DNA from: a virus
Taxonomy: Duplodnaviria > Caudoviricetes
DNA: 61,761 nt
Strand: one strand, 5' to 3'
Virus record (IMG/VR): IMGVR_UViG_3300028581_000044
Span: 1 to 61,761 of that record
Part shown: positions 1-61,761 of the stretch, one piece after another
Position numbering within the stretch: position 1 is the stretch's first letter
Layout: each line of letters opens with the position of its first letter
The notes under the pieces: generated by a model
What the model was told of the DNA's origin: nothing
Database searches by the model: none
Seen by the model: the letters and a program-made list of their open reading frames with translations, nothing else
Translations under genes and position numbers: made by a program

Positions 1-365
1 AGTATTCTGGTTATGGTAAGAATTTGAGATTGAGGAGAGAAAAATGGATGACAACAGATCCTGTAACAAAAAAAGAAGTGAGATCAAGTGTAAAAAGATA
101 TTCATTAGATTATAGAAGTGATTATGTTTATAAAGAGTTCACTGATTGTTTAGATGATTTTAGAAAATTAGCAGAAGAAAAATTTGAAAAACAAAAAAGA
201 ACAAAAACATATGAATTCCTTATTAATAATATAAAATTTCAATATACATCAAATATAAAAGAAAATATTAGTTCATATAGTGAAGATTTAAGTTATAACT
301 ACTATTTCTATGATAAAGAAGGTAATTATATTGAAAGAATTCCAACGTGGGTTAGTTATGGTTAA
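1..365 (+). CDS. hypothetical protein, 5'-truncated by the window edge
   Basis: Frame of the 24..365 ORF stays open to the window start. Confidence 0.6.
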   Translation, partial: YSGYGKNLRLRREKWMTTDPVTKKEVRSSVKRYSLDYRSDYVYKEFTDCLDDFRKLAEEKFEKQKRTKTYEFLINNIKFQYTSNIKENISSYSEDLSYNYYFYDKEGNYIERIPTWVSYG

Positions 366-410
366 TATTTAATATATAGAAAAGTAAACTAAAAAATATT
401 AATATTTAAA

Positions 411-842
411 ATGAAAAAAGCTTATGAAAATTTAACAAAGGAAAACATCAACAAAAATCTATTTGATGTTCAATTTGAATATGAAGATTTATCAGAAATA
501 GAAAAGAAATTATTATCGGATCATATAAACAAGATAACTGATAATATGATGGAATTTGAATTAATGTCGGTTGAAAAAATCGTTCAACCATTAGATATAT
601 TAATTAAATTAAAGAATAACAAATCAACTGGTGATGTCTTTGTTAAAATGAAAGATAAAGATGAAAATATATTAGGTGTTTTTAAATTTAAAACTCTTAA
701 AGTTACAGAAATAAATAATTTAATAGATTTCGATTTTAACGAACCAGATTTTAAAAATAATCAAAAAACATTACAAATAAATTTCATATTTGATGATATT
801 CTTTATTCAAGTGATGGAAAAAATTACGATAAACTTTCATAA
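411..842 (+). CDS. hypothetical protein
   Basis: ORF downstream of an AATATATA motif; TAATG overlap with the next gene. Confidence 0.7.
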   Translation: MKKAYENLTKENINKNLFDVQFEYEDLSEIEKKLLSDHINKITDNMMEFELMSVEKIVQPLDILIKLKNNKSTGDVFVKMKDKDENILGVFKFKTLKVTEINNLIDFDFNEPDFKNNQKTLQINFIFDDILYSSDGKNYDKLS

Positions 843-1240
843 TGGGATATTCAATACCGAAACCACCAATAGGTTATCATGGTCAAAATGGTCAAATCGG
901 AAATAGTGGAAATGTCGGAAATAACGGATATCCCGGTGTTCCATATATAGATTTTGTTTCTAATAATATAGATAAATCAATAAGTTATACTGATCATCTT
1001 TCTCAAAAGATGGATGAAAGTAGAAATTATGTCGAATATCTTGCAGAAAAAATAGGTGGAATACAAACAAAAAATCCTATAAGAACTGTTCATTTGATTC
1101 CAAATATTGATTTGGTTCCGGAACCGGGTTTCATTTCACAAACATCTATTCAACAAATAACAAATGAAAATGAACAAAAATTAAATTGGTGGTGTGAGAA
1201 AAATAAAACTTCTAGTGACTTCTGGAAATATAAACTATAA
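842..1240 (+). CDS. hypothetical protein with a Gly-X-X stretch and a 14-aa repeat
   Basis: GYHGQNGQIGNSGNVGNNGYPG; IDKSISYTDHLSQK / MDESRNYVEYLAEK. Confidence 0.7.
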   Translation: MGYSIPKPPIGYHGQNGQIGNSGNVGNNGYPGVPYIDFVSNNIDKSISYTDHLSQKMDESRNYVEYLAEKIGGIQTKNPIRTVHLIPNIDLVPEPGFISQTSIQQITNENEQKLNWWCEKNKTSSDFWKYKL

Positions 1241-1255
1241 ATTCATTTAAAAATA

Positions 1256-1822
1256 ATGAGAATGATTAAAAATTACGAATCTTTTGCAAAAGACATCGAT
1301 TCAAGTATAGAATATTCTGAATATGTCGCTAATAGTGTGAATAAAATTTTAGACCATATGGATAATTTAAATCCATCTAATTATTCAACATCTGGTCCTT
1401 ATGGTTCATCAGGTAATCCTCCTTTTGGTAATGATGGAATTTGGGTTCCACAACGAGGTGGTTCACAAGTTAAAATAACACCACCCATTGTTTCTACAAA
1501 AACACAAGAAGAAATACAAAATGATAAAGATGTAATATATCTTGGTAAATCCAGAATAGATGGATCATCAATATATAGGAAAGGTAGTGAAATTTACAAT
1601 GTCAAAGATAATAGATCAGAACCTTTGATAGTTAGTGGTTTGACAACTCCAACATGGAATGATGGTACTTGGAATCCAAATTTAAAACCGAATAATGATA
1701 TGGGTTGGTGGACGAAAAATCAAGAAGAAGAAAAATTATCAAAATTTCAAAAATGGTCAATCGGTATTGGTATTGGAACCTTAATTGTTGGGTTGATATC
1801 AATTCTTATAATGTTTATTTAA
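1256..1822 (+). CDS. hypothetical protein with C-terminal transmembrane helix
   Basis: Hydrophobic C-terminus IGIGIGTLIVGLISILIMFI; N-terminus MIKNYESF. Confidence 0.7.
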   Translation: MRMIKNYESFAKDIDSSIEYSEYVANSVNKILDHMDNLNPSNYSTSGPYGSSGNPPFGNDGIWVPQRGGSQVKITPPIVSTKTQEEIQNDKDVIYLGKSRIDGSSIYRKGSEIYNVKDNRSEPLIVSGLTTPTWNDGTWNPNLKPNNDMGWWTKNQEEEKLSKFQKWSIGIGIGTLIVGLISILIMFI

Positions 1823-1876
1823 AACTTTTTAACATTTTTATTCTATAATAGAATTCAAAAAAATAATAACCCACTA

Positions 1877-2398
1877 ATGCAGATCTTAGTTACTCCAAGT
1901 GATATAATAAAACGTTGTTTATGGTTAGAATATCAAAGATATTTTTTGACTGTTCCAGACGCCATAACAGGAAAAAGGAAACTTAAACAAAGAGAAGAAA
2001 TAACAAAAATTATCCAAGAAGATAAACCATTGGTATTGAAAGAAGAAGATGCTTATGTTATAGGTCTTCTTAAAGTGGTTGAAACACCAAATATTGTACA
2101 TAGATTTAAAGATCATATTGAAGAATACTTGAAAATTAAAAGTTCTATTAACAATAATAGACTTTGGATATTAAAAAATGTAATATTAAAAGAAGTTATT
2201 ACTTTTAAAGATTGTTTTCCAGATGAATACAATCCACCATTCGAATATAAAAAAGGAATAGAAGATTTAAAAACATTCGTTGACAATCTTTATTCTGAAA
2301 TAGAAAAGATAGAACCAACGAAAATTCCGGATAAAGAAGGAAAAATGAAAGACTATGTTTCTTCCAATCAAGTTAAAAACTTATTAAGTGAAAAATAA
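1877..2398 (+). CDS. hypothetical protein
   Basis: 173-aa ORF, apparently co-transcribed with folA. Confidence 0.7.
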   Translation: MQILVTPSDIIKRCLWLEYQRYFLTVPDAITGKRKLKQREEITKIIQEDKPLVLKEEDAYVIGLLKVVETPNIVHRFKDHIEEYLKIKSSINNNRLWILKNVILKEVITFKDCFPDEYNPPFEYKKGIEDLKTFVDNLYSEIEKIEPTKIPDKEGKMKDYVSSNQVKNLLSEK

Positions 2399-2401
2399 CC
2401 T

Positions 2402-2932
2402 ATGAATATATCAATTATAAGTGCGGTGGCAAACAATAATGTCATTGGTAAGGATAACCAATTACTTTGGCATTTAAGTGATGATTTGAAGAGATTCAAG
2501 TCTTTAACATTTAACCATATTGTTATTATGGGTCAGAAAACATATGAATCCATCGGTAAACCATTACCACATAGAACAAATATCATTATATCCAATGATT
2601 ACGATTTTAAATTAAATATTCCACCTATGAAAATGGATGATTGTGACATCAGAATTGTTCATTCCATAGAAAGTGCACTGGAAACCGCGGAAGCTTTAAA
2701 TGATATTAATGATGAATATGAAGTGTTCATAATTGGTGGTGGAAGTATTTATAGAGAATTTATGAAATACGCCAATAAATTATATATCACTAAAATTTAT
2801 AAATATTTTTATGGTGATACATACTTTCCATATATAGATTTAGAAATATGGAAAGTATCTACTTTTAGTGAAATACAATATGATGAAGAATGTCAATTTA
2901 ACTATCAATACTTGACTTACGAAAAAATATAA
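2402..2932 (+). CDS. folA: dihydrofolate reductase
   Basis: VIGKDNQLLWHLSDDLKRFK, IMGQKTYESIGKPLPHR, IIGGGSIY, GDTYFP. Confidence 0.95.
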   Translation: MNISIISAVANNNVIGKDNQLLWHLSDDLKRFKSLTFNHIVIMGQKTYESIGKPLPHRTNIIISNDYDFKLNIPPMKMDDCDIRIVHSIESALETAEALNDINDEYEVFIIGGGSIYREFMKYANKLYITKIYKYFYGDTYFPYIDLEIWKVSTFSEIQYDEECQFNYQYLTYEKI

Positions 2933-2951
2933 ATTTGGGATTACTTTAAAT

Positions 2952-2981
2952 AAAAAAACCAGTCTTTCAACTGGTTTTTTT
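2952..2981. terminator. bidirectional intrinsic terminator
   Basis: A7-CCAGT-ctttca-ACTGG-T7. Confidence 0.75.
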
Positions 2982-3046
2982 ATGCCACAAATACGGTAAT
3001 GTGGTACACCACGTCAAGCAACCAATGGTTAATGACAAAATATATA

Positions 3047-3205
3047 TTATTTTTCTAATTGTTTTTTAATCAATTTTTCGATAAATTCAGATTTATTGAA
3101 AATGTCATTTTCCAACATATATTCATCGAGTAATTTTGATAACTCTTGATTAATAGTTAATGTTAATTTCTTTTTCTTTTTATTTTCTGGATATTTTTTC
3201 TTCAT
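3047..3205 (-). CDS. small ribbon-helix-helix-like protein (not in ORF track)
   Basis: MKKKYPENKKKKKLTLTINQELSKLLDEYMLENDIFNKSEFIEKLIKKQLEK*: alternating beta-strand, helix, NKSxFIE helix. Confidence 0.7.
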   Translation of the reverse strand: MKKKYPENKKKKKLTLTINQELSKLLDEYMLENDIFNKSEFIEKLIKKQLEK

Positions 3206-3291
3206 TCCTTTTTTATATTAAAAATATTAAAAAGTTTTAAAAGTGATAAATATGACTTTTTTAATTTAATATATAAAGATAAAAAGAATTT

Positions 3292-3459
3292 ATGAAAAAT
3301 AAAACAAAATCTGAAATTTCGGTGACTATTAATCAAGATGTTGTGAATATGGTTGATGAAAATTTTGATAACAGATCTAAATTTGTCGAATATTGTATTA
3401 TTCAAGAATTGATAAAGAATGATGTTTATAGAGAAAAAATAAATAAAATAATCATATGA
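3292..3459 (+). CDS. small ribbon-helix-helix-like protein (not in ORF track)
   Basis: MKNKTKSEISVTINQDVVNMVDENFDNRSKFVEYCIIQELIK...; ATGA overlap with the endonuclease gene. Confidence 0.7.
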   Translation: MKNKTKSEISVTINQDVVNMVDENFDNRSKFVEYCIIQELIKNDVYREKINKIII

Positions 3460-4160
3460 AAAAATTAACAACGGAAGAATTTATAGAAAAAGCTATAAAA
3501 ATTCATGGTGATAAATATGATTATTCATTAGTAGAATATATAGGTAATAAAAAAAATATAAAAATAATAAAGGATGGAATCATATTCGAACAATGGCCAA
3601 ATACTCATTTAAAAGGGTGGGGAATGACTAATAAAGATACAAAAGAAGAATTTATAGAAAAAGCAAAAAAAGTCCACAGAAACAAATATGATTATTCACT
3701 TGTTGAATATAAAAATAATAAAACACATATAAAAATAATATGTCAACATCATGGTGTTTTTATTCAAAAACCAAATAATCATTTAAATAATCATGGTTGT
3801 TTTAAATGTAAAAAATCATCTGGTGAAATTAAAATATCTTATTTATTAGATGATTTTGGAATAAATTATATACAAGAAAAAAAATTTAATGATTGTAAAA
3901 ATATCAAATTACTTAAATTCGATTTTTATTTACCTAATTATAATTTATGTATTGAATATAATGGGATACAACATTATCAACCGAAAAAATATTTTGGTGG
4001 TAAATTAAATTTTGAAAAGATTATAAAAAATGATAAATTAAAAATCGAATATTGTATTTTAAATAATATTGATTTGTTGATAATAAAATATGATGAAAAT
4101 ATTGAAAAGATTATTTTAAATTATATAAATAAAAAAAACCAGTCAAAAAATTATATTTGA
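3456..4160 (+). CDS. putative homing endonuclease (N-terminal repeats plus Vsr/DUF559-like PD-(D/E)XK domain)
   Basis: Two EEFIEKAxKxHxxKYDYSLVEY repeats; FDFYLP...CIEYNGIQHY. Confidence 0.8.
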   Translation: MKKLTTEEFIEKAIKIHGDKYDYSLVEYIGNKKNIKIIKDGIIFEQWPNTHLKGWGMTNKDTKEEFIEKAKKVHRNKYDYSLVEYKNNKTHIKIICQHHGVFIQKPNNHLNNHGCFKCKKSSGEIKISYLLDDFGINYIQEKKFNDCKNIKLLKFDFYLPNYNLCIEYNGIQHYQPKKYFGGKLNFEKIIKNDKLKIEYCILNNIDLLIIKYDENIEKIILNYINKKNQSKNYI

Positions 4161-4170
4161 CTGGGTTTTT
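4131..4170. terminator. bidirectional terminator between the endonuclease gene and tmRNA
   Basis: A8-CCAGTCAAA...TTTGACTGG-GT5. Confidence 0.65.
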
Positions 4171-4174
4171 AGTG

Positions 4175-4565
4175 TGGAGATGGAGGGATTCGAACCCTCG
4201 TGCACAAATTATTTTAAGAATCGTCTACAAAGTTTATACAGTTCTTAAGGACTGTCAACTATTTGATTTCGATATATTAGGAAATCAAAAAACCGTCAAT
4301 TGGTTTAATATTTTACTGTTCCGTTAAACCTTTCTAATATCGGATGAGTTACTTTTTTTCTTAAGCTGCGAGAGCCATTCTAGCTCTTTCTACACGTGCA
4401 AAAGGGGTAACACCCTTAGTTACACTTGTTTGGATATTCATCATATCCTCAGCGACAATTGTATTTGCTTTTATTGTTTTCCTATCAATTTATTAATCGC
4501 TTCCTAGAAAGTGCGATACTTGCAGATTCACTATTACGAATTCATGTCTATTCCAAGTCACCCCC
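4175..4565 (-). ncRNA. ssrA: tmRNA
   Basis: 5' GGGGGTGACTTGGAATAGAC pairs with 3' CATCTCC-A with a G3:U70 Ala identity pair; T-arm GAGGGTTCGAATCCCTC; tag ORF 4468-4361 ends ALAA*; CCA not encoded. Confidence 0.93.
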
Positions 4566-4817
4566 GGTTGATTGTGATTATCAAAACTTTAAACTCTTAT
4601 CCATGCTTTGTGTCTTTCGACTACCGACTTTAATGGGAGTATTTTGACTTATCCATTTTTTTCACAATCATATTCAAAGAACGATATTAGTGTATTTGAG
4701 ACTTTTCAGATAAAAATCCTACCAATTTGGTTTATCAGATTTTTCTCCTGTCTGAAAATACACATAATTTATATATTTGTATTTTATATTGTATTATTTC
4801 CAATTTGTTTAAAAAAT

Positions 4818-5100
4818 GACTTGTATGGAGGGTGTCCAGTCGCGTTGTTTCAAGCCGGCTCGCTGGGGAGATTCCGTTTCGCACCAGTATTAATGTGTGG
4901 TGTATTTTCTACATTGTGTACGGCAAAGACTTCCAGTCCGCATAGAGCACATCTATTGGTTAGATTTGTTACGGGAGCAAGCCCCGACCAAGTTCTGTTG
5001 ATAAAAATCATTAGCATGGTACTACTCACTACTAAGAACCGCAAATGTGATACGCCTCAAGTATTCCATCGGTTTCGACACCTTTCAACTCCATCAAGTC
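4818..5100 (-). ncRNA. unknown structured RNA, ~283 nt
   Basis: GC-rich island; terminal stem GACTTG-ATGGAG/CTCCAT-A-CAAGTC, inner GGTGTC/GACACC, several hairpins; TACCTTTG promoter upstream. Confidence 0.65.
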
Positions 5101-5103
5101 AAA

Positions 5104-5137
5104 GAACATAATTTCACTACGAACATAATTTCACTAC
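5104..5137. repeat. 17-bp perfect tandem duplication
   Basis: GAACATAATTTCACTAC x2. Confidence 0.9.
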
Positions 5138-5139
5138 GA

Positions 5140-5172
5140 CAAAGGTAGGATCTTTTATCGAAATAAAAAAAT
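5140..5172 (-). promoter_or_regulatory. Bacteroidota-type sigma70 promoter for the ncRNA island
   Basis: TACCTTTG (TAnnTTTG) preceded by TTTTTTATTTC. Confidence 0.55.
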
Positions 5173-5501
5173 TATAGGGTAACTTCTAATACAGCTTTAT
5201 CCTTATTCTGATTTTCGAATACAATAGTATTATCTTTTTTGTTTGGATCTAGATATACTTCAAAATTTCTAAGGAATCCAACTTTATGAATTTCGTTTTC
5301 GTTTTCTGATTTTTTTGAATATACAAAATTCACATTATCAATAATATCCAGTATATTTTCGTTTACCGTTAATCTATCAAATTCTATTTCATTATTTTCT
5401 ATGTAATAATTATTGAAATCGTAAATTCTAATTACCAAATAAACAGGTATCATCGATTCATCTTTAATATCTTTTAAATTTATTTTTGATATGTCCATCA
5501 T
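5172..5501 (-). CDS. hypothetical protein
   Basis: ORF within a minus-strand operon with overlapping stop/start codons. Confidence 0.7.
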   Translation of the reverse strand: MMDISKINLKDIKDESMIPVYLVIRIYDFNNYYIENNEIEFDRLTVNENILDIIDNVNFVYSKKSENENEIHKVGFLRNFEVYLDPNKKDNTIVFENQNKDKAVLEVTL

Positions 5502-5875
5502 ATTGTCAAATCTTTTATATAAGGGTATATTTGTTCTTTTATTTCATCTTCTGTTATACCCGGATAACGTTCTAAAACCATTTCAGAAAGTTTTTTAGAA
5601 TCGTTTTCTAATATTTCTCTTTTTTGAAGGTGATAACTCATTTCTTTCTCGATAACCAAAATACTTTTTTCTATTTCACCTATTTTCAATATGAGATCTT
5701 CTTTATTTTCAATACCATCCAAATCATCTTTCAATTTGTTTAATTGGTCAAGATAAACCATAACAACTTCTTGTCTTTCGTTCGCTATTTTTAGTGAACT
5801 CAAGAAATCCCTTCTTATTCTGACAGCTTGTTCTATAAATCTTAAATCTATTTTATATTTACTCATATTCACCAT
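5498..5875 (-). CDS. hypothetical coiled-coil protein
   Basis: Helical heptad-like ORF. Confidence 0.7.
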   Translation of the reverse strand: MVNMSKYKIDLRFIEQAVRIRRDFLSSLKIANERQEVVMVYLDQLNKLKDDLDGIENKEDLILKIGEIEKSILVIEKEMSYHLQKREILENDSKKLSEMVLERYPGITEDEIKEQIYPYIKDLTI

Positions 5876-6974
5876 TTATTTTGATTACTTTTTCTGGAAC
5901 AATGACATTTTCTTCTGGTGTGTTTATAATTATTGGAATATCATTATATTTATCTAATTCCGGTTTTAAAAATTCTTTATGTTCTGATGGTATATCTTGT
6001 TTTTCGGAATTTACATCTTCACCTATTATGATTTTTTTAAACTCATCATATATTTGTTTTTCAAGTAATGATGGATTGTCCCAAAGTTTATTCATTAATT
6101 CATTAGTATAGAATTTAACAATATCACCATCAAAGTTCATTGCGGTTTGACGAAGATATGTAGGATCAGCTATCAATTCTTTAAATATCAATTTAACATC
6201 AATAGGATGAATTTTTTTGAATTTTTTGAAAAACATAAAAGCTTCTTGTTCCGGTGTTAAATCAGTTCTCATTCCAGATGGTGACGGATTGGATGAATTT
6301 CCAACCGGACCTTGTGGTTGATACGGTGGTTGAACTGGCTGTTGAACAGGTGGTTGATACGGTTGTGATGGTTGTTGGTTTATTTGTTCATAAGTCTTAT
6401 AGATGTCTTGTGATGCTGGTTGTGATGGTGTTTCAGAATAAGAAGCCTGTTGTACATTAGCTTTAACAATAACTTCACCGGTAGTTAAATTTTTAACTTC
6501 TGATGTAGATTCTGGTGGAATATAAGTTCCCCTTTCTCTTTTTTGAAATTGTTGTGGTGGTTGATAATTTGGATTTCCAATTGTATTCATATCAATTGCA
6601 TCTTGAACAACTGGTGGTCTGTAATTATTTTGAAAACTGTTTAATAATTCCCTCTTTTTTCTTTCCATATCATCCGGTGTTTCTTCAATAAATATACCAG
6701 CTGGAGCTTGATTACCACTCATTTCTATTCCACTTGGGGTAACAATTGGTGTGGTATTTATGTTTACTTTTTCATTAAACTGTTGTGCTAGTCTTTCCAT
6801 AACAGGATCATGAGTGAAAAAATTATCCGGTTCGAAAAATTCTGTATATTTTTGTAAGAAAACATCTGTTTTTATATTCGTAGAATCATCAAGTGTTACC
6901 CATACACCATTTTCTTCTAGTACGGATACCACTTTTTGGTCTTTTAGACTTTGAAATTTTTTGCCTTTTAACAT
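5859..6974 (-). CDS. hypothetical protein with Pro/Gln-rich linker
   Basis: 371-aa ORF; QPSQPYQPPVQQPVQPPYQPQ. Confidence 0.75.
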   Translation of the reverse strand: MLKGKKFQSLKDQKVVSVLEENGVWVTLDDSTNIKTDVFLQKYTEFFEPDNFFTHDPVMERLAQQFNEKVNINTTPIVTPSGIEMSGNQAPAGIFIEETPDDMERKKRELLNSFQNNYRPPVVQDAIDMNTIGNPNYQPPQQFQKRERGTYIPPESTSEVKNLTTGEVIVKANVQQASYSETPSQPASQDIYKTYEQINQQPSQPYQPPVQQPVQPPYQPQGPVGNSSNPSPSGMRTDLTPEQEAFMFFKKFKKIHPIDVKLIFKELIADPTYLRQTAMNFDGDIVKFYTNELMNKLWDNPSLLEKQIYDEFKKIIIGEDVNSEKQDIPSEHKEFLKPELDKYNDIPIIINTPEENVIVPEKVIKINGEYE

Positions 6975-7073
6975 GTTTAACCTTTTATTTTTAAACTTTT
7001 TATATCTTGGAACAATAAAAGTTTTATATTTTCTGTTTTTATATTTTTATATATAATCAGAAATAGGTTCCAA

Positions 7074-7391
7074 ATGATGAAAACATATAAACAGTTTATA
7101 ATAGAAAATAATGAATATAGTCCAAAAGATGAATTATTAGAACTGGAAAAATTACCTAATGTAAAAATAACACATTTACAAAAGGTGCCTTTATCTGGAT
7201 TCATTGGGAAAATATCAATAGATGGAAATGAATATAATTTTGATGCTGATTATGATCTTGGTGATTGGGTATATTTTATTTATAATGTTCCGGGTTCTGG
7301 TCATGGTAGTGGTACTCATTTTGAAGATAATGGAATCGAAGGTAACATTGAAGATATAGTACTTGATTTAAAAGAATATTTAGGGATATGA
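7074..7391 (+). CDS. putative internal head protein
   Basis: N-terminus MKTYKQFIIE resembles the T4 capsid-targeting sequence MKTYQEFIAE. Confidence 0.55.
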   Translation: MMKTYKQFIIENNEYSPKDELLELEKLPNVKITHLQKVPLSGFIGKISIDGNEYNFDADYDLGDWVYFIYNVPGSGHGSGTHFEDNGIEGNIEDIVLDLKEYLGI

Positions 7392-7825
7392 TATATTTAA
7401 AAACATTTGAAGGATATCAAGACAAAGTGAAATTCCAAGATAGAATAAGATGGAATAATTGGGATGAAAACCAAACCAAGGAAGATAGAAGAAGAATCGT
7501 TAGAGATAACCAAAAAACGCGTCGTGAACTCAAGGAACGAATTGAAAAGGATATGGAAGATGGTAAAGACATTTCCAAGTGGATTTGGGGTTATGTAATC
7601 GATAGAGGGGGTGAACATAGTATGGATACAAAAAAACCTGTATATGGTGTATATCCACAAATGGATAATCATTTATCATATGTGTTGGCTGATAGTATCG
7701 GTGGTGGATTACACTGGTATAATTATAGTAACGAAAATGTAATGGCTGGTGGTAGTGATGAAATTAGAGAAGAAGGTATCAAGTTATATAAAAGATTTAA
7801 AGAACTCAAAAATGAAAAGATATAA
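7388..7825 (+). CDS. hypothetical protein with CTS-like N-terminus
   Basis: MIYLKTFEG. Confidence 0.65.
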   Translation: MIYLKTFEGYQDKVKFQDRIRWNNWDENQTKEDRRRIVRDNQKTRRELKERIEKDMEDGKDISKWIWGYVIDRGGEHSMDTKKPVYGVYPQMDNHLSYVLADSIGGGLHWYNYSNENVMAGGSDEIREEGIKLYKRFKELKNEKI

Positions 7826-8630
7826 AGAATTAAAGTACGATAAAAAGACTTTTACTGAACAATGGAGAATTGATGAAATTCTTGTTAAAAAAGGATTTCA
7901 ATGGTTTTTGGATTGTGAAGTAGAAGATGTAAGAATTGAAATATTAAAGGAAACTTTAATCATGAATTCAGGTACATTCTTTAGTGGAACATGGGTTTAT
8001 GGTGCATGGAGAGATGGTGTTTGGAAATATGGTACTTGGATGAATGGTGTATGGTTTAATGGAAGATGGTTAGATGGAGATTTTTTAGATGGTATCATAA
8101 AAGGAGGTCAATTTTTAAATGGAAGAATGGAAAAAGGCACTGTTGAAGGTGGTGATTTCTATCATTTTGAAATAAGTAGAGATGTAAAGAAAAAAGAAGA
8201 AAAGAAAAAGGAAGAAATTCAACAAGATGAAAATCCACCACAAGGTGAAAAAATAACCGAAACAATTATGAAAAGAAATATTAAGAAATTCAATGAATTC
8301 AAGGTAAATGAAGAATTGGATGTAGAAGATTTAAAACACGAAATGGGTGAAACACAAGAAGAAGAAAATCTAGAAGAAACATTACCAGTTGATGAATTAC
8401 CAATAGATGAAGTTCCAGATGAAAAAGACTTAAAAGTTCTTCCACCTAAACCTGTTATGACATCAGCTATGAGAGCTGAAGAATGGAAAAATTTATCATC
8501 GAATCCGGGAAGTAGAAAAATTTTCAGAACAATGGATGATTATTTAACTTCAATTGGGATTACAAATACTCATATGGAAGATGAACCAAAAGTTCCAACA
8601 ACCAGAAGAGGAATAAGAAGAAAACAATAA
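7812..8630 (+). CDS. Gx(W/F)xx pentapeptide-repeat protein with acidic C-terminal part
   Basis: GTWVY GAWRD GVWKY GTWMN GVWFN...; likely start is the ATG at 7812. Confidence 0.65.
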   Translation: MKRYKELKYDKKTFTEQWRIDEILVKKGFQWFLDCEVEDVRIEILKETLIMNSGTFFSGTWVYGAWRDGVWKYGTWMNGVWFNGRWLDGDFLDGIIKGGQFLNGRMEKGTVEGGDFYHFEISRDVKKKEEKKKEEIQQDENPPQGEKITETIMKRNIKKFNEFKVNEELDVEDLKHEMGETQEEENLEETLPVDELPIDEVPDEKDLKVLPPKPVMTSAMRAEEWKNLSSNPGSRKIFRTMDDYLTSIGITNTHMEDEPKVPTTRRGIRRKQ

Positions 8631-8698
8631 TATTCTCTTTACCTTAGGTCTGGAGTGTACAAAGGTTTCAAACACTGAACCAGTTAATCAGCGTTTTT

Positions 8699-8971
8699 TC
8701 ATGTCCACCATTCATATTCAGAATTTTTGGTCCTGAATCTAACATAATCATCGGTTTCTTCCAATATCTCTAAAACTTCCGTTGTTAACCAATAATCCTG
8801 ATATTGATAACTTCTAGCTGTTGCAGAACCAACATACATAGAACAACCAACTGTCGGTTTATGACTTACAACTTCTTTAAAAGTTCTATCTTCATTCCAT
8901 TTTATTGCTTGTGAATCAGAACCACAATCACCAGCACCATCACTAACTCTTCTTAATTTTGCCATTATCAA
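8699..8971 (-). CDS. hypothetical protein
   Basis: 90-aa ORF with normal composition. Confidence 0.65.
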   Translation of the reverse strand: MIMAKLRRVSDGAGDCGSDSQAIKWNEDRTFKEVVSHKPTVGCSMYVGSATARSYQYQDYWLTTEVLEILEETDDYVRFRTKNSEYEWWT

Positions 8972-9113
8972 TGTCTTTTTTAATTAAATATTCAATATAC
9001 TTCGATTTGTTAATATTTTTATCTTTGCAAATTTTATCCAATATTTCATCCAACTCAATATTAACAGATATTGATAAACTCTTTTTTTTGTTCGTTATTT
9101 TTGGTCTGCCCAT
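8943..9113 (-). CDS. small ribbon-helix-helix-like protein (not in ORF track)
   Basis: MGRPKITNKKKSLSISVNIELDEILDKICKDKNINKSKYIEYLIKKDI...*. Confidence 0.75.
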   Translation of the reverse strand: MGRPKITNKKKSLSISVNIELDEILDKICKDKNINKSKYIEYLIKKDIDNGKIKKS

Positions 9114-9212
9114 GATATTTATATAAAAAAATTATAGATTGGTTTAAAATAATTGTAAAATAGAAAAATATGACTTTATTTTATTTATATATACTACAAA
9201 AAAGATACATAT

Positions 9213-9374
9213 ATGAAAAAACCAGTAACAAAAAGAAAAATATCATTGAGACTAGATGTCATTGTTTATGATTTTTTAGAAGATAATTTCGAAAATAAAT
9301 CACAATATATTGAATACTTAATATATAAAGACATTAAAGAATCTGGATTATTAGAAAAAGAAATTATTTTGTAA
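9213..9374 (+). CDS. small ribbon-helix-helix-like protein (not in ORF track)
   Basis: MKKPVTKRKISLRLDVIVYDFLEDNFENKSQYIEYLIYKDIK...; TAATG overlap with the endonuclease gene. Confidence 0.75.
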   Translation: MKKPVTKRKISLRLDVIVYDFLEDNFENKSQYIEYLIYKDIKESGLLEKEIIL

Positions 9375-10747
9375 TGAAACCACACAATTTCAAATGGACA
9401 AAAGAAAAATGTCAAGAAGAAGCATTAAAATATAAGAATAAATTTGAATATCAAAAAAAATCAGGATCATCTTATAATAGTGCTTATAAAAATGGGTGGT
9501 TAAATGATATATGTTCACATATGAACAGACCAAAATCATATAATTTTAAATGGACCAAAGAAAAATGTCGAGATGAAGCATTAAAATATAATAGAAGAAT
9601 TGATTTTTTTAATGAAAATCCGGGTGTTTATAATAAATGTCAGAAAAACAATTGGTTGGATGATTTTTGTTCCCACATGATATCTAAAAAATTGAGAAAT
9701 TATTGGACAAAAGAAAAATGTATAAATGAATCATTAAAATATAAAACAAGGACAGAATTCAATAATAATTCACCAAGGGCTTATCAATTATGTTTACAAA
9801 ATAATTGGTTAATTTTATGTAGTCATTTAAATTTAAAAATTAAATCATATTCAAAAGAATATTGTATTGAAGAAAGTAAAAAATATAAAACATTGAAAGA
9901 TTTGATTAAAAATAATTTTTATTTATATTTGAAAATACTTCATAATGATTGGATGAAAGAATCATATGATCATATTGTAATATGTGGAAATCTATATAAT
10001 AGATGTATATATTCTTATGAATTTGTTGATAATTATGTGTATGTTGGTTTAACTTATAATTTAAATATTAGACATTTACAACACATGAAAAAGGGACCAG
10101 TGTTTAAACATATTAAAGAAACAAATTTAGAACCAAAACTTGTACAATTAACTGATTATATTGATGTGAAAAACGCTAAAATTAAAGAAGGTGAATATGT
10201 AAAAAAATATAAATACGATGGTTGGTTTGTTTTAAACTCATCTAAAACAGGCGGAATTGGATGTTCTAAATTAATAAAATGGACAAAAGAAAAATGTTTA
10301 GATGAATCAAAAAAATATCAAACTAAAACAGAATATTTCAAAAATTCACCATCATATTATACTGTTAAAAAAAATGGTTGGTTAGATGAATTATGTTCAC
10401 ATATGAAAGAAGGAAGAAAGCCCAATAATTATTGGAATTATGAAAAATGTTTAGAAGAAGCTAAGAAACAAAAAACAAAATCTAACTTCAGAAAATCTTT
10501 TACGGCATATAAAAATTCAATTAAAAATAATTGGTTGTTGGATATTTATTCTAATATGAATTGGAAATTACCAAATAAATCAATAAAATATTGGGAAATT
10601 TATGAAAATTGTTTGAATGAATCAAAAAAATATAAAACACCCACACAATTTATTAAAAAATCATCTCATGTTTATAAACAATCGTTAAAAAATAAATGGA
10701 TTGAAAAAATTTATCTATATAATAATTGGAAAATTAAAAACAAATAA
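9374..10747 (+). CDS. GIY-YIG homing endonuclease with seven ~50-aa repeats
   Basis: CIYSYEF..NYVYVGLT..L.IR..QH; WTKEKCxxExxKY...WLxxxCSHM repeats, 4 N-terminal and 3 C-terminal. Confidence 0.8.
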   Translation: MKPHNFKWTKEKCQEEALKYKNKFEYQKKSGSSYNSAYKNGWLNDICSHMNRPKSYNFKWTKEKCRDEALKYNRRIDFFNENPGVYNKCQKNNWLDDFCSHMISKKLRNYWTKEKCINESLKYKTRTEFNNNSPRAYQLCLQNNWLILCSHLNLKIKSYSKEYCIEESKKYKTLKDLIKNNFYLYLKILHNDWMKESYDHIVICGNLYNRCIYSYEFVDNYVYVGLTYNLNIRHLQHMKKGPVFKHIKETNLEPKLVQLTDYIDVKNAKIKEGEYVKKYKYDGWFVLNSSKTGGIGCSKLIKWTKEKCLDESKKYQTKTEYFKNSPSYYTVKKNGWLDELCSHMKEGRKPNNYWNYEKCLEEAKKQKTKSNFRKSFTAYKNSIKNNWLLDIYSNMNWKLPNKSIKYWEIYENCLNESKKYKTPTQFIKKSSHVYKQSLKNKWIEKIYLYNNWKIKNK

Positions 10748-10769
10748 CAATTTTTTTTATAGAATATAA

Positions 10770-12419
10770 ATGATAAACATAGATGGAAAAGTGGATATTT
10801 ATTTTCCTATGGAAATGAAACCAAGACCACAACAAATAGAACTTATTCAAAAATGTAAAGAATCTATAAATAATGGTAAAAAATTTTTACTTTTAAATTC
10901 ACCAGTGGGTAGTGGAAAATCATATTTTGCAATCATGTTTTCAAATTGGTATAAAAATTATGTAGGTGATGAAAATACTAAAATTGATATTGTTACAAAC
11001 AGTAAATTACTTCAAGATCAATACCAAAATAGTTTCAATTTCATAAAAGTATTGAAAGGACAAAACAATTATAACTGTACAAGACATCAAGGGTTTAATT
11101 GTCAGGAAGGAAAAGAAATGAATTCCATTCAGAGTCTCAAAAAATGTGATCATTGTCCTTATGATATTGACAAACTTATTTGGACTCATTCAGATATTGG
11201 AATTACAAATTTCCATCTGATAAATAGTTTTATGATTTACGCACCGACACCGACACTGGAAGATAGAAATGCTAGTGTACTTATTTGTGATGAAGCTCAT
11301 GATTTTGAATCTGTTTTTTGTGATTTTTTATCCACTAAATTAAGTGGTAAATTATTAAAAAAATATGGAATGGATCAAGTCTATATTGAAAAATATGAAC
11401 AAATTTTAAACAATATAAAAACAGTTCAGGAATTTATGGATTTTATTCAAGATAAATTCATACCATATATTTCAGTACTAAATCAAAAATATGAAGGACT
11501 TCTGAAAAGTAATGAAAATAAACAATTATATTTCAAATATTATTCCTATACATCAAGTCAAATCGAAAAATTTGATAATATTTTAGTTAAATATGATAAA
11601 GATCCAGATAACTGGTCATTGGATATCACATATTCAAAAGATAAAAGAGTTGAACTTATAATCGAACCAATTTGGGGTTATGATTACCTCAATGAATATG
11701 TTTGGAAAAGATATGATCATATTGTTTTTATGAGTGGTAGTATTTTAGATAAAAATATGTTCTGTTTTACAAATGGTTTACAACCAGAACTAACTGATTA
11801 CTATAGTCTTGAATCTACATTCCCAATACAAAATAGACCTTTATATTATGTCAAATGTGGTAAAATGACATATAATTCCAAAAGAGAAACATTTGAAAAA
11901 CAGGTTCCTATTATCAAAAACATTTTAAAAAAGTATAAAGATAAGAGTGGTATTATACATACTACTAATTATGAAATTGCTGATTGGATAAAAAATGCAA
12001 TAGATGATGATAGATTAATTAAACATGATCCGGAAACCAGAGAAGATATTGTGACTAAATTTTTGAAAGAAGGTAAAAAGATAAAAAGTGAAGATGAAGA
12101 AAAAACAAATTCGGTTATGATTTCACCATCACTAATAAGTGGAATATCTTTAGATGGAGACCTATCAAGGTTTCAAATTATTGTAAAAATGCCATACCCA
12201 AATATAAGTAGTAATAAAATCAAAGCCAGACAAAAAGCAGATAAAAGATGGTACGATTGGTTTACTTGTGTGCAAATTATTCAAATGTCTGGTCGTAGTG
12301 TTAGATCAGAAAATGATTGGGCACATACTTTTATTTTAGATTCATCTTTTTCAGATATACTAAAAAGAACATCATATTTACCAAGATGGTTTACTGATGC
12401 AATAATAATGTTAAAATAA
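10770..12419 (+). CDS. DinG/XPD-like SF2 helicase
   Basis: RPQQ Q-motif, SPVGSGKS, Cys cluster, CDEAH, QMSGRSVR. Confidence 0.88.
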   Translation: MINIDGKVDIYFPMEMKPRPQQIELIQKCKESINNGKKFLLLNSPVGSGKSYFAIMFSNWYKNYVGDENTKIDIVTNSKLLQDQYQNSFNFIKVLKGQNNYNCTRHQGFNCQEGKEMNSIQSLKKCDHCPYDIDKLIWTHSDIGITNFHLINSFMIYAPTPTLEDRNASVLICDEAHDFESVFCDFLSTKLSGKLLKKYGMDQVYIEKYEQILNNIKTVQEFMDFIQDKFIPYISVLNQKYEGLLKSNENKQLYFKYYSYTSSQIEKFDNILVKYDKDPDNWSLDITYSKDKRVELIIEPIWGYDYLNEYVWKRYDHIVFMSGSILDKNMFCFTNGLQPELTDYYSLESTFPIQNRPLYYVKCGKMTYNSKRETFEKQVPIIKNILKKYKDKSGIIHTTNYEIADWIKNAIDDDRLIKHDPETREDIVTKFLKEGKKIKSEDEEKTNSVMISPSLISGISLDGDLSRFQIIVKMPYPNISSNKIKARQKADKRWYDWFTCVQIIQMSGRSVRSENDWAHTFILDSSFSDILKRTSYLPRWFTDAIIMLK

Positions 12420-12423
12420 AAGA

Positions 12424-12450
12424 AAAAGGGGGATAAAATATCCCCCTATT
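12424..12450. terminator. hairpin terminator between convergent genes
   Basis: AGGGGGATA-aaa-TATCCCCCT. Confidence 0.6.
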
Positions 12451-12486
12451 TCCACCATGACAAATCAAAATCAAATAAACCAAATC

Positions 12487-12687
12487 TTAACAAACTTCAC
12501 CAAAACTCGTTAAACATTCATCACAAACTGTAATTATATATTCGTTTCCATCTAATTTACTACCGAATCCAGCGAATATTCTTTCAACAACACCACCTTC
12601 CCATAAACAACGTTCTGGTGGATAATCTTTTTCTGGTTCGTAAATTAATTTAATTTCTTTCCCACATTTAATACAATATCTATTCAT
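12487..12687 (-). CDS. small Zn-ribbon protein
   Basis: CIKC...CDEC. Confidence 0.65.
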   Translation of the reverse strand: MNRYCIKCGKEIKLIYEPEKDYPPERCLWEGGVVERIFAGFGSKLDGNEYIITVCDECLTSFGEVC

Positions 12688-13348
12688 AAATTTTAATTAA
12701 AGGTTTGAAATCTTTTGCGGTATCAAAATCCATTGTTCCGTATGCTAATATTAAAATTTTATCACCGACATAGAATTTTCTAGCTGCCGCTCCATTTATT
12801 CCGATGATGTTAGAACCTCTTTCTCCTTTGAGAATATAGGTTTCTATTCTTTCACCGTTATTTAAATTAAGAACTTGAACTTTTTGATTTTCGATCATGT
12901 TTACATCATCCATCATATCTTCATCAATGGTTATACTTCCCATATAATGTAGATTTGCTTCGGTTACTGTAACATTATGAATTTTTGATATTAATACTTC
13001 TATTAACTCATCTTCCGCTCTTTTTAAATTCCATTTTCTTTGATTAATTTCCGCCATCTCTTCTTTCTTTTTCTTCTTTTCCATAGAAATTTTAACTCTA
13101 TCACTTTCGTCTATGATTGTTCCGGTAGTTATAGAAAATTCGACCATTTCTGGAATACCGTATTCAGGATATTGATTTGACCACCAAGTTATTTGGCGTC
13201 TCGCATTACCCATTTTAGGATAAATTTTAGCATTTAAAATATCTGTAACCCAAGATTCACCCGAACCACTATATCCTTTTGCTCTTAACCATTTACCATC
13301 TTTACTTCTTACAGCGTAAAATTTAAGATTTACTGAAATTTCTGACAT
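12680..13348 (-). CDS. panD: unknown N-terminal domain fused to aspartate 1-decarboxylase
   Basis: C-terminal ~108 aa: EVLISKIH..VTEANLHYMG|SITID..NGERIETY..INGAAAR. Confidence 0.85.
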   Translation of the reverse strand: MSEISVNLKFYAVRSKDGKWLRAKGYSGSGESWVTDILNAKIYPKMGNARRQITWWSNQYPEYGIPEMVEFSITTGTIIDESDRVKISMEKKKKKEEMAEINQRKWNLKRAEDELIEVLISKIHNVTVTEANLHYMGSITIDEDMMDDVNMIENQKVQVLNLNNGERIETYILKGERGSNIIGINGAAARKFYVGDKILILAYGTMDFDTAKDFKPLIKIYE

Positions 13349-13394
13349 ATTTCTGATTTTAAACTAATATAAGAAAAATATTTGAAAATAAAAA

Positions 13395-13859
13395 TTATTC
13401 ACTTAATTTTTCGATTAAATGTTTTAATAAAGTTTCTTGTGTATCGTGTAATTGTATATATGAATATTTTGGATCATCTTTAAAATATAATGGAACCCAC
13501 ATTACTTTATCATTTTCCGGAACTTTATCTCCTCTTCTGTTAATGAATGTGGATGTACATTTTAATTCAACTTTTGAAAAATCTTCATTGGTAAAAATAG
13601 CATAAGATTTAAGTTGTTTCTTTGTCTTTTGATATTTAATCATTTCAAATTCCAATATTTGTGTTATTTTATTGGAATTTAAATTTATTTTCACATTTGT
13701 TTCTTCAAAAGTTTCTCTGATAGCGGCTTCCATATATGTTTCACCTTTTTCTATTAGTCCTTTTGGTATTGACCACATATTAAAAGGTGCATTTATAGCG
13801 TGACCCAATAAGAGTTCATTTTTGTTGTTTATTAAGAAAATTCCACAAGCTGTATCCAT
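13395..13859 (-). CDS. Nudix hydrolase
   Basis: PKGLIEKGETYMEAAIRETFEETNV. Confidence 0.9.
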   Translation of the reverse strand: MDTACGIFLINNKNELLLGHAINAPFNMWSIPKGLIEKGETYMEAAIRETFEETNVKINLNSNKITQILEFEMIKYQKTKKQLKSYAIFTNEDFSKVELKCTSTFINRRGDKVPENDKVMWVPLYFKDDPKYSYIQLHDTQETLLKHLIEKLSE

Positions 13860-13889
13860 CTAAATTTAATTTTAACTTATATATAAATT

Positions 13890-14339
13890 CTATTTTTCAT
13901 AATACATAAAATATCTGTAATTTTCGTTATGTTTTTCACCATGATCAAATAGAATTTTAAAATAATTTTTTTCGAAAAAGTCTTTTAAATTTGTATCAAT
14001 CATAATATCAATATATCTAAATTTTGATTTCTTGATCTGACTTAATGTATATCTCAATATTTTCTGACCGTAACCTTTATTTCTTTCATTTGGTTCTACA
14101 CAAAGATCTATAACCGAAATATAATTATCAAAATCAACCGGATAAACCCAAGCACAAATACCCATTAATTTATCACCATTAAATATACCATATAGTTTAC
14201 CATATTTATTGATAAAATACCATTGGTGTTTAAACCCATCTGGGTTTTTTTGATATATAACATCATTTGAAAATGATTTATCAAATATTTTTTTAGCTTT
14301 TGTCCAGTTTGGATTTGTTGAAATTTTTCTATAATGCAT
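13890..14339 (-). CDS. GNAT acetyltransferase
   Basis: LCVEPNERNKGYGQKIL; FFEKNYF. Confidence 0.8.
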   Translation of the reverse strand: MHYRKISTNPNWTKAKKIFDKSFSNDVIYQKNPDGFKHQWYFINKYGKLYGIFNGDKLMGICAWVYPVDFDNYISVIDLCVEPNERNKGYGQKILRYTLSQIKKSKFRYIDIMIDTNLKDFFEKNYFKILFDHGEKHNENYRYFMYYEK

Positions 14340-14462
14340 AAAAAAGACTTGTTATCTATTATATATGAAAAACAATTCTTTGTTTAAGGTATTTGGACAC
14401 ATGAAAAATATAGAATAAACAAGAATAAAATTTTAATATATAGTCATAAATAAATTAACATT

Positions 14463-15512
14463 GTGAAGATATATATTTATACATTATCAGATCCCACAAC
14501 AAATGAAGTTCGTTATTGTGGAAAAACAAAAGATATGTCAATAAGATACAAATCCCATTTAAAAACTTCACCAAAATATAAAAATAGAAAAAGAAATTGG
14601 GTTAAAAGTTTGAAAAATAAAGGGATTAAACCAGTCATGGAAGTTATCGATATTGTAGATGTTGAAAATTGGAATTTTTGGGAAAAATATTGGATTTCAC
14701 AATTAAAATCTTGGGGATTTAATTTAGTAAATGGTAATAATGGTGGTGGATTTGATGTTACTGGATTTAAACATACAGAAGAATCAAAAAATAAAATAAC
14801 AAACGCTCAAAAAGGTAGAAAATTATCAGAAGAATGGAAGAGAAATATATCTATTGGAAGGTCTGGAATCACATTTTCGGAAAATCATATTAAAAATCTT
14901 TCTAAATCACACAAAGGTAAGAAGGCAAATAATAATAAGATTATTTATCAAATCGATATGAAAAATGGTGAAATATTAAATAAATTTGAATCGATAAAAA
15001 ATGCTTTGAAATATTTAAATGTGGATTTGAAAAACTCTAATATATCAAAAGTTTGTAAAAATAAATTAAAATCTGTTTTTGGTTATTATTGGTGTTATGA
15101 AGATGATTATGATAAATATAGTTTTTTAAAATATAAAAGAAAAAATCAAAAAACAATTATTCAATATGATAAAAATGGAAAAATGATAAATAAATTCGAA
15201 TCTATATCCGAAGCATCAAACTTCACCGGAATAAAAAGAGACTACATATCACATGTTGTAAATGATAATATAGTTTCAGCTGGTAATTTTATATGGTTGT
15301 TTGATGGTGATGAAAATAAATTACAAAATAAAATAAATAGATGTAAAAAAGATTACATTATATTACAAATAAAAGATAATCAAATTATAAATACTTATAA
15401 TAGTATAAAAGAAGCTTTTGATAAAACAAATATAAAACATATAGGTTCCGTTATAAATGGAAATAGAAAAATAGCTGGTGGTTTTGATTGGAAAAAACAA
15501 TTAAACCAATGA
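14463..15512 (+). CDS. GIY-YIG homing endonuclease with NUMOD3/NUMOD1-type modules
   Basis: IYIYTL..P..EVRYCGKT; HTEESKNKI; IYQ...FESIxxA...I..V repeats. Confidence 0.85.
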   Translation: MKIYIYTLSDPTTNEVRYCGKTKDMSIRYKSHLKTSPKYKNRKRNWVKSLKNKGIKPVMEVIDIVDVENWNFWEKYWISQLKSWGFNLVNGNNGGGFDVTGFKHTEESKNKITNAQKGRKLSEEWKRNISIGRSGITFSENHIKNLSKSHKGKKANNNKIIYQIDMKNGEILNKFESIKNALKYLNVDLKNSNISKVCKNKLKSVFGYYWCYEDDYDKYSFLKYKRKNQKTIIQYDKNGKMINKFESISEASNFTGIKRDYISHVVNDNIVSAGNFIWLFDGDENKLQNKINRCKKDYIILQIKDNQIINTYNSIKEAFDKTNIKHIGSVINGNRKIAGGFDWKKQLNQ

Positions 15513-16247
15513 TTGTAAAGCTGATATTATTTCTGGCTGTGGATCCGGATCAGATTTATCGTTTCTATATGACACATGTCCCCAAATGCCCGGTTTACCC
15601 GCCAATGCATCTCTTGATACATCCCACATATCATTATTATATGTCTTTGGAATATTCCATCTATCACATAAGTAATTAACTAATTTTGCAACAGAATTAA
15701 TTTGTTCAGGTGTATATTTTTCGAAATATTTATAATCTCTAAATGGTTTCTCGAATATTTGAACGTTATTTTCAGGTATTACAATTTTTGGGTTTCCAAC
15801 TTCTTTACCAATGTTTGCATCCCAATAAGAAGGGTGAAAACCATTCATATCTTTTATTAAACCACCCCAACGACATATTTCTATACCAATTGTCGTTTTA
15901 TTTAAAATTGTATTTCTTGTTCCGGAATCTGTAAATCCAAGTTGTTGTAGAAAACTACTTTTAACACCCAAATGATGTGCCCAATATTTTGATGAATATA
16001 ATTGGTAAATTTTACCATCACCTTGAATAATAAAATGGGTAGCTATTCTTTCTGGTCCTTGTAACCACCAATTTACAACTCCGTTAGCGTTCGGACCTGA
16101 AACAGTATGATGAAGAGTGATTTGAGTTTTTGCTGTTTCTTCTCTATAATATTGATTTTCAGGAAAGTTCACTTGAACCAATTCTGATAAATTTAATTGT
16201 TCTGGCATATTTCTTGTGATTATTTTCTCGTATATATTGATTTTCAA
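15501..16247 (-). CDS. N-acetylmuramoyl-L-alanine amidase (Amidase_2), possible endolysin
   Basis: ITLHHT, ATHFII, WAHHLG, IGIEIC, GH...KSDP. Confidence 0.85.
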   Translation of the reverse strand: MKINIYEKIITRNMPEQLNLSELVQVNFPENQYYREETAKTQITLHHTVSGPNANGVVNWWLQGPERIATHFIIQGDGKIYQLYSSKYWAHHLGVKSSFLQQLGFTDSGTRNTILNKTTIGIEICRWGGLIKDMNGFHPSYWDANIGKEVGNPKIVIPENNVQIFEKPFRDYKYFEKYTPEQINSVAKLVNYLCDRWNIPKTYNNDMWDVSRDALAGKPGIWGHVSYRNDKSDPDPQPEIISALQSLV

Positions 16248-16252
16248 GCATA

Positions 16253-16282
16253 AAAAAACCGATAAAATAATTTATCGGTTTC
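16253..16282. terminator. intrinsic terminator
   Basis: AAACCGATAAA-ataa-TTTATCGGTTT with an A-run. Confidence 0.65.
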
Positions 16283-16300
16283 TTGAAATTGTTTCAATTT

Positions 16301-17548
16301 TTATTCTTTCAATTTATCTTTTATTTTTTCAACTATTTCTGTTATCATATCATCAATATTTGTATTCATTTTGAATTTTGGATATGTACTGGAAAATTTA
16401 TTTATAATATATTTTTGACCATCAAATTCTTTTTGAGCACCTATTACAATTTTAAAATCTTTTATATTTTGTCCTTTAGCCCACCATTCACCTATTTCAA
16501 ATCTTGTTGTTTGGGCATAACTTCTACCTTCAATTTTTTCTTTTTCTTTAGCTAGCCAGAAAACAATTATACCATTCTTTGACGCATTATCTAAATAATA
16601 CGATTCCCAATCAACTTGTTCATTATAAACAAAATCTTTACTTTTTTCCAATCTTCTTGGTGAACAAATAACAATATTTTTGTTTTCTTTTAAATTTTTG
16701 AATTCTTTTTGAATTTTTTCAATGAATTCTTCTTGCCATTCTGTTGCACCTTGAATAGGTCCGGCGAGAAATACGACAATATCTTTATTATTTTCAAAAT
16801 TTTCAACAATATCATATTCTGGTGCTCTTAATACTTTCACTTCACCTTTTTTATGTTGAATATTTGAATTTAATTCACCAGCAAATACATTTTGATCATA
16901 GTGAATCCTAATACCATTCATTTGAAATTTTATTAAATCTTCGGAAACTGGCATAAAATGCCAAGCATCGACACCAACATTTATCATATTTCTTTGTACT
17001 TTCCAAGTACCGTGGATGTGTCCTGTGATGTTGAAGAAATTTGGTTTCGTATTAGTCGGAAAATGATTAATATAAACAATTTCGTTTCCGATTTCTAATT
17101 CTAGTTCGTCTACAACTTTGGTAAAATATTTAGATAAAATTTTATCTGATATTTCATATTTAGCCGTTCCACCATTTTCAACAGAAATATCGTAATTGCC
17201 TTTTACCAACCATTTTTCACCGTTTAATTTCTTTAAATTTTCTAATCCTTCTTTAGTCATCGATACATCACCGACTACAATGACCAAATCATTTTCATTT
17301 ATTGTTTTATTCCAATTTTTAATAATATATTTATCAACTTCATTAGAATTATTGAACATTAAATCTCTACCATAAAGATTTAATCTATCATCTTGAAAAT
17401 GAATATCTGATATAAAAAATCTTTTTCTTTTTGAAATATTTTTTGTTTTCTCTAACATTATATTTCTAAATTCTTGTGGGTTTCTACATATTTTTTCTTC
17501 CATTATATTTATATTTATTTCATTAATAAAATTTTCAAATGTTTTCAT
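16301..17548 (-). CDS. calcineurin-like metallophosphoesterase fused to nucleoside 2-deoxyribosyltransferase-like domain
   Basis: SDIH, VGD, GNYD, GHIH; then VFLAGPIQGATEWQ...WE...TRFEIG. Confidence 0.8.
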   Translation of the reverse strand: MKTFENFINEININIMEEKICRNPQEFRNIMLEKTKNISKRKRFFISDIHFQDDRLNLYGRDLMFNNSNEVDKYIIKNWNKTINENDLVIVVGDVSMTKEGLENLKKLNGEKWLVKGNYDISVENGGTAKYEISDKILSKYFTKVVDELELEIGNEIVYINHFPTNTKPNFFNITGHIHGTWKVQRNMINVGVDAWHFMPVSEDLIKFQMNGIRIHYDQNVFAGELNSNIQHKKGEVKVLRAPEYDIVENFENNKDIVVFLAGPIQGATEWQEEFIEKIQKEFKNLKENKNIVICSPRRLEKSKDFVYNEQVDWESYYLDNASKNGIIVFWLAKEKEKIEGRSYAQTTRFEIGEWWAKGQNIKDFKIVIGAQKEFDGQKYIINKFSSTYPKFKMNTNIDDMITEIVEKIKDKLKE

Positions 17549-17865
17549 TATTCTATCTTATTTTTATTATTAAAATATGATTCTGATTCTGTCTCATCAA
17601 TTTTCTCATTCAAAGAATAAATTTCATTATACAATTCTAATGCTTCTGTATAAAGTTCATGAGATTCTGGAATTTCATCTAATGCTTCCATTGCTTCCTC
17701 TGGTGAATCATAATCCTCCCAATCATCTGGATCATCACCTTTAAATTTACAATAAAGTATATTTGCTTTATTGAGTAAAATCGACATTTTATCATACAAT
17801 CCAGCATCTTCCGAAGCTTCAGTATAATCTTCGTTAATAAACTGTTTAAATTTTTTAATTTTCAT
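17548..17865 (-). CDS. acidic hypothetical protein with CTS-like N-terminus
   Basis: Likely start MKIKKFKQFINE. Confidence 0.65.
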   Translation of the reverse strand: MKIKKFKQFINEDYTEASEDAGLYDKMSILLNKANILYCKFKGDDPDDWEDYDSPEEAMEALDEIPESHELYTEALELYNEIYSLNEKIDETESESYFNNKNKIE

Positions 17866-17879
17866 GTTCTCGTTTTTTT

Positions 17880-18380
17880 TTACAATTGTTTTGTCCAAAT
17901 ATAATATCCTTCTTTCTCACCTTTATGTTCGAAACCAGAAATCATAGTGATTATTTTTATTATTTCTTCAATAGTTAATATATTATTGAATGTGAATTTT
18001 AAATCATCTTTATTAATAAAAGATACAGGTTTAACATTTATTCCATAAATATTTAAACTGTTTGGTAAATTGGAATAGAATTCAGAAATAGAAAGATTTG
18101 TAATGTTGTTTTTAACGGTTTCCTCTATCTCCTGTTTGCCCAAAATTATAACCCTAAATTGTACCCTGTTACTATTGAGGATGTCACCAGTCAAGTCATT
18201 TACCTTAAAAATATGTCTTACAGCATCTTCCACATCAATATAATTTTCAAATGTATTAAAATAGGTTGCAATCATGGTTTTATGACCCTTATCCGCTGGT
18301 TTTAATCCTACGGTGATTTCATTTATTCTAATACCGGGAATATTAAAAGATTCATTAAATTGTTGCCAGTTTTTCACCAT
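17880..18380 (-). CDS. hypothetical protein with CTS-like N-terminus
   Basis: Likely start MVKNWQQFNES. Confidence 0.65.
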   Translation of the reverse strand: MVKNWQQFNESFNIPGIRINEITVGLKPADKGHKTMIATYFNTFENYIDVEDAVRHIFKVNDLTGDILNSNRVQFRVIILGKQEIEETVKNNITNLSISEFYSNLPNSLNIYGINVKPVSFINKDDLKFTFNNILTIEEIIKIITMISGFEHKGEKEGYYIWTKQL

Positions 18381-18381
18381 T

Positions 18382-18612
18382 TTAAATATCATTTTTTATT
18401 TCTTTCAAATCTTCAACAGAATATTTTTCTAGTCTATTTTGTGAATATGTATTTTCTTTTGAATCCATTATTGAACGTATCAAATCGTGTTTTTCTTTTG
18501 CCAATTCTGTTACACTACCTTGTTCTTTTTTCCAATTTGACCAGAATAAATCAGAATCGAATTTATTTTCTTTACCTTCATTTAAAAAATTTGAAAAACT
18601 TAATAATTTCAT
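18382..18612 (-). CDS. hypothetical protein with CTS-like N-terminus
   Basis: MKLLSFSNFLNEG. Confidence 0.65.
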   Translation of the reverse strand: MKLLSFSNFLNEGKENKFDSDLFWSNWKKEQGSVTELAKEKHDLIRSIMDSKENTYSQNRLEKYSVEDLKEIKNDI

Positions 18613-18887
18613 ATTTTACATATTAATTTTTTTGGTCCTATAACAATATCATAGTTTCTATCAACCGTATATATTTTATCTGGACAATGAAAATATAAAC
18701 CATTATCATCACCAGTTGCATCCAATACTGTTTCATTAATAACACCTTCCATAGAATGAAATTGAATTTGATCATCATATTGAATAGTTAAATCACTTAT
18801 CTTATCGGATAAATCTTTATTATTCAAACCGGTATAATCAACAATTTGTTGTGATTCTAAAATAAGAAATTGTTTAAAAGTTTTCAT
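18609..18887 (-). CDS. hypothetical protein with CTS-like N-terminus
   Basis: MKTFKQFLILES; AATATATA motif upstream. Confidence 0.65.
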   Translation of the reverse strand: MKTFKQFLILESQQIVDYTGLNNKDLSDKISDLTIQYDDQIQFHSMEGVINETVLDATGDDNGLYFHCPDKIYTVDRNYDIVIGPKKLICKI

Positions 18888-18923
18888 TAATATAAACTTT
18901 GATTTTCAGTATATATTAAAATG

Positions 18924-19892
18924 TTAAATTGATTTTTTAATATGAATTAAATCTTCTGTATATGAATCCTTTTTGAAAAGATAACCTTTACCATCAGACT
19001 TTTTATCTACTTCTTGATTGAAAAAATAATAAACATTATCGTTATTTGAAAACGCAAAATAATCAACATCATCTGAATATGATTTTATCGCCCTTACAGA
19101 ACAATGAACTATTATTTTGTGATTTTCCATCCCCCATATCACACCATCATTTCTAATAGTTTTTATTTGCATTGTTTTCCCCGTAATATCCGGTGGATTT
19201 ATAAATATTAAATCTATACCTTTTTCGATATCTAATAAATCACCACTATCTGTTGTTACAAATTCATATTCTTTTGATTTTAAATCATTGATTACTTTTT
19301 CAACTGAACTTTTTCCCAAAGATTTTGTTATTATTATTTCTTTTATCATTTTTGGAAACAAATTTCCTTTTTGGTCAAATATTCCACTTGAATATTTTCT
19401 AAATAATTCTTTAATATGGTCTAAAAATTGAACTTTGGTGTTGTAACTAAAATTTATATCAATACCAATTTTTTGAAAATAATCTATCACTTGCCAAATA
19501 GCTTGTTCGTGTGATTCCAAAAAATTAATTAATGATCTTTCTTTTGGATCTAAATTCCCATAATATTTTTTATAATTTTCAACAATATCTATATTATCTA
19601 TCAGATTAAAATATTCAGTAAAATCCCAACCAGTTTTTTTAACACCCATACTTTTAAATTTATGAATAAAATCATGTTTACCAGTAATAATGATATATTT
19701 AAATAATTTCTTTAAATCATATGGTAATTTTACTGTATCAATCCATTTATCAGGATAATTATTTAAATAAAATTTTCGTAATTCAGATCTAATTATATTC
19801 ATTATGTGCCATTTTAAAGTGGCACGTTCACCATTATAAATGAATTTATATTTATCTCTATATATGGTTTCAAAATATTCTTTTGTTATCAT
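18924..19892 (-). CDS. hypothetical protein, possible PD-(D/E)XK nuclease
   Basis: D..KGIDLIF...TMQIKT motif. Confidence 0.45.
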   Translation of the reverse strand: MITKEYFETIYRDKYKFIYNGERATLKWHIMNIIRSELRKFYLNNYPDKWIDTVKLPYDLKKLFKYIIITGKHDFIHKFKSMGVKKTGWDFTEYFNLIDNIDIVENYKKYYGNLDPKERSLINFLESHEQAIWQVIDYFQKIGIDINFSYNTKVQFLDHIKELFRKYSSGIFDQKGNLFPKMIKEIIITKSLGKSSVEKVINDLKSKEYEFVTTDSGDLLDIEKGIDLIFINPPDITGKTMQIKTIRNDGVIWGMENHKIIVHCSVRAIKSYSDDVDYFAFSNNDNVYYFFNQEVDKKSDGKGYLFKKDSYTEDLIHIKKSI

Positions 19893-20296
19893 TTAACATT
19901 TATATGAGTTCTTCCATCTTTCCAATAACTTTCAGATCCATAATAAACTAAAATTTCTTCATCTTTTTTTATAAATCTTTTTGTTTTGAAAATGAATAAT
20001 CTGTTTTCTTCATCGGTGTACCAAAAAGCACTACTTTCAGTATTTGAATGATTATAAAGACAGGTAAAACCAAATGGGATAGCTTGTTCCTTCCATTTTG
20101 GCACATTAGCTGGAAAATTAAAACGATAATCAATAAATAGAGATGAAGATTCATATGGATCCATAGGTAAAGTTAAAAAAGGAGCTTCCTCAAGAATTTC
20201 ATCTTGTTCAATATCTTCTTTTGCAAAAACACCCCAGCCAGCGATGGGTGATCTTCTTATTTCTATTTTTGGATTGTGGTATAATATATCTTTCAT
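19889..20296 (-). CDS. SET-domain methyltransferase
   Basis: SPIAGWGVFAKEDI, YNHS, IKKDEEILVYYG. Confidence 0.88.
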   Translation of the reverse strand: MKDILYHNPKIEIRRSPIAGWGVFAKEDIEQDEILEEAPFLTLPMDPYESSSLFIDYRFNFPANVPKWKEQAIPFGFTCLYNHSNTESSAFWYTDEENRLFIFKTKRFIKKDEEILVYYGSESYWKDGRTHINVK

Positions 20297-21255
20297 TGTT
20301 TAAATAAAGGGTGATTTTTTAATAATTCTTCATATGTTTGTTTAATACCATCTTCTAATCCAATTTTAGGTTTCCAACCCAAATTCATTAATTTAGTAGA
20401 ATCCAAAAATTTTCTTGGTGTTCCATTCGGATATTGTGAGTTAAAATTTATCCTACCCGAAAAACCAACAACATCTTTAATGATATACGCTAATTCTTCG
20501 ATTGTAACTTCTTGACCACTACCAACATTTATTATTTCACTGGAATCATAATTATCCATTAAAAATAAAGCTGCGTCTGCCAAATCTGAAACGTGTAGAA
20601 ATTCTCTTTTTGGTGTGCCATCACCCCACAATTCAACTCTTGAATCTATTATTTTATTCCAGAATTTATCATTTTGTGCATCATGAAATTTTCTTAACAT
20701 TCCGGGTAAAACATGAGAATTTTTTAAATCATAATTGTCATTTATACTTCCGTAAAGATTGGTAGGCATTAATGAAATATAATTTGTACCATACTGGAAA
20801 TTGTATTTTTGACACATTATAATTCCGGCTATTTTGGAAATAGCATATCCATTATTTGTTTTTTCCAATTCAGAAGTTAATAAATATTCTTCCTTAATTG
20901 GTTGTTCACAATCCCTTGGATAAATGCAACTACTACCTAAAAATAATAATTTCTTAACACCCGATAAATAAGATGAATGAATTATATTTGTTTCAATAGT
21001 TAAATTACTATAAACAAATTCAGCTGGAAAAGTGGAATTTGCATAAATCCCACCTACTTTAGCAGCCGCTACAAAAACATATTCTGGTTTTATAAAATTA
21101 AAAAAATGTTCTACATCACTTTGTCTAGTTAAATCTAACTCTGAATGAGTCATTGTTATTATGTTTGTATAACCATCGTTTTTTAGTTTCTTGACTATTT
21201 CAGAACCAACTAATCCACGATGACCAGCAACATAAATTTTACTATCTTTATTCAC
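20293..21255 (-). CDS. fcl: GDP-L-fucose synthase
   Basis: VAGHRGLVGS, AAAKVGGI, GSSCIYP, YAISK, PTNLYG, REFLHVSD. Confidence 0.95.
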   Translation of the reverse strand: MNKDSKIYVAGHRGLVGSEIVKKLKNDGYTNIITMTHSELDLTRQSDVEHFFNFIKPEYVFVAAAKVGGIYANSTFPAEFVYSNLTIETNIIHSSYLSGVKKLLFLGSSCIYPRDCEQPIKEEYLLTSELEKTNNGYAISKIAGIIMCQKYNFQYGTNYISLMPTNLYGSINDNYDLKNSHVLPGMLRKFHDAQNDKFWNKIIDSRVELWGDGTPKREFLHVSDLADAALFLMDNYDSSEIINVGSGQEVTIEELAYIIKDVVGFSGRINFNSQYPNGTPRKFLDSTKLMNLGWKPKIGLEDGIKQTYEELLKNHPLFKQ

Positions 21256-21266
21256 ACATAAGGTTC

Positions 21267-21428
21267 TTATTTTTTAACCGATGTCTTGGCTTCGTTTACA
21301 AAAACACTATATGCAGAAAGTGATTTTAAAACTTCATTGTTTTTGTCTATGAGTTTTCTCATTTTAGATTTATTTTCAGGATTTTTCCTGAATCTTTTCT
21401 TAATTCTCTTCTTAATACTCTGTCCCAT
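21267..21428 (-). CDS. small basic protein (not in ORF track)
   Basis: MGQSIKKRIKKRFRKNPENKSKMRKLIDKNNEVLKSL...; fills an operon gap. Confidence 0.5.
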   Translation of the reverse strand: MGQSIKKRIKKRFRKNPENKSKMRKLIDKNNEVLKSLSAYSVFVNEAKTSVKK

Positions 21429-21437
21429 ATATTTATT

Positions 21438-21704
21438 TTATTTTTTAATACTTTCAAGATATTTTTTAACATCTTCAACTTTACACCACATACCATCACC
21501 GGGAAGTAAACAATTATTATGATCAGTACCACCCCAATTTCTTGATACCATTCCACCATAATTAGGTCTTGGATATCCCATTTGAACTAAATCATATGTT
21601 GGTATTGGAAACCAATCTGGATGTAATTTACCGTTATCTGAATATTCTTTAATAATATCGATTTCATCAGTATCGAGTTCTCTTGCAATATAATTATCTT
21701 CCAT
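21438..21704 (-). CDS. hypothetical protein
   Basis: Operon-packed ORF. Confidence 0.65.
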   Translation of the reverse strand: MEDNYIARELDTDEIDIIKEYSDNGKLHPDWFPIPTYDLVQMGYPRPNYGGMVSRNWGGTDHNNCLLPGDGMWCKVEDVKKYLESIKK

Positions 21705-21705
21705 T

Positions 21706-21906
21706 TTATTTTATTTTTTCTTTAAAGTCAGAACAGTCTGACCAAATATCAATTGATTCGTTTATATTTTCATCCGTCATTTCACCAAAATCAGATTCGT
21801 CAAATTCCCAATGTTCTTTTTCACAATAATGAAAAGAAATATCATCCAATTTTTTAATGATTCCACCATCATGAAATTTCATATGTTCACAATCATCACA
21901 TTTCAT
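21706..21906 (-). CDS. small Cys-rich hypothetical protein
   Basis: CDDC..C..C. Confidence 0.6.
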   Translation of the reverse strand: MKCDDCEHMKFHDGGIIKKLDDISFHYCEKEHWEFDESDFGEMTDENINESIDIWSDCSDFKEKIK

Positions 21907-22244
21907 ATATTACCTATAATTTTTAGTTCATCTTGTAATCTTTGACATTCCAATGATATATTTATAAATTCATCCCAGTCAAAATCTGGACCAACACTAT
22001 CTAATTTAGAATGTAATAACATTAATAATGTTTTTGTTTCGTTTAATATCATTTTATTGTCTCTTTCTATAAGATATTTATGCCAAAGTTTAAAATCATC
22101 ACCATTTTGAAAACTTTCAATAATAGTCATATTTTCTAATTGGTATCTTTCTGGTAATTTGTGTAATCTTAAAAACCAATTTACAAAATCAATAACTTTA
22201 TTATTTGACCAACGATAATTAATCACCTTTTTCATAATATTCAA
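21903..22244 (-). CDS. hypothetical protein
   Basis: Operon-packed ORF. Confidence 0.6.
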   Translation of the reverse strand: MNIMKKVINYRWSNNKVIDFVNWFLRLHKLPERYQLENMTIIESFQNGDDFKLWHKYLIERDNKMILNETKTLLMLLHSKLDSVGPDFDWDEFINISLECQRLQDELKIIGNI

Positions 22245-22620
22245 TTTGTTTCAATTCTTTATCTAGATCCTTTTTAAAATGTTTTATCAAAAAATTCATT
22301 TCTTCCTCTTTCAATTCATATCGTTTAGCTATTTTATCATAACTTTTTTCTTTCTTCACCTTTTCGGTATCTTTCTTACTCTTTGTTTTCCAATACCAAC
22401 CCGGAATACCTTGTTGACTTTTGAAATAAACAAACCATTGATCAACAGCGGACGCTTTGTCAATTGATTTATCATTTAAAAATTGAGCTATTTTTGGATA
22501 CTTCAAACCAAATTTCCTATTTATAATGAAAAAGGAATTTATTTTATCTTCATCTGTTAATTCAGAATACTTGTCTTTATTGACGAAAATACAATCTACA
22601 ACTGTAATAAAATTTGCCAT
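22219..22620 (-). CDS. hypothetical protein
   Basis: First ORF after an AAAC-N-TATAA motif. Confidence 0.65.
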   Translation of the reverse strand: MANFITVVDCIFVNKDKYSELTDEDKINSFFIINRKFGLKYPKIAQFLNDKSIDKASAVDQWFVYFKSQQGIPGWYWKTKSKKDTEKVKKEKSYDKIAKRYELKEEEMNFLIKHFKKDLDKELKQIEYYEKGD

Positions 22621-22658
22621 AACTATTTTATATAAATAACTATAAAATGTTTAATAAA

Positions 22659-22700
22659 ATTTCTTGTGAAAAACACTTATTTCTTGTGAAAAACACTTAT
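22659..22700. repeat. 20-bp perfect tandem duplication
   Basis: ATTTCTTGTGAAAAACACTT x2. Confidence 0.9.
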
Positions 22701-22706
22701 TATTTA

Positions 22707-23555
22707 TCAAATTATATCTTTATCTAATATATTATGATGGGTTCCCCCTTTATTAAATTTAACAGTATAAATATATTCTGAACCATATGCCCAATGTTCT
22801 TCCGGTTTATAATTCAACCTTTTAATTGTTTCTTGAACTGATTTTTTATTTAAAATCTTACCAGTTGTTCCTTTTGGAACTTCTATTACATCTATTCTTT
22901 TCCATTCACCAGTATTCGAATCAACTTCTAATGTTTTCCCCATAATATCCCTACTTGATTTAACTTTGGAACCTATTTCTTTTTCACCCGATAAACTATC
23001 ATCCACCATATATATTTTAGATGGATCAAAAACAACAATCTGATCACCATCTAAAGACGGTCCATACATCGTTTTATCTTTAAACCAAATTGCGTCATAT
23101 TTGGATTTTAAAAAATTTGTCATCTTTTTAGTTGCTTTAGTTCTATCTGATTTTCCTAATTCACCATTATAACCATTTTCCAACCACCATTTCATCATAT
23201 TTTTCTTAGAACTAAATCTTATTTCATGAATGTTTGAAACATCAAGATAAAATTCTTTTAGATTCTTTTCTGTTCCAAAATTGAATCTTTTTGCGATAGA
23301 TCTAACCGTTGTAAAATAAATACCATATCCTAAATGATGTAAAGGTGGGTAATATCCGGAATCATAAATATTTGATAAATACGTGTTTGATGGGTTTTCG
23401 TAAAATATTTTAAATCCTTGTGTAAAAATATTTTCCCAATTATGAGGTCTTGTTCCGTGATAAACTGGACCAAACATATTTTTATCTATTGCTTCTTGTT
23501 TGGATATTCTTTTCAATCCAGACTTACCCTCAAATATTTGAAAATTAGTTATCAT
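22707..23555 (-). CDS. putative ADP-ribosyltransferase-fold protein (H-Y-Q type)
   Basis: VYHGT...GYGIYFT...YDAIWF...DQIVVFDP; N-terminus MITNFQIFEG. Confidence 0.65.
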   Translation of the reverse strand: MITNFQIFEGKSGLKRISKQEAIDKNMFGPVYHGTRPHNWENIFTQGFKIFYENPSNTYLSNIYDSGYYPPLHHLGYGIYFTTVRSIAKRFNFGTEKNLKEFYLDVSNIHEIRFSSKKNMMKWWLENGYNGELGKSDRTKATKKMTNFLKSKYDAIWFKDKTMYGPSLDGDQIVVFDPSKIYMVDDSLSGEKEIGSKVKSSRDIMGKTLEVDSNTGEWKRIDVIEVPKGTTGKILNKKSVQETIKRLNYKPEEHWAYGSEYIYTVKFNKGGTHHNILDKDII

Positions 23556-23923
23556 CAGTTTATTATAAATTCTAAATTATATCCTTTGATTATAAAATCC
23601 AATACCAAAATATCCTGAACTTTTCCTTCATAGATATTTATAAACATTTGATAACCGATTGTTTCTAATTCTGGAATATAATATGATATTTGTTTTGAAA
23701 TTAAGTTTCTTAAATCATTAGCTGGAACTTGGGTTTGCCAAAGATAATATTCCAAATCTGCACCGAAACCAATGTCACCAAATAATTCCCCTGTTCTTGT
23801 AAACAATAACATCTCTAATTTTTGAACAATGACTTCAATTGTATCATCCTGTATCATTTTATATGGTACATATCTGGAATGACCGGGATATCTAATGTAT
23901 AAATCTTTAAAATCTGTATCCAC
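23555..23923 (-). CDS. gp25-like baseplate wedge protein
   Basis: LLFTRTGE..GDIGFGADLEYYLW..QISYYIP. Confidence 0.75.
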   Translation of the reverse strand: MDTDFKDLYIRYPGHSRYVPYKMIQDDTIEVIVQKLEMLLFTRTGELFGDIGFGADLEYYLWQTQVPANDLRNLISKQISYYIPELETIGYQMFINIYEGKVQDILVLDFIIKGYNLEFIIN

Positions 23924-23969
23924 TTTGGTTTGACTTTTCTTTATATATATTAAAAAAGATGATCTCGAA

Positions 23970-24236
23970 ATGATAAGTGTATCGGTTATTGATTATATAG
24001 GTAAAATTAACGATGGTGTTGCAATTTTACTATCCTTAAATATTGAAGATAAGATATTTGAAATGATATTCTGGTTGAATCCTGAAATGAATTACACCTT
24101 GACAGTTCAAGATGGTTTACTTCATTTTCTTAAATTAGAAAATATAGAAGATTATCCATATCTGGAACAATTAATGGAAATGATATTTAAAAAATTACCT
24201 GATATTCAAGAAATATTTAAAAAATTTGAAGTGTAA
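23970..24236 (+). CDS. hypothetical protein
   Basis: ORF after a divergent TATATATA motif. Confidence 0.65.
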   Translation: MISVSVIDYIGKINDGVAILLSLNIEDKIFEMIFWLNPEMNYTLTVQDGLLHFLKLENIEDYPYLEQLMEMIFKKLPDIQEIFKKFEV

Positions 24237-24253
24237 TTTAATTGTTAAAAACC

Positions 24254-24616
24254 CTATGATAATACTTTTTCAAAATTTTCAAATTTCGTAATGATATGTT
24301 CAAATAAATTCAATTGTTTTGGCTTATTTAGTATAACTGGAATTTTGGTGTTTTCTATTTCTTCTTTATCCTGAAGATAACTAATATGTTTTGTAAGATA
24401 TTTAGTCAAATCAATTTCTAAAACTCTTGTTTTACCATAAGCCATTGTAAATTTTGGTTTTCTTGTTCCTTTTTTTAAATAAACTTTGTATCCAAAAGGA
24501 ATTTGAATATAACCCCAGCCTGTCCATTCAATAAAAGACAAAGTACCATCATCATTTCTTCGATACTTCATATCATCAATTTTTAATTTGAAATATTTAA
24601 CTTTATCAATTTTCAT
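24254..24616 (-). CDS. hypothetical protein
   Basis: ORF; C-terminal HIITKFENFE resembles the CTS-like motif. Confidence 0.6.
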   Translation of the reverse strand: MKIDKVKYFKLKIDDMKYRRNDDGTLSFIEWTGWGYIQIPFGYKVYLKKGTRKPKFTMAYGKTRVLEIDLTKYLTKHISYLQDKEEIENTKIPVILNKPKQLNLFEHIITKFENFEKVLS

Positions 24617-24693
24617 CTTGAAAGTATATATAAAAAATCATTTTCTAAAAATATAGTATCTTTTTCGAATCAAAAATATTAATATATAATTAT

Positions 24694-25602
24694 ATGAAAA
24701 GAAAACCACTTGAATACTGGACTAAGGAAAGATGTAAAGAAGAAGCTTTAAAATACACAACAAAAAAAGAATTTAGAGAAAATAATCGAACAATATATAA
24801 TGCTTCTTATTATTATAAATGGCTTGATGAAATATGTAGTCACATGATTTCTTTTTCGAAACCAAAGGGATACTGGACTAAGCAAAGATGTAAAGAAGAA
24901 GCTTTAAAATATACAACCAGAAAAGAATTTGAAGAAAAATCACCATCAGCTTGTGGTAAAGCCAGAGACTTAAAATTTATGAATGAAATTTGTTCCCACA
25001 TGATAATAGTTGGAAATATCGTAAAACGATGTATATATTCCTATGAATTTCCAGATAACCATGTTTATATAGGGTTAACATATAATATAGAAAAAAGAAA
25101 TAATAGAAGAAAAAAAGATAAAAAAGATGCTGTAACAGTACATATAATAAAAACTGGTTTACAACCAATAAAAAAACAATTAACCGAATATATTAATATA
25201 GAAGAAGCAAAAATTAAAGAAGGTGAATATGTAGAAAAATATAAAAACGAAAAGTGGATTATTCTAAATAGATTTAAAACTGGTGGTTTGGGTGGTAATA
25301 TATTAAAATGGACAAAAGAAAAATGTCGTGAAGAATCTTTAAAATATAAAAGTAGAAGTGAATTTCAAAAAAATAGTTTAGCTTATTCACCTTGTTATGA
25401 TCATAAATGGTTAGATGAAGTATGTTCTCATATGTTTCAAAAGAAAAAACCAAATGGATATTGGACTAAGGAAAAATGTAAAGAAGAAGCTTTAAAATAC
25501 ACAACAAAATCACAATTTAAAAAAACTGAAACATGTGCATATAGAACATCTAGATTAAATGGTTGGTTAAATGAAATATGTTTACATATGATTAAAAATT
25601 AA
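24694..25602 (+). CDS. GIY-YIG homing endonuclease with four WTKEKC repeats (paralog of 9374)
   Basis: CIYSYEFPDNHVYIGLTYN; AKIKEGEYV shared with 9374..10747. Confidence 0.8.
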   Translation: MKRKPLEYWTKERCKEEALKYTTKKEFRENNRTIYNASYYYKWLDEICSHMISFSKPKGYWTKQRCKEEALKYTTRKEFEEKSPSACGKARDLKFMNEICSHMIIVGNIVKRCIYSYEFPDNHVYIGLTYNIEKRNNRRKKDKKDAVTVHIIKTGLQPIKKQLTEYINIEEAKIKEGEYVEKYKNEKWIILNRFKTGGLGGNILKWTKEKCREESLKYKSRSEFQKNSLAYSPCYDHKWLDEVCSHMFQKKKPNGYWTKEKCKEEALKYTTKSQFKKTETCAYRTSRLNGWLNEICLHMIKN

Positions 25603-25609
25603 TTAATAA

Positions 25610-26641
25610 TTAATATTCTATTGATTTTCCTTTTTCAAAATTTGTCAATATATATTTACCGTTTTCATTTCTATTAACATAATCTAATCTTAACGGAATT
25701 TTACCAATCTCTGTATCAATAATACATTCTGGAAAACCACTTGTAAATCCAATAGATTTCTTCATAATATCAATCATCACATCTAGATCACATCTAAAAT
25801 GTGAACCACCATTTATTTTATCCATTTGATAGAGATAATATGGTTTTACACGAATTTTCAATAACTCGTGAAATAATTTTTGAAGAACTTCAGCATTATC
25901 ATTAATACCTTTCAATAATACCGTTTGACTCCCAAGAACCAATCCGGAATCAGCCAGTTTATTACAAGCGTCTTTACATTCTTGTGTAATTTCAGAAAAA
26001 TGTGTAAAATGTATATTTACATAAATAGGGCTATATTTTTTCAACATATTACACAATTCTGTTGTTATCCTCATTGGAAGTACAACCGGAAATTTAGTTC
26101 CAATACGAATTATTTCAATATGTTTTATTGATCTGAGTTTTTGTAAAATCCATTCCAAATTTCTATCACTCATTATGAAAGGATCTCCACCGGATACTAT
26201 AACATCACGAATTTCTGTATGATTTTTGATATATTCAATACCATCATCAATATCTTGTTTACTAAAATTTTCATGTCCACCAACAACTCTAGATCTGGTA
26301 CAATAACGACAATATGTTGAACATGAATTTGTCGCTAGAAATAAACAACGATCTAAATACTTGTGGATAACACAACCATGTTTATACTTATCTTCTTCCA
26401 AAGGATCATCATTTTCTTCATCCGAAATTTCAAATTCATTTATTGTGGGAACTACCGTCCTTCTTAAAATAGGATACTTTTTGATCAATCCCAAATAATA
26501 CGGAGTAATTCTTAAAGGGAGGTTATTTATATTGTCAACTTTTTCATTTTCTAACAGATTTAACTCTTTTTTTAAATCTTCTAAATTTCTAACGGAATTG
26601 GAGAGTTGCCACCTCCAATTGTCCCAATCATCTGTTTTCAT
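25610..26641 (-). CDS. kamA: KamA-family radical SAM aminomutase
   Basis: WRWQL, ITPYY, CSTYCRYCTR, SGGDP, QTVLLKGIND, PYYLYQ, GKIP. Confidence 0.85.
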   Translation of the reverse strand: MKTDDWDNWRWQLSNSVRNLEDLKKELNLLENEKVDNINNLPLRITPYYLGLIKKYPILRRTVVPTINEFEISDEENDDPLEEDKYKHGCVIHKYLDRCLFLATNSCSTYCRYCTRSRVVGGHENFSKQDIDDGIEYIKNHTEIRDVIVSGGDPFIMSDRNLEWILQKLRSIKHIEIIRIGTKFPVVLPMRITTELCNMLKKYSPIYVNIHFTHFSEITQECKDACNKLADSGLVLGSQTVLLKGINDNAEVLQKLFHELLKIRVKPYYLYQMDKINGGSHFRCDLDVMIDIMKKSIGFTSGFPECIIDTEIGKIPLRLDYVNRNENGKYILTNFEKGKSIEY

Positions 26642-26829
26642 AGTTACCTTATTATCAATAATTTAAAGGTTAAATTTTTATTATTTTTTTCGTTTTGTAA
26701 ACGTCAGCGGATATATATTTGATATAAAAACGCTATTTTTGACACTTTTTAATGCAAACCATTGATACCATTGTTTTTACATTAAAAAACAATTTTAATT
26801 TTTTTCAACTTTTTTGTATATTGAAATAA

Positions 26830-27297
26830 TTAATCTTTGTTTAACTTTTTTTGGATAAATTTACCGAAATTTTCAACATGTTCTTTCACTAAATTTCTTC
26901 TATCTTTTTCAGCACCTATTTTGGACATTTCCAATGAATGTAAAGTTTGTTCTACAAACTCTTCAAAAGTATATTCTTTTGAATCTAGTGTTTCGAAATC
27001 TCTTTTTAAATCAGATAATTTAATCAATAAGTCTTTAAAATTGTTTCCCTTTTTGAAAAACTTAACTAAAAGAGGTTTGTAACTATTTATATTTTTAATA
27101 TCAACATCATATTGTTGTTCTATAATTTCTATATTTTCATCAATAATATCTCTAATCTTTTCCCTTATTCTTCTTTCTATATCTGATTTTCTGCTTCTTT
27201 CAACCACATTTTCCTCGTAACCAACTCTTTTTATCTTTTGTTCGTTAACGATAATTTTGATTTTATTATCACCATCCCCCACAAATAAATTTTCCAT
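26830..27297 (-). CDS. hypothetical protein
   Basis: ORF after a TATATA motif. Confidence 0.65.
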   Translation of the reverse strand: MENLFVGDGDNKIKIIVNEQKIKRVGYEENVVERSRKSDIERRIREKIRDIIDENIEIIEQQYDVDIKNINSYKPLLVKFFKKGNNFKDLLIKLSDLKRDFETLDSKEYTFEEFVEQTLHSLEMSKIGAEKDRRNLVKEHVENFGKFIQKKLNKD

Positions 27298-27344
27298 AAT
27301 AGAATACTTTTTTCAATATATATAATTTTCCATTTTTAAAAAAA

Positions 27345-28163
27345 TTATAACAGAAAAACTTTTTCATTTTGTGTATGTTTTTTCCTATTCGTTCCTCTTT
27401 TTGTGATACACAAATTATCAATATTTCCTATTATTTCAGGTGATATTTTATTTATAAAACCATAGTATATTGATATTTTATGATCAATTGATGGGTGTTT
27501 AGTGTTATACCATTTAAGATTAAAATTTTCTTTGATATATTCATTATCATAATAATCAAATCCATTCCAATTTTGAAAAAGTTGTTTTTTATTTTTTCGA
27601 GTAATACTTGTAACTTTCTTTTTATAAAAATCCCATTCTGTTAATTTATCATCTGGTATTTGTTTTCCATTTTTTATTCTTGTTATTTTTGATTTTTTTT
27701 GTATTATATCAATATTTTTTTGAAATTGAAACACATTTTCAACACCATATCTATCAACACAAGTTTTTCTTAATTTATTTTTTATTTTTTCATTTTTCAA
27801 TGGATGATCAACACCATAATTTTTTAATAATGTTTCTTTGTTTTTTTCTTTTATATTTTCTAATTGAAAAACATTATCCACATTATATCTTAAATTATTG
27901 GTTATTTTTGTTTTTTCGAATCTACATCCACTACAAGCATAAAAACCAGAATTGTATATTCTATCAATGTAATTTCTATATTGCATAACTTTTTCTTTTC
28001 CACAAATATCACATATACAAATAATTTCCATATGTGAAGTTGATGGCAAATCGTTCACTTTAATAATTAATTCCTTTCCTTTTTTAACATTATAACCCAA
28101 ATCTTTATAATAATTGAAATTATGTGTTATTTGTTTTATTATCACAAATTCATTTTTTATCAT
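27345..28163 (-). CDS. putative HNH homing endonuclease with Zn-finger and K-T-xx-YGV repeats
   Basis: CDICG..CSGC; PSIDHKISI...NLCITKRGTNRKK. Confidence 0.7.
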   Translation of the reverse strand: MIKNEFVIIKQITHNFNYYKDLGYNVKKGKELIIKVNDLPSTSHMEIICICDICGKEKVMQYRNYIDRIYNSGFYACSGCRFEKTKITNNLRYNVDNVFQLENIKEKNKETLLKNYGVDHPLKNEKIKNKLRKTCVDRYGVENVFQFQKNIDIIQKKSKITRIKNGKQIPDDKLTEWDFYKKKVTSITRKNKKQLFQNWNGFDYYDNEYIKENFNLKWYNTKHPSIDHKISIYYGFINKISPEIIGNIDNLCITKRGTNRKKHTQNEKVFLL

Positions 28164-28296
28164 TTTTATTATTCATTTTTAAATAATCAAATATAATATT
28201 TTCAACGAAAATATTCATTTTCAACATCTTATTGTTACAATAATTTTTCAATTCGTTATGTAATTTTTCATTAATTTTTAATGTTTTTGTTTTCAT
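28150..28296 (-). CDS. small ribbon-helix-helix-like protein (not in ORF track)
   Basis: MKTKTLKINEKLHNELKNYCNNKMLKMNIFVENIIFDYL...; overlaps the HNH start. Confidence 0.65.
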   Translation of the reverse strand: MKTKTLKINEKLHNELKNYCNNKMLKMNIFVENIIFDYLKMNNKNDKK

Positions 28297-28394
28297 AATA
28301 ATTTTTATAAGTATATATTAAAAAACAAAAGGGTATTTTTTTCCACTTTTTTCTACTTTTAAAAACAAAACATTTTATTAAATATATAACGGTT

Positions 28395-30191
28395 ATGAAA
28401 GAAAAAAAATTAACAATAGAAGAAAGATACCAACATTTAGAACACAGGGATCAAATTTTATTAAGACCAGATACATATATAGGTACGACAATTTCTGAAG
28501 ATAGAAATATTTTTGTAGTGGATGACATAAACAATTTAGAAAATATAAAAATGGTCAATAAAATTGTAAAATTCAATCCCGGTTTTTTAAAAATAGTAGA
28601 TGAAATTTTAACCAATGCATCTGATCATTTCTTGAGAACAGGAAAAGTTAAATACATCAAAGTAAATGTAGAAAATGATTTCATTTCAATAGAAAATGAT
28701 GGTCAAGGAATTCCTGTTGAAATACATAAAAAAGAAAAAAAGTATGTTGCAGAATTAATATTCGGTAATTTATTAACTTCGGAAAATTATAATGATAATG
28801 TTGAAAGAACATGGGGTGGAAGAAATGGCGTAGGAGCAAAGGCAACTAATATTTTTTCAAAAAGATTTATAGTCGAAACCGCTGATGGTAAAAAAGTATT
28901 CCATCAAGAGTTTTCAGAAAATATGTCAAAGAAAACAAAACCAAAAATAAAAGCATCTAAAAAGAATTATACTAAAATAACATTCTATCCCGATTTTGAA
29001 CGTTTTGAAATGACAGGTATTGACGATGAAACTAAATCTGTTATCATAAGAAGATGTATTGATATAGCTGTTTACTGTCAAGGAATCAAAGTTTATTATA
29101 ACAATTTTCAAATACCAGTTAAGAACTTCAAAGACTATATGAAAATGTTTGTCGGTGATGATTCAGAACTATTCACAGAAAAACTTGACGATAAATGGGA
29201 AATAGGTATTTCCAAATCACTCGATAACGGTTTTTATCAAGTATCTATGGTTAACGGTATATCTACATATAAAGGTGGTACACACGTTAATTATATTACA
29301 AATCAAATAGCAAAAAATACTCAAGAAATATTAGCAAAGAAATATAAAAAATTGAATATCAAACCAAATGATATCAAAAATAATATTTTTCTTTTTGTAA
29401 ATACTAAAATCATCAATCCTAAATTTGATGAACAAGCTAAAGAAACACTAGCTAGTAAAATAAATGGTGGTAGTCCTGAATTATCAGAAAAACTTATAAA
29501 ACAGTTTTCCAATTCACAAATCATTGAAGATGTTATCAGATTCCTTAATATCAAAGAACAAGTTGATACTAAAAAAGAAATTGGGAAACATAAAATTAAA
29601 ATTTCTAAATTAGATGATGCCAAAAAAGCTGGAACATATGAAAGTGATAAATGCTGCCTAATGTTATGTGAAGGTGATTGTTTACAAGAGGATACTGAAA
29701 TAAATATTATCAGAGATGGTAATAATATTAAAGTGAAAATGAAAGATTTAAAATTAAATGATGCTGTTATAACACATAATAATAATATTGGTTTAATTAA
29801 TAATATATCCAAAAAAATTGAAAAAATTGTAAAAATAAAATTAAAAAACAATCTAATATTATTGTGTTCTGAAAATCATAAATGGTATGTTTATGATAAA
29901 AAATTAGATAAATTTATTTTCGTAAAAACAAAAGATTTGGATATAAAAAAACATAGAATGATTATAAATAAAAACACTTTTTATAATGATTTTTTAAAAA
30001 TAAAAGACATATTTGATTATGATAATAAAAAATATGAAAAAATTATTTTTTTAAACAATGGTGAAGAAATATTATCTACAAATAATCATTTATTTTCAAT
30101 ATTTAATATTATTGATTATAAATTTGAAATGATTTCATGTATAAATTTAAATAAAGATATTCATTATATTGTTTCATATGAAAAAATATAA
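28395..30191 (+). CDS. type IIA topoisomerase N-part (ATPase domain to Toprim EGD) plus split-intein N-fragment
   Basis: RPDTYIG, DEILTNASD, GGRNGVGAK, LCEGD followed by CLQEDTEI. Confidence 0.9.
   Translation: MKEKKLTIEERYQHLEHRDQILLRPDTYIGTTISEDRNIFVVDDINNLENIKMVNKIVKFNPGFLKIVDEILTNASDHFLRTGKVKYIKVNVENDFISIENDGQGIPVEIHKKEKKYVAELIFGNLLTSENYNDNVERTWGGRNGVGAKATNIFSKRFIVETADGKKVFHQEFSENMSKKTKPKIKASKKNYTKITFYPDFERFEMTGIDDETKSVIIRRCIDIAVYCQGIKVYYNNFQIPVKNFKDYMKMFVGDDSELFTEKLDDKWEIGISKSLDNGFYQVSMVNGISTYKGGTHVNYITNQIAKNTQEILAKKYKKLNIKPNDIKNNIFLFVNTKIINPKFDEQAKETLASKINGGSPELSEKLIKQFSNSQIIEDVIRFLNIKEQVDTKKEIGKHKIKISKLDDAKKAGTYESDKCCLMLCEGDCLQEDTEINIIRDGNNIKVKMKDLKLNDAVITHNNNIGLINNISKKIEKIVKIKLKNNLILLCSENHKWYVYDKKLDKFIFVKTKDLDIKKHRMIINKNTFYNDFLKIKDIFDYDNKKYEKIIFLNNGEEILSTNNHLFSIFNIIDYKFEMISCINLNKDIHYIVSYEKI
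29679..30188 (+). mobile_element. split intein N-fragment (170 aa)
   Basis: Block A Cys1 CLQEDTEI; block B-like CSENHKW and STNNHLF. Confidence 0.85.
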
Positions 30192-30263
30192 CCTTCGGAT
30201 AAAAACAACCATCAAGAAAAAACAGATATATTTTATTTAATATATAAAAAATAAAATTATAAA

Positions 30264-31403
30264 ATGATATATTTATGTTATGAGTATAAAAATAAAATAA
30301 TTAAAACAAAATCAAAAAGTTTTATAGATGAAAATAATTATAATGTTAATAAAATAGCTTTTTCTTTAAAACAATCTTTGATGAAAAAATTCAAAATAAC
30401 ATTAGAAGAATATGCAAATTATCTCGGATTTAATATTCATAGATGTGGTTTTTGTGGTGAATTTGCTAAAATTGATATAGAAATTAAATTTGAAAATTAT
30501 AAAAAACGTAAAGAAATAATTATAACCAAAGTAACTTATCCAAATAATTATTATTGTAAAGGACAAAATGAAAATTGTGATGGAAAAAATTATAATCCAA
30601 ATTCTATTGTTTTTGTAAGTAAGACAAGAAATATTGATAATGACAATGCTCTTATTTTAATACACGAAAGAAATAAAAGTCCATTTTATTCTGAAAATTA
30701 TAAAAATATAGATGATTATAAAAATTATCAGTCATTAGAAAATAGATTAACTAAAGAAAAATATCTTATTTTTATAAAAAATTTAAAAAATTCAAAAACA
30801 ATTGAATATTACATTGACAAATTTGGTAAAGATAATGGTGAATTAATATGGAAAAATATTAATAATAAAAAAAATTCAATGTCATTTGATTATTTCTTAA
30901 AAAAGAATAATTTCGATTATGAAAAGTCGATAATAGAATACAAAAATAGAATTAGATCTATTTGTCCAAATATAAAAAATTTTGGAAATTATTCACCGGC
31001 ATCTTTTAATTTTTTTAAAAAATTATTAACTAAAATAAAAATAACAAATTATTTATTTGGGAAAAATGAATTAATATTAGAATATTTTGATGAAAATAAT
31101 AAAAAAAGGAAATTTTATTATGATTTCGTTGATTTGGATAATAATATTATTATAGAATACAATGGGTTAATATGGCATCCAAACAAAGAAAAAATGTCAA
31201 ATGAACAATTGAACAAATGGTATTTTCCATTCAATAAATCTATAACCGTAGAAGATTTAAATAAAAAAGATGAAATTAAAGAAAAAGTGGCATTGGATAA
31301 TAATTATGTTCAAATATCTATTTGGGACTGTGATAATGACGACCACAATATAAATATTATTATAGAATTATATAAAAAATTAAATATAATAAAAAATGAT
31401 TAA
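30264..31403 (+). CDS. free-standing Vsr/DUF559-like endonuclease between the intein halves
   Basis: FYYDFVD..IIIEYNGLIWH...KDEIKE.VA...ISIWD. Confidence 0.75.
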   Translation: MIYLCYEYKNKIIKTKSKSFIDENNYNVNKIAFSLKQSLMKKFKITLEEYANYLGFNIHRCGFCGEFAKIDIEIKFENYKKRKEIIITKVTYPNNYYCKGQNENCDGKNYNPNSIVFVSKTRNIDNDNALILIHERNKSPFYSENYKNIDDYKNYQSLENRLTKEKYLIFIKNLKNSKTIEYYIDKFGKDNGELIWKNINNKKNSMSFDYFLKKNNFDYEKSIIEYKNRIRSICPNIKNFGNYSPASFNFFKKLLTKIKITNYLFGKNELILEYFDENNKKRKFYYDFVDLDNNIIIEYNGLIWHPNKEKMSNEQLNKWYFPFNKSITVEDLNKKDEIKEKVALDNNYVQISIWDCDNDDHNINIIIELYKKLNIIKND

Positions 31404-31527
31404 AAATTATTTAGAATTGGTTGATATCGAAAATATTGAATTTACAAATATATATGATAATATGGTTGATATATCTGTTGATGTAGACGAAACATTTTCT
31501 TTATCAAATGGGATTATATCACATAAT
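31396..31527 (+). mobile_element. split intein C-fragment (44 aa)
   Basis: MVDISV (block F), NGIISHN followed by Ser+1 (block G). Confidence 0.9.
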
Positions 31528-33546
31528 TCCGCATCATCTTCTGCAATAGCTGGTTTATCAGAAGTAGACTCATCTTACTTCGGTATATTTCCATTAAGAG
31601 GGAAACCATTGAATGTTAGAGATACCAATCTACAAAAGGTTAGAGAAAACGAAGAAACTAAAAATATTATAAACATTCTTGGTTTGGAATTTGGTAAGAA
31701 ATATACCGAAACATCTAAATTAAGATATGGTAAGGTTGTTTTCTTTTCTGATCAGGACGTTGACGGGGCACATATCAAAGGTTTACTTATTAATATGATT
31801 GATACTTTCTGGCCAGAACTTCTTAAATTGGATTTTATTTATGAATTCATGACACCAATCATGAAACTTTATGATGATAAGAAATTCTTAAAATACTTTT
31901 ATCGTTTAAGTGATTGGGAAAAATTCAAGAATGAAAACGATGTTAGTAAATACCATAAAAAGTATTATAAGGGGTTAGGAACGATAGAACCCGATGAAAT
32001 GAAGGGATTCTTCAAAAATATAAACAAGCATCTTATAAGGTTTCATTATGACGCCAAAAAGGATACTAACAATCTTATTGACTTGGTTTTTGATAAAAAA
32101 AGAGCTGATGAAAGAAAAGAATGGATGAAAAGTTATAATCCTGTTGATTTCATAGATAAATTTAATGTAAAACAAACCTACGACAAATTTATCAATAGTG
32201 AATTGATGGAATGGAGTATGGCAGATAATAACCGTATGATTCCAAACTTGATGGATGGTTTTAAACCAGTTCAAAGAAAAATCTTATATGTATTTCAAAA
32301 AGAAAACATTAAGGGTGAAATAAAAGTAAATTCACTATCCGGATCCTTAATTAAAAGTGTAGCTTATCATAATGGTGATGTTTCATCTTCTGGAGCTATT
32401 GTGGGTATGGCACAAAATTTTGTTGGTTCCAATAACCTAAATCTTATTTTACCGAAAGGACAATTTGGTTCCCGTTTAAAAGGTGGTAAAGATTCTGCGA
32501 GTCCTCGATATATTTTCACTAAATTAAATGATGTAACACCATATATTTTTAGGTCAGAAGATAATGATATATTAACTTATCAGAATGATGATGGATCTCC
32601 AATTGAACCTGTATTTTACGTTCCAATTATACCAATGGTATTGGTAAATGGTGCTAATGGTATTGGATCTGGTTATTCGACAATAATTCCTAGTTACAAT
32701 CCTGTTGAAATAATCACTTACTTACAAAATAAAATTAAGGGTAAGAAAAATATAGAATTGAAACCTTATTATAAAGATTTCAAAGGTTCTATAACTTTGG
32801 ACATTGAAAATAAAAGATATATTTCAAGAGGATTGATGAATAGATTAACTGATTATATTTATGAAATAAATGAATTACCATTATGGACTTGGAATGATTC
32901 TTATTATGAATTTTTAGATGATTTATCAGAAGATAAAAAGGATGATAAGGGTAAGGTAATAAGAAAAACATATATTCGTGAATGGGTGAAAGACGGCAAC
33001 GATAAAGATATCAAGATAAAAATCTATTTGATAAAAGACAATGTTCCGAAGGAATTCATAGAAAATATTTGGAAATCTTTAAAAATGGAAAGTTACATAC
33101 CATTTAGTAATATGCACCTTTTTGATGAAAACAAAAAGATAACTAAATATGATACACAATATGAAATTATAGACAATTATTATAATGTTCGTTTGGATTA
33201 TTATGATAAAAGAAAACAATTTCAATTAAAAAAGATAAAATATGAGATAGAGGTCATTAAAAATAAAATGATATTTATCAAAGAAGTTATCGAAGATAGG
33301 TTGAAAATAAACAAGAGATCTAGAGAACAAATCGAAATAGACATTGATAAATTAAAATTGATGAGAGTTAATGATTCCTATTCCTATTTATTGAATATGT
33401 CAATTATTAGTTTAACGAAAGAAAAACTAGTTGAATTGAAAGAAGAATATGAAAGAATGAAAGAAAAACATAAGGTTTTGGATTCAACAAAAATTGAAGA
33501 TATTTGGTTGGGTGAATTGGATGAATTGAAGAAAAAAATGAAATAA
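31396..33546 (+). CDS. split-intein C-fragment plus topoisomerase II C-part (Toprim and GyrA-like cleavage core)
   Basis: ISHN|SASS, FPLRGKPLNV, DQDVDG, YYKGLGT, DGFKPVQRK, ASPRY catalytic Tyr. Confidence 0.92.
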   Translation: MIKNYLELVDIENIEFTNIYDNMVDISVDVDETFSLSNGIISHNSASSSAIAGLSEVDSSYFGIFPLRGKPLNVRDTNLQKVRENEETKNIINILGLEFGKKYTETSKLRYGKVVFFSDQDVDGAHIKGLLINMIDTFWPELLKLDFIYEFMTPIMKLYDDKKFLKYFYRLSDWEKFKNENDVSKYHKKYYKGLGTIEPDEMKGFFKNINKHLIRFHYDAKKDTNNLIDLVFDKKRADERKEWMKSYNPVDFIDKFNVKQTYDKFINSELMEWSMADNNRMIPNLMDGFKPVQRKILYVFQKENIKGEIKVNSLSGSLIKSVAYHNGDVSSSGAIVGMAQNFVGSNNLNLILPKGQFGSRLKGGKDSASPRYIFTKLNDVTPYIFRSEDNDILTYQNDDGSPIEPVFYVPIIPMVLVNGANGIGSGYSTIIPSYNPVEIITYLQNKIKGKKNIELKPYYKDFKGSITLDIENKRYISRGLMNRLTDYIYEINELPLWTWNDSYYEFLDDLSEDKKDDKGKVIRKTYIREWVKDGNDKDIKIKIYLIKDNVPKEFIENIWKSLKMESYIPFSNMHLFDENKKITKYDTQYEIIDNYYNVRLDYYDKRKQFQLKKIKYEIEVIKNKMIFIKEVIEDRLKINKRSREQIEIDIDKLKLMRVNDSYSYLLNMSIISLTKEKLVELKEEYERMKEKHKVLDSTKIEDIWLGELDELKKKMK

Positions 33547-33692
33547 TGGAAGAAATTAATAAAGAATTATTAGAAACATTAAAATCAATTTTCAATATAA
33601 CAAGTGGTCCTTGGGATGATCCAGTGATAAGTGAAGAATTATACAATAAAATGAAAAATATAATTGAGAAATCAGAATCAAATGAAAAATAA
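33546..33692 (+). CDS. small hypothetical protein (not in ORF track)
   Basis: MEEINKELLETLKSIF...; TAATG overlaps at both ends. Confidence 0.6.
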   Translation: MEEINKELLETLKSIFNITSGPWDDPVISEELYNKMKNIIEKSESNEK

Positions 33693-33958
33693 TGGCAATG
33701 GTATCTGATGGATCAATTGGATCAAATGGACCAAGTGGAGTTGGTGGTGAATATTTTTGTCCAGTTTGTTTAAATAAAATGATAACATCTTTTCCGTTTC
33801 CGGATTTAGAATATCATTGTAATAGTTGTGATAAATGGAATGGATTTGGTAGAGAATTATTAAATTATGAACAATTTATCAATGAAAAAAGATTTAGAAT
33901 TTTAAATGAAATAATAAATGAACATGAAAAAATTTACAACCATAGAAGAACACAATAA
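33692..33958 (+). CDS. Zn-ribbon protein
   Basis: CPVC..CNSC..RELLNYEQFINEKR. Confidence 0.65.
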   Translation: MAMVSDGSIGSNGPSGVGGEYFCPVCLNKMITSFPFPDLEYHCNSCDKWNGFGRELLNYEQFINEKRFRILNEIINEHEKIYNHRRTQ

Positions 33959-34283
33959 ATTTCTTGAAAAAATGAAAGAAAATCCACAAAATTATGATTT
34001 TGGTGGTAGAGGTCCATGGGAATATGGTCTAGCTTTTAATGATAAAACTTGGACTACCGTTACTCTACATTGTCCAAAATGTGGTTCAAATAATGGATGG
34101 ACTCAAAGTCATGCTGGTGCTTATCAATATGATGAATGTCAAGATTGTCATTGGATGGGTAACAGAGAAGATTTATTAACACAAGAACAGTTCATTAATA
34201 ATGAAAGATTAAAAAAATTAAATGAAATATATAGTGAAGATGGAAATATTTTTCCAACAGAAAATGATATATATTTGAAATAA
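33918..34283 (+). CDS. Zn-ribbon protein, tandem paralog of 33692
   Basis: CPKC..CQDC..REDLLTQEQFINNER. Confidence 0.65.
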   Translation: MNMKKFTTIEEHNKFLEKMKENPQNYDFGGRGPWEYGLAFNDKTWTTVTLHCPKCGSNNGWTQSHAGAYQYDECQDCHWMGNREDLLTQEQFINNERLKKLNEIYSEDGNIFPTENDIYLK

Positions 34284-34290
34284 AAAAATT

Positions 34291-35133
34291 ATGATAGATA
34301 CACCATTTAATTATACTGGAAGTAAGTTTAACCTTTTACATCAAATATTACCTTTATTTGATTATTCAAAATCATTATTTGTTGATGTTTTTACTGGTAG
34401 TTTTGTAGTTGGTTGTAATGTTGTGGATAAATACAATAGAATTTTAGTGAATGACATTATATCCGATTTAATAGGTATTCATAGAGAACTAATAAATAAT
34501 CCTGATGAAATAATAGAAAAAGTTAAAGAATTAGCAACTTGTAAAACAGATGAAAATAAATATTATGAACTTCGTGATTCATATAACAAAGAAAAAACAC
34601 CTGCAAAATTATGGTCGTTGATGTTGTCATGTAATTCGAATCTTATGCGTTTTAATAATAAAATGAATTTCAATCAGAGTTGGGGAAAAAGAGGATGGAA
34701 TTTATCAACTGAATTCAAAGTAAAACAATTTGTAGAACATATTTCAAAATATAAAAATAAAATTTATTTTTCATCTGTTAATTTCCATCAAATTCCAATT
34801 AATTCAAATTCAATGTATTATCTAGATCCGCCGTATGGATTTTGTATTGATGAAAAAAATCAAATAACGAATAAACAAATTTCCACAGCTGGTTATAATA
34901 CAACTTGGAAACAAAATAATGACATAAAATTATATAATTATATAAAAAATATTAATGAAAAAGGTGCATCTTTCATGTTGTCTGGTCTTTTAAATCACAA
35001 TGGAAATAAGTCATGGATTATGAGTAAACTCATTGAAGATGGTTTTAAATACAATAATTTATCTTTTAATTATAATAAAGTTAGTAAAGTTGGTGAAAAA
35101 GATAGTCAAGAAATAGTTATAATGAATTATTAA
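34291..35133 (+). CDS. dam: Dam-like (D12 class) DNA adenine methyltransferase
   Basis: YTGSK, DVFTGS, RFN, YLDPPY. Confidence 0.88.
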   Translation: MIDTPFNYTGSKFNLLHQILPLFDYSKSLFVDVFTGSFVVGCNVVDKYNRILVNDIISDLIGIHRELINNPDEIIEKVKELATCKTDENKYYELRDSYNKEKTPAKLWSLMLSCNSNLMRFNNKMNFNQSWGKRGWNLSTEFKVKQFVEHISKYKNKIYFSSVNFHQIPINSNSMYYLDPPYGFCIDEKNQITNKQISTAGYNTTWKQNNDIKLYNYIKNINEKGASFMLSGLLNHNGNKSWIMSKLIEDGFKYNNLSFNYNKVSKVGEKDSQEIVIMNY

Positions 35134-35178
35134 TTTTCAACTTTCAAAAAAATTTTTTATATAACAAAAAAAGAAAAA

Positions 35179-35463
35179 ATGAAAAAGATAGTAAAAGTAT
35201 CAGGTGAAGTAGAATTAGAATATGATGAAAATTCACCGGAATTTAAAGAAGCTTTAGAAGGATACAGAGAAGTCATTGATTCTAGAGGAAATGCTGATGA
35301 CGTATTAAAACAAGTATCTTATTATATAACCAGATTCGGAACAGAAGGAATGGTAGAAGGTGTTGGATATATTGGTTATAATGGAAAAATACCAACAGAA
35401 GAACCATATTCGGGAATAATGGTAAGTATTGGATATGATGATTTGTATTTCGAAATATTTTAA
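35179..35463 (+). CDS. hypothetical protein
   Basis: ORF after a promoter-like motif. Confidence 0.65.
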   Translation: MKKIVKVSGEVELEYDENSPEFKEALEGYREVIDSRGNADDVLKQVSYYITRFGTEGMVEGVGYIGYNGKIPTEEPYSGIMVSIGYDDLYFEIF

Positions 35464-35474
35464 AAATTAGAAAA

Positions 35475-35711
35475 ATGAAATTTAATATTCATTCTTGTGT
35501 AGCAAGAAAAGACGGTACTTTACAACGTGAAATGTGTGACTTCACCATAAATGTACCTTTCAAGGATGGTGAAAAACATAAATATTACATTCATCCGAAT
35601 ACAAAACATTATGTTGTAATAAAAGATAGGGGTGATGAACCGTATCCATACGCTGTACCAGATGAATTGTGGTTATCTAAAGATGTATTTAACGAATATT
35701 TTAAAAAATAA
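35475..35711 (+). CDS. hypothetical protein
   Basis: Operon-packed ORF. Confidence 0.6.
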   Translation: MKFNIHSCVARKDGTLQREMCDFTINVPFKDGEKHKYYIHPNTKHYVVIKDRGDEPYPYAVPDELWLSKDVFNEYFKK

Positions 35712-35723
35712 ATAAATTATTAT

Positions 35724-36149
35724 ATGAAAAGTATATATGTAATGGGGGCTTTAAAGAACCCTAAAATTCCAGTTATCGGAAATGAATTAAGAAAAATAGG
35801 TTTTGATGTTTTTGACGATTGGTTTTCACCCGGTCCTGAAGCTGATGATTTTTGGAGAAAATACGAAAAAGTAAAAGGTACATCATACAAAGAAGCACTA
35901 GATGGGTGGGCAGCAAAACATATATTTGAATTCGACAAATCTCATTTAGATCGTTGTGATATGGCTGTTTTGGCTATGCCAGCTGGAAAATCCTGTCACT
36001 TGGAATTAGGTTATATGATCGGTTGTGGTAAACCTTGTTGGGTTTTATTCGATAATGAACCAGATCGATGGGATATAATGTATAGATTTGCTAATGGTGT
36101 ATTCTTCGACATAGAAGAATTAAAAGAAGAATTGAAAAAATATATGTAA
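35724..36149 (+). CDS. nucleoside 2-deoxyribosyltransferase-like protein
   Basis: IYVMG..GFDVF..D...D...GKSCHLELGYMIGCGKP. Confidence 0.75.
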   Translation: MKSIYVMGALKNPKIPVIGNELRKIGFDVFDDWFSPGPEADDFWRKYEKVKGTSYKEALDGWAAKHIFEFDKSHLDRCDMAVLAMPAGKSCHLELGYMIGCGKPCWVLFDNEPDRWDIMYRFANGVFFDIEELKEELKKYM

Positions 36150-36163
36150 ATAAATATAAAATG

Positions 36164-36194
36164 AAAATGTCGGAGTAATTTCCGACATTTTTTT
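36164..36194 (+). terminator. intrinsic terminator
   Basis: AAAATGTCGGA-gtaatt-TCCGACATTTT-TTT. Confidence 0.75.
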
Positions 36195-36386
36195 GCCCAT
36201 TTGTCTATGATCACACTTATACCCATAAACACCACGTTTACTAAATTAGTGGATACACTTGTTTTCATTAATATGTTAATTATCAATTTATTAGACTTTT
36301 TTAATTGAAGTTTTGGTCAAACAAAATTTTTTAATTTTAATATATAATTGTATGTTTGTAACATTAAAAAATTAAAAACAAAACTT

Positions 36387-36767
36387 ATGAAAAAATTAGT
36401 ATTTCTTATATTATTGGTAATTAGTTTAGTATCTTGTCAAAAGAATTTTGATACTGTACCAGATAAACCAAAGACAACTAGGGATTTAGTTGTTAACCCA
36501 ACTTTTGATTGGAAAACATCAAAAGAAATAACTTTGAATGTAACCGGAATGAAAGGTATCAATCCTGAAATATCCAATACATTATATGTTAAATCATCAG
36601 TAGGTGATACTGTTTATTTTAAAGACTTACTTATTATGAGTAATGATTACACTTTGAAATTTTCGGTTCCATCAACTGAAACTAAAGTTATATTAATATA
36701 TGGTAGTAAAACAATAACAATTGATTTATTATCAAATACAATAACATTTGATTATATTATTGAATAA
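36387..36767 (+). CDS. lipoprotein
   Basis: MKKLVFLILLVISLVS|C lipobox; F-D-W-K-T motif. Confidence 0.75.
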   Translation: MKKLVFLILLVISLVSCQKNFDTVPDKPKTTRDLVVNPTFDWKTSKEITLNVTGMKGINPEISNTLYVKSSVGDTVYFKDLLIMSNDYTLKFSVPSTETKVILIYGSKTITIDLLSNTITFDYIIE

Positions 36768-36786
36768 AAAATAAAAATAAAAAGAT

Positions 36787-38136
36787 ATGAAAAAATTAGT
36801 TTTAATAACCTTATTAAGTTTAATGAGTTTATTCGGATTCAGTCAAACAGTAACCAATAATTTCGAAGATGGTAATTGGTTATATTACCACAATTATTGT
36901 TGGGGAATTGGTGAAAATAATGAACATGAATATTTTAGTACAAAAGTAACCGGAAATGGTTTCAATGGAACGGATGTTTGTGAAACAGCAAATCTTGGAA
37001 AAACCAATATTTGTAGATTGGAAAGTCCTTGGATTAATTTAAAGGTTGGTAACATCACATTTGATCACGCTGTACCATCAAAAGATGGAAATAGAAAATT
37101 AACTGTTTACTTGGTAGATCAAAGTTCAAATAAAACTGATGTTTGGTCATTTACTTATACTAACGGCACATCTAAATCAGCAATTATAAATAATACCAAA
37201 ACGGGTATTTATAAAATAAGATGGGAATGGAAGGGAAATGATGGAAATTCAAGAGGACAATTGGATAACATAGTTATTCAGGGAACAAATGTTTCTGATC
37301 CATCTAATAATTGTAACGTATATGTACCACCTGTTATACCAGATACAACAATTAATTATTATCCTGCATCTGATACATCAACATTAGCATTTGAAGATTT
37401 ATGGCCAAATTATGGTGATTATGATATGAATGATTTAGTTATGGGATATAAATTTAAAATTGTATCATATACACAGTCAGGTAAAGTGAAAGATATATAT
37501 GTTACATTTGTAGTAAGAGCACAAGGAGCTGGTTTATTAAATGGTTTTGGATTTCAATTACCAACAGTTAATCCAAATTCAATTTTAAGTGTAATCGGTG
37601 TTGGTGAACAAGTCGGTTATAGTATTGGTTCCAATGGAACTGAAAACAATCAATCAAAAGCTGTATTTATTATTTTTGACGATACACATAAGTTTATGAG
37701 TTCTTGGAATACAGTAAAAGGTGAAATTCCTAGTCCTTGGAAAACATTTAATATTCATATCAAATTTTCACAAACAAATTCTGTAACATTACAACAATTA
37801 AATATTCAAGAATGGAATCCATTTTTAGTGAAGAATAGTGTTAGAGGACAGGAAATTCATTTACCGGATTATAAACCAACGGATTTAGCAGATATAACTT
37901 TATTCGGAACTGGTAATGATGATACACAACCGGGAATAAACAAATATTATAAATCCATAACAAATTTACCTTGGGCAATTGATATATACGGAAAGTTTTA
38001 TTATCCGACCGAAACTTCAGACATATCTGGTGCTTATTTACATTTTGGTAATTGGGCTGAAAGTAATGGTCAATTATATCAAGATTGGTGGTTAAACACC
38101 GGTTCTGGTTATAGAAACGAAAACTTAATTTACTAA
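36787..38136 (+). CDS. secreted LruC/DUF4842-domain protein
   Basis: Signal peptide; TLAFEDLWP..GDYDMNDLV, WNPFL, EIHL, LPWAI, AYLHF..WAES. Confidence 0.85.
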   Translation: MKKLVLITLLSLMSLFGFSQTVTNNFEDGNWLYYHNYCWGIGENNEHEYFSTKVTGNGFNGTDVCETANLGKTNICRLESPWINLKVGNITFDHAVPSKDGNRKLTVYLVDQSSNKTDVWSFTYTNGTSKSAIINNTKTGIYKIRWEWKGNDGNSRGQLDNIVIQGTNVSDPSNNCNVYVPPVIPDTTINYYPASDTSTLAFEDLWPNYGDYDMNDLVMGYKFKIVSYTQSGKVKDIYVTFVVRAQGAGLLNGFGFQLPTVNPNSILSVIGVGEQVGYSIGSNGTENNQSKAVFIIFDDTHKFMSSWNTVKGEIPSPWKTFNIHIKFSQTNSVTLQQLNIQEWNPFLVKNSVRGQEIHLPDYKPTDLADITLFGTGNDDTQPGINKYYKSITNLPWAIDIYGKFYYPTETSDISGAYLHFGNWAESNGQLYQDWWLNTGSGYRNENLIY

Positions 38137-38138
38137 AA

Positions 38139-38243
38139 ATGATGATATATCTACTAATATTTCCGATAAGTTTGATAATTGTTTTGATAAGTTTTTTCAC
38201 TCAAATATCAAGAGAAAGTAAACCAGAAACAGAAATCTTTTAA
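38139..38243 (+). CDS. small membrane peptide (not in ORF track)
   Basis: MMIYLLIFPISLIIVLISFFTQISRESKPETEIF*. Confidence 0.4.
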   Translation: MMIYLLIFPISLIIVLISFFTQISRESKPETEIF

Positions 38244-38246
38244 AAT

Positions 38247-38275
38247 AAAAAACCCGGATTTAGTCCGGGTTTTTT
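38247..38275. terminator. bidirectional intrinsic terminator
   Basis: A6-CCCGGA-tttag-TCCGGG-T6. Confidence 0.8.
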
Positions 38276-38291
38276 ATTGTTTTTTAAACAA

Positions 38292-39761
38292 TTATGATTT
38301 ATCTTCAGATCTGAATATAGCGACTTTTTCCTCACCACAATAAACTTGCATCAACCATCTGAAATGTGCTCTTTGAATATTATAACCACCAGCTATAATT
38401 GTTTCGGTAAAAATTTTAAATTCTATTCCTTTTGAATCATATGCTGTCATAATAAATTCAACTCCATTACGACCTCTACTAGGATGTTCTAATTTAAAAT
38501 CAACCAAAGTTGGATATTTAGTCCTTAATCTATAAAATAAAGAATCCACTTTTCCATATTCCTTCATTTGATAAGCATCTTGATAGATAGTAATTATCTG
38601 TTGTAATTTCGTTTGATCTGTTTTCGGAATTCTCAACAATTGACCTAATTCAGATTCCCAAAAAGCACCCAATGAATATTTATCTGTTGGTTTTCTATTA
38701 TAATCTAAAATAGGTTTACCATATTTTTTTTCAAATTCAATCGCAGTTAAAGTTTCACGATCATTGTGTAATCTTTCATAAGTTTCATGATATGATTTGT
38801 CAATTTTTTTCTTTTGTTCATCAATGATTGGTTGTATTCCTTCTTTAAATTTCTGAATAATTGGTGCGAGAACTTTATCAAAAGATATATTTTCAATACC
38901 ACCTTTTTCATCACCCTTTGCAACAAACTCTTTTATTTTTTTAATATAATCAGGAAATCCTTCTTCAATTTCTTGTTTTTGTTCATCAGAAAGAAAATTC
39001 CAATTATCAACAATATATTTGAAAGAATTAATAGTGGCGTAACTTACACCATATGTATCCCTCGTCATTCTTGTTTTTAAAGAATATGCGTTTATTTTTT
39101 TTGTTATAAATTCTGTAAGAATTTTTTTCGTAATATTTAAAATTCTTGTTATTTCTTCCGGTGTTTTTTCTATTCTTTTTACGATAGGTTTTGCATTTGC
39201 CTTTTTTAACATTCCAACAGGGACATTCACACCAACCGAATCAAAAATTTCCGTTAATTTTTCAACTGTAATTTCACCAGATTTCAACATATTAAGATAT
39301 GTATCATCTTCGATTGCCCTTCTTAAAGATCTTTTATTACTTTTTGTTTCATCACTTTCAATTTTACGAAGATTCTTTTCACCGAAAACCAATTTGAAAA
39401 AGTCAACATAATCTTTATAAGTATCTGTAACTTCCTTTGGTGCTGGTTTATGATCTAGCCATTGTTTTTCAGAATATTCTTTCTCCCAAGATTCATCAAA
39501 TGTTTTTTCCCACGATCTATCACCTTCTTTCTTTTCCCATCTTTTCTTAGCTTCATCCATATATTCATCCCAAGTTAGGAAATTAATACCACTATAATCC
39601 AACCAAGAATGTTTCAGATAAGCGGTATTCTTTGAAATAAATTTCCAGAAAGTTTTTAAAACGGGTGATACTTTTTCTTGATATTCTGATAAAGTCATTA
39701 AATAGGCTGGTTTTAAAGATGAATCAATTAATTCCTCAAAAATTTTAAAAGTGATAATCAT
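38292..39761 (-). CDS. large hypothetical protein with CTS-like N-terminus
   Basis: Likely start MIITFKIFEE. Confidence 0.7.
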   Translation of the reverse strand: MIITFKIFEELIDSSLKPAYLMTLSEYQEKVSPVLKTFWKFISKNTAYLKHSWLDYSGINFLTWDEYMDEAKKRWEKKEGDRSWEKTFDESWEKEYSEKQWLDHKPAPKEVTDTYKDYVDFFKLVFGEKNLRKIESDETKSNKRSLRRAIEDDTYLNMLKSGEITVEKLTEIFDSVGVNVPVGMLKKANAKPIVKRIEKTPEEITRILNITKKILTEFITKKINAYSLKTRMTRDTYGVSYATINSFKYIVDNWNFLSDEQKQEIEEGFPDYIKKIKEFVAKGDEKGGIENISFDKVLAPIIQKFKEGIQPIIDEQKKKIDKSYHETYERLHNDRETLTAIEFEKKYGKPILDYNRKPTDKYSLGAFWESELGQLLRIPKTDQTKLQQIITIYQDAYQMKEYGKVDSLFYRLRTKYPTLVDFKLEHPSRGRNGVEFIMTAYDSKGIEFKIFTETIIAGGYNIQRAHFRWLMQVYCGEEKVAIFRSEDKS

Positions 39762-39848
39762 ATTCGAATCTTTTTTCATATATATATTAATTTAGAAGTA
39801 CAAAATTATAATAAAATATCGAAACAAAAAAATTAATATATACATTTT

Positions 39849-40886
39849 ATGATAATAACAGATAGATTAGATATTAAAGTTGGTCCTTCAACTGTCGAAC
39901 ATTATAAAAATTTGGGTTATATTTTCAAAATGTTAAAAACAACTATCAATATACCAGTTGAACATTTAGTTGGCTTCAGTAAATATTTAATTGATGTTAA
40001 ATGTGATATATGTGGAAATGAAAGAAAATTAAAATATAAAATTTATTATAAAAATACAAAAAAATTAACAGATAAATATTATTGTCAAAAATGTAAAAAA
40101 ATAAAAACGAATCAAACAATATTAGATAAATTTGATGTTGATAGTATTTTTCATCATAAAGAAACCAAAAATAAAATAAAAGAAACTATTATTAAAAAAT
40201 ATGGTGTTGAAAACGTATTTAAAAATAATGATATTAAAAATAAAATAAAAAATACCAATTTAAAAAAATATAATTGTGAAAATCCATTTTCAAATGAAGA
40301 AATAAAAAATAAAATAAAAAATACCAATTTAAAAAAATATGGTGTTATTTGTGTTTTACAAAATAATGAAATAAATAAAAAAACAAAACAAACCAATTTG
40401 AAAAAATATGGATTTGAAAATTGTCATCAATCTGAAATTATTAAAGAAAAAACTAAAAAAACAAATTTAAAAAAATATGGAGTTAATCATTCTTTACAAT
40501 GTGAAGAAATAAAAAATAAAATAAAAATTACAAGAATAAACAATAATAATCAAATTCCAGATGATAAATTATCAGATTTTATGAAATATAAAAATAATGT
40601 TTTAAGAGAAACATATAAAAATAAAAAAATGTTATTTGAAAAATGGGATGGGTTTGATTATTATGACAATGAATATATTAAAGATAATTTAAATTTAAAT
40701 AAATATCACCGAAATTATCCGACAATAGATCATAAAGATTCTATTTTTTATGGATTTATAAATAACATTTCACCAATTGAAATAAGTAATTTATCAAATT
40801 TGTGTTTTACGAAAAGATTCACAAACGGTTCGAAAAACAGAAAAACGGAAAATCAATATAAAATCTTTATTAATGAAAATTTATAG
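39849..40886 (+). CDS. putative HNH homing endonuclease (paralog of 27345)
   Basis: CDICG..CQKC; KxTNLKKYG repeats; PTIDHKDSIFYGFIN..NLCFTKR.TN. Confidence 0.7.
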   Translation: MIITDRLDIKVGPSTVEHYKNLGYIFKMLKTTINIPVEHLVGFSKYLIDVKCDICGNERKLKYKIYYKNTKKLTDKYYCQKCKKIKTNQTILDKFDVDSIFHHKETKNKIKETIIKKYGVENVFKNNDIKNKIKNTNLKKYNCENPFSNEEIKNKIKNTNLKKYGVICVLQNNEINKKTKQTNLKKYGFENCHQSEIIKEKTKKTNLKKYGVNHSLQCEEIKNKIKITRINNNNQIPDDKLSDFMKYKNNVLRETYKNKKMLFEKWDGFDYYDNEYIKDNLNLNKYHRNYPTIDHKDSIFYGFINNISPIEISNLSNLCFTKRFTNGSKNRKTENQYKIFINENL

Positions 40887-41315
40887 TTGAAAAATTTTAA
40901 GTGTTTCTTCGATTTCAGTATTAACAAGTTCCGAAATTTTATTGAAAATTTCAGATGTTAAAGGTTTATAATGAGTTTGAAATTGATCCACACGAATATT
41001 ATCATTAAATAAAAGATAAATCAAAACTCTATCATTGTTCAAAATGATTTCAATATGAGTAGTTTTACATGAATTGTATTGTCCAAAATTATCACAACTT
41101 GTAGGTTTGATTAAATGGATGGAATCTTGATACCCATTCCATGTTGTTTTATCACCATAAAATAATTTATCTTTGATGCTTTCAAATACAACTTTCTGTT
41201 TTTCAGTAAATTCGGAATTAATTTGTTCCAAAATTTCCTTTTCCCTTTTTAAAAGAGGTTCGGTAATATTCTTAATTTCCAACCTCAATTTAATTAAATC
41301 ATCATTTAAGTTCAT
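40881..41315 (-). CDS. hypothetical protein
   Basis: ORF downstream of a TAATTTTG promoter (41342-41335). Confidence 0.65.
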   Translation of the reverse strand: MNLNDDLIKLRLEIKNITEPLLKREKEILEQINSEFTEKQKVVFESIKDKLFYGDKTTWNGYQDSIHLIKPTSCDNFGQYNSCKTTHIEIILNNDRVLIYLLFNDNIRVDQFQTHYKPLTSEIFNKISELVNTEIEETLKIFQL

Positions 41316-41395
41316 ATAATGGTTTTTAACATTACAAAATTACAATTATTATTTGATTAAAAAAAATAATATATAACAAGAAATACTTTTTCAAT

Positions 41396-41629
41396 ATGGA
41401 AGAAATTAAAAAATATAGTGAATTCGTAAATGAAGGAAATTCTGAAAGAGTAATTGCTCACGAAATCGGTGATAATCTTAAAGAAATTTCAGACAAATTG
41501 AGTTTTAATTTTCATGTACCATCAGAAGTATTAGACAAATTAGGTCTTATTATGGATTTATTTATTATGTATCAAAAAGGAGAAAGAACAATTTCAGATT
41601 CTAAATTAATGGAATTAACCAAAAAATAA
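41396..41629 (+). CDS. hypothetical protein with CTS-like N-terminus
   Basis: MEEIKKYSEFVNEG. Confidence 0.65.
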   Translation: MEEIKKYSEFVNEGNSERVIAHEIGDNLKEISDKLSFNFHVPSEVLDKLGLIMDLFIMYQKGERTISDSKLMELTKK

Positions 41630-41638
41630 AAGAAAATT

Positions 41639-41878
41639 ATGAAACACTTAAAAGATTTTAGATTGAATGAAGATAGTTCATATAAAGATTTAGATATGAC
41701 AAGAGATCAACATTTGATGTCAATTCGTAGTAATGGTCAAGAACTTGGACACATTGAAATTCAAGATGGTAAAATTGTAACCAATGGATATATTGGTGAT
41801 AATACTTATGAAAATTTTGTAGATCTAATTTATGGATTACAAGGATTTGGAATCAAAATAGATGATTTCTATTTTTAA
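41639..41878 (+). CDS. hypothetical protein with CTS-like N-terminus
   Basis: MKHLKDFRLNED. Confidence 0.65.
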   Translation: MKHLKDFRLNEDSSYKDLDMTRDQHLMSIRSNGQELGHIEIQDGKIVTNGYIGDNTYENFVDLIYGLQGFGIKIDDFYF

Positions 41879-41896
41879 TAAAAAACAAAAAAACTT

Positions 41897-42469
41897 ATGA
41901 AACACTTAAAAAATTTTAAATTATTTGAAACCGGTGAACCTGATATAGATTATACCGATGTAAACATGGACAAAATAGTTGAATTACTCGAAGAAGAAGG
42001 TTATGATGCTTCTTATAGAGAATTTGATAAGTATCAAGGTGTTTATTTAACTATTAGAAAAAATGGTAAATCTTCAAAACTTTGGTGGACAGACACTCAT
42101 CATATTGATGAATGGGGAGATGGTGCAATTAGTTCCGTTTTAATAGATGAAGATGGTGCTGAATGGTCAGGTGGTGCTGGTGATTACTGGAATTTACCAA
42201 AAGATCATGTTTTCCAAGGTTCCAAATTAATTTATAAAATGAGAAAAGATGGTAAAGTGGAAACGAAAGAAATTAATGATCCAAAAGTATCAGATTTTCC
42301 AGAAATGATCGGAACAAAGGGAACTTTCACACCAGAAAAAGAAGAAATGGAATTCACTTTGACACCAGAAAAAGAAGAAATGGAATTCACTTTGGATGGT
42401 TCAGAAGATACAATTGCAACTTATGTAGTTGGGTCAAATGATATAAGTGATATACTTTCAATAATTTAA
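41897..42469 (+). CDS. hypothetical protein with CTS-like N-terminus
   Basis: MKHLKNFKLFET; contains a 33-bp duplication. Confidence 0.7.
   Translation: MKHLKNFKLFETGEPDIDYTDVNMDKIVELLEEEGYDASYREFDKYQGVYLTIRKNGKSSKLWWTDTHHIDEWGDGAISSVLIDEDGAEWSGGAGDYWNLPKDHVFQGSKLIYKMRKDGKVETKEINDPKVSDFPEMIGTKGTFTPEKEEMEFTLTPEKEEMEFTLDGSEDTIATYVVGSNDISDILSII
42329..42394. repeat. 33-bp in-frame perfect tandem duplication
   Basis: ACACCAGAAAAAGAAGAAATGGAATTCACTTTG x2 (TPEKEEMEFTL). Confidence 0.9.
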
Positions 42470-42479
42470 TAATTTAATT

Positions 42480-42977
42480 ATGAAATATTTAAAAACATTT
42501 AATGAAATGGCAGATTATCACAATTCAAGTGGTGATAAGTTTTGGGGAAACACAGCTGCTGGTGTTTTACCAATTTGTACAAAAACCGGTAGAATCCTTT
42601 TACCTTTTCGTTCAAGATATGTTAATGAACCGAATACATATGGTGTTTGGAGTGGAAAATTAGATGAAGAAGAAGGCCAAAGTGAGAACGAAATAGAAGA
42701 TGTTGTAAAAAGAGAATTTATGGAAGAAGGTGGATTCGATGGTGATATTAATTTGATTCCCGCCTTTATTTTTAGTACACCAAACAAATCATTCACATAT
42801 TATAATTTTATTGGATTATTGGATCACGAACACAAACCAACATTAGATTGGGAAACAGAATCATTCAAATGGGTTACATTTAATGAATTAATGAAAATAA
42901 AACCTAAACATTTTGGTTTACAAGGATTATTAAATGATCCAAAATCATTAGAAATAATTAAAAAATATTCAAAATGA
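42480..42977 (+). CDS. Nudix hydrolase with CTS-like N-terminus
   Basis: MKYLKTFNE; SGKLD...VKREFMEEGG; WETE..KW. Confidence 0.8.
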   Translation: MKYLKTFNEMADYHNSSGDKFWGNTAAGVLPICTKTGRILLPFRSRYVNEPNTYGVWSGKLDEEEGQSENEIEDVVKREFMEEGGFDGDINLIPAFIFSTPNKSFTYYNFIGLLDHEHKPTLDWETESFKWVTFNELMKIKPKHFGLQGLLNDPKSLEIIKKYSK

Positions 42978-43507
42978 TTACAGATTTCAAAATATTTGAA
43001 TCTATTTGGGATATACCAGATGAAATGGTGGATACACCAGAAGGATTTAAAAGATGTCTTTCTGCTCATATTTCAGGTGTTTTACCAATTAAAGATTCTT
43101 ATAAATTAGTTGAATCAGCACAATTTTTTTTCAAATGGAAAATACCAAATTCATTAAAATATGAAGGTTCTGTCTATAGAGTAATGCAATTTCATTTAAA
43201 AGAAAGATATAATGAAATATTAAAAAATGGAATAAAACCATTTGAACTTCAAAGATATTGGTCATGTGCTAAAGATTTAAAATCAATAGAAAAGGTAAAA
43301 TATTTCACAACTCAAAAGAATTTCAAATACTTTATAACATTTAAATTTGATGTAACTTATAATGATGTTTTATTTGATATGAATAAAATGAATGAACATT
43401 TAGATTTACCAGATTCTTATTATGAAGAAAATGAAATAATTGTATTAACTTCCAGTTTACCAGAAATAACATCAAAAAACATCGTAGATCACGGAAAATT
43501 AAAATAA
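42974..43507 (+). CDS. putative R-S-E-type ADP-ribosyltransferase-fold protein
   Basis: VYRVM...YWSCAKD...EENEIIV; N-terminus MITDFKIFES. Confidence 0.5.
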   Translation: MITDFKIFESIWDIPDEMVDTPEGFKRCLSAHISGVLPIKDSYKLVESAQFFFKWKIPNSLKYEGSVYRVMQFHLKERYNEILKNGIKPFELQRYWSCAKDLKSIEKVKYFTTQKNFKYFITFKFDVTYNDVLFDMNKMNEHLDLPDSYYEENEIIVLTSSLPEITSKNIVDHGKLK

Positions 43508-43557
43508 AGTAAAACCTTACCATCTTTTATAAATATAATAAAGAAACATTATATTTT

Positions 43558-44313
43558 ATGAATAATTTATTAACAAATCATTTCACAGAAGATGAATTTA
43601 TTGAATTAAGAGATGGTAAAACTATAATTACACAATCTTATTTAGATGGTGGTAGCTATACTAAAAATAGAATAGTTAAATCACTTGGAACAAAAAAAAT
43701 ATATCAATCAACTCAATATTTACCAAAATTAAAAAAATATCCGGGTGGTCCTTTAATTGAACAAAATCCAGATATCAATAATAATACAGTAGAAGATACA
43801 ATCACTCTTTATCACATAAATCTTCGTGATACAAAAGAACATTTGTGGATTATAGACCACAAAATAAATAAAAGTGGATGGTGTGGAACTCATGGTATTT
43901 CCGAATTTAGAAATATAAATGGTTGGCCAGTATTAAATCATCTAGGTGAAGTCGAAACTTATATTGGTGTTGGTGATAAATTTGGTGAATTAAAACCATT
44001 TTCAAAATCAATAGAAAATTCAAAATATATTGGAAAAGTAGAAGTTGGTGATACTTTTATTCACATAAATAATAGTCATTGTCTTTATGTAACAAAAGAT
44101 AATGGTATTACAATGACTTGTGAGAAATGGGGATTTAATAAAGGTAGAAGTGGTATAAATTCTATTTTTTATACTGGTGAAGGTCCAGTTAATTATTATG
44201 GTGATATAAGAATGACAGAAGATGATATTTTAAACATGTATCATTTTTTAAAGAAATCAAAAATTGGTAGTGATAATCTTGAAGATTATTTTGGTTATCA
44301 TGGTGTGAAATAA
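43558..44313 (+). CDS. hypothetical protein
   Basis: 251-aa ORF. Confidence 0.7.
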   Translation: MNNLLTNHFTEDEFIELRDGKTIITQSYLDGGSYTKNRIVKSLGTKKIYQSTQYLPKLKKYPGGPLIEQNPDINNNTVEDTITLYHINLRDTKEHLWIIDHKINKSGWCGTHGISEFRNINGWPVLNHLGEVETYIGVGDKFGELKPFSKSIENSKYIGKVEVGDTFIHINNSHCLYVTKDNGITMTCEKWGFNKGRSGINSIFYTGEGPVNYYGDIRMTEDDILNMYHFLKKSKIGSDNLEDYFGYHGVK

Positions 44314-44327
44314 AAGAATATAAAAAT

Positions 44328-44573
44328 ATGCCTTGTCCACCATATAAGGAGATACCTTATATTGAAGCGGAAATGGAAAAATTGGATTTCCATAATTTAG
44401 TTGACGATAAATATAAATTATTAGTCAGAGATGAATTATTGAAATCCAATAAATTTCTTGATTATATAACCACAGATAGACTTATTACAGATACCGAAGG
44501 ATTAACAAGTGCAACGGATGAAGATATAATAAACGCAAAGAGAAAGGTAATTTTAAACAATATTTTTGATTAA
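44328..44573 (+). CDS. hypothetical protein
   Basis: C-terminal KRKVILNNIFD. Confidence 0.6.
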   Translation: MPCPPYKEIPYIEAEMEKLDFHNLVDDKYKLLVRDELLKSNKFLDYITTDRLITDTEGLTSATDEDIINAKRKVILNNIFD

Positions 44574-44604
44574 TTTATTAGACATTTAAAAAATTAAAAT
44601 ATAT

Positions 44605-44865
44605 ATGGTTGTTGATGATACACTTGTTTTTGAATCTTTGGGAATTTATTTGAATATAAATCCAGATGATGTATATAAAACTCTTTTGGAATATTTTAAT
44701 ACAAAATTTTCAGGTTCAAATATTAAAGTTATTAGTTTTAATAATGAATCGGTTAAAATAGAATCAAATAAAAATGACATGTTTATATTTTATGATGATA
44801 TATATCCATACATCATAAATGGTAAAAGGAAAAAAATATTAGAAGAAATTTTAAATGATAATTAA
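44605..44865 (+). CDS. hypothetical protein
   Basis: C-terminal KRKKILEEILND. Confidence 0.6.
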   Translation: MVVDDTLVFESLGIYLNINPDDVYKTLLEYFNTKFSGSNIKVISFNNESVKIESNKNDMFIFYDDIYPYIINGKRKKILEEILNDN

Positions 44866-46564
44866 TAGTATAGGATTAAAGAATTTTAAAAGTTACGGTA
44901 ATAATATGCAAAAAGTTCACTTTGAAGAAGGAGGTGAACTTATTTTGTTATCCGGTGACAATGAAGTTGGTAAGAGTTCTCTAATCGAATCTATTGATTT
45001 TACTCTTTATGGTATTGTTAGAGGTAAGAATACTAAAAAAATTGCAATTACAAAACTCCCCAATAGACAAAATAAATGTTTAGAAACAGAAATTGATTTT
45101 ATTAATGATATCGGTGATAAAATAATTATTCGTAGAAAAGTAGAACCAACAAGTATTGAAGTTTTAAAAAATGGTAAATCCTTTTTCAAGGAATTCAAAA
45201 ATATGACAACCGAAGATAGAGAAGAATTCATCGGTTTGGAATACAACACATATAAATCTTTAATATCACTTAATTTGAGTGACTTCGCAAATTTCGTCAA
45301 TTTAGATTCCGAAACAAAAAGAAAATTACTCAATAAATTATTCGACATCAAAGAGATAGATGAATATTTCATGATTTCTAAGGATATTCTTAAAAATTCT
45401 TACAAAGAAAAAGAAAGAATTGAAACCATAAAATTGACAAAATTAAGTACAATTGAAACATATAAAGAAAATATAGAAAACATTAAAATACAAACAGGTA
45501 ATTATTCCAATAAGGAAGATATAAAGAAAGAAATGTTATCTCATAGAAATACATTTACAACTTTAAAACATGAGATAGAAGATTTATCGATTACAATTAG
45601 TCAATTATCAAAAGAGATTAAATCAAAAAATGAAATATTAGAAGGTAAGAAAAGTAAAATTCTTCAAGATGATTTCATTTTAAAACATATTATTGAAAAA
45701 ATAAAAATATTCAAAAGTGGTATTTGTCCAACTTGTGATACGATTTTAGAGAAAAATCATACAAAACATAAATTAGAAGATCTAGAAAAAGAAGAGTCGG
45801 ATAAAAGAGAAGAAATCAATACTTTGAAATCGGAAGGTTCCATATTACTTAATGAAATAAAAGATATAGTTTCAGAAAAAAACGGTTTATTTACAGAATT
45901 AAATAATAAAAATTACGAATTCAATAATATATCCGATATCTTAAAAGATTTAAAGAAACAATATGAAACAGAAGATGTTTCAATAAATGAAATAAACAAA
46001 AATATTCAAAAACTTGAAGATGAAAATAAGGAATTGGATGAAAAATTAAATATCATATTACAAAAGATTAAAAGATATACGGGAATAGTTGATTATTTAT
46101 CCGAAAAAGGAATAAGAAAAAATATTATTGGAACTATAATAGAACCAGTGAACAAAAATTTGGAATTTTTTTTAAAAGAAATGGAATCCCGTCATACTGT
46201 TAAATTAAATGATGAATTTGATGCTTTGATAAAAGATAGATATATGGAAGAGGATCCAGAAACTTTATCTATTGGTGGTGCACGTAAAATAAACATTGCT
46301 ATTGCTTTATCATACATTAAAACTATTCTAGATACAAATAGAAAAATTAACATATTATTTTTGGATGATGTATTTTCAGCAGTTAGTCCAAGTAATGTTA
46401 ATATAATGATTAGAGTTTTGAAGGAATTTGCTAGAGATAATAATATAAATATTGTAATTGTTCATCAAGGAAGTTTCGATACGAATTTATTTGATAGGGT
46501 TATAAATATAGAAATGAAATATTTTTCAACAATTATAGATACAAAAATAAACCATAACAACTAA
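44855..46564 (+). CDS. SbcC/Rad50/T4 gp46-like recombination ATPase
   Basis: NFKSYG, GDNEVGKS, CPTC zinc hook, LSIGG, LFLDD. Confidence 0.9.
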   Translation: MIINSIGLKNFKSYGNNMQKVHFEEGGELILLSGDNEVGKSSLIESIDFTLYGIVRGKNTKKIAITKLPNRQNKCLETEIDFINDIGDKIIIRRKVEPTSIEVLKNGKSFFKEFKNMTTEDREEFIGLEYNTYKSLISLNLSDFANFVNLDSETKRKLLNKLFDIKEIDEYFMISKDILKNSYKEKERIETIKLTKLSTIETYKENIENIKIQTGNYSNKEDIKKEMLSHRNTFTTLKHEIEDLSITISQLSKEIKSKNEILEGKKSKILQDDFILKHIIEKIKIFKSGICPTCDTILEKNHTKHKLEDLEKEESDKREEINTLKSEGSILLNEIKDIVSEKNGLFTELNNKNYEFNNISDILKDLKKQYETEDVSINEINKNIQKLEDENKELDEKLNIILQKIKRYTGIVDYLSEKGIRKNIIGTIIEPVNKNLEFFLKEMESRHTVKLNDEFDALIKDRYMEEDPETLSIGGARKINIAIALSYIKTILDTNRKINILFLDDVFSAVSPSNVNIMIRVLKEFARDNNINIVIVHQGSFDTNLFDRVINIEMKYFSTIIDTKINHNN

Positions 46565-46577
46565 AATACAAAAAATT

Positions 46578-46955
46578 ATGAAAAGATTAATAACAACACA
46601 AAAAGTAAAAGCTGTAGAAATTGAAATAAATTTACCATATTTTTATATGGGTGATTTCGGTGAAAGTTTGGTTGAATTTGGTATGATCACCGAAAATAAA
46701 CATATCCAAATTACAAGAACTACACCAGATGAATTTATAGATGAATTCTTTGATATCGATAATGGAAAACCAGATTTAATAAACGATAGTTATTCTATAA
46801 AAGTTTTAGAATTTACATCACTTGAAAATTCAGGAACTGGAAATTTTTTTATACAAAAATATGAACAAATTTCAGAAGAACATTTCAATCAAATCGTTGA
46901 TAAAATGTATGAATTTTTAAATAATAAAGTAAAGGAAATTTGTCATGAAAATTAA
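46578..46955 (+). CDS. hypothetical protein
   Basis: Operon-packed ORF. Confidence 0.65.
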   Translation: MKRLITTQKVKAVEIEINLPYFYMGDFGESLVEFGMITENKHIQITRTTPDEFIDEFFDIDNGKPDLINDSYSIKVLEFTSLENSGTGNFFIQKYEQISEEHFNQIVDKMYEFLNNKVKEICHEN

Positions 46956-47244
46956 TAATTTATTATTTGGAAACCAAATTGAAAATTTTGAAAAAGATTA
47001 TAAAAGATATCTTGATCATTATGAAGAATTATCCAAAGATTTATCAAATGGTTTTGCATGTTATAATATTTTAAACCTAAAAGGTATTAAAGATTTCAAA
47101 GGTTATTGGGTTGTTGAATTGTTTGATAACTATGGTGAATTAAGAAACGTAAGTGAAAACGATCTACAAAATTTCGATTTTGTAACATTTGATAAAATAA
47201 GTAAAGAAAGTAAAGAATCAATTTGCTTTGTTAAAAAAAAATAA
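46945..47244 (+). CDS. hypothetical protein
   Basis: Operon-packed ORF. Confidence 0.6.
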   Translation: MKINNLLFGNQIENFEKDYKRYLDHYEELSKDLSNGFACYNILNLKGIKDFKGYWVVELFDNYGELRNVSENDLQNFDFVTFDKISKESKESICFVKKK

Positions 47245-47247
47245 TAA

Positions 47248-48861
<1,614 letters not shown>

Positions 48862-48870
48862 ATATAGCTT

Positions 48871-48907
48871 AAATTTTTTTATTTCATCTATTTGTTGTAA
48901 TTTTGTA
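48871..48907 (+). promoter_or_regulatory. Bacteroidota-type promoter
   Basis: AAATTTTTTTATTTCA...TAATTTTGTA. Confidence 0.55.
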
Positions 48908-48930
48908 TTTGAATAAAAATACATCTTACA

Positions 48931-49164
48931 ATGATACATTCTTTTGATATAATAAAAAGGTTGTCAAATTCCGATCTTAAAGAAGTTATGTTTGAACTTC
49001 GAAAAATGTCTAAAATGGTTGCACCTGCCAATCACAAACAATCTAAAATATTAAAATCTTTATTTGATTCAGAAACAACCAATTGTAATTTTTGGTTGGA
49101 TCGTTATCATAATATTGATACGAATCTTCGTATTGAAATTGTAAATCGTTTTTTAAATCTTTAA
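48931..49164 (+). CDS. hypothetical protein
   Basis: ORF after the promoter. Confidence 0.6.
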   Translation: MIHSFDIIKRLSNSDLKEVMFELRKMSKMVAPANHKQSKILKSLFDSETTNCNFWLDRYHNIDTNLRIEIVNRFLNL

Positions 49165-49179
49165 GAATAAATCCGTAAT

Positions 49180-49470
49180 ATGATAGTCTATTTTTCTATT
49201 TGGATGATAATAACAACTATTTGGTCTATCTTTAAGAATGAATCAAAGGGGTTACTGGTATTAAGATATGTCGTTACTTTCATATTTTTCTGCCTTTTCA
49301 CTCATTATTTAAACCCAAATGATCACAAAGATGGGATTATTTTCTTTTCTTTTTGGTTAGCTATTTCAACAACTTGGACTGTGATAACGAAACAAAGTAA
49401 AGATGTTGCAAGACATTTTTATATAATCACTTTCATTATTTTCTGTCTTATACATTATTTAATAGCGTAA
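49180..49470 (+). CDS. small 4-TM membrane protein with internal duplication
   Basis: Two similar halves FS(I/F)W..I.T.W...K.SK......TFI.FCL..H. Confidence 0.7.
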   Translation: MIVYFSIWMIITTIWSIFKNESKGLLVLRYVVTFIFFCLFTHYLNPNDHKDGIIFFSFWLAISTTWTVITKQSKDVARHFYIITFIIFCLIHYLIA

Positions 49471-49505
49471 ATTTTTTTATTTCATATAAATTAATTACTT
49501 TTGTA
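49469..49505 (+). promoter_or_regulatory. Bacteroidota-type promoter
   Basis: AAATTTTTTTATTTCA...TACTTTTGTA. Confidence 0.55.
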
Positions 49506-49519
49506 AAACTTTTAAAAAT

Positions 49520-49644
49520 TGTTGGTCTGGTGTAAAAAAGATACGATCCAAAAATTAGCACGCCGTAAGCGGAAAAACCAGTAACGTTGGATGTCGGCCA
49601 ACAAACGGAAGAGTGGTGGAGAATCGGGAGTCCACAAACCAACA
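49520..49644 (+). ncRNA. candidate structured RNA or 5' leader
   Basis: GC-rich; closing stem TGTTGGT/ACCAACA; inner CTGGT/ACCAG, GTTGG/CCAAC, GTGG/CCAC. Confidence 0.5.
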
Positions 49645-49672
49645 TAATTTATTAACCAGTAAATAAATAATT

Positions 49673-50470
49673 ATGAGAAAGAATAACACATACAACATTT
49701 TTCTGGACGATTCCAGAAATACTACCGAAGCTTTTTATAAGTTTAACAATCCTATTTATCGTAATGATATCGTAACCATTAAAAGTTACAAGGATTTTGT
49801 TGAACATATAGAAACACAATTTACAAAGGATGGTTCATATCCGGGATTTATCAGTTTTGATTATCACTTATCTAATGTAACTATGCAGGTTACGGAAGAT
49901 AAAACAATTTTCTTCAATGAAGAATGTTATCAGGAAACAGGATTAGAATGTGCTATTTGGATTATCAATTTTTGTAAGAAACATAATCTACCTGTTCCAA
50001 AGTATTTCGTCCACGATGACAATTCATATGGTAAAAGGAAAATTACAAAATTTTTCACAGATTCAGAAAAAGGAAAAACCGTTCCAGATCCTTTTGAAAT
50101 AGTAACACCTATGGAAACACCCATTGTGGAAGTTAATCCAGTGGTTATGGAAGAAACACCCGTTGTGGTGGAAGATACACCCGTTGTGGAAACTATCGAA
50201 GTTTCAGAAACATCAGATGAAAACAAACTTCCTTTTAGTCGTAAAGAATTTTTTGCAATTGTAAAGAGTTATTTAACTTCCGGTCCAAAAAGTAGGGAAG
50301 ATTTAAACGCTATATTAATAACTCAATTTCCAGAAAATACACCAATGAATCAAAAAATGACCAAAATTAATAACCTTTTGGCTATCTATAAGATTCAAGG
50401 AAAGATTGAAAACGTAGGAACACGCAGAAAATCACTTTGGGTATTAACTGAAAATCAAAAAGTTAGTTAA
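49673..50470 (+). CDS. cyclic-phosphate-processing receiver-like domain, linker and C-terminal winged helix
   Basis: IFLDDSR, ISFDYHL, TGLECAIW, VHDDN..G; C-terminal GKIENVGTRRKSLW. Confidence 0.65.
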   Translation: MRKNNTYNIFLDDSRNTTEAFYKFNNPIYRNDIVTIKSYKDFVEHIETQFTKDGSYPGFISFDYHLSNVTMQVTEDKTIFFNEECYQETGLECAIWIINFCKKHNLPVPKYFVHDDNSYGKRKITKFFTDSEKGKTVPDPFEIVTPMETPIVEVNPVVMEETPVVVEDTPVVETIEVSETSDENKLPFSRKEFFAIVKSYLTSGPKSREDLNAILITQFPENTPMNQKMTKINNLLAIYKIQGKIENVGTRRKSLWVLTENQKVS

Positions 50471-50552
50471 CGCTATAAAAAAAGCTATCAGAAATTTTTT
50501 TATTTTAAATTAAATTCTTAACATTGTAAAACGAAAATCAAATTAAAATTTT

Positions 50553-51290
50553 ATGGCAACAGACAATAATAAATCTTGGTGGAAAAAAGCGTTGTTTGAT
50601 TCTGAAGCTGGTGGTGAAACAACACAACCAGTACAAACAGTATCACAACCCACACCTACAACTAAAGTTAATACGGTGAGAAAACCATCTCCTGTATTTT
50701 CAACCCCTACACCCACACCAACCATTGTTGATGATGGTGAAGTTGATGAAAGTTATATTAATCATTTATATGACTTCATGACAAAAAACAATTTTCAGGG
50801 ACCGGATTATTATGAATTCGCTAACTCACTCGATGAAATGACAAGTGAATTAGCAGGTGCTTCGGAAGAAAAGATTTTTCAAATGACTTACAAAGTCGCC
50901 TACAAACAAAATCTTCCAGTACCCACTCTTATTGAAACCGCACAAAAATATGTTCAACTATTTACACAACATAAAAAAGAATTTGATGATTATCTCAATT
51001 CTGAATCACAGAAAACAGTTGGTGTAAAGGTTGATGAAAATACGAAACTCCAGAAATCGAATGATGATAATTCCAAGAAGATTGAAGATCTTAGGAAACA
51101 AATCGAAACTATGGAAACTCAAATTGAAACCAATAACACCAAAATCGAAGAAAACAATGTTTTTATCGAAAGTGAATCACAGAAATTGGTTATCAAGAAA
51201 AGTAAATTCGAAAAAGCTTTTACCATCATTATCACAAAGATTAATGATGATATTAGTAAAATTAAACAGTATCTCACAACAATTAAATAA
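50553..51290 (+). CDS. coiled-coil protein, first gene of the ABC operon
   Basis: GPDYYEF motif and C-terminal coiled coil. Confidence 0.7.
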   Translation: MATDNNKSWWKKALFDSEAGGETTQPVQTVSQPTPTTKVNTVRKPSPVFSTPTPTPTIVDDGEVDESYINHLYDFMTKNNFQGPDYYEFANSLDEMTSELAGASEEKIFQMTYKVAYKQNLPVPTLIETAQKYVQLFTQHKKEFDDYLNSESQKTVGVKVDENTKLQKSNDDNSKKIEDLRKQIETMETQIETNNTKIEENNVFIESESQKLVIKKSKFEKAFTIIITKINDDISKIKQYLTTIK

Positions 51291-51319
51291 ATTAAACAAG
51301 TAAATTAACAAGTAAAATT

Positions 51320-52330
51320 ATGGAAAAGAAAGTCTGGACAGGATCAGAAAGGGTAATGGGTTATATCGTTGCTCTTGCAATTTTAGGCGGAATCGGATAT
51401 GGACTCTTTATTGTTCTCCCGTTCCTAATTACATTAGTCACCAACCTTTTTATCTTTTTAGGTATGGTAGTTGGTGCAACACTTGTCGTTGGTGTCATCT
51501 GGAACAATCGTAAGATGATTTCCCTCGCCTATCAGATTATCATTAAGAAAATTTGGTCAGCAATGATCAATAGTAATCCAATTGCGATTATGGAAATCCA
51601 GTGTAACACTTGGATAAAACAAAAGGAAAAACTTAATGACAATATTAAACAGTTATCCGCAGCTGAACAGGATCTTTTAAGGGTAATGGAAGAAAATAAA
51701 GACGAAGCTAACGATAAATTTAAGGAAGCTAAAGCCGCAAAGGAATTAGCCGAATCAAGGAATAACCCGGATTACGCTAGGAAATCTAACAAGAATGCGA
51801 TTATGGCACAACGTAGGGTTGAATCCAATAAGATGTTTATTCCCAAACTTCAAGCCATTCAGACAGCACTCAATTATTGTACAAGGGTATATGACGCTTG
51901 GACGGATGATATTGAACTTTTGAAGGACGATATTAGGGAAAAGAAACGTAACCTTTCAATCCTTTCCAAAACAAGTGGTGTTTTTGAAATGGCACAGTCA
52001 TACCTCAATGGTAATTCAAACGAAAGGATTATGTTTGATGAAGCTAACGAAGCATACGCACAGAGAATTTCTGAATATGTTGCCAATATTAAGAGGTTTA
52101 CCGAACAGACTAAGGATTGGGTTTTCAACAAAGATATTCAGGAAGCAATTCAGACTGAATCTGGACAACAGTATCTTTCAATGTATGATGAAGATTCCTT
52201 TGGAAAACTCACAGATTTCAAGGCATTGATGGAAGCTCAGCCAGCAACGTTCGTAGAAGTGTCCGACAACATGAACAAAATTGACACAAATACCTTTACA
52301 AAGGGTAGTTCATTTGACGGTTTAAAATAA
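51320..52330 (+). CDS. 2-TM long coiled-coil protein (PspA/IM30-like architecture)
   Basis: Two TM helices, NPIAIME, then an extended coiled coil. Confidence 0.55.
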   Translation: MEKKVWTGSERVMGYIVALAILGGIGYGLFIVLPFLITLVTNLFIFLGMVVGATLVVGVIWNNRKMISLAYQIIIKKIWSAMINSNPIAIMEIQCNTWIKQKEKLNDNIKQLSAAEQDLLRVMEENKDEANDKFKEAKAAKELAESRNNPDYARKSNKNAIMAQRRVESNKMFIPKLQAIQTALNYCTRVYDAWTDDIELLKDDIREKKRNLSILSKTSGVFEMAQSYLNGNSNERIMFDEANEAYAQRISEYVANIKRFTEQTKDWVFNKDIQEAIQTESGQQYLSMYDEDSFGKLTDFKALMEAQPATFVEVSDNMNKIDTNTFTKGSSFDGLK

Positions 52331-52392
52331 ATAATCAAATCAAATATCAATTAAATCAATTAGTGTTTAACAAATTTAAAAAAGGAGAAATT

Positions 52393-53979
52393 ATGAATTT
52401 TTTTAGAAAACTTGGATGGTTAAGTAAGACGATTATCGCCCTTATCATCATTGTTCCGGCCGCTATCTTTGCATGGCCTCACATTAGTAAAAATCTCGGT
52501 GGTGGTTGATCCGCCGATTTAGTTGGATCTCTTAACACTTGGAGTGGTTTCGCACCTATTGTGTATCTTAATGGTGGAAAAGATGTAAATAAGAATTCAC
52601 GTCTTACCAAAGAGTTTGATCTTACTTTGAAGATTGAACAGATGGATGTTCGTCAGACTTGTATTGACGCTCTTAAAGAAGGTAAGGTAGATTTCATTTA
52701 CACCACCACCGATATTTCACCGACCGAAAATGGTGAAGCATCTGACCTTATGAAGTTGAATGTTGTTCAGATTCTTAAAATTGATGATAGTCGTGGAGCC
52801 GATGTTATCGTAGGTGTCCGTACTATTAAAAGTGTAGCGGATTTGAAGGGACAGAAAATTGCTGTCGCCGTTGGTACAGCATCACATACTCTTCTTTTAA
52901 GGGTACTTGAAACTGCCGGTCTTACACAGAATGATGTGGAACTTGTAAAGGTTTCCGATGGTATTGAATCCGCTAAAATGTTTAAGAGTGGTGAAGTACC
53001 TGTAGCTGTTGTTTGGAGTCCTGACGATGGTGATTGTTACGCAGCTATCGCTGGTTCACATGAAGTATTTTCAACCAAATACGCTCGTAACATTATCATG
53101 GACGGTATCGTTACCACAAAGGCTATTTTCGATAAGAAAAAGAAATCCTTTGAAAAACTGGCTATCGCTTGGTTAACAATCAATGCAGAAACAAACGAAC
53201 TTTGTAAGAAGATTGATCCAAATACTTTTACCGATGAAATTGCTAAAATGGCAGATGGTAAACCGAATAGTATTCCTCCAATGTATGATAGTATCGCTAC
53301 CACTTTTTCCAAAGCTTTCAACGCACCAAAATTCGTTGTAGCAGATGGTATGTATAAGGTAAGGTACGCTACTTATGGTGATAACGTAAACTTCTTCGGT
53401 CTTAACTCAAGTTTTAATGGTGTGGATGGTGATGAACTTTATACCAAAATGACGAGGTCATATACAGAAGTCGGTTTAGCTAAAAACCCACTTCCTTGGC
53501 GTCAGGTATCAGATCCAAGTCTTATTCAAGGTATCACAACTTTGAGTGGTGGAATTCATTCAGCTGAAGGTGAAGTCGTATTCACGAATGTATCCGAAGA
53601 AGTAAAAACTGCAGATGCATCAGCAGTAAAACCAGTTTCAATTGTATTCTCCGTTGGATCTTATACACTCGATGATGAAGCTATGTCAAAAATTGACAGA
53701 GAAATCATCCCAATTGCTAAGGGTGTAGCCGGTGGTTCAAAATTCCGTTTGGAAGGTAATACTGATAAGACTGGTAATTTCCAGAAAAATATCACCCTTT
53801 CACAGAAAAGGGCACAGTCAGTCGCAGACTATATGATTAAAAGAGGTATTAATCCATCTTATATTGTAGCTGTTGTTGGTAACGGTTCAAAGAAACCCGT
53901 AGTTGGTTGTGAATCGGAAAGTACAGAAGAAATGAAATCGAAGAATCGTCGTACTGAATTCCAACTTATCAATAGGTAA
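52393..53979 (+). CDS. NMT1/SsuA-like substrate-binding protein with C-terminal OmpA domain, interrupted by in-frame TGA at 52507-52509
   Basis: AAAGGAGA RBS; N-terminal TM; TWSGF, DSRGADVIV, DLKGQKIAV; EGNTD..N..LSQKRA..NRRTEF. Confidence 0.8.
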
Positions 53980-53988
53980 TTTGTGATG

Positions 53989-54018
53989 GGAGTTCCTACC
54001 AATCGTGGTAGGAACTCC
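53989..54018. promoter_or_regulatory. 13-bp hairpin between the SBP and permease genes (mRNA stabiliser or attenuator)
   Basis: GGAGTTCCTACCA-atcg-TGGTAGGAACTCC, no U-tract. Confidence 0.65.
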
Positions 54019-54051
54019 ATTAATATTTTCTAATCGTATAAACCAAACCCA

Positions 54052-54855
54052 ATGAACTTACAAATAAAAGAATTATTTAAAATGGATGGTCAGGTTGACA
54101 ATAAAACCGCGACCATAACACAAGTAATAGGTTGGATTCTTCTCATATTCTTTTGGTGGTTGACTTCAACAATGGGGTGGATTAATAGTCGTATTCTTCC
54201 TAACCCAATAAGTGTTATTATGTCATACGGGGAAATGATCAAAGACCCCACTTATAATTTGATAAATAATACTTTTTATTCGTTGTCAATCAACTTACTT
54301 GGATATGCTGAAGCTATTCTTATAGCTATTCCTCTTGGTTTTCTTATTGGTTTATTTCCAATATTTAGATCTTTAATGAGTAAACAAATTGATTCAGTTC
54401 GATTTTTACCATTACCCGCCGCTACCGGTATTTTTATCTCATTATTTGGTATTTACTATGGTGTTAAAGTTCACTTTCTGGCATTTGGTATCGCGGTATA
54501 TTTGATTCCTGTTATTGTGCAAAGAATTGATGAAATAGACAAAATACATAAACAAACAATTTTAACATTAGGTGCAAACAGATGGCAACAAATAAGACAT
54601 CTTTATCTACCATCTGTCATTTCCAGAGTATCCGATGATATAAGGGTTTTAGTAGCAATATCTTGGACATATGTTGTAGTTGCTGAAATGATTAACAATC
54701 AAGGTGGATTGGGTGGTATGACTTATCCAATATCAAAAGCTTCAAGAAGTGATATGTTATACGCTATTTTATTGGAAATTATATTTATTGGATATTTATC
54801 TGATAAATGTTTCAAGTGGATTGATAAGGTTAGTTTCAAATTTAAACACGTATAA
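54052..54855 (+). CDS. NitT/TauT ABC transporter permease
   Basis: ILPNP, RFLP, EAA-like TLGANRWQ..LPS, VVAEM..GLG. Confidence 0.9.
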   Translation: MNLQIKELFKMDGQVDNKTATITQVIGWILLIFFWWLTSTMGWINSRILPNPISVIMSYGEMIKDPTYNLINNTFYSLSINLLGYAEAILIAIPLGFLIGLFPIFRSLMSKQIDSVRFLPLPAATGIFISLFGIYYGVKVHFLAFGIAVYLIPVIVQRIDEIDKIHKQTILTLGANRWQQIRHLYLPSVISRVSDDIRVLVAISWTYVVVAEMINNQGGLGGMTYPISKASRSDMLYAILLEIIFIGYLSDKCFKWIDKVSFKFKHV

Positions 54856-54857
54856 AA

Positions 54858-56030
54858 ATGTCAAATATATTTACTAAAAAAATTAAACCGGAACCCGTTG
54901 TTGAACCTGTTGTTGAACCTGTTGTTGAACCTATTGTCGAACAAGTTGAAGAACCAAAAATTGAAAATAAGTTTGACGAATTAAAGGTTGAAAACAAATC
55001 AAAACCGGAAATCGAACACAATGAACCAAAAAGAATTGTTCCGAATGGTGATAAACCAGAACCAAAACAAGATATTTTTATCAATACATTCAAAGATTCT
55101 AGTGTTATTGAATTAAATAGTCCGAATCAAAATTACGAGAAAGTAAACATCGTTGATATTGTTAATGTAAAACAAGAATATGATGTAATTCTACAAACCG
55201 TACCCGGGAAAACAGACAGTCCCGGAAACGGAACACAAAAAAAGAGTTCAATGTTTATTAATCCATCTCAACCGAAACCGATTAAAGGGAAAAATGTTGT
55301 CTTTGAAAATCTAAATTTAAGTATTAAAGATATCAAAGGTAGGGGACAATTCGTAACATTACTTGGGAAATCTGGTTGTGGAAAATCAACGATTTTACGT
55401 TATATTTGTGGATTACAAAAACCGACATCGGGTGATATTTATCTTCACGGTTCAAAATTAAAAAGTGATAATCATATTCCTATGGTTTTTCAACAATATT
55501 CATCTTTTCCTTGGAAAACTGTTTTAGATAATGTAGCTCTTCCATTGATTCTCAATAAAGTTCCGTTAAAACAAGCACGTGAACAAGCTATGGAAATGAT
55601 TAAAATTGTTGGTTTAGAAGGTCATGAATCGAAGTGGGCTAAATACCCTATCCTTTCAGGTGGTCAGTTACAAAGAGTTGCCATAGCACGTAATTTGGTT
55701 GCCAATCCAAATTTTTTGTTAATGGATGAACCATTTGGTGCTTTGGATACCGTAACTCGTCGTTCTATGCAGTTATTTCTTCGTAAAATATTTCAAGATA
55801 ATAATGGATTGGATCCAACAATTTTGTTAGTAACACACGATGTCAGGGAAGCTGTTTTTCTTTCATCAGATATTTTTATTCTTGACGCCAACCCAGCAAA
55901 AGTTCGTTGTCATATAGAAATTGATTTACCGAACGAAAGAAAGAATTCCTTAAAAAGAGAAGAAAAATTTCTTGAATATGTAAACTATATTGATGATTTT
56001 TCAGATAAACTCGAAGCTGAAAAGAAATAA
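54858..56030 (+). CDS. NitT/TauT ABC transporter ATPase with N-terminal EPVV-repeat extension
   Basis: GKSGCGKS, LSGGQLQR, LLMDEPFGALD, VTHD. Confidence 0.92.
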   Translation: MSNIFTKKIKPEPVVEPVVEPVVEPIVEQVEEPKIENKFDELKVENKSKPEIEHNEPKRIVPNGDKPEPKQDIFINTFKDSSVIELNSPNQNYEKVNIVDIVNVKQEYDVILQTVPGKTDSPGNGTQKKSSMFINPSQPKPIKGKNVVFENLNLSIKDIKGRGQFVTLLGKSGCGKSTILRYICGLQKPTSGDIYLHGSKLKSDNHIPMVFQQYSSFPWKTVLDNVALPLILNKVPLKQAREQAMEMIKIVGLEGHESKWAKYPILSGGQLQRVAIARNLVANPNFLLMDEPFGALDTVTRRSMQLFLRKIFQDNNGLDPTILLVTHDVREAVFLSSDIFILDANPAKVRCHIEIDLPNERKNSLKREEKFLEYVNYIDDFSDKLEAEKK

Positions 56031-56151
56031 AATATATGTATTTGAATATAATGAATGTAAAAAATGATTCATTATATGTATTTAGATATAAAAAAGGTAA
56101 CTTACTCCGATGAACTCCTGTTTAGATTAAACACTTAAAGTTGCCAATGAC

Positions 56152-56177
56152 AAAACCCAGATTTATCTGGGTTTTTG
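56152..56177. terminator. bidirectional terminator
   Basis: AAAACCCAGA-ttta-TCTGGGTTTT. Confidence 0.7.
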
Positions 56178-56372
56178 TTTTTTATACAATACGAAATTTT
56201 GACCACCACAATTTTTTTTTCTCATATTGAAATTATCCTCACAAAAATATTGATCGAAAGGATTCATAAATTGTTTCACACATTTATCACATGACCATTT
56301 TTCCGATTGTTCTTTTTCGTATTGTTTGATTATTTTTAAAGCATTTTTATATTCATCTTCTGATACCATCAT
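56163..56372 (-). CDS. small Cys-rich hypothetical protein
   Basis: CDKC..C..C. Confidence 0.55.
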   Translation of the reverse strand: MMVSEDEYKNALKIIKQYEKEQSEKWSCDKCVKQFMNPFDQYFCEDNFNMRKKNCGGQNFVLYKKQKPR

Positions 56373-57322
56373 TCACTAATTATTTTTTTCAAATCTGAAA
56401 TATAAGAAACCAAATGTAAAACAGGATCTACCGTAAAATCATATTCCGCGTTATATTGTTTTGATACACCAATCAATTTAAACCCCTTACTTTGTATTAT
56501 ATCCAAATTATTGTCAATCATATACTTATAGAAAGGTCTCCCCAAAATAACCATCAATTCTTTGGGTCTATTGGTATAATTATCAACCACAAATTCATAA
56601 ATATTATCTAATGTAGTTTTCCCATTCATTATGAAGTTATAAATATCTGTAAATGATTCCTGTATGATTATATTTTCTTGACCGGAAATATAAATTTCTT
56701 GAATCCCTTGAACAGCTCTTCTTAAATCTGGGAAATATGTTGTTATTAATTTATTAATTGTATCATCAGATACTTGCATTTCCGCGTGTTTGACGACCGC
56801 TGATAAATATTTGAAATAACCATCGTGTAAGAATTTTCTTTCTTCATCATCAATTGGATCAAATTTTAATATAGTGAATCTGGATAATAAAGCATCATTA
56901 TTAACACATGATAAATCATTCATCGTTATAATGAATCTAACATGTTTATCGAAATCTTCTACAAAAGCTTTAAACCCTTCTTTAAATTCCGGTGTTGAAT
57001 TTTCAAATTCTTCAAGATAAACATATTTTCTTTTATCTTCAGATTTAATTAATGGTGATCTCATTGTGGTACAGAATTCATCTAATTCATCTCTTAAAAT
57101 ATCAACCTTACCATAAAGAGATGCATTTATTCTCTTAAAAGATTTATCCTTTAAAAGAATTCTTGTAACTGTTGATTTTCCTGTTCCACTATTTCCATGT
57201 AACAAGAAATTCATATTGAATCCATTTCCAATTAAACTTTTAACTCTTGGTAAGAGAACCATCTGGTTCAATGTTTTAGGACGATAATATTCCCAAAATA
57301 GATCATTTATAAACTTCGGCAT
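56369..57322 (-). CDS. clamp loader ATPase subunit (T4 gp44/RFC-like)
   Basis: EYYRPKTL, GNSGTGKS, INAS, LEEFE, LSRF, PDLRR. Confidence 0.88.
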   Translation of the reverse strand: MPKFINDLFWEYYRPKTLNQMVLLPRVKSLIGNGFNMNFLLHGNSGTGKSTVTRILLKDKSFKRINASLYGKVDILRDELDEFCTTMRSPLIKSEDKRKYVYLEEFENSTPEFKEGFKAFVEDFDKHVRFIITMNDLSCVNNDALLSRFTILKFDPIDDEERKFLHDGYFKYLSAVVKHAEMQVSDDTINKLITTYFPDLRRAVQGIQEIYISGQENIIIQESFTDIYNFIMNGKTTLDNIYEFVVDNYTNRPKELMVILGRPFYKYMIDNNLDIIQSKGFKLIGVSKQYNAEYDFTVDPVLHLVSYISDLKKIISE

Positions 57323-57375
57323 AATTACTTTTTAATTTATATTTTATACCGAAAAATAAGATAAAGGTTTAAAAA

Positions 57376-58416
57376 TTAGGCACTATTTATTCCAAGTCTT
57401 GCTGGATCCAGAAAATATTTTGTTTTTGGAATTATCAAATCATCACTACCATTTACTTTTTCAACACCATAAAAAGCATTAGTTGTCATTCCAGCATCAC
57501 CGGGTAATGGTTTTCTATCTTTATAACCAGCGGAAAAACTTGTAGTTGGGATTGTTATAGGTCTCATAGATTTATCTCGTATTTCAAAATGTAAATGTGG
57601 ACCAGTTGATTTTCCGGTATTACCAACTTCACCAATTTGTTGTCCTTTCACAACATCATCACCTTGTTTAACAAGAATTTTACTCAAATGCCCATAAACG
57701 CATTCAAATTTTCCACCTTTAATTGTAATTTCTAAATGAATATGATTACCGTAACCATTATATCCAAATTCAGCTTTAGTAATTTTTCCACCACTAATAG
57801 CATATACAGGATCACCTATTTCACCATCATAATCAACACCACCATGAAATTCCCAAGGACCGGGATTACCTAAAATTCTAAAACCAAAAGGACTTGTTAT
57901 CCTACAACCATTTTTACCCATTGGATGACAAAAATCACCATCAAATTTCAATATAACTGTTGGTCTAAATGAGTCCGATGCATTTTGATTTGTATCACTA
58001 TAAGAATATCCACCATAATCCACAATAGTTGTATCTTCTTCCACTTCTTCATAATCACTAGTGACACCAGATAAAGATGTAAAAGCATCATCAGGATCCA
58101 TTCCTATTTCTTCAAAATATTCAGGATTGTTTTTCTGAATATATTCAAGTTTATTTTTTTCATCTTTTTTTGTTGAATCACCCAGTGCGTTATCCAAATT
58201 TTGAGCCATTACTCCCGGGTTTTCTGGATCTGGTGCACCAGTCTTTTCTAAAGTATTAGTTGATGGTGTGGCAGCAACTGCTTTCTCTGTCTGTTTGTTT
58301 GTTTCAGTTTTTACAGATTCCTTAGCTTCTTTTCCGGTATAATCACTTTCTTTATAATTTTCTTTGTTCATATCGACATTATCATCTGTCATAGGATCAT
58401 TTTGTCTTGTTGCCAT
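57376..58416 (-). CDS. M23 metallopeptidase with acidic N-terminal region
   Basis: ITSPFG.R, HGGVD, YGHL, GNTGKSTGPHLHFE. Confidence 0.9.
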   Translation of the reverse strand: MATRQNDPMTDDNVDMNKENYKESDYTGKEAKESVKTETNKQTEKAVAATPSTNTLEKTGAPDPENPGVMAQNLDNALGDSTKKDEKNKLEYIQKNNPEYFEEIGMDPDDAFTSLSGVTSDYEEVEEDTTIVDYGGYSYSDTNQNASDSFRPTVILKFDGDFCHPMGKNGCRITSPFGFRILGNPGPWEFHGGVDYDGEIGDPVYAISGGKITKAEFGYNGYGNHIHLEITIKGGKFECVYGHLSKILVKQGDDVVKGQQIGEVGNTGKSTGPHLHFEIRDKSMRPITIPTTSFSAGYKDRKPLPGDAGMTTNAFYGVEKVNGSDDLIIPKTKYFLDPARLGINSA

Positions 58417-58418
58417 AT

Positions 58419-59099
58419 TTATTTCAATTTCTTTACTTTTTTATTATCAACAATGAAAACGTTTTTGGATTTAAAATTATCTTTAATAGCTTGATATTCA
58501 GTTAAAAGAGCGTCTATTTCTGGTTTAAGAACTGGACTTGATAAATTACCCACTAAAGAACTTGGTTTTATAAGAGCGTTTACAAATTTATCAAACCAAT
58601 TTAACCAATGGGTTGTTAATAAAGCTGGTTGATTTGCATCTACCGTTCCCAATGTTACTTTCCCTTTATTGTCTTTTAATTCTAGATTTATATTCTTATC
58701 ATTTATCGTTATTTTGTTGAATAAATAATCGAGTGTTATTGCTTTATCATCAACAAATACTTGACAATTATTATCAAATGTAAGAGCGGTGAAACCAGCA
58801 TATTCATCATCACTTAATTCTTTCAATTTCTTCTCCAAATTAACATTAAAATATACACTTGCAATATAATATGGTTGATATTGATCACCCCAAGCAAAAG
58901 CTACAGATACAACTTTTCCCACCGCGGGTACATTGAAAGATTTACCATCAACCGAACCTGTTGGTGAAGCATATGGTATATCTTCAAGAGGAATATCATC
59001 AAATACACTTTGAACTCTAACTTTTATACGACCTCTTTTATTTGGATCCTTGTTATCTTCAACAATTCCAAAAAATATTTTATTATCTAAAAATTTCAT
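58419..59099 (-). CDS. gp5/VgrG-like baseplate hub/spike protein (OB-fold)
   Basis: FFGIVEDNKDPNKRGRIKVRV...VPAVG.VV.V.F. Confidence 0.8.
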   Translation of the reverse strand: MKFLDNKIFFGIVEDNKDPNKRGRIKVRVQSVFDDIPLEDIPYASPTGSVDGKSFNVPAVGKVVSVAFAWGDQYQPYYIASVYFNVNLEKKLKELSDDEYAGFTALTFDNNCQVFVDDKAITLDYLFNKITINDKNINLELKDNKGKVTLGTVDANQPALLTTHWLNWFDKFVNALIKPSSLVGNLSSPVLKPEIDALLTEYQAIKDNFKSKNVFIVDNKKVKKLK

Positions 59100-61761
59100 T
59101 CTTCAGCTATATTATTTTCATATGTTTTTCCTAACTCTTCATCGTTTGGAAATAAAAATTTAGTATTAGAAAAAACATTTCCCAAATCTAAATCAATTTC
59201 TTTCTCTTTTTTATTTATAAAAACCTGACCTAAATCATTATCACTGGATTCCATTTCTTTATTATTGAAAACTTTACCCATATCTTCTTGTTCCGTATTT
59301 TTTCTATCCGTAACAAAAACTTGTCCCAAATCTTGATTTACATCTTTATCCTTACTACTAAACACATTACCCAAATCTAAATTTGTTTCATCTTTATCTT
59401 TGTTTCTATAAACTTCACCCATATTATTCATTTCAGGTTTTTGTGGAACATTATAAATTTGACCCATATCTTCCATTCTGTCTTTTTGTTTTCCTGTATA
59501 AACTTCACCCATATCCATTGTTTCTGGTTTATTTGTTCCGGTAAATACTTCACCCATATCTCTAGTTTCCGGTTTTTGTGTTCCGGTAAATACCGTTCCC
59601 ATATCATTTGTTTCAGGTTTATCCTTTCCAATATAAACTTGACCCATATCATTCATTTCCGGTTTTTGTGTTCCAACATAAACTTCACCCATGTTTTCTG
59701 TATTTGGTTTTTGTGTTCCAGTGAAAACTTGACCCATATCTGTTACTTCTGGTTTCTTTGTTCCAGTGAAAACTTCTCCCATATCTTTTACTTCTGGTTT
59801 CTCTGTTCCAGTGAAAACTTTACCCATGTCAGTAGTTTCTGGTTTCTCTGTTCCATTAAAGACTTTACCCATATCATTCATTTCCGGTTTATCTTTTCCA
59901 GTAAATACAGTTCCCATATCTTCAATATTCTGTTTTTCGGTTCCAACAAATACATTTCCCATATCTTCAGTATTCGGTTTTTGTGTTTCTGTAAACACTA
60001 TTCCCATATCTTCAGTATTTGGTTTTTGTGTTCCTGTAAAAACTTGTCCCATATCTGTTACTTCTGGTTTCTGGATTCCTGTAAAAACTTGTCCCATATC
60101 AGTAGTTGGTTGTTTTTCAACTGGTTGATATAATGTATTTAATTCAACAGTTTGTTTATCAGAAACATTAATATAATCAGTTCCCAAATTTGGATTCGTA
60201 TGAGTTGATTCTATGTTAACAAAATCGGTTCCAAGTTCAACTTGTTCTTTTTCAACAAAATTATTATATAATGTATTCAAAGGTACCATATTTCTTTCCG
60301 CGGTATTATCATAATCAATACCCAAACTAACACTTCTCAATTCATAAAGATTTGTAAAAACATAACCCAAATTTGATGGTTCTATAATTTTCTTACCAAA
60401 TAATGAAATATTTGGCATCGGTGGTCTAACACCAGTATTTATAAAATCATTTCCCAAATCACCATGAGTGGGTGTTCCGTCATTTTCATAATCATATCCC
60501 AAATCACCGTGAGTTGGTGTACCATTATTTTCATAATCATATCCCAAGTCATCAATTGGTGGTAATGTTATATTTTGAAAAAGATTACCCAATGGATTAT
60601 TAAGTGGTGGTTTTAAAAATAATGAAATAAATCCCAAATCACCGTGAGTTGGTGTACCGTCATTATGATAATTGTAACCAAGTTTTGGTCTTTCTCTAGG
60701 TGGTATTACCTTTTTATAAACATCACCCAATGGTTTAGGATTTTCTTTTCTTGGACTTACATATTTAAATCCCAAATTAGGCGGAACCGTTTTTATTCTT
60801 TTAGCCGGTGGTTTATCCATTAATCTTATAAATTTTCGAATTAAATCTTTTCTAGATTTTAATGGATCTATTTCTTCATATTCTTGTTCTATATCATGAT
60901 TCACATAACCGATATTATCATATGTCGAACCTAAAATATCCGGAGGAAGTATTGGAATTGGTGGTTTAAATTTTGGTATAAAATTTTGTAACATATTATT
61001 AACCAAATTGACAGCACCAAAAGCGTTTTTCAAAATATCCTTTAATTCCATCTCTCTTTCTTTTGATCTACTTAAAATATTTCTAAAATTTGTAGTGAGT
61101 GAAACGGTCCAAGGATCCTCCCATTCTTTATTATTTATAATTCTATTTCTTGAATCTCTAAGTAATGGTGTTCTTATTTCCTTTTGTATTGATTTATAAA
61201 TAATATCAAATTTTAATGTTGCAGGTGTATTATTTGCTGTAACACCATAACCACCAACTGTAACCTCATCTGTAAAATTTTTAGAATTGAAAAAATCAAA
61301 ATTACAATCATATAAACTATAAATTTGAGTTGCTTTATCATAGGCATAATCTGGTGTTTCAAAATGATTTACCAATTTCATTGTTCTCAAATCGGTAAAT
61401 CTTATCATCATTTTAAATCTCAATAAATTATCCGGTAAATTATATCTTTGATCTCTAAAATTATAAATAAAATTATTATATGCATCTACCATATAACCCA
61501 TCATCATTGTTACATCTTCAGATAGAGTTATAGTTAATTTATCTTCTGTATATTTTGGTATTTTTGCCGTTATTTTATCCAAACCGGATATTGAATTTAT
61601 ATACCAAGGCTTATTACTTTTCTTTTCATCACCACTCTTATCATCACTACTCTTAAATGATCTATTGAAAATTCTCCAAAATAAATTTATAAAAGTGTGA
61701 TAATACTCTAAGGATTTATCCATCTGATTATAATAACCACCTGTATATGTATCGAAAAAAT
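59096..61761 (-). CDS. large repeat-containing putative structural protein, probably starting beyond the window
   Basis: Frame is open to the window end; 15-aa DMGxVFTGxxKPExx repeats. Confidence 0.7.
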   Translation of the reverse strand, partial: FFDTYTGGYYNQMDKSLEYYHTFINLFWRIFNRSFKSSDDKSGDEKKSNKPWYINSISGLDKITAKIPKYTEDKLTITLSEDVTMMMGYMVDAYNNFIYNFRDQRYNLPDNLLRFKMMIRFTDLRTMKLVNHFETPDYAYDKATQIYSLYDCNFDFFNSKNFTDEVTVGGYGVTANNTPATLKFDIIYKSIQKEIRTPLLRDSRNRIINNKEWEDPWTVSLTTNFRNILSRSKEREMELKDILKNAFGAVNLVNNMLQNFIPKFKPPIPILPPDILGSTYDNIGYVNHDIEQEYEEIDPLKSRKDLIRKFIRLMDKPPAKRIKTVPPNLGFKYVSPRKENPKPLGDVYKKVIPPRERPKLGYNYHNDGTPTHGDLGFISLFLKPPLNNPLGNLFQNITLPPIDDLGYDYENNGTPTHGDLGYDYENDGTPTHGDLGNDFINTGVRPPMPNISLFGKKIIEPSNLGYVFTNLYELRSVSLGIDYDNTAERNMVPLNTLYNNFVEKEQVELGTDFVNIESTHTNPNLGTDYINVSDKQTVELNTLYQPVEKQPTTDMGQVFTGIQKPEVTDMGQVFTGTQKPNTEDMGIVFTETQKPNTEDMGNVFVGTEKQNIEDMGTVFTGKDKPEMNDMGKVFNGTEKPETTDMGKVFTGTEKPEVKDMGEVFTGTKKPEVTDMGQVFTGTQKPNTENMGEVYVGTQKPEMNDMGQVYIGKDKPETNDMGTVFTGTQKPETRDMGEVFTGTNKPETMDMGEVYTGKQKDRMEDMGQIYNVPQKPEMNNMGEVYRNKDKDETNLDLGNVFSSKDKDVNQDLGQVFVTDRKNTEQEDMGKVFNNKEMESSDNDLGQVFINKKEKEIDLDLGNVFSNTKFLFPNDEELGKTYENNIAEE
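59381..60100 (-). repeat. 45-bp coding tandem repeat, ~16 regular copies plus degenerate flanks
   Basis: DMG(Q/K/E/T)V(F/Y)TG(T/K)xKP(E/N)xx. Confidence 0.9.

Follow-up and report, generated by a model that had tools for sequence, protein, structure and literature searches.

A putative stable noncoding RNA of an undescribed family in a variable accessory slot beside the tmRNA gene of a huge phage

What is encoded by a short GC-rich island next to the tmRNA gene of an otherwise AT-rich phage sequence is the question raised by this locus. The window, by which we mean the whole 61,761-base stretch of the IMG/VR record that was analyzed, has an overall GC content of 0.271. Within it the GC content rises to 0.46 at 4801-5000, against about 0.16-0.35 in the flanks, and the peak of 0.49 in the island (calculated over 150 nt at a time) is the maximum of the whole window, which agrees with the sharp GC-rich island described in an initial annotation of this DNA. 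The structured RNA core is placed at 4818-5100 (283 nt, GC about 0.46), with the minus strand favored, on the basis of the GC peak, the predicted folds, the RNA contigs and the absence of an Rfam match.

The initial annotation had assigned the RNA to a phage, and this is borne out by the gene order that the window has in common with the 735-kb LR756501.1. The record appears to be a fragment of a huge phage related to LR756501.1. The topoisomerase of the window has 59% identity to those of LR756501.1 and LR756503.1 (uncultured phage records of 735,411 bp each), and its 371-aa protein is 61% identical to that of L002, a relative in IMG/VR. The order DHFR, HNH, tmRNA, slot, 109-aa gene, 125-aa gene and 371-aa gene is common to the window, L002 and LR756501.1, and each also has a helicase gene close by, which is oriented differently in L002. 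The window further encodes T4-type topoisomerase II subunits, an SbcC-like protein, a helicase, GroEL and DHFR, together with HNH and GIY-YIG homing endonucleases, an ADP-ribosyltransferase and a host-like transporter/OmpA gene block. In the consulted part of a survey of huge phages (PMC7162821), the largest phage genome reported is 735 kb, all the largest genomes of that paper are assigned to the Mahaphage clade, and Bacteroidetes hosts are predicted for five genomes of >634 kb. We infer that LR756501.1 is the 735-kb genome of that survey. The true genome size of the phage studied here is probably several hundred kilobases, since the gene order matches 716-727 kb of the 735-kb phage. CheckV gives a completeness of 7% for the 61.8-kb record and likewise 7% for the 26-kb relative L002.

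The most direct evidence on the nature of the island comes from public sequencing runs, 20 of which contain part of the 1.5-kb stretch 4100-5600, including six RNA libraries. Contigs were aligned from four runs, namely, the RNA runs X8 (lake water) and X16 (activated sludge, from a different study) and the DNA runs X7 and X9; the RNA runs X13, X17, X18 and X20, which hold small shares of the words, were left out of the count. X8 contains a 265-nt contig that is confined to 4820-5083 (4 differences, 1 gap) and, separately, a 382-nt contig that matches the tmRNA at 4175-4557; the depth is 0 over 4559-4813 and 5120-5476. X16 yielded a 187-nt contig on 4857-5042 with 13 differences and a 576-nt contig composed of the tmRNA and 185 nt of leader (4175-4750), and its depth is 0 beyond 5069. 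The island flanks are covered by the DNA runs X7 and X9; the signal is therefore an enrichment at the RNA level and not contaminating DNA. Regions lacking RNA cover served solely for contrast with these DNA runs. Discrete accumulation, that is, RNA contigs confined to the island between silent flanks, was found in both of the RNA runs aligned, in contigs that show neither the strand nor the true ends of the molecule. The island accumulates as RNA separately from the tmRNA and the flanking genes, and its level is of the same order as that of the phage tmRNA, with k-mer depths of 11.9 versus 23.1 in X8 and 5.1 versus 14.6 in X16. The proposal of the initial annotation that the island is a noncoding RNA is supported by these data, as the RNA-library contigs cover the island and leave the flanking genes without cover. 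The lineage has been sampled in lake water, freshwater, sediment and activated sludge.

The RNA could not be assigned to a known class. At the gathering thresholds of Rfam, the tmRNA is the sole match and the island matches no family. At E<=10 on 4600-5300, both strands, three chance-level matches were obtained (two snoRNA families and Gut-1), none of which comes near its cut-off, and the RNase P families, whether bacterial A/B, archaeal, type T or nuclear, are not among them. A search of the whole record with RF00010 gave 0 matches at E<=10, with one candidate scored, whereas the control was found in 11 of 14 genomes. The models of GOLLD, ROOL, HEARO, raiA and OLE have no match on the island, and Intron_gpI has none at E<=10 on 4600-5300; the island is flanked by a promoter block and tandem repeats and not by exons, as the insertion of a group I intron needs. 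ARAGORN detected only the neighboring tmRNA and no tRNA gene in the window. At lowered thresholds (70-80%) it returned only low-grade calls, including a "tRNA-Tyr with a 188-nt intron" that spans the island, and by eye the island has no T arm. The Rfam check that the initial annotation had proposed thus returned no known class, RNase P included. The island matches no known RNA family and probably represents an undescribed one. The new noncoding RNA class suggested initially is a candidate in this respect, represented by near-identical variants and one more diverged relative seen only through its translation.

It has to be considered that the island might encode a protein or peptide instead, either in a 167-aa open frame on the plus strand (4608-5111) or in a short ORF such as the 25-codon ATG frame from 4816. 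The initial annotation saw no credible ORF; the 167-aa frame does span the island, but it does not behave as a gene. An argument for coding is that the frame is open throughout 4608-5111, that 141 codons are still open in one relative, and that 42 consecutive residues (77-118) are identical in this relative. The relative, P0001 (141 aa, 75% identity), is the sole one among 1.84 billion representative proteins, and its detection is biased towards variants in which the frame is still open. One further entry, P0002, which is identical to the query over its full length, was found in a collection of 5.8 billion proteins, and the frame has no match in Pfam. Within codons 77-138, 57 of 62 residues are kept in P0001, compared with 3 of 24 in codons 31-54, which are the noncoding opposite strand of the tmRNA leader. 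Where the window reads K-N-D-L-Y-G-G-C-P, P0001 reads N-N-F-M-E-G-Y-P, and its M-E-G is ATGGAGGG (4825-4832) read in another frame, which implies a pair of frameshifts; the simplest account would be that 4 nt were lost and 1 nt was gained around nucleotides that are themselves conserved. The end of P0001, M-V-T-T-H-Y-stop, is exactly the reading given by the insertion of a T after 5019. This 1-nt insertion is present in all four runs aligned and alters the last 27 codons of the frame. The conservation is thus one of nucleotides and not of a protein. Moreover, the first 70 codons lie outside the RNA contigs on the island; they are antisense to the tmRNA leader and promoter and have no cover in the X8 RNA, and two of the five substitutions before the frameshift fall on third codon positions (counted by hand). 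By this pattern of change, the 167-aa plus-strand frame appears not to be coding, and we give very little credence to a protein or peptide product. The hypothetical protein P0001/P0002 is probably a mis-annotation of an RNA gene by public gene callers.

The fold of the RNA was examined next to these data. As the initial annotation had stated, the two ends of the island pair, in three blocks (4818-4823/5095-5100, 4825-4830/5089-5094 and 4831-4836/5077-5082) whose pairs have probabilities of 0.81-0.99 whichever strand is folded. Read on the minus strand, the 5' strand of this closing stem is 5077-5100, which includes a 6-nt bulge at 5083-5088, and the 3' strand is 4818-4836, the partner of 5077-5082 and 5089-5100. 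With 18 end-to-end pairs, the island surpasses all 150 dinucleotide shuffles per strand (maxima of 17 and 15). At least 10 such pairs are not rare in shuffles (20/150, or 13%, for the plus strand and 16/150, or 11%, for the minus strand), and for this reason the pairing of the closing stem is suggestive but not overwhelming. The folding energy of the whole molecule departs only mildly from that of shuffles, with z = -2.13 for the plus and -0.82 for the minus strand. Both the minimum free energy and the consensus folds are multi-branched. All of the internal hairpins named initially are present in the sequence, but GTTCT/AGAAC is unused by the best folds. The hairpin ATCTA/TAGAT (4951-4965, minus strand) is predicted with a probability of about 0.72-0.77 and also occurs in the consensus folds; GACT/AGTC (4927-4939, minus strand, with the flanking pair 4927/4939) and CGGG/CCCG (4972-4986, minus strand, with the pair 4976/4982 and 4977 in the loop) occur in the consensus folds of four haplotypes. 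A further hairpin at 4996-5013 (minus strand), with the basal pair 4996/5013, belongs to the consensus fold of both strands.

Natural variation bears on both the base pairs and the strand. Five haplotypes were compared, one of which was inferred from the translation of P0001, where synonymous changes and everything beyond 5035 are unseen. The substitutions in the aligned runs are 4844 G>A, 4939 C>T, 4963 G>A, 4977 G>T, 4982 C>T, 5036 G>T and 5055 C>A, and the changes inferred from P0001 are 4834 G>A, 4963 G>A, 4964 A>Y, 4996 T>C, 5010 A>T and 5013 A>G. One of them is compensatory: the pair 4996/5013 changes from U-A to C-G on both sides in P0001, as L130P forces a C at 4996 and S136G forces a G at 5013. 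In the same hairpin, I135F (5010 A>T) breaks the 4999/5010 pair. As deduced from the translation, the outermost 6-bp part of the closing stem is partly deleted in P0001, and 4834 is an A whose partner lies in the unseen part. No predicted pair involves the changed positions 4977, 5036 and 5055 in the consensus folds; pairs are broken on both strands by 5010 A>T and, if GTTCT/AGAAC forms, by 5036 G>T. An energy comparison found that natural single changes stabilize the fold no more than random ones. Taken together, the predicted fold is only partly supported.

With regard to the strand, to which the initial annotation did not commit itself, the change G4963A, which X8 and X16 carry and R119N of P0001 implies, yields a G.U pair if the RNA is read from the minus strand but C.A if it is read from the plus strand. 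As a minus-strand pair, 4927/4939 changes from G.U to A-U in X7 and X9, and 4976/4982 changes in the same way in X8. The pairs 4953/4963, 4927/4939, 4976/4982 and 4844/4855 are canonical in all variants on the minus strand (G-C, G.U or A-U), whereas each of the same positions gives A.C in some variant on the plus strand, a comparison in which 4927/4939 and 4976/4982 were chosen by a consensus fold that rewards such changes and 4844/4855, paired only in the plus-strand fold and absent from the minus consensus folds, was read by hand for the minus strand. Several findings speak against the minus strand: the folding energy is better on the plus strand (z of -2.13 versus -0.82), the plus-strand G.U pairs 4845/4854, 4997/5012 and 5049/5065 become A.C on the minus strand, and the X8 contig ends 2 nt from 4818 and 17 nt short of 5100, which fits a plus-strand 5' end at 4818. 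Weighing both sides, we suggest that the RNA is probably transcribed from the minus strand.

The position of the island is informative as well. The slot between the conserved 109-aa gene and the tmRNA promoter has different contents in all three phages: in the window it holds the island with two 17-nt repeats, in L002 two genes of 243 aa and 120 aa, and in LR756501.1 a YqeY-family gene (Pfam E = 4e-39) together with a 72-aa gene. All the genes that fill the slot in the relatives have the orientation of the flanking genes and the tmRNA, which is that of the minus strand of the window, and this context also speaks for the minus strand of the island. The YqeY-family gene (719071-719517 of LR756501.1; 19071-19517 of L058) is a translation-linked accessory gene beside the tmRNA. 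That the island is a remnant of the relatives' slot genes is ruled out by blastx, in which the best match had an E value of 0.15 over 14 residues. The contigs of X7 depart from the sequence of the window at 4814 and 5139, and the variable unit is therefore 4815-5138. Read on the minus strand, this unit starts three bases past a TACCTTTG box and ends with a run of six T after the closing stem; with such edges it looks like a promoter-to-terminator cassette.

The box, a candidate -7 box of the Bacteroidetes type, lies at 5148-5141 (minus strand), just outside the variable cassette. The initial annotation had noted a host-type promoter about 40 nt away, and TACCTTTG is indeed found 41 nt upstream of 5100, but the motif is weak alone: TAnnTTTG occurs 76 and 64 times per strand, compared with 51 +/- 7 in shuffles, and is common in the AT-rich window. 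The early expression suggested initially would rest on this motif of low information. LR756501.1 has a TAnnTTTG box at nearly the same distance past the stop of the homologous gene, and L002 has a near-match there. Between the box and the core lie the two tandem 17-nt repeats (repeat family D4; 5104-5137, minus strand), which would form a 5' leader on the minus strand; the duplication is perfect in the window, and the relatives in X7 and X9 have a single copy. The six-T run (4812-4817, minus strand) directly follows the closing stem and may be a terminator tail. At the left edge of the cassette, a block at 4770-4812 (minus strand) is conserved with 88% identity to L002 over 43 nt and is probably the upstream promoter of the tmRNA. 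The X16 RNA contig 4175-4750 stops at the tmRNA side of this block.

The tmRNA gene itself occupies 4172-4565 on the minus strand and was identified by Rfam (RF00023, 60.1 bits), ARAGORN and the X8 RNA contig 4175-4557. According to ARAGORN its tag is unusually long, with 31 residues and ALAA at the end. Between the promoter block and the mature tmRNA 5' end (4566-4769, minus strand) there are an extra 185-200 nt that are absent from L002 and LR756501.1; this leader is skipped by some X9 contigs and present in the X16 RNA contig. Its tmRNA-proximal 90 nt (4608-4697) have 29 of 30 codons unchanged in the P0001 variant, and 4698-4769 are scrambled. A second variable point lies in the same intergenic region as the cassette, at 5173-5180, where the X7 relative has 444 extra letters right past the stop of the 109-aa gene.

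The homologue search that the initial annotation had recommended among huge-phage metagenomes brought no homologous DNA. In IMG/VR, an exact-word scan with an island 18-mer gave 0 matches, a 17-mer gave two in GC-rich contigs that are alike over 22-23 nt only, and the pattern of the island ends gave 0. A 20-mer had three matches in JGI metagenomes that share just the 20-mer and one match in GTDB genomes with 21 nt shared. No match was found by blastn of the island against 50,697 phage records. BLAST on the record of L002, on LR756501.1 and on eight further relatives gave chance matches of 13-30 nt only, and nhmmer --max on LR756501.1 gave a best E value of 20; these 10 related phage records, about 1.9 Mb in all, hold no copy of the island. 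Queries with a tmRNA word and a single helicase protein returned no new relatives, whereas a search with a helicase alignment found nine loci, eight of them new. A scan of IMG/VR with the alignment of the open frame and P0001 had no match, and shorter translated fragments were not found either. So far, the RNA family appears to be confined to one lineage.

Considering these results, we suggest that the island is probably a stand-alone gene for a stable, highly folded noncoding RNA of an undescribed family, carried in a variable accessory slot of a Mahaphage-type huge phage. Transcription of the minus strand would be directed by the TACCTTTG box (5148-5141), pass through one or two copies of the 17-nt leader repeat and stop at the T-run after the closing stem. 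The transcript would then be trimmed to a core of roughly 265-283 nt, which the 18-bp closing stem may shield, allowing it to build up to a level of the order of that of the tmRNA. Considering the protected closing stem, the accumulation comparable to that of the tmRNA and the strong conservation beside decaying flanks, our tentative guess is that the RNA might act in trans during infection as a protein-binding scaffold or decoy, like 6S, Y and other stable RNP RNAs, and not by base-pairing. When duplexes of the island with the tmRNA precursor were predicted, they did not exceed those of shuffled sequences. A bolder proposal, which we regard as rather unlikely, is that the island would be the first-seen member of a new class of functional phage RNAs, a self-contained promoter-to-terminator RNA cassette that moves between huge phages and is dedicated to ribosome rescue or to the takeover of the host, for example, as a minimal ribozyme or RNP that matures the long tmRNA precursor or as a host-protein decoy.

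Other origins of the RNA signal have to be weighed against a stand-alone RNA gene. The island lies directly upstream of the tmRNA and probably on its strand, and it could be a cis-acting or by-product piece of the tmRNA unit, co-transcribed from TACCTTTG, whether as a stable fragment left by processing, as a terminator or insulator ahead of the tmRNA promoter, or as a part of the precursor that helps the tmRNA to mature. The unusual leader of about 185-200 nt in the X16 RNA contig, which L002 and LR756501.1 lack, would suit such a unit. However, the contigs of the island and of the tmRNA are separate, with 4763-4813 uncovered in both RNA runs, and the relatives have working tmRNA genes without the island; a terminator, for its part, needs far less than a 283-nt multi-helix RNA. 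We consider this origin improbable. The inverted repeats at the ends of the island could also be those of a small non-autonomous MITE-like element, whose terminal repeats would pose as a closing stem and whose RNA signal would be incidental. The presence or absence of the island among relatives, with sharp breaks at 4814 and 5139, and the homing endonuclease genes nearby are consistent with mobility of this kind. Such an element is nevertheless quite improbable: the island is present as a single copy in 61.7 kb and has none in the 10 related records (about 1.9 Mb), its end sequence has 0 matches in IMG/VR, and its edges lack a target-site duplication. In addition, the outer repeat is the least conserved part in P0001 and the interior the most conserved, and the RNA accumulates though the flanks are silent.

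A very diverged or reduced housekeeping RNA was considered as well, with an RNase P RNA on the plus strand as the best candidate. The core of RNase P RNA comprises P1-P2-P3-P4, with a conserved A-rich J3/4 strand and with a U bulged out of P4, and the RNA cleaves the 5' leaders of pre-tRNA and pre-tmRNA. The island offers, on the plus strand only, helices in the place of P1 and P2 and a possible P4-like helix of seven pairs, AAGCCGG (4852-4858) with UCGGUUU (5069-5075); GCUC/GAGC could be P5, and a GAGCAAG is similar to J5/15. The resemblance of these motifs to the RNase P core was noted by eye. The long leader of the phage tmRNA precursor would need 5' processing, and huge phages carry many translation-related genes according to the consulted part of the survey (PMC7162821). 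Several features contradict such an assignment: no RNase P model matches at E<=10, there are just 15 nt between "P2" and "P4" and hence no room for P3, and "P4" has neither the bulged U nor a GGAAA before it. Furthermore, the X8 change G4977T breaks "P5" without compensation, while 4977 lies in the loop of the alternative CGGG/CCCG hairpin, and the polymorphisms and the context favor the minus strand. An RNase P RNA or other reduced housekeeping RNA is therefore highly improbable. A term search of the same survey (PMC7162821) found no occurrence of "RNase P" and a single mention of noncoding RNA, in another context.

A stand-alone stable RNA of this kind can be compared with several known systems. 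The stable RNAs C and D of phage T4 (species 1 and 2), which are encoded in its tRNA gene cluster, are about 120-140 nt long and abundant, and their function is unknown. Like the island, they are stand-alone small stable RNAs among translation RNA genes with free-standing homing endonuclease genes nearby. The island differs from them in its length of 283 nt and in lying beside a tmRNA, with no tRNA gene in the window, and the likeness is one of description. GOLLD and ROOL are, like the island, large, GC-rich, multi-helix orphan RNAs that are often borne by phages, and they occur near tRNA genes. They are about two to three times longer than the 283-nt island, which has no match in Rfam at gathering thresholds or at E<=10. 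The 6S and Ms1 RNAs, the latter about 300 nt long, resemble the island in being stable and abundant and in having a long terminal stem, and they act in trans on a protein, as decoys of RNA polymerase. In contrast to 6S, the island is multi-branched and not a rod with a central bubble, and it has no match to the 6S, 6S-Flavo and Bacteroidales-1 models. Bacterial RNase P RNA (RF00010, RF00011) shares with the island an accumulation of the housekeeping type, paired ends and a few plus-strand motifs, but its type A form is 80-120 nt longer, the covariance models fail, P3 is missing, and the evidence on the strand of the island is opposite. The phage "morons" are comparable in their organization, as they too occupy variable slots in the form of promoter-to-terminator units that one lineage has and whose place is taken by unrelated genes in its relatives, although the cargo of the island is a structured RNA and not a protein gene.

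Huge phages are known for tRNAs, tmRNAs and translation proteins, and their noncoding RNA content has scarcely been examined. The island RNA is conserved beside decaying surroundings and appears to be exchanged like an accessory gene. The accessory slots of phages can thus carry RNA genes, which a protein-centered annotation misses or mislabels, as in P0001 and P0002. If the island RNA does bind a host factor or process RNA, it would represent a new route by which a phage controls a host of the Bacteroidetes type.

Some features elsewhere in the window are also worth recording. The topoisomerase II is split as in T4 (28395-33546), and its two subunit genes are separated by a 379-aa ORF without a family match (30264-31403). 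In the ORF of the large subunit, residues 440-520 weakly match intein splicing (E = 1.5e-4), below the cut-off. The host-like gene block at 49673-56030 has a raised GC content and encodes a protein with a cREC_REC (cyclic-phosphate receiver) domain, an NMT1/OmpA fusion, an ABC permease and an ABC ATPase.
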